From Syntrophaceae bacterium UBA6112 (lineage in GTDB: Bacteria > Desulfobacterota > Syntrophia > Syntrophales > UBA5619): 15,523 nt of DNA. Position numbers and translations under genes: made by a program. Of the stretch, positions 1 to 15,523 are shown one piece after another; the first letter of the stretch is position 1; every line of letters begins with the position of its first letter. The stretch is taken from NCBI GenBank assembly GCA_002423465.1, contig DIWG01000022.1, forward strand, positions 41,833 to 57,355, in the 5' to 3' direction. Below the pieces are notes generated by a model. It saw only the letters and a list, made by a program, of their open reading frames with translations, did not search any database and was not told the origin of the DNA.

Positions 1-736
1 CGATCCCCTGATCCTTCTTGAATTCGGTGGCCAGATACTCGATCAGTCGCTGGTCGAAATCCTCGCCGCCCAGATGTGTGTCGCCGTTCGTGGATTTGAC
101 CTCGAAGACGCCGTCGCCCAGTTCGAGGATCGAGATATCAAACGTCCCGCCGCCCAGGTCGAAGACGGCGATCTTCTCGTCCTTCTTCTTGTCCAGGCCG
201 TAGGCGAGTGCCGCCGCCGTCGGCTCGTTGATGATCCTGAGCACATTCAGCCCGGCAATCTTGCCGGCGTCTTTTGTCGCCTGCCGCTGGGAGTCATTGA
301 AGTAGGCCGGCACGGTGATGACCGCGTCGGTGATCTTCTCCCCGAGGTAATCGTCGGCCGTCTGTTTCATCTTGACCAGGATCATCGACGAGATCTCCGC
401 CGGGCTGTAGTTCTTGCCCCGGATCGTCACCTGGGCGTCGCCGTTTCCGGCTTCGGTGATCTTGAACGGGCTGACCGTCTTGTCGTACTGCACCTCTTTC
501 GAATTGTATTTTCTCCCGATGAGCCGCTTGATCGCGTAGACGGTGTTCTCCGAATTGGTGACGGCCTGTCGCTTCGCGACCTGCCCCACCTGCCGCTCTC
601 CGCTCTCCGTGAAGGCCACCATTGAGGGGGTCGTTCGATTCCCTTCCTGGTTCGCGATCACGACGGGGTCCCCGCCTTCCATCACCGCAACGCACGAGTT
701 CGTCGTTCCCAAATCGATCCCGATAATCTTTCCCAT
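1..736 (-). CDS. dnaK: Molecular chaperone DnaK (Hsp70), N-terminal ATPase domain; gene continues past window start (3' truncated, ~245 codons in window)
   Basis: Reverse complement of 734-736 is ATG. The translation [22 protein letters not shown]...[21 protein letters not shown]...[16 protein letters not shown]...[10 protein letters not shown] carries the hallmark Hsp70 motifs. An AGGAGG Shine-Dalgarno (rc of 747-754) lies upstream. The frame stays open to position 2. Confidence 0.97.
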
Positions 737-764
737 AATATCTATTCCTCCTCCTTATTTATTC

Positions 765-1391
765 TTAAGCTTCTTCGCAATTATTATCCCGGTCATCGCC
801 CATTGAAGAGCGTTTGCATACGGAAACCTTTGCCGGCCTGAGTAATCTGCCGTTCAGTAGATATCCCCGCTCAAACTCGTCCACCACCTTGCTGTCTTCA
901 TGTTCGGAACTCTCCACCTGCATCATCGCCTCGTGGACATGCGGATCAAACTCCTTCCCCTTTGTATCGATCATCTCTACGCCGTGTTTCTGAAGGCAAC
1001 CCAGGAGCTGTCCCTTAATCATCTCAAGGCCCTTCTTGAAAGCCTCGAAATCGTCGGAATTACAGGCATGTTCCAAGGCACGGTCCATCCCGTCGACCAG
1101 CGGCAGGATGTCGCGGAGCAGGGTCTCGTTTCCGTATTGAATCGCGTCCGTCTTCTCCCGAACCGCCCGTTTCCGGTAATTGTCCAGTTCGGCGGCGGTG
1201 CGCATGTATTTATCGTAATTTTCAGCGGCTTTCTTCTCCGCCTCTTGAAGTTTCACCATGATATCTTCCGTCCTTCCCGTTTCTCCAGGAAGTTCCGCTT
1301 CCAGATCTTGTGACGCCGACGGCGTTTCCATCGTTTTCTTCGGATGACCCTCTCCGGCCTCCGTCGTATCCTTTTTTACCCGTGCAACCAT
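765..1391 (-). CDS. grpE: Nucleotide exchange factor GrpE (alternative start at internal Met about 20 codons in)
   Basis: The 208-aa translation has a GrpE coiled-coil followed by a beta-sheet domain (…AENYDKYMRTAAELDNYRKRAVREKTDAIQYGNE…LLPLVDGMDRAL…GVEMIDTKGKEFDPHVHEAMM…). It lies directly upstream of dnaK on the same strand. Its TAA stop is at 765-767, 28 nt before the dnaK start. Confidence 0.93.
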   Translation of the reverse strand: MVARVKKDTTEAGEGHPKKTMETPSASQDLEAELPGETGRTEDIMVKLQEAEKKAAENYDKYMRTAAELDNYRKRAVREKTDAIQYGNETLLRDILPLVDGMDRALEHACNSDDFEAFKKGLEMIKGQLLGCLQKHGVEMIDTKGKEFDPHVHEAMMQVESSEHEDSKVVDEFERGYLLNGRLLRPAKVSVCKRSSMGDDRDNNCEEA

Positions 1392-1398
1392 GACTCTC

Positions 1399-1983
1399 CT
1401 ATTTCATATCCGTTCTTTGAAAGAGTTTGAAATCCACCATCTCGCAGATCACATGCCCCACCGTGATGTGTACCTCCTGAATTCGAGGGGTACTGCCGGA
1501 AGAGACGTTCAGGGCGTGATCCACAATCTTCGCGACATCACCGCCGTCCCGTCCGGTCAGACCGATCGTCACCATGCCGATCTTCCTGGCGGCCTCCAGC
1601 CCCCTGACCACGTTTGCAGATGTCCCGCTGGTACTCATCCCCCAAGCGACATCCCCCTTATGGCCGATGGCCCGGATCTGCTTGCTGAAGATGTCCGCGA
1701 AATCATAGTCGTTGCCGATGCTGGTGATGATGGACGTATCGGTCGTCAGTGCAATCGCCGGAAGGGGCGGCCTTTCAATCGCGAACCGGTTCACGAATTC
1801 CGCCGCAAGGTGCTGGGCGTCCGCCGCGGACCCGCCGTTTCCGAAAAGCAGAATCTTGTTTCCCGCCTTCAGAGCCATTGTGACCGCTTCGACCGCGGCC
1901 ACGATCCGGTTGAGGTTTTCGTTGACAAAGGTCTCCTTGACCTGGCCCGACTCCCGGAATATCTTAATAATATAATCTTCCAT
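1399..1983 (-). CDS. gmhA: SIS-domain sugar-phosphate isomerase, GmhA (phosphoheptose isomerase)/DiaA family; ORF-track start at 2022 is a TTG, ATG at 1981-1983 preferred
   Basis: The translation MEDYIIKIF…NKILLFGNGGSAADAQHLAAEFVNRF…ERPPLPAIALTTD…GDVAWGMSTSGTSANV…VTIGLTGRDGG…STPRIQEVHITVGHVICEMVD matches the GmhA/SIS pattern. Its TAG stop overlaps the AGGAGA Shine-Dalgarno of grpE (TAGGAGAGTCATG on the minus strand), indicating coupling. Confidence 0.85.
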   Translation of the reverse strand: MEDYIIKIFRESGQVKETFVNENLNRIVAAVEAVTMALKAGNKILLFGNGGSAADAQHLAAEFVNRFAIERPPLPAIALTTDTSIITSIGNDYDFADIFSKQIRAIGHKGDVAWGMSTSGTSANVVRGLEAARKIGMVTIGLTGRDGGDVAKIVDHALNVSSGSTPRIQEVHITVGHVICEMVDFKLFQRTDMK

Positions 1984-2028
1984 GCCGCCCTTTCCCGTCG
2001 GTTTTTTCGGGAATCCTCTCAAATCGCG

Positions 2029-2087
2029 ATTAATATAAGAATCAACCCGGAGCCTGTCAAGGGAACCCGGTCGATTTTAATATTAAC
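2029..2087. promoter_or_regulatory. Imperfect inverted repeat (~21-bp arms, 16-bp centre) enclosing the -35 and -10 of the heat-shock operon promoter; candidate repressor operator
   Basis: Left arm is ATTAATATAAGAATCAACCCGG (2029-2050). Right arm is CCGGTCGATTTTAATATTAAC (2067-2087). The reverse complement of the right arm matches the left arm at about 17 of 21 positions. The -35 lies at the dyad centre and the -10 inside the left arm. It is not CIRCE (TTAGCACTC-N9-GAGTGCTAA) and not HAIR. Confidence 0.45.
2032..2060 (-). promoter_or_regulatory. Near-consensus sigma70 promoter for gmhA-grpE-dnaK: -35 TTGACA (rc of 2055-2060), 17-nt spacer, -10 TATATT (rc of 2032-2037); predicted TSS about 2025
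   Basis: Read directly on the minus strand: cccTTGACAggctccgggttgattctTATATTaatcgcg. It sits in an AT-rich island inside GC-rich DNA. The distance to the gmhA ATG is about 42 nt, with a GGAAAGGG Shine-Dalgarno-like element. Confidence 0.7.
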
Positions 2088-2205
2088 CCAGTCTGCCCAA
2101 AAAGAATGTCGGCCCGCGAAGAGAAAACGACCTTGTTCAGCCGCAGGGAAAAAATCCAGCAATCATTTTCACGGAAAACGGCCGGGAACCTGATATGAGC
2201 CGCAT

Positions 2206-4287
2206 TCAGAAGAGGGGTTCAGCGGGGAAGGCTTCCCGATTGCGGTTCCGGTCGCGGAGCTCCGCCCGCTTTCCCCGGTTCCAACCGGAGACCCGGCTGA
2301 AATATTGGGTGATCCGGGCGAGGCCGTCCACCTCCGTGGAACCGCAAAGCCGGCATATGTTATGCAGCCCCCGCAGGGTGGCTCCGCAGCGCTCGCAGCA
2401 GGTGAACTCCGGGGAAAAAACGATCTGGTTGTTCTTCGTCTCCCGGAAGGCTCGGACGACCAGATCGGCAAGAAAGGAAACGGGAGGTTCGCCCTCCCCC
2501 AATTCGATGTGTGTCACCGCCCCCGCCCGGAAGAGGGGGTGAAACCGCCCCTCGATCCGGATCCGCGTCGCCGGATCGACCTTGGCCGCCGGCGGGAGGT
2601 GGGACGAATTGGTGTAATAAATCTCCCCCCGGACAAGATCGCCCCGGACGTACCGGCCCGACAGCGGCGAGAAATGCTTCAGGTCGAGGCGAGCGAAACG
2701 GTAGGCGGTGGTCTCCGCGGGGGTCTGTTCCAGGACAAACCTTATCCCGTGGATCGCGCCGAGCCTGTCAGCCTCCTCCCGCAGATGACCGACGATCGCC
2801 AAACCGAATTCCAGGGCTTCCCCCGATTCGTGCAGCGATTTTCCTCTCCGGATCCGGACCAGTTCATCGAGCCCCGTCATCCCGATCAGACAGGAGGCAT
2901 CGACCGTACGGAGGTAGGGTGATCCGTCGTTTTGCATCGCAAGCATGGCAAGCGGTCCGGCATCGCCTAATGAGAGGAGGTTTTCAATGAATTCAAGTTT
3001 CTGGACGTGCGCCTTCGCCGCGAGCCCCATGACCTCCCCCAGGAGCGACCGAAGTTTGCCGTCGTCGCCCCCGCAGCGATACCCGAGACGGGGCAAATTG
3101 ATCGTGACGTTCTGGATCGACGCGCATCGCCTTTTCCAGGGTTCGATCCAACCGCCTTCCGTTCCTTCCCGGAAATCCGCACCGCCGCATGGGGAAATTC
3201 GCACTCCCTGCTCCCGGTCGAGGATAAAGCAGGGATTTCCCTTCGCCGCGGCGGCGCCGCATGCCTCCGCCAGGAATGCCTCGTGGCCGGGGGTTCGGAA
3301 GAACGCGTCCGTGACGTGAATGATGGGCCGTGGAAAGATGAAGGGTTTTCCCTCGGCGTCGCCTGCCCGGTAAACCGCCATGAGCGCCCGGGCGAATCGT
3401 CGGGCTTCCTCCCCGTATTCCCCAAAAGTCCGGCCGGTGGGCTTTCCTCCGGGACCGACTGCGGGCAGCCCGACCAGAAAGTCCGGGACCTCCCAGTAGA
3501 GGTGGATGTCGGTGAAGATCGCCTGCCCCCCGCGCGACGAGGTAAGCTGCGAGAATTCGTAGACCAGCATTTGGGCGAACTGTTCGACCTCCCGCTCCCC
3601 CATATCGGTCAGATAAGGGGCAAAAGAGTGGTTGACCGCATCCCAGCCGATCACCCCGGCGAAGTGTCCCTGAAGCGAGGCCCCGAAACGAACCATGTGG
3701 GCCAGGAGAACTTCCGCATGACGCGCCGGTCCGGCAACCGTCACCGAATGGGGCAGTTTGAGGCCGAACTGTTTGAGGTATTCGAGGGACTGGAAGGCGC
3801 TGTAGGGCCGGTCGATGTAACCCAGGCCGTGGAGATGAATGTCACCGGAGACGTGGGCGTCGCCCACTTCCCGCGAAAAAACGTCGTGGAGGGCGTATTC
3901 CCGTTTGATCCCCTCGACAAGGGCCAGACTCGTCCCCTCGGGGGCGTGGGGAACGTTCGCGTTTTCCTTGTTCTGGTGGAAGATGAGCTGCCGGACGTCG
4001 TAGAGGGGAAAGCCGAGGCGGGCATGAAGCCGACGCGCCTGTTCCAGCCCCCGCTCAATCAGTTTGGCATCCACGAGTTCCCGGATCAGCGCCGTTGTCA
4101 GCAGGCTGATCCCGGAGGAAACAATCTGTTTTTCCACCTCCCGGCTGATCGCCTCGGCGGTCTCCTCGTCGATCCCCGCCTCGCGGATCAGGGCCTCGAC
4201 GATCCGCCGGCGGTTCCAGCGTACAGCCTCCTCGCCGGAGGTCCGGACGAAAAGTGTGATGTCGGTGGTTTCCGGATTGGTCGTCAT
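2206..4287 (-). CDS. nrdD: Anaerobic ribonucleoside-triphosphate reductase, class III (NrdD-like) with N-terminal ATP-cone; start is ATG at 4285-4287 (ORF-track TTG at 4299 is less likely)
   Basis: There is an N-terminal ATP-cone (ITLFVRTSGEEAVRWNRRRIVEALIREAGIDEET…). The large body has the nrdD-like length of about 690 aa. The C-terminus has a Cys4 cluster (FTCCERCGATLRGLHNICRLCG) followed by a glycyl-radical-like motif RITQYFSRVSGWN. The gene is coupled to the upstream HD gene. Confidence 0.88.
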   Translation of the reverse strand: MTTNPETTDITLFVRTSGEEAVRWNRRRIVEALIREAGIDEETAEAISREVEKQIVSSGISLLTTALIRELVDAKLIERGLEQARRLHARLGFPLYDVRQLIFHQNKENANVPHAPEGTSLALVEGIKREYALHDVFSREVGDAHVSGDIHLHGLGYIDRPYSAFQSLEYLKQFGLKLPHSVTVAGPARHAEVLLAHMVRFGASLQGHFAGVIGWDAVNHSFAPYLTDMGEREVEQFAQMLVYEFSQLTSSRGGQAIFTDIHLYWEVPDFLVGLPAVGPGGKPTGRTFGEYGEEARRFARALMAVYRAGDAEGKPFIFPRPIIHVTDAFFRTPGHEAFLAEACGAAAAKGNPCFILDREQGVRISPCGGADFREGTEGGWIEPWKRRCASIQNVTINLPRLGYRCGGDDGKLRSLLGEVMGLAAKAHVQKLEFIENLLSLGDAGPLAMLAMQNDGSPYLRTVDASCLIGMTGLDELVRIRRGKSLHESGEALEFGLAIVGHLREEADRLGAIHGIRFVLEQTPAETTAYRFARLDLKHFSPLSGRYVRGDLVRGEIYYTNSSHLPPAAKVDPATRIRIEGRFHPLFRAGAVTHIELGEGEPPVSFLADLVVRAFRETKNNQIVFSPEFTCCERCGATLRGLHNICRLCGSTEVDGLARITQYFSRVSGWNRGKRAELRDRNRNREAFPAEPLF

Positions 4288-4295
4288 GGTCGGAT

Positions 4296-5711
4296 TCAAA
4301 TGTTGGTTCGGGAAGCCCCGTCCACGCTGCTGAGGATTCGCTCCGCCGCACGGGCGAGGATCTCGTCGTGGTCGTGGTTCAGGGAAAAAACCCGGAGATG
4401 GACAACCCGGGCCGGGATGAAGCGGTAGATCTCCCGGAGAGGTTCGGGTGACGTCGTCCCCGTCGCGGGGTCGAAGATGTTCACCCGTTTGTCCGACTCC
4501 GCCATCGGATTGACCGGCCGCGGATCCTGCGTCGCCAGATCGACGCGGAAGGATTTTTTCTTCAGAGGACCGGGCAGACAGGAGCGGATCTGTTCCTCAT
4601 AGTCGGGCGCGGGGGAGAAGCGGGTTCCCCTCTGGATCTGGTCGATGGAAAGTTCAGCCGAAAACGACATCTTCCACTTGACCTCCCGGCGGTGGAGCTT
4701 TTCCCATTCTCGACCGAGCGTCCGTTTCCGCCGATCGGTGCTGTCGCGCCACGACCGGACCTCGGAATAGAGACGCCACTCATCGCAATCCAGGTACGCA
4801 TCCAGGTTATCAGCGGGATTGACCGGCAGGATCAGGTCCATCGTTTCGCGGAAGATCTCTTGGAGATGGAGATCCAGCGCCCGCGTGGTCCGATGGAAAT
4901 AGACGTTGGAATAGAGGTTCAGTCTCGCATTCAGAAAGCGGCCGAGGGCCGAGACGCCCGCCTGGTGGAGCGTGAGCCCCTGTTTCGTGAAGAAGGTATA
5001 GAAGCGAAGCCGGACGATGTCCACGATGTCCAGGGAAAACCCCGTCATGAAGGCGTCCCGCTGGACATAGTCGAGATTATCGACCGTGTAGGTGCCCGAA
5101 AATAGCTGGCGGAGCAGTTGAAGCCACCTGGGTTCGCCGTCGTCCCGTTCGTTCGGCATCCGAATCAGGAAGGCCACATGGGCGGGATCGAGCGCCTCGC
5201 CTTCGGCAAAGGGTCCCGACGGGCTCCGCCTGATTCGGGAGATCACCCTTCCCAGCTTCCGGCGGATGATCAGGCATCCCATTTCCTCATGGGTCAGCCC
5301 GTAGCCGTCCAGAAAATGGTCGTCGAAGAAATGGCCGAAGGGCCCGTGACCCACGTCATGAAGCAGCCCCGCTACCCGGAGAAGTTCCTCCACGCAATTT
5401 GTGGAGGGTGCATCCGGACAGACCTCCTTCAGGGACGGATAGAGGTGACGGCAGAACTCGCCTGCCATGTGCATTGTTCCAAGGGAATGCTGGAAGCGCG
5501 TGTGTTCGGCGGCCGGATAGACCCAGCGGGCGCTCTGAAGCTGGTAGATCCGCCGGAGACGCTGCACCCAGGGGGAGTCGATCAGGTCCTTCTCGGTCTT
5601 CTCACCGCCGTCCGCTGCGGGAACGGTAAAGGAGGCATACTTGTAAATGGGATCGGCAATCAGCGCCATCCCCTGGTAGGTCCCCGCATATTCGGCAGGC
5701 AACGTCTTCAT
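4296..5711 (-). CDS. HD-domain dNTP triphosphohydrolase-like protein (SAMHD1/COG1078, dGTPase-like superfamily); ATG at 5709-5711 preferred over the ORF-track TTG at 5747
   Basis: The translation …DPIYKYASFTVPA…IDSPWVQRLRRIYQLQSARWVYPAAEHTRFQHSLGTMHMAGEF…LLHDVGHGPFGHFFDD…YVQRD… contains the H…HD…D signature of HD phosphohydrolases of the dNTPase clade. An AAAGG Shine-Dalgarno lies about 8 nt before the ATG. Its TGA stop (rc of 4296-4298) overlaps the nrdD start region. Confidence 0.82.
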   Translation of the reverse strand: MKTLPAEYAGTYQGMALIADPIYKYASFTVPAADGGEKTEKDLIDSPWVQRLRRIYQLQSARWVYPAAEHTRFQHSLGTMHMAGEFCRHLYPSLKEVCPDAPSTNCVEELLRVAGLLHDVGHGPFGHFFDDHFLDGYGLTHEEMGCLIIRRKLGRVISRIRRSPSGPFAEGEALDPAHVAFLIRMPNERDDGEPRWLQLLRQLFSGTYTVDNLDYVQRDAFMTGFSLDIVDIVRLRFYTFFTKQGLTLHQAGVSALGRFLNARLNLYSNVYFHRTTRALDLHLQEIFRETMDLILPVNPADNLDAYLDCDEWRLYSEVRSWRDSTDRRKRTLGREWEKLHRREVKWKMSFSAELSIDQIQRGTRFSPAPDYEEQIRSCLPGPLKKKSFRVDLATQDPRPVNPMAESDKRVNIFDPATGTTSPEPLREIYRFIPARVVHLRVFSLNHDHDEILARAAERILSSVDGASRTNI

Positions 5712-5765
5712 GGTGGAACCTTTACAATATTCGCACCCAAATAGCAAACGGGAGGTTTTCCCTTC

Positions 5766-5794
5766 TTGACTTCGCGACAGGGTTCCTCTATATT
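5766..5794 (+). promoter_or_regulatory. Strong sigma70-type promoter for the SPFH gene: -35 TTGACT (5766-5771), 17-nt spacer, -10 TATATT (5789-5794); possible second promoter with TTGAAA (5809-5814) and GATAAA (5832-5837)
   Basis: Read directly: cTTGACTtcgcgacagggttcctcTATATTtccgg, in the AT-rich divergent intergenic region between the HD gene (minus) and the SPFH gene (plus). The ATG is at 5857 with an AGGTGA Shine-Dalgarno. Confidence 0.65.
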
Positions 5795-5807
5795 TCCGGT
5801 CCGGAAA
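5793..5807. promoter_or_regulatory. Perfect 7-1-7 palindrome TTTCCGGTCCGGAAA at the predicted +1 of the SPFH promoter; candidate operator
   Basis: The sequence 5793-5807 is exactly self-complementary. It lies between the -10 hexamer and the second TTGAAA -35-like element. Confidence 0.35.
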
Positions 5808-5856
5808 CTTGAAAACTTCTCACATCTTATTGATAAAACCCTTGCATAGGTGAACC

Positions 5857-7017
5857 ATGGGAACCAACAACGTTGTTTTTCTGGAAGTCATCGAATGGTT
5901 TGACGAATCAGGAAAGGAACTGGTCCACCGCATCCCGGAAAGCGGCTCCGGCGAGATCAAATGGGGAGCACAGATGACCGTCCGCGAAAGCCAGGCCGCT
6001 GTTTTCTTCTACAACGGAAAGGCTTACGACGCCTTCGGTCCGGGACGCCACACCCTCAAGACAGCCAACATCCCCCTGCTGACGAAGATCCTCAGCCTCC
6101 CCTGGGGCCTGACGAGTCCGCTGCGGGCCGAGGTGTACTTCACGAGCATGAAAATTTTCCCGAATCTCACATGGGGCACCCGCGACCCGGTCGCTTTCCG
6201 GGACAGGGAACTGGGGCTGATCCGCCTGCGGGCGTTCGGCGTCTTCAATCTCCGGATCCTCCAGCCGCTTCTTTTCATCAACAGCCTGGTCGGAACACAG
6301 GGGGTCTATACCACCGAGGCCGTCGCCGAATACCTGAACCGGGTCATCGTCTCGCGCTTCAACGACTTCATGGGGGAAAAGATCGACACGATCTTCGACC
6401 TGCCGGCGCGTTATGGCGAACTCTCCGAGGGGCTCCGCAAGCTCCTCGATAACGATTTCGCTCAGTTCGGTCTCGGGCTCGCGGACCTCTACATCAATTC
6501 GATCACTCCGCCGCCGGAAGTGCAGAAGGCGATTGACGACAAGAGTCGCCTGGGCGTCTTCGACGACATGAACAAGCTCCTCAAAATGAAGGCTGCCATG
6601 GCCATGGAAAGCGCCGCCCAGACGCAGGGCGAGGCGGGCGCAGGCCTCGGGATGGGGATGGGGTTCATGATGCCGGCGATGTTCGCCGAGGCCTTCCGGG
6701 GCGGATCCTCCCCGGCTGCCGCAACGGAGCTCATCACCTGCCCGGACTGCCGGCTTCCGATCCAGAAGGAGGCAAAATTCTGCCCCCACTGCGGACATCA
6801 GCTCTTGATATTCCAGAAATGCGCATTCTGCGGAAAGAACCTCCCCCCGAGCGCGAAGTTCTGCATCCAGTGCGGACGCCCCGTTGAGGAGAAACCTCAG
6901 GAGAAGAAGTGTCCTCATTGCGGCACGGCGAACCTGGCAAACGCGACCTTCTGCAACCAGTGCGGACAAAAATGTGACGGCTGCGGGGACGCCTTGCCGC
7001 AAGGCGTCCCCGCATAG
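5857..7017 (+). CDS. SPFH/band-7 family protein of the YdjI / COG4260 (so-called virion core protein-like, Band_7_1) type with C-terminal tandem zinc ribbons
   Basis: The N-terminal about 270 aa (MGTNNVVFLEVIEWFDESGKELVHRIPESGSGEIKWGAQMTVRESQAAVFFYNGKAYDAFGPGRHTLKTANIPLL…PLRAEVYFTSMKIFPNLTWGTRDPVAFRD…LIRLRAFGVFNLRI…) match the conserved signature of this SPFH subfamily. This is recalled from memory and should be verified by HMM. The C-terminal about 97 aa hold three complete CPxCG-x9-11-FCxxCG zinc ribbons plus a truncated fourth (CDGCG). Confidence 0.8.
   Translation: MGTNNVVFLEVIEWFDESGKELVHRIPESGSGEIKWGAQMTVRESQAAVFFYNGKAYDAFGPGRHTLKTANIPLLTKILSLPWGLTSPLRAEVYFTSMKIFPNLTWGTRDPVAFRDRELGLIRLRAFGVFNLRILQPLLFINSLVGTQGVYTTEAVAEYLNRVIVSRFNDFMGEKIDTIFDLPARYGELSEGLRKLLDNDFAQFGLGLADLYINSITPPPEVQKAIDDKSRLGVFDDMNKLLKMKAAMAMESAAQTQGEAGAGLGMGMGFMMPAMFAEAFRGGSSPAAATELITCPDCRLPIQKEAKFCPHCGHQLLIFQKCAFCGKNLPPSAKFCIQCGRPVEEKPQEKKCPHCGTANLANATFCNQCGQKCDGCGDALPQGVPA
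6724..7014 (+). repeat. Tandem zinc-ribbon-coding repeats (CPDC…CPHCG / CAFCG…CIQCG / CPHCG…CNQCG / CDGCG) at the 3' end of the SPFH gene
   Basis: The TGCccnCAcTGCGGa / TTCTGCnnnCAGTGCGGa codon blocks are visible at the DNA level. The protein shows a repeating CxxCG…FCxxCG pattern. Confidence 0.7.
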
Positions 7018-7018
7018 G

Positions 7019-8251
7019 GTGAACGAAACGCAGTGGCAAATTGAACAGGCCTGCCCCCAATGCGGGGCGCCGGTCACACTGGAGGAGACGGACCGGCTTC
7101 TCGCCTGCCCCTTCTGCCGGGTGAGGCTTTATCTCGCCCCGGAGCGAACCTTCCGCTACCTGATTCCACCGGCTTCCGGAGGGAAAGGCGAACTCTTCTA
7201 CATCCCCTACTGGCGCCTCCGAGGTTCTTGCTTCACCGTCGCCGCCCCCGGGATGACCAACCGCTTCGTCGATACACATGCTCTTGCCGCGGATATCCCG
7301 GATTTACCGCCTACCCTGGGTCTTCGGCCGCAGGTTCTCAAACTCCGCTTCGTTACCCCGGCCACGGAGGGAAAATTCCTCCCCGCAGACCGGACCGCCG
7401 AGCAGGCACTACCCGATCTGGGTAAGACACCGGGGGGCATTTTCTGCCGGATTTTTATCGGTGAAGCGGTCAGCCTGATTCATGCCCCGCTGCTTCTCCG
7501 GGGAGATACGCTCTACGACGCCATCCTGGGAAGAGCGGTTTCAACCGGCAATTTCGAGGATCTGGAACGTCCGCGCGCCTCGTCCTCCGCGCCGCCGGGT
7601 CAGGTCCATTTTATCCCGACCCTCTGCCCCGATTGCGGATGGGACATGGAAGGGGAAAGAGACTCGCTGGTTTTGCTTTGCCGGAACTGCAATTCGGCCT
7701 GGTCCTGTGCCGACCGGAACTTCGAAAAGGTGGCGTTCGCCTTGATGATTCCGCCGCCGGGATCGGAGGAGATCGCTATCCACCTCCCGTTCTGGCGGAT
7801 GAAGCCCCGATTCGAGGGGATCGATCTCGCCTCCTGGGCCGACCTGATCCGGATCGCAAACCTGCCGAAGGCGGTCACCCCCGCCTTGGAGGCGGCGCCT
7901 CTCTATTTCTGGTCGCCGGCCTTCAAGATCAACCCTGCCCTCTACGCCCGCTGGTCCCGTCAGATGACCATCTTCCGTCCGCTGGGCAGTGAGATCGATT
8001 GTCTCCCCGCCGGTTCCATCCATCCGGTCACTCTCCCTCCGGCCGAAGCGGCAGAAGGCATCATCATCAATCTCGCGCAGATGATCACGGATAGGCGAAA
8101 ACTCTATCCGAAACTTGCCGGCCTTCGGATCACGCTGGAAGAAGCCCGCCTGGAGTTCCACCCGTTTGTTCTCCATCACAATGAGTTCCTTCACGCCTCC
8201 CTTCGGGTCGTGATTGACCGAACCGCCCTCGCCTACGGCATCCGGATGTAA
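7019..8251 (+). CDS. Hypothetical protein, internally duplicated; each half starts with a CxxC-x13-15-CxxC zinc ribbon followed by a conserved IPPxxG…(Y/F)(I/L)P(Y/F)WR(L/M) block. GTG start 1 nt after the SPFH stop
   Basis: Half 1 is CPQCGAPVTLEETDRLLACPFCRVRLY…RYLIPPASGGKGELFYIPYWRL. Half 2 is CPDCGWDMEGERDSLVLLCRNCNSAW…ALMIPPPGSEEIAIHLPFWRM. The 6884 start in the ORF track would overlap the SPFH gene by 134 nt and encodes Arg-rich junk, so GTG 7019 (VNETQWQIEQACPQCG) is preferred. The first in-frame ATG lies after the first ribbon and would cut it. Confidence 0.7.
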   Translation: MNETQWQIEQACPQCGAPVTLEETDRLLACPFCRVRLYLAPERTFRYLIPPASGGKGELFYIPYWRLRGSCFTVAAPGMTNRFVDTHALAADIPDLPPTLGLRPQVLKLRFVTPATEGKFLPADRTAEQALPDLGKTPGGIFCRIFIGEAVSLIHAPLLLRGDTLYDAILGRAVSTGNFEDLERPRASSSAPPGQVHFIPTLCPDCGWDMEGERDSLVLLCRNCNSAWSCADRNFEKVAFALMIPPPGSEEIAIHLPFWRMKPRFEGIDLASWADLIRIANLPKAVTPALEAAPLYFWSPAFKINPALYARWSRQMTIFRPLGSEIDCLPAGSIHPVTLPPAEAAEGIIINLAQMITDRRKLYPKLAGLRITLEEARLEFHPFVLHHNEFLHASLRVVIDRTALAYGIRM

Positions 8252-8270
8252 CGAACCCTTCTCCATAAAG

Positions 8271-8308
8271 AATGATTGTCATTGCAGACCCCGTTTCTTT
8301 CAATCATT
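8271..8308 (+). promoter_or_regulatory. AT-rich dyad AATGATTG-N22-CAATCATT containing a Fur-box-like core (AATGATTGTCATT), overlapping a putative promoter: -35 TTGTCA (8276-8281), 17-nt spacer, -10 TTCAAT (8299-8304)
   Basis: By hand alignment, AAGAATGATTGTCATTGCA matches the classic Fur 19-mer GATAATGATAATCATTATC at 12 of 19 positions, with the AATGAT…CATT core intact. A second half-site-like AATCATTAC lies at 8302-8310. It sits upstream of the ABC transporter gene in an otherwise GC-rich context. Confidence 0.4.
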
Positions 8309-8459
8309 ACAAAATGAACGCATCGCGAGGGAAAGGGCGGATGGCGAAAAATTCCCTTGTCAGGAATGACCGAATCGATTAGAAAATACCGCTTTCGCAA
8401 CGCTTCCGGAAACGAAAAAAGGAATGGCAGAACGAATGATATCAGGAGAGGTCGGCGGA

Positions 8460-10193
8460 ATGAAAAAATTTGACAGGGAGTTCTTCCGGGGTTTCTGGGC
8501 GCTGGTTGCCCCTTACTGGTCGTCCGAACAGAAATGGGCGGCCTGGGGCCTGCTCGGCGTCGTCGTCGGCCTCAATCTGGGCCTCGTTTACATCAGCGTT
8601 GTCTTCAATCGCTGGATGAACGGCTTCTACAACGCCATCCAGGCTCTCGACAAGGCAAAGTTCGTCACATCCCTGTACGACTTCATCTGGATTGCCGGCG
8701 CCTTCATCGCCGTCGCCGTCTACATGCTCTACCTGAGCCAGATGCTCCAGATCCGCTGGCGGACCTGGCTGACGGAGCAATACCTGGACAAATGGCTGGC
8801 CCGCCAGACCTACTACCGCATCCAGGTCTTTGAACGGACCACGGACAACCCCGACCAGCGGATCAGCGAGGATATCAACGCGTTGGTGAACCTGACCCTG
8901 AATCTGGGTCTGGGTCTCCTCCGGGCGGTGGTGAGCCTGGCTTCCTTCGTCTTCATCCTCTGGGGGATCTCCGGCCCCCTGACGATCCCGCTGGGCGACA
9001 TGGGCGAACTGGTCGTTCCCGGGTACATGGTCTGGGCGGCGATTCTCTACGCCGTCGGCGGCACCTGGCTGACCATGCGCGTCGGCAGTCCGCTGGTCGG
9101 CCTGAATTTCAACCAGCAGAGACTGGAGGCGGATTTCCGATACAGCCTCGTCCGGCTGCGGGAAAACAGCGAAAGCGTGGCCATCTACGGGGGCGAGGCG
9201 CGGGAAAAAGCGGGCTTCATGCAGCGGTTCATGGCCCTCGTGGGCAACTTCCGCCGGATCATGCTCCGGCAGAAGCGCCTGACCTGGCTGACGAGCAGCT
9301 ACAACCAGTTGTCCGTCGTATTCCCTCTCCTGGTCGCGTCACCCCGTTTCTTTGCCGGCCAGATCCAGCTCGGCGGCCTGATGCAGATCGCCAATGCCTT
9401 CGGCGAAGTCCATCGGGCGCTTTCGTTCATCGTGGACAGCTTCGTGGGGATCGCCGAGTGGAAGGCCGTCGTGGAGCGCCTCATTGGATTTGCAGAGACG
9501 ATGCGGCGTGTGGATTCCTTGCGGGCATTGGAGAAGATCCGAATGACCCATTCCCGGGATGGAAAAGTCGAATTGAATCAACTGAATGTGCAATTGCCCA
9601 ACGGGAGGTTCCTCTCCCGGGATATCAACCTCTGCCTGAAACCGGGCGATTCGCTGGTCGTGACCGGCCCATCAGGGTGCGGGAAGAGCACCCTTCTGAG
9701 GGTGTTGGCGAACATCTGGCCATACGGTGAGGGAGAGGTCTGCATCCCCGGCGCCAAGGAGATGATGTTCCTGTCCCAGAAGCCCTATCTGCCCCTGGGG
9801 AGTTTGCGCGAGGCCCTCTTCTATCCTACAAATGTCGGAAACAACGACACAGCGGTCCAGGAAATTATGGAGTTGTGCGGTCTTTCCCATCTTCGGGACC
9901 ACATAGACGAGGAGGGCAACTGGTCCCAGACCCTCTCCCCGGGGGAACAGCAGCGGATCGCCTTCGCCCGGATCCTTTTTTTGAAACCGACCCACGTCTT
10001 TCTGGATGAAGCTTCGGCATCACTCGATGAAACGACGGAAGCGAGGCTCTATGGAATGCTGAAGGATCGCCTTCCGCAATCGATCCTGGTCAGCGTCGGA
10101 CACCGCAGCTCCATACTGAAATGGCATAGCCTGCACCTCGCGCTGAAGAGCGATGGGTCGTGGCAGTTCCGGAAGATGGCGGCGGCATTGTAA
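8460..10193 (+). CDS. Fused permease-ATPase ABC transporter of the YddA / SbmA-BacA / ABCD-like family (alternative upstream starts at 8424 and 8436)
   Basis: The N-terminal transmembrane domain has about 6 helices (…FWALVAPYWSSEQKWAAWGLLGVVVGLNL…). The C-terminal NBD has Walker A GPSGCGKST, the signature LSPGEQQRIAFARIL, and Walker B VFLDEASASLD. An AGGAGAG Shine-Dalgarno lies 9 nt before the ATG at 8460; the Shine-Dalgarno for 8424 is too close to that start. Confidence 0.88.
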   Translation: MKKFDREFFRGFWALVAPYWSSEQKWAAWGLLGVVVGLNLGLVYISVVFNRWMNGFYNAIQALDKAKFVTSLYDFIWIAGAFIAVAVYMLYLSQMLQIRWRTWLTEQYLDKWLARQTYYRIQVFERTTDNPDQRISEDINALVNLTLNLGLGLLRAVVSLASFVFILWGISGPLTIPLGDMGELVVPGYMVWAAILYAVGGTWLTMRVGSPLVGLNFNQQRLEADFRYSLVRLRENSESVAIYGGEAREKAGFMQRFMALVGNFRRIMLRQKRLTWLTSSYNQLSVVFPLLVASPRFFAGQIQLGGLMQIANAFGEVHRALSFIVDSFVGIAEWKAVVERLIGFAETMRRVDSLRALEKIRMTHSRDGKVELNQLNVQLPNGRFLSRDINLCLKPGDSLVVTGPSGCGKSTLLRVLANIWPYGEGEVCIPGAKEMMFLSQKPYLPLGSLREALFYPTNVGNNDTAVQEIMELCGLSHLRDHIDEEGNWSQTLSPGEQQRIAFARILFLKPTHVFLDEASASLDETTEARLYGMLKDRLPQSILVSVGHRSSILKWHSLHLALKSDGSWQFRKMAAAL

Positions 10194-10227
10194 ATACCCT
10201 GCGAAAGCCGCGAGGTCCCCCTGTGGC

Positions 10228-10250
10228 GACCGAAGCTTCCCGGTCTTTTG
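10228..10250 (+). terminator. Weak intrinsic terminator candidate downstream of the ABC transporter gene (GACCG-loop-CGGTC + TTTT)
   Basis: GACCGaagcttccCGGTCTTTTG: a 5-bp GC stem with an 8-nt loop and a 4-T run, 35 nt past the TAA stop. Confidence 0.3.
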
Positions 10251-10261
10251 CATCATTGGGG

Positions 10262-10290
10262 TTTCCCTTTTCCGGGAAATTGGATATAAT
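10262..10290 (+). promoter_or_regulatory. Putative promoter for the DUF169-ADH pair: consensus -10 TATAAT (10285-10290) preceded by the hairpin/dyad TTTCCC-ttttcc-GGGAAA (10262-10279), which occupies the -35 region
   Basis: ggTTTCCCttttccGGGAAAttggaTATAATcc is followed by the AGGAGGG Shine-Dalgarno and the ATG at 10333. The -35 match is poor (TTTCCC), which suggests activator or operator dependence. Confidence 0.4.
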
Positions 10291-10332
10291 CCTTTCGAAA
10301 ACTTGAATTTCAGACCGATCAGGAGGGCCTTC

Positions 10333-11181
10333 ATGGAAAGCAGCATCGCGCAAGCCATTGAGACAAAGCATTCCCCCATCGCCCTGCTCTGGACGGACGA
10401 AAAACCCGCAGGGGCGATGCAGTTCCTGGAGGGCAAATGGGGCTGCGTGATGTGGCTCGCCGCCGCCGCCGCCAAGGGAAGGCCCGCCGTCTGCGATGCG
10501 GCGACTTTCGGTTGCGTCGGCGGCGGCGTCGGGATGGGCTTCGGAGATTGTTATAAGAGTTTCCCCGGCAGCGAGGAGGGATTCTGCCACTTCCTCTCCT
10601 CCGGCAGCGAGGGATGGGCGGAAGGCCCTGCCGTGGCCGAGATGGTCAAACCCTTCCTGCGGGGCGAAGCCTACGACAACTTCATCCATGGCGAGCGTTA
10701 CATCCGTTCGCCGGAATTGGTGAAGCGCTTCCTCAAGGCGCTTCCCATCACGCAGATCCCGAAGCGCTACGTCGTCTTCCGGCCGCTCGCCGATATCGAT
10801 CCCAAAAACGAGACGCCACAGACAGTGATCTTCTTCGCCGACCCGGACGAGCTGTCGGCACTCGTCGTCCTGGCCAACTACAGCCGGGGCGACAACGAAA
10901 ACGTGATCATCCCCTACGCCGCCGGCTGCCAGACGATCGGCATCTACCCCTACCGCGAGGCAAAATCCGACCGACCCCGGGCCGTCGTGGGGCTGACCGA
11001 CCTTTCGGCGCGGGTCTGCATCCGCAAGCAACTCGGCGACAACCTCCTCAGTTTCGCCATGCCGTTTGCCCTGTTCCGGGAGATGGAGACGAACGTGGAG
11101 GGATCGTTCCTCCAACGCCACACCTGGCGGGAACTTCTCACGGCGAAACGGTCGGAACGGGAAAAGGAGAAAAAACGATGA
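10333..11181 (+). CDS. DUF169-like (COG2043) uncharacterized protein; the ORF-track start at 10153 overlaps the upstream gene and is rejected
   Basis: An AGGAGGG Shine-Dalgarno lies 5 nt before the ATG at 10333. The translation MESSIAQAIETKHSPIALLWTDEKPAGA…WGCVMWLAAAAAKGRPAVCDAATFGCVGGGVGMGF…PQTVIFFADPDELSALVVLANY…PYAAGCQTIGIYPY…AVVGLTDLSARVCIRK resembles the DUF169 pattern as recalled from memory. Its TGA stop overlaps the ATG of the next gene (ATGA). Confidence 0.6.
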   Translation: MESSIAQAIETKHSPIALLWTDEKPAGAMQFLEGKWGCVMWLAAAAAKGRPAVCDAATFGCVGGGVGMGFGDCYKSFPGSEEGFCHFLSSGSEGWAEGPAVAEMVKPFLRGEAYDNFIHGERYIRSPELVKRFLKALPITQIPKRYVVFRPLADIDPKNETPQTVIFFADPDELSALVVLANYSRGDNENVIIPYAAGCQTIGIYPYREAKSDRPRAVVGLTDLSARVCIRKQLGDNLLSFAMPFALFREMETNVEGSFLQRHTWRELLTAKRSEREKEKKR

Positions 11182-12167
11182 AAACAAAAAGCGCCTGTCT
11201 CACAGGTGTAGATCAGATCGAAGCCAGACAAAGGGAGCTCGCCGTCGGACCGGACGAGGTCCTGGTCAAGACCCACTTGGCCGGAATCTGCGGCCAGGAT
11301 AAGAACCTCTACCACGGGATCATCCCCCCCTCCGGCGGCCTGAATACGGAGATGCGCACCGCCTTTGCCTACCCCTATTTTCTGGGGCACGAAGGGGGCG
11401 GCACGGTCGTGGCCGTGGGCGGGCAGGTCCGCGGCCTTTCCGTGGGCGACCGGGTGATCTCCTTCGGTTGGATCGAGACGCTCTCGGAGTTTTTCAAAGG
11501 CAAGGAGGAAGACCTGCAGAAGGTCCCGGAAGGTATGGATATGGACCTGGCCTCTCTCGGCGAGCCGATCGGCTGCGCGGTCTTCTCGGGGTTGATGTCC
11601 AGAATCCAGTTCGGTGATGTCGTCGCCGTTTTCGGGATGGGTTTCGCCGGCCAGATCATGGCCCAGGTCGCCAAAGCCAAGGGGGCCTGGAAGGTGATCG
11701 GCGTCGACGTGGTGGACGGAAAGCTGGAACTCGCCAAAAAACTCGGCCTCGACCATGCCGTCAACGGGGCGAAGGAAGACCCCCTGCAGGCGGTGATGGC
11801 GTTCACGCACGGCCTCGGGGCCGACGTCGTCGTCGACATGGCCGGCTCGGCCGATTCCGTGAACCTCTGCACCGCCGCGGTCAAACACAATGGGATCATG
11901 GTCTTCTATAGCTGGATCACCCAGGACATCACCGTGAACATCTCCCGCTGGCACAACAACAGCCTGGAAGTGATCAACACGGGCCTCGTCCACCACGGGA
12001 TCATGCAGCGGACCCTCTGGACGCCGCTCGCCCTGCGGCCGGTCATGCAGGGCCAGTTGCAGCTCGAGCCTCTGATCACCCACCGGTTCCCGATCTCGCG
12101 GGTCGCGGAGGCTTTCGCCGTCGCCGCCAACGACCCCGCCGCGATCAAGGTCGTAATCGACTTTTAG
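11178..12167 (+). CDS. Zinc-dependent medium-chain alcohol/polyol dehydrogenase (MDR superfamily, threonine/sorbitol dehydrogenase-like); the ORF-track start at 10614 is rejected
   Basis: An AAGGAG Shine-Dalgarno lies 7 nt before the ATG at 11178. The catalytic-zinc motifs are GICGQDKNLYHG and FLGHEGGG. The Rossmann fold is VAVFGMGFAGQIMAQVAKAKGA. The structural-zinc Cys4 loop is absent. Confidence 0.88.
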   Translation: MKTKSACLTGVDQIEARQRELAVGPDEVLVKTHLAGICGQDKNLYHGIIPPSGGLNTEMRTAFAYPYFLGHEGGGTVVAVGGQVRGLSVGDRVISFGWIETLSEFFKGKEEDLQKVPEGMDMDLASLGEPIGCAVFSGLMSRIQFGDVVAVFGMGFAGQIMAQVAKAKGAWKVIGVDVVDGKLELAKKLGLDHAVNGAKEDPLQAVMAFTHGLGADVVVDMAGSADSVNLCTAAVKHNGIMVFYSWITQDITVNISRWHNNSLEVINTGLVHHGIMQRTLWTPLALRPVMQGQLQLEPLITHRFPISRVAEAFAVAANDPAAIKVVIDF

Positions 12168-12171
12168 GGTG

Positions 12172-12188
12172 GGGTGTTGAAAACACCT
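12172..12188. other. Small hairpin GGTGTT-gaa-AACACC immediately after the ADH stop, in the convergent intergenic region; possible weak bidirectional terminator
   Basis: A perfect 6-bp stem with a 3-nt loop is read directly. No U-run follows on either strand, so the terminator call is weak. Confidence 0.25.
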
Positions 12189-12324
12189 CACCGGACAGGA
12201 AAGGCTGTTCAAAAATGGTCGGATGCAAGGCGCGCAAAAACCGAAGAGCGAGGCGTATATCGAAATACGCTGAGCGATGAGGTTTGCAGCGCAACGCAGC
12301 AGATGAGCGTTTTTCAACGGCCTG

Positions 12325-13728
12325 TCAGCGGGAGCCGGCGAACCAGCTCTTGAGACGCGCGGGCCAGCGCAGGGGGCTCCGCAGGAACTGCCATGCGGTG
12401 TTCGCCGCCGCCAGGCTCTTGCCGTCCAGGACCGTCTCGCCGTAGACCTCCCGGTTGTAGGCGCCGATGATGAGATCGACAGGCGGTTTCAAGGCAGGGA
12501 AACGGCCGTTCAAACGCGTCCCGAACTCAAGGGGCGTCTCACCGCGATCGTTCTGAAAACCGCTGCGTCCGGCCCATGCCAGGAGTGCGCCGTAGAGTTC
12601 GGCCGCCTGGGGATAGCCCATGACGCCGTGAAAAATCTTCCTCCGAAGACCGGCCCAGAAAGCCCGCAGCGCCGCGAACCGCGCCGAAATCGGCGTCGCC
12701 CGGCGACCGCCCCCCTCGGTCCGGGAGAGAAGCCATTTCACAATAAAATAAAGAACGACGGCAGAGCCGACGACCAGTACGAGCAGCATCAGCCCCCAGA
12801 GCCCCCAGCCCAAGATCTTTTCCAGCCACGCCATCCACCAACTGGGCGTCTGCGGCACGATCTTGTCCAGATCTGCCAGAGGGGAGGAGGAGTTCATCGC
12901 AACCTCGGCAGGACGATTGCCGTGCGGTCCGAAGATAAAGCGCAGGATGGCGATCAATACCGGGACGAGCGGCCGGCCGGCCGCCGTGAGTGCGCGGTAT
13001 CCCACCTGCGCGGCCGCGGTCAGGCCGGGCAGGAAAAAGAGCAGCAGCCCTCCGGTGCCGAGAAGCACCGCCGCGAAAAAGCTCAGGATGACGCCGATCC
13101 CCCGGAACCCGGGGAGAAAGGCTTTCGTAGCGGCGCGGCCCCGCATACGGGCGATGCCGATCGACAGAAGGCCGAACAGGAAGAAGGGAAAAACGAAGAG
13201 GAGAGAGAGGGAATCCTCCGCCATCGCTTCCCCTTTGGTCAGGGCAACGAGTTTGATGATGAAGAGGGCAAAAAAGGCGCCGAGGCCGAGATCGAAGCGG
13301 TTGCAGGTGTGGAAATATCCCGTGTGCCTGCGGGCAAAAGCCACCCCCAATGCGCACAGGATCAGGATCAGCAGGAGATTCATCGAAAGGATGAGCCCTT
13401 CCGACAGATCCTGCGGACCCTCCCAAAACGCAGCGAGCCAGCCGCCCTGCAAAAGCGGATACGAATCGTAATAGATCCCATGGATCAGCAGCAAAGCGGC
13501 GCAGATCAAGCCGAGCATCCAGATCACCAGGACGCTCACGATCCGCCATCCCTTCCCCGTCGAGAAGCGGCCCACGAAAGCGGCCAGGGCAAAGGCGGCG
13601 ACGGTCTCGAAAAACGGGAAAGGGCGATGCATGGTCATCAGCGACAGGAACATGGCCCAGCCCAGAAACCAGCTCAGCTCCATGGCGCCGTTGGTGAGAT
13701 ACCAGAGCATCCCCTTGCGCGTAGCCAT
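12325..13728 (-). CDS. Polytopic membrane protein with C-terminal DUF4129-like domain (third gene of the MoxR-DUF58 cassette)
   Basis: The 467-aa translation has many hydrophobic helices. The C-terminal region …RGETPLEFGTRLNGRFPALKPPVDLIIGAYNREVYGE… resembles DUF4129. Its ATG (rc of 13726-13728) shares one nt with the TGA stop of the DUF58 gene. The competing ORFs 12539-13858(-) and 12628-13818(+) are Arg/Pro/Gly-rich shadows. Confidence 0.8.
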   Translation of the reverse strand: MATRKGMLWYLTNGAMELSWFLGWAMFLSLMTMHRPFPFFETVAAFALAAFVGRFSTGKGWRIVSVLVIWMLGLICAALLLIHGIYYDSYPLLQGGWLAAFWEGPQDLSEGLILSMNLLLILILCALGVAFARRHTGYFHTCNRFDLGLGAFFALFIIKLVALTKGEAMAEDSLSLLFVFPFFLFGLLSIGIARMRGRAATKAFLPGFRGIGVILSFFAAVLLGTGGLLLFFLPGLTAAAQVGYRALTAAGRPLVPVLIAILRFIFGPHGNRPAEVAMNSSSPLADLDKIVPQTPSWWMAWLEKILGWGLWGLMLLVLVVGSAVVLYFIVKWLLSRTEGGGRRATPISARFAALRAFWAGLRRKIFHGVMGYPQAAELYGALLAWAGRSGFQNDRGETPLEFGTRLNGRFPALKPPVDLIIGAYNREVYGETVLDGKSLAAANTAWQFLRSPLRWPARLKSWFAGSR

Positions 13729-14927
13729 CAGCCAAGGCCCTCCCCGTCACGGCGATCATCGAACCCATCGATTGTCGCGGGGCCTGCGGCGCCGACTGCC
13801 GCCGAATCGGCACGATAGTCGCGGCTGTAAAACAGGAAAGGCACCCGCCGCTGCGCAAAATAGTCCCGGGCCGTCCGGGCCGTCTCGTCCTTGTCGAGCG
13901 AGAAATAGAGGCAACTGACCCCCCAGGGCATCCTCAGATGAAGGCAGAACGTCTCGATGAGCCCCAGGGACGGCTCCATCCGCATTCTGGCAAGCGCTTC
14001 GAGCAGGATGGCGAGCTGGCGAGGATTTCTCGTCACCGGCACGATGGATGAAGCTGCCCCCGCCATCCGGCCGTTCGTGGCCAGCCCCACGGCGCAGCCG
14101 CGTTCGGCGAGCCGAACGGCCACCGATGCAACCGTTTCCAGCATGCGATCGAACGCCTCCTCCGCCCCGTTTTGCGCGAATGCGCCGACATCGACGACGA
14201 GCAGGATCTTCTCCTGCGCCGAGGGCTCGAAAATCTTCTCCTGCAGCTTGTGATGGCGTGCGGTCGCCTTCCAGTGGATGTATTTCGCGGGCCGTCCGTG
14301 CTGGTAGTCCCGGGTGCCGAGGATGTAGACGGGGTCGTCCACGGGGCTCTCGGACCCCGGAATGCCGAAGAAATCGCGCCGCGGCAGCGAAAGCGTCTTG
14401 AGCGGAATGAGGCGGGGATAGACCACCACCTCGATCGTTTCGGCCATCTCCTTCTTCTTCAGGAAGAAGCCGAACAGATCGCCCGTGATAAGGCCGATCG
14501 GCCCGATTCTGTGGATTCCCCTGCGCAGTGCGGTGAGCTCCCATTGGAAGCTCGCCTTCTGATACCACAGCAGGCCGGTTTCAGCCTTGACCGCGGTTCC
14601 GGCGCCATCGCCATGGATGAGGCCGCCGACGGGCGCCCGGACCTCCAGCCGCACGGGGAGGATTTTTCTGTTTTCCGCCGTCGCCTTTAGAACGAGCTTT
14701 TCGCCGGGAAACACCCTGCGCCTGTCGAGGCCGACACCGCATTCGATGCCGGCCAGGCTCCACCGGCTCCAGAGTTTCGCCCCGGCGGCGACCCCGAGAA
14801 GGGTGAGGCAGAGCACCGTGAGGTCCCGCTGGCCGTTGAGCAGGGCCATGAAGAGAAAGAGGCCGGCAAAGGCCAGCACGAGCGGGACAAAAAAAAGCGA
14901 GGGCAGCGGGCGATCGGCGTCGTTCAT
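13728..14927 (-). CDS. DUF58 family protein (MoxR-associated, VWA-like); ATG at 14925-14927 preferred, alternative GTG at 14937-14939 overlapping the moxR stop
   Basis: There are two N-terminal TM helices. The conserved DUF58 motif is …VYILGTRDYQHGRPAKYIHWKATARHHKLQ… (GxRxYxxGDxxRxIdWKAtAR-like). A GAGGGAG Shine-Dalgarno lies immediately before the ATG at 14927. Confidence 0.85.
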   Translation of the reverse strand: MNDADRPLPSLFFVPLVLAFAGLFLFMALLNGQRDLTVLCLTLLGVAAGAKLWSRWSLAGIECGVGLDRRRVFPGEKLVLKATAENRKILPVRLEVRAPVGGLIHGDGAGTAVKAETGLLWYQKASFQWELTALRRGIHRIGPIGLITGDLFGFFLKKKEMAETIEVVVYPRLIPLKTLSLPRRDFFGIPGSESPVDDPVYILGTRDYQHGRPAKYIHWKATARHHKLQEKIFEPSAQEKILLVVDVGAFAQNGAEEAFDRMLETVASVAVRLAERGCAVGLATNGRMAGAASSIVPVTRNPRQLAILLEALARMRMEPSLGLIETFCLHLRMPWGVSCLYFSLDKDETARTARDYFAQRRVPFLFYSRDYRADSAAVGAAGPATIDGFDDRRDGEGLG

Positions 14928-14935
14928 CGTCTCCC

Positions 14936-15523
14936 TCACGCGCCGGGAGCGGGCACGGGGATCTGACGGACGATCTCTTCGAGGAGCGGCTCCTGGTTCT
15001 CCCCCCGCAGCCGCTCCTCTTCCTTGAGGATCAGGCGGTGCGCCAGGACGGGCACGGCCAGGGTCTTGATGTCGTCGGGAAGCACATAATCCCGGTCGCG
15101 GAGCGCCGCCCAGGCCTGGCCGGCGCGCATAAGGCTCAGCGAACCCCGCGGACTTGCGCCGAGCCGCAGAGAAGGACTGCGGCGGGTCGCGCTCACGATG
15201 GCCGTGATGTACTCCTTCACGGGCATGGATATGCGGATCTTCTTGCGGGCCTCCTGCAATCCGGCAATCTGTTCGGGGGTCGCCACGGGCGCCAGTTCCC
15301 GCAGCGGGTCCTTCTCCCGGAAGCGTTCGAGGATCGCGATCTCCTCCTGCTGATCCGGATAACCCAGCCGGATGCGCAGCAGGAACCGGTCGAGCTGCGC
15401 CTCGGGCAGGGGAAAGGTTCCCTCGAGCTCGATCGGATTCTGGGTCGCCATGACGAAAAAGGGATGGGGCAGGCCGTATGTTTTCCCGTCCACCGTGACC
15501 TGGCGCTCCTCCATGCTCTCCAG
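14936..15523 (-). CDS. MoxR-family AAA+ ATPase, C-terminal about 195 codons; 5' end lies beyond the window
   Basis: The translation …LESMEERQVTVDGKTYGLPHPFFVMATQNPIELEGTFPLPEAQLDRFLLRIRLGYP… is the conserved MoxR sensor-2/C-terminal region. The reading frame is open to the window end. Confidence 0.9.
   Translation of the reverse strand: MESMEERQVTVDGKTYGLPHPFFVMATQNPIELEGTFPLPEAQLDRFLLRIRLGYPDQQEEIAILERFREKDPLRELAPVATPEQIAGLQEARKKIRISMPVKEYITAIVSATRRSPSLRLGASPRGSLSLMRAGQAWAALRDRDYVLPDDIKTLAVPVLAHRLILKEEERLRGENQEPLLEEIVRQIPVPAPGA

Follow-up and report, generated by a model that had tools for sequence, protein, structure and literature searches.

The window analysed here, a stretch of 15,523 nucleotides from Syntrophaceae bacterium UBA6112, carries on its forward strand two genes lying 1 nt apart, as a sequence-only reading of the same DNA had reported (Table 1). 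The first encodes an SPFH protein and the second an internally duplicated zinc-ribbon protein, hereafter P2, whose GTG start codon falls 1 nt past the stop codon of the SPFH gene. The JGI call places the P2 start at an upstream GTG; because the N-termini of many P2 homologs (MNxxNWQIEQ) align to position 7019, however, the downstream start is the likelier one.

Table 1. Features of the SPFH-P2 locus, in positions of the window.
Feature	Position	Strand	Basis or remark
Gene 1, SPFH protein of YdjI/SamI type, soluble, 386 aa	5857..7017	+	ATG 5857 to TAG 7015-7017
Band_7_1 SPFH domain, residues 24-233	5926..6555	+	profile positions 2-210 of 211
Met/Ala/Gly-rich hydrophobic segment, conserved, residues 243-280 (KMKAAMAME...GLGMGMGFMMPAMFAEAF)	6583..6696	+	ortholog comparison
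Three Cys4 zinc ribbons and half ribbon, C295...C376	6739..6984	+	DZR, Zn_Ribbon_1 matches
Gene 2 (P2), internally duplicated zinc-ribbon protein, undescribed family, 410 aa	7019..8251	+	GTG start at 7019
P2 N-terminal module, residues 1-192	7019..7594	+	76-member alignment, model secondary structure, hhalign against C module
P2 C-terminal module, residues 193-410	7595..8248	+	alignment, BLASTP, hhalign, AF2 model
Alternative P2 start, GTG 6974 (JGI call, 425 aa)	6974..7018	+	44-nt overlap with SPFH 3' end
Sigma70-like promoter candidate, TTGACT-17 nt-TATATT	5766..5794	+	10/12 consensus matches only
Shine-Dalgarno-like AGGTGA ahead of ATG 5857	5848..5853	+	read from sequence

The promoter candidate lies 63 nt ahead of the SPFH ATG. 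Two sigma70-like sites were found against 0.6 expected in shuffles, and the hexamers of this one recur in the same place in the closest relative (locus L002); at the Shine-Dalgarno-like site, close relatives likewise have GGTGAACCATG. Between the SPFH gene and P2 neither a promoter-like nor a terminator-like site was found, and judging from the sequence a single promoter common to both genes is plausible. The earlier claim of one strong promoter for the pair is thus reduced to a plausible suggestion. Searches upstream of 57 SPFH orthologs (sigma54, CIRCE and sigma32-like patterns, 8-mer enrichment) revealed no motif conserved beyond close relatives, and neither an Rfam nor a tRNA scan of the window gave a match. 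Elsewhere in the window, the forward-strand ORF at 1390-2193 was rejected as a gene, being the shadow of a minus-strand SIS_2 gene, and what looked like a frameshift in moxR is explained by Ns in the JGI record and by the edge of the window.

Gene 1 is a Band_7_1/COG4260 SPFH protein of the YdjI/SamI type, in agreement with its earlier assignment. Its N-terminus matches PF13421 (Band_7_1) in a Pfam profile search at 206.9 bits (E=3.5e-61; gathering threshold 24 bits), and the protein aligns with Bacillus subtilis YdjI at 24% identity over 318 aa (E=4e-28), the terminal ribbon included. The C-terminal tail matches both DZR and Zn_Ribbon_1 over their cutoffs, and its cysteines form the "three and a half" ribbons previously noted (C295/298/309/312, C322/325/336/339 and C352/355/366/369, followed by the half ribbon C373/376). 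The half ribbon is a local, lineage-specific extension, since CxxC motifs number exactly six in 57 of the 60 SPFH orthologs linked to P2. The three-ribbon tail and the Met/Gly-rich segment are likewise kept in 57/60 of these, the segment being near-invariant from Syntrophales through Nitrospinaceae. In one ortholog, at locus L026, the ribbon tail is mostly gone, yet P2 is still adjacent.

P2 is an internal duplication of two homologous halves, each opening with a CxxC-x14-CxxC ribbon, as the sequence-only reading had perceived. Compared with each other, the halves align by BLASTP at E=2e-5 over 65 aa and by hhalign of family sub-alignments at 96% probability (E=1.6e-9, 175 columns); with the ribbons removed the hhalign probability is 66% (E=5.6e-5). 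The N module contains a ribbon (C12/15/30/33, nt 7052-7117), a YIPYWR hairpin, a GLRPQ motif and a SLIHAP strand. Its paralog, the C module, contains a ribbon (C203/206/221/224, nt 7625-7690), a helical insertion and the motifs LPFWRMK, ADLIRxANL, FWSPAFK, RQMT and YHPF. Neither gene product has a TM helix: the maximum 19-residue Kyte-Doolittle mean of the SPFH protein is 1.42, below TM grade, and the top hydrophobic stretch of P2 (residues 141-159, KD 1.65) is a beta strand in its AF2 model. No membrane partner is encoded nearby either, and the description of the pair as membrane-associated was not upheld.

The P2 family comprises 845 clusters at 50% identity. Profile searches with P2 against Pfam, NCBIfam, PADLOC and PHROG, and a family scan of 30 diverse members, gave no family match over cutoff. 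The P2 model is of good quality (pLDDT 87.5, pTM 0.87), and a fold search of PDB and BFVD returned nothing beyond ribbon-sized matches; the best of these (Trm112-like 2hf1/2jr6, LysW and RBR IBR/RING2) each cover only 30-60 ribbon residues. The ~340 of its 410 residues outside the ribbons match nothing in Pfam, NCBIfam, PDB or BFVD, and literature searches found no description of the family or of the SPFH-P2 pair. The ribbons of P2 and of the SPFH tail are themselves ordinary Cys4 ribbons, like those of the generic families DZR (PF12773), Trm112/YbaR-like, RpoP/RPC12, LysW and IBR. An RBR/IBR-type E3-like identity for P2 was also considered and rejected, as IBR_1 is sub-threshold only (best E=0.0015) and no E1, E2 or Ubl genes lie nearby.

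Automated annotation labels P2 relatives as RpoP/RPC12-like, DUF1610 "RNA-binding Zn-ribbon" or PriA-like, and weak sequence matches in PDB are to ribosomal or RNA-polymerase ribbons. Such resemblances would suit a nucleic-acid-binding or regulatory ribbon protein (for instance a factor of transcription or translation) that the SPFH scaffold makes more or less available by sequestering it, as would the restraint that SamI places on signalling output in Bacillus (bioRxiv 10.64898/2026.02.06.704340). However, the similarities neither extend beyond ribbons of ~30 residues nor reach family cutoffs, P2 lacks an HTH or any other DNA/RNA-binding domain, and its net charge is near neutral (42 K+R against 43 D+E); this role is very unlikely. 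The family is absent from Pfam, and the labels "RNA polymerase subunit RpoP" and "PriA-like" are mis-annotations.

P2 might instead be an enzyme or ligand-binding client of new fold that the SPFH protein merely localises or gates. SPFH cages that enclose enzymes are known, HflK/C with FtsH being an example, and conservation is high outside the ribbons of P2, where certain polar residues are near-invariant (R66, D85, R103, Q105, D167, D275, R278, N281 and T317). This proposal is nonetheless quite unlikely: P2 shows no recognisable catalytic motif, cofactor-binding signature or enzyme-fold match, and structural residues dominate the invariant set in the most diverse alignment. Across 30 diverse members the invariant columns are mostly Cys, Pro, Gly and aromatics, among which a catalytic-looking His/Ser/Lys/Asp set was not found. 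Several of the invariant or near-invariant polar residues (Q105, D167, R66, D85, R103 and D275) could just as well belong to an active or ligand-binding site.

The coupling of the two genes is tight and widespread. Of 73 evaluable genomes, 62 have the SPFH gene and P2 side by side in the same orientation, with a gap of at most 60 nt in 41 genomes and a 14-nt overlap in 23. A distant Desulfobacula branch shows the same synteny: its P2 shares just 34% identity with that of the closest locus sampled before and 35% with the protein of the window, and independent NCBI/ENA gene calls there have the two genes overlapping by 14-23 nt. The genes are almost always translationally coupled, and the species genomes that have the pair number at least 574 and belong to anaerobes of environmental importance (syntrophs and sulfate reducers). 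Where genes are inserted between the two, they are heterogeneous. In the remaining 11 of the 73 evaluable genomes P2 has unrelated neighbours and no SPFH gene close by; the P2 loci without an upstream SPFH gene (neighbours Usp, nitroreductase, UbiA, MORN, ParA-like) revealed no alternative conserved partner. No third gene is conserved with the pair, the next commonest neighbour being a housekeeping gene at no more than 10 of 80 loci. The proposal of a self-contained two-gene unit without pspA was therefore borne out.

The neighbours of the pair (dnaK, grpE, nrdD, ABC-F, xerC and a sigma factor) are housekeeping genes with lineage-level synteny, and the SPFH protein is slow-evolving, its 65-93% identity across orders being typical of vertically inherited core genes. 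Both observations weigh against an anti-phage or abortive-infection module, or mobile-element cargo, a possibility whose phage-response side was raised by the sequence-only reading and that draws on the occurrence of SPFH and zinc-ribbon domains in some conflict systems. PADLOC gave no match for the SPFH protein and only a ribbon-sized one for P2 (E=0.025), PHROG matches were confined to the ribbons, and no relatives were found among 2.9 million viral contigs or in BFVD. A role in phage response is thus barely credible.

The nearest known counterpart of the locus is the pspA-ydjGHI (pspA-samGHI) operon of B. subtilis. YdjI, like gene 1, is a PF13421 protein without a TM helix, and the two are collinear from end to end (SPFH domain, Met/Gly-rich low-complexity linker, C-terminal Cys4 ribbon); in both loci, moreover, the SPFH gene is operonic with a protein of two zinc ribbons. 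YdjI/SamI is by experiment a soluble SPFH protein that needs partner proteins for its recruitment to the membrane and restrains their signalling (PMC8581546; bioRxiv 10.64898/2026.02.06.704340). The YdjI region matching the Met/Gly-rich segment has been described as low-complexity, and YdjI itself has a ribbon at its C-terminus (bioRxiv 10.64898/2026.02.06.704340). Ribbon-bearing SPFH proteins are the norm in this family, and the ribbon is no stand-in for YdjG, contrary to what had been supposed; only the number of ribbons differs, three in gene 1 against one in YdjI. For B. subtilis, two-hybrid assays showed YdjI binding to YdjH and PspA but not to the ribbon protein YdjG (PMC8581546), so that an analogy in which a ribbon partner binds the SPFH protein has no precedent there.

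The two loci differ in other respects. The SPFH gene comes first in the SPFH-P2 locus and last in Bacillus, and the former lacks pspA, the TPM-domain YdjH and the TM-anchored YdjG. The absence of pspA, remarked on earlier for the window, holds more broadly: no PspA_IM30 or TPM match was found among the window ORFs or, in precomputed Pfam annotation, within +/-10 kb on the source contigs, and no pspA/TPM gene cluster recurs across 80 related loci. P2 could nevertheless be a very divergent, TM-less relative of YdjG/SamG in an ordinary Psp-type module whose PspA and TPM protein (YdjH) are encoded elsewhere. Each protein has two Cys4 ribbons and a [YF]-[IV]-P-[FY]-W strand after a ribbon, both genes adjoin a YdjI-type SPFH gene, and residues ~335-400 of P2 and ~95-181 of YdjG have in common the order "P-V/I-x-x-P...E-A, helix, helix, long beta hairpin". 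The family-level hhalign probability of 80-87%, however, comes from the ribbon only; without the ribbons, the P2 halves and the post-ribbon domain of YdjG (YpeB-related, NTF2-like) align at ~4%, with a similar short motif and secondary-structure order. In addition, YdjG ends in a TM segment (...AAWFSGIAGGTFLALKLVSLMMGGGF), whereas P2 is soluble and internally duplicated, with ribbons 190 residues apart and not tandem. PF08271 is matched by YdjG at 41.1 bits (cutoff 29) but not by P2 at E<=1, although 7 of 30 family members match it at E<=1 (best 2.1e-4). An AF2 model of YdjG built from 30 close homologs (pLDDT 50.5) was too poor for fold comparison. On balance, this reading is unlikely, and P2 as a YdjG ortholog proper was rejected, though one sub-domain may be remotely homologous. 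P2 was likewise rejected as YdjH/SamH or NfeD: it matches neither PF04536 (TPM_phosphatase; E=7.7e-22 in YdjH) nor PF01957 (NfeD), and neither is among the 25 families commonest in 30 diverse members. The three points on which the sequence-only reading had staked its case therefore came out in its favour, P2 being no YdjG or YdjH ortholog and a member of no known family, the pair being syntenic, and the SPFH protein matching Band_7_1.

The explanation best suited to these observations, to which slightly less than an even chance is given, is that the locus is one operon encoding a stoichiometric two-protein complex of SPFH scaffold and adaptor, without an operon-encoded PspA. By analogy with other SPFH proteins, the product of gene 1 would form ring- or cage-like oligomers under the inner membrane, where its conserved, hydrophobic Met/Gly-rich segment probably touches the bilayer, and would project a flexible array of three zinc ribbons. 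P2 would be a non-enzymatic, pseudo-dimeric adaptor or client of two "zinc ribbon plus beta-rich domain" modules, a scaffold component rather than an enzyme, that binds physically to the SPFH oligomer. Its place in these Gram-negative anaerobes may be the one taken in Bacillus by SamG/SamH and, through them, by PspA, and the complex may organise or restrain a membrane-proximal process. Membrane association of the pair, with no TM partner, is a speculative element of this scheme. A more far-reaching proposal, and a somewhat unlikely one, is that P2 founds a structurally new family and is the dedicated partner of a three-ribbon, soluble clade of YdjI-type SPFH proteins, in a PspA-independent assembly of Thermodesulfobacteriota and Nitrospinota. 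Such an assembly could lie beneath the membrane or even wholly in the cytoplasm, and might be cage-like.

SPFH proteins are universal membrane organisers. To our knowledge, the clients of most bacterial SPFH proteins are unknown, and YdjI/SamI of B. subtilis, the only Band_7_1 member we know to have been studied, is understood solely through its Psp-linked partners. Here the same subfamily is locked to a wholly different partner of unmatched predicted fold. The pair offers a compact two-gene system for asking what the C-terminal zinc ribbons of SPFH proteins bind, whether soluble SPFH proteins assemble without PspA, and what purpose the new P2 fold serves. Such tight linkage between the gene of an SPFH scaffold and that of its own partner or client recalls the SPFH-NfeD operons (E. 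coli QmcA-YbbJ and YqiK-YqiJ) and HflK/C-FtsH. In those systems, however, the SPFH proteins and partners are membrane-anchored and the partners belong to known families (NfeD OB-fold, FtsH), whereas in SPFH-P2 both proteins are without a TM helix and the partner family is new. SPFH-P2 looks like an undescribed, PspA-independent version of the SPFH-plus-partner operon theme and, if the more far-reaching proposal holds, would add to SPFH-NfeD/HflKC-FtsH and PspA-SamGHI a third kind of bacterial SPFH system.

A soluble YdjI-type SPFH protein and P2, a novel protein of duplicated ribbon halves, are co-inherited, usually translationally coupled and without any other constant partner. P2 represents a large family absent from domain databases. 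A 90%-clustered database yielded 1095 relatives; the family comprises 845 clusters at 50% identity (390 with E<=1e-30), nearly all of 400-430 aa, and at least 574 loci were confirmed in species-representative genomes. The best 80 of these, which were compared, come from Syntrophales, Syntrophobacter, Syntrophorhabdaceae, Desulfobacterales, a Nitrospinaceae MAG and others. Where these 80 offered enough upstream sequence (73 loci), tblastn with the window proteins found a same-strand SPFH gene upstream of P2 in 62, with a gap of at most 60 nt in 41 and a 14-nt overlap in 23. Relatives of the window proteins show identities of 65-93% for SPFH and 40-75% for P2, SPFH being the more conserved. The Desulfobacula branch, whose P2 has 34% identity to the nearest sampled locus and 35% to the window P2, also encodes a Band_7_1 plus DZR protein followed by P2, with 14-23-nt overlaps in independent gene calls.

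All-against-all ORF clustering of the best 80 loci revealed no third conserved family. None of the next commonest neighbours (XerC-like integrase, ABC-F, HD, NrdD, NUDIX, sigma factor) exceeds 10 loci, and they reflect lineage synteny; the genes inserted between SPFH and P2 (FadL, MCP, UbiA, PAS kinases, TPR, STAS, MsrAB) are mutually unrelated, as are the neighbours of P2 lacking an adjacent SPFH gene. No pspA, TPM or NfeD gene is present in the window or within +/-10 kb on the source contigs of this Syntrophales-like genome (JGI metagenome contigs TOLCLC_10021250 and Draft_10001131). The sequence-only reading of a two-gene module without pspA holds for the window, and the pair recurs in related genomes. 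Two Syntrophales genomes have a gene for a UbiA-family prenyltransferase immediately upstream of P2 (2753-3670 in related locus L015, 5012-5968 in L030), once between SPFH and P2 and once without an SPFH gene; the arrangement could be fortuitous or mark a connection, confined to this lineage, with membrane lipid or quinone metabolism.

The first gene adds a member to an already known family. Its product, as had been claimed, matches Band_7_1 in a Pfam profile search (PF13421, 206.9 bits, residues 24-233), with DZR and Zn_Ribbon_1 matches at residues 293-371 and no TM-grade hydrophobic segment. It aligns over its full length with B. subtilis YdjI (24% identity, E=4e-28), including the Met/Gly-rich region and the terminal CPxCG...CPxCG ribbon; the published ydjG primer served as probe to retrieve the pspA-ydjGHI operon from a metagenome contig. 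YdjI (SamI) also has its own C-terminal zinc finger and no membrane anchor (bioRxiv 10.64898/2026.02.06.704340; PMC11237479). The ribbons, earlier offered as a contrast to YdjI, differ only in number, three here against one there. The earlier count of three and a half ribbons is correct for the window protein (C295/298/309/312, C322/325/336/339, C352/355/366/369 and the half ribbon C373/376), but exactly six CxxC motifs occur in 57 of 60 P2-linked orthologs, so that it is three ribbons that are conserved, the half ribbon being a local feature. A Syntrophaceae ortholog (related locus L026, 5133-6010) has lost the array almost wholly, ending ...FKTSSFCNQCGER at about 292 aa, with P2 still immediately downstream; it is either a natural test of the need for ribbons or an assembly error. 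The Met/Gly-rich 'low-complexity' segment (MKAAMAME...G-x-GMGMG-x-MMPAMFA, 6583-6696) hardly varies among orthologs ranging from Syntrophales to Nitrospinaceae (loci L002-L080). Such conservation is unusual for a mere linker and, extending across orders, suggests that the segment is a functional element, for example one that binds membrane or peptide, and no simple spacer.

P2 begins at GTG 7019, 1 nt past the SPFH stop codon as first read, and many homologs start at the same position. No promoter-like or terminator-like sequence separates the two genes, and no regulatory motif common to the wider family was found. The impression that P2 fits no known family was confirmed, with no match above cutoff in Pfam, NCBIfam, PADLOC or PHROGs; its sub-threshold matches are all 25-40-residue zinc ribbons, as in 30 diverse family members scanned singly. 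Its halves are indeed paralogous (BLASTP E=2e-5; hhalign probability 96%, E=1.6e-9, 175 columns; 66% with ribbons removed). Each combines a CxxC-x14-CxxC ribbon with a [YL]-x-P-[YF]-W-R hairpin and a Y-x-P-[FL] strand that closes the half, and the C-terminal half carries a helical insertion (ADLIRxANL, FWSPAFK, RQMT). The AlphaFold2 model is confident (pLDDT 87.5, pTM 0.87; 76 homologs), and the confidently predicted fold matches no solved structure. Columns that stay invariant in the most diverse alignment are chiefly Cys, Pro, Gly and aromatic residues, which speaks for a structural or adaptor role rather than a catalytic one, although several polar positions also come close to invariance. 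That P2 is an enzyme or ligand-binding client seems quite improbable.

P2 was also compared with YdjG and YdjH. YdjH is a TPM-domain protein and P2 has no TPM match. YdjG, which scores above cutoff for PF08271, has two tandem ribbons, an uncharacterised domain and a C-terminal TM helix (PMC11237479), whereas the ribbons of P2 lie 190 residues apart and it has no TM helix. Against the YdjG family, hhalign matched only one ribbon (probability 87%, 33 columns), falling to about 4% with ribbons removed; P2 is therefore not filed as a YdjG ortholog. A faint likeness (P-V/I-x-x-P...E-A, two helices and a long hairpin beginning Y-x-P-F) connects P2 ~335-400 with YdjG ~95-181, whose model is poor (pLDDT 50.5), and may point to distant kinship in one sub-domain. 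That P2 is a TM-less remote analogue of YdjG working with a PspA encoded elsewhere is unlikely.

Features of the window surrounding the SPFH-P2 pair
Feature	Position	Strand	Remarks
dnaK	2-736	-	minus-strand translation matches HSP70, E=1e-124
grpE		-	between dnaK and SIS_2 gene
SIS_2 (phosphosugar isomerase-like) gene	1399-1983	-	between grpE and nrdD
nrdD		-	between SIS_2 and HD-domain genes
HD-domain gene	4296-5747	-	483 aa; HD plus HD_assoc_2; divergent from SPFH gene
sigma70-like site TTGACT-17-TATATT	5766-5794		consensus match; conserved in closest relative
AGGTGA, Shine-Dalgarno-like			ahead of ATG 5857
SPFH gene	5857-7017	+	386-aa product
P2	7019-8251	+	second gene of pair
SbmA/BacA-type ABC transporter gene			next after P2
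DUF169 gene, then zinc alcohol dehydrogenase gene			after ABC transporter
DUF4129 and DUF58 genes	12325-14939	-	in MoxR-DUF58-DUF4129 operon
moxR		-	cut by window end

The HD-domain gene overlaps nrdD by 4 nt, adjoins the SPFH gene in Syntrophales only (8 loci) and has a weak PADLOC dGTPase match (E=2.4e-7); an HD/dNTPase-like gene beside an anaerobic ribonucleotide reductase suggests dNTP-pool control. Two plus-strand ORFs were rejected. That at 74-625, matching NAD-GH (PF10712, E=1.6e-48), is an antisense shadow of dnaK and a spurious-family match, and that at 1390-2193 (267 aa, no family match) shadows the SIS_2 gene, which accounts for its tblastn 'conservation' in other loci. The 172-nt region 8252-8423, between P2 and the transporter gene, has a weak minus-strand promoter-like site (8303-8275) and no recognisable terminator, and the transporter's adjacency to the pair is not conserved in other genomes. 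A strong plus-strand AT skew (0.34 at 12.5-14 kb) coincides with the DUF4129 (polytopic, Phe/Leu-rich membrane protein) and DUF58 genes downstream of moxR. The latter is intact but cut by the window end; an apparent frameshift is an assembly-record artefact, since in JGI record TOLCLC_10021250 (locus L083, ~15302-15362) Ns replace a stretch of real sequence present in the window, splitting moxR into two gene calls. Neither tRNA nor Rfam scans gave matches in the window.

SPFH proteins form oligomeric rings or cages apposed to the membrane, by which partner proteins are held or restrained. By inference, and at slightly less than an even chance, SPFH and P2 would assemble as a stoichiometric complex in which P2 acts as adaptor or client, docking on the ribbon array and/or the SPFH domain, with the Met/Gly segment as candidate membrane contact. 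That P2 is instead a sequestered nucleic-acid-binding regulator appears very unlikely. A defence module is scarcely credible; PADLOC, viral contigs and gene neighbourhoods all speak against it.

No description of the pair was found in the searchable literature. It is solid and merits experimental study, but is one of a great number of conserved gene pairs with unknown function. In Bacillus, membrane recruitment of SamI needs SamG/SamH, whose signalling SamI restrains (PMC8581546; bioRxiv 10.64898/2026.02.06.704340). SPFH-P2 is a new variant of the general SPFH-plus-partner operon theme.
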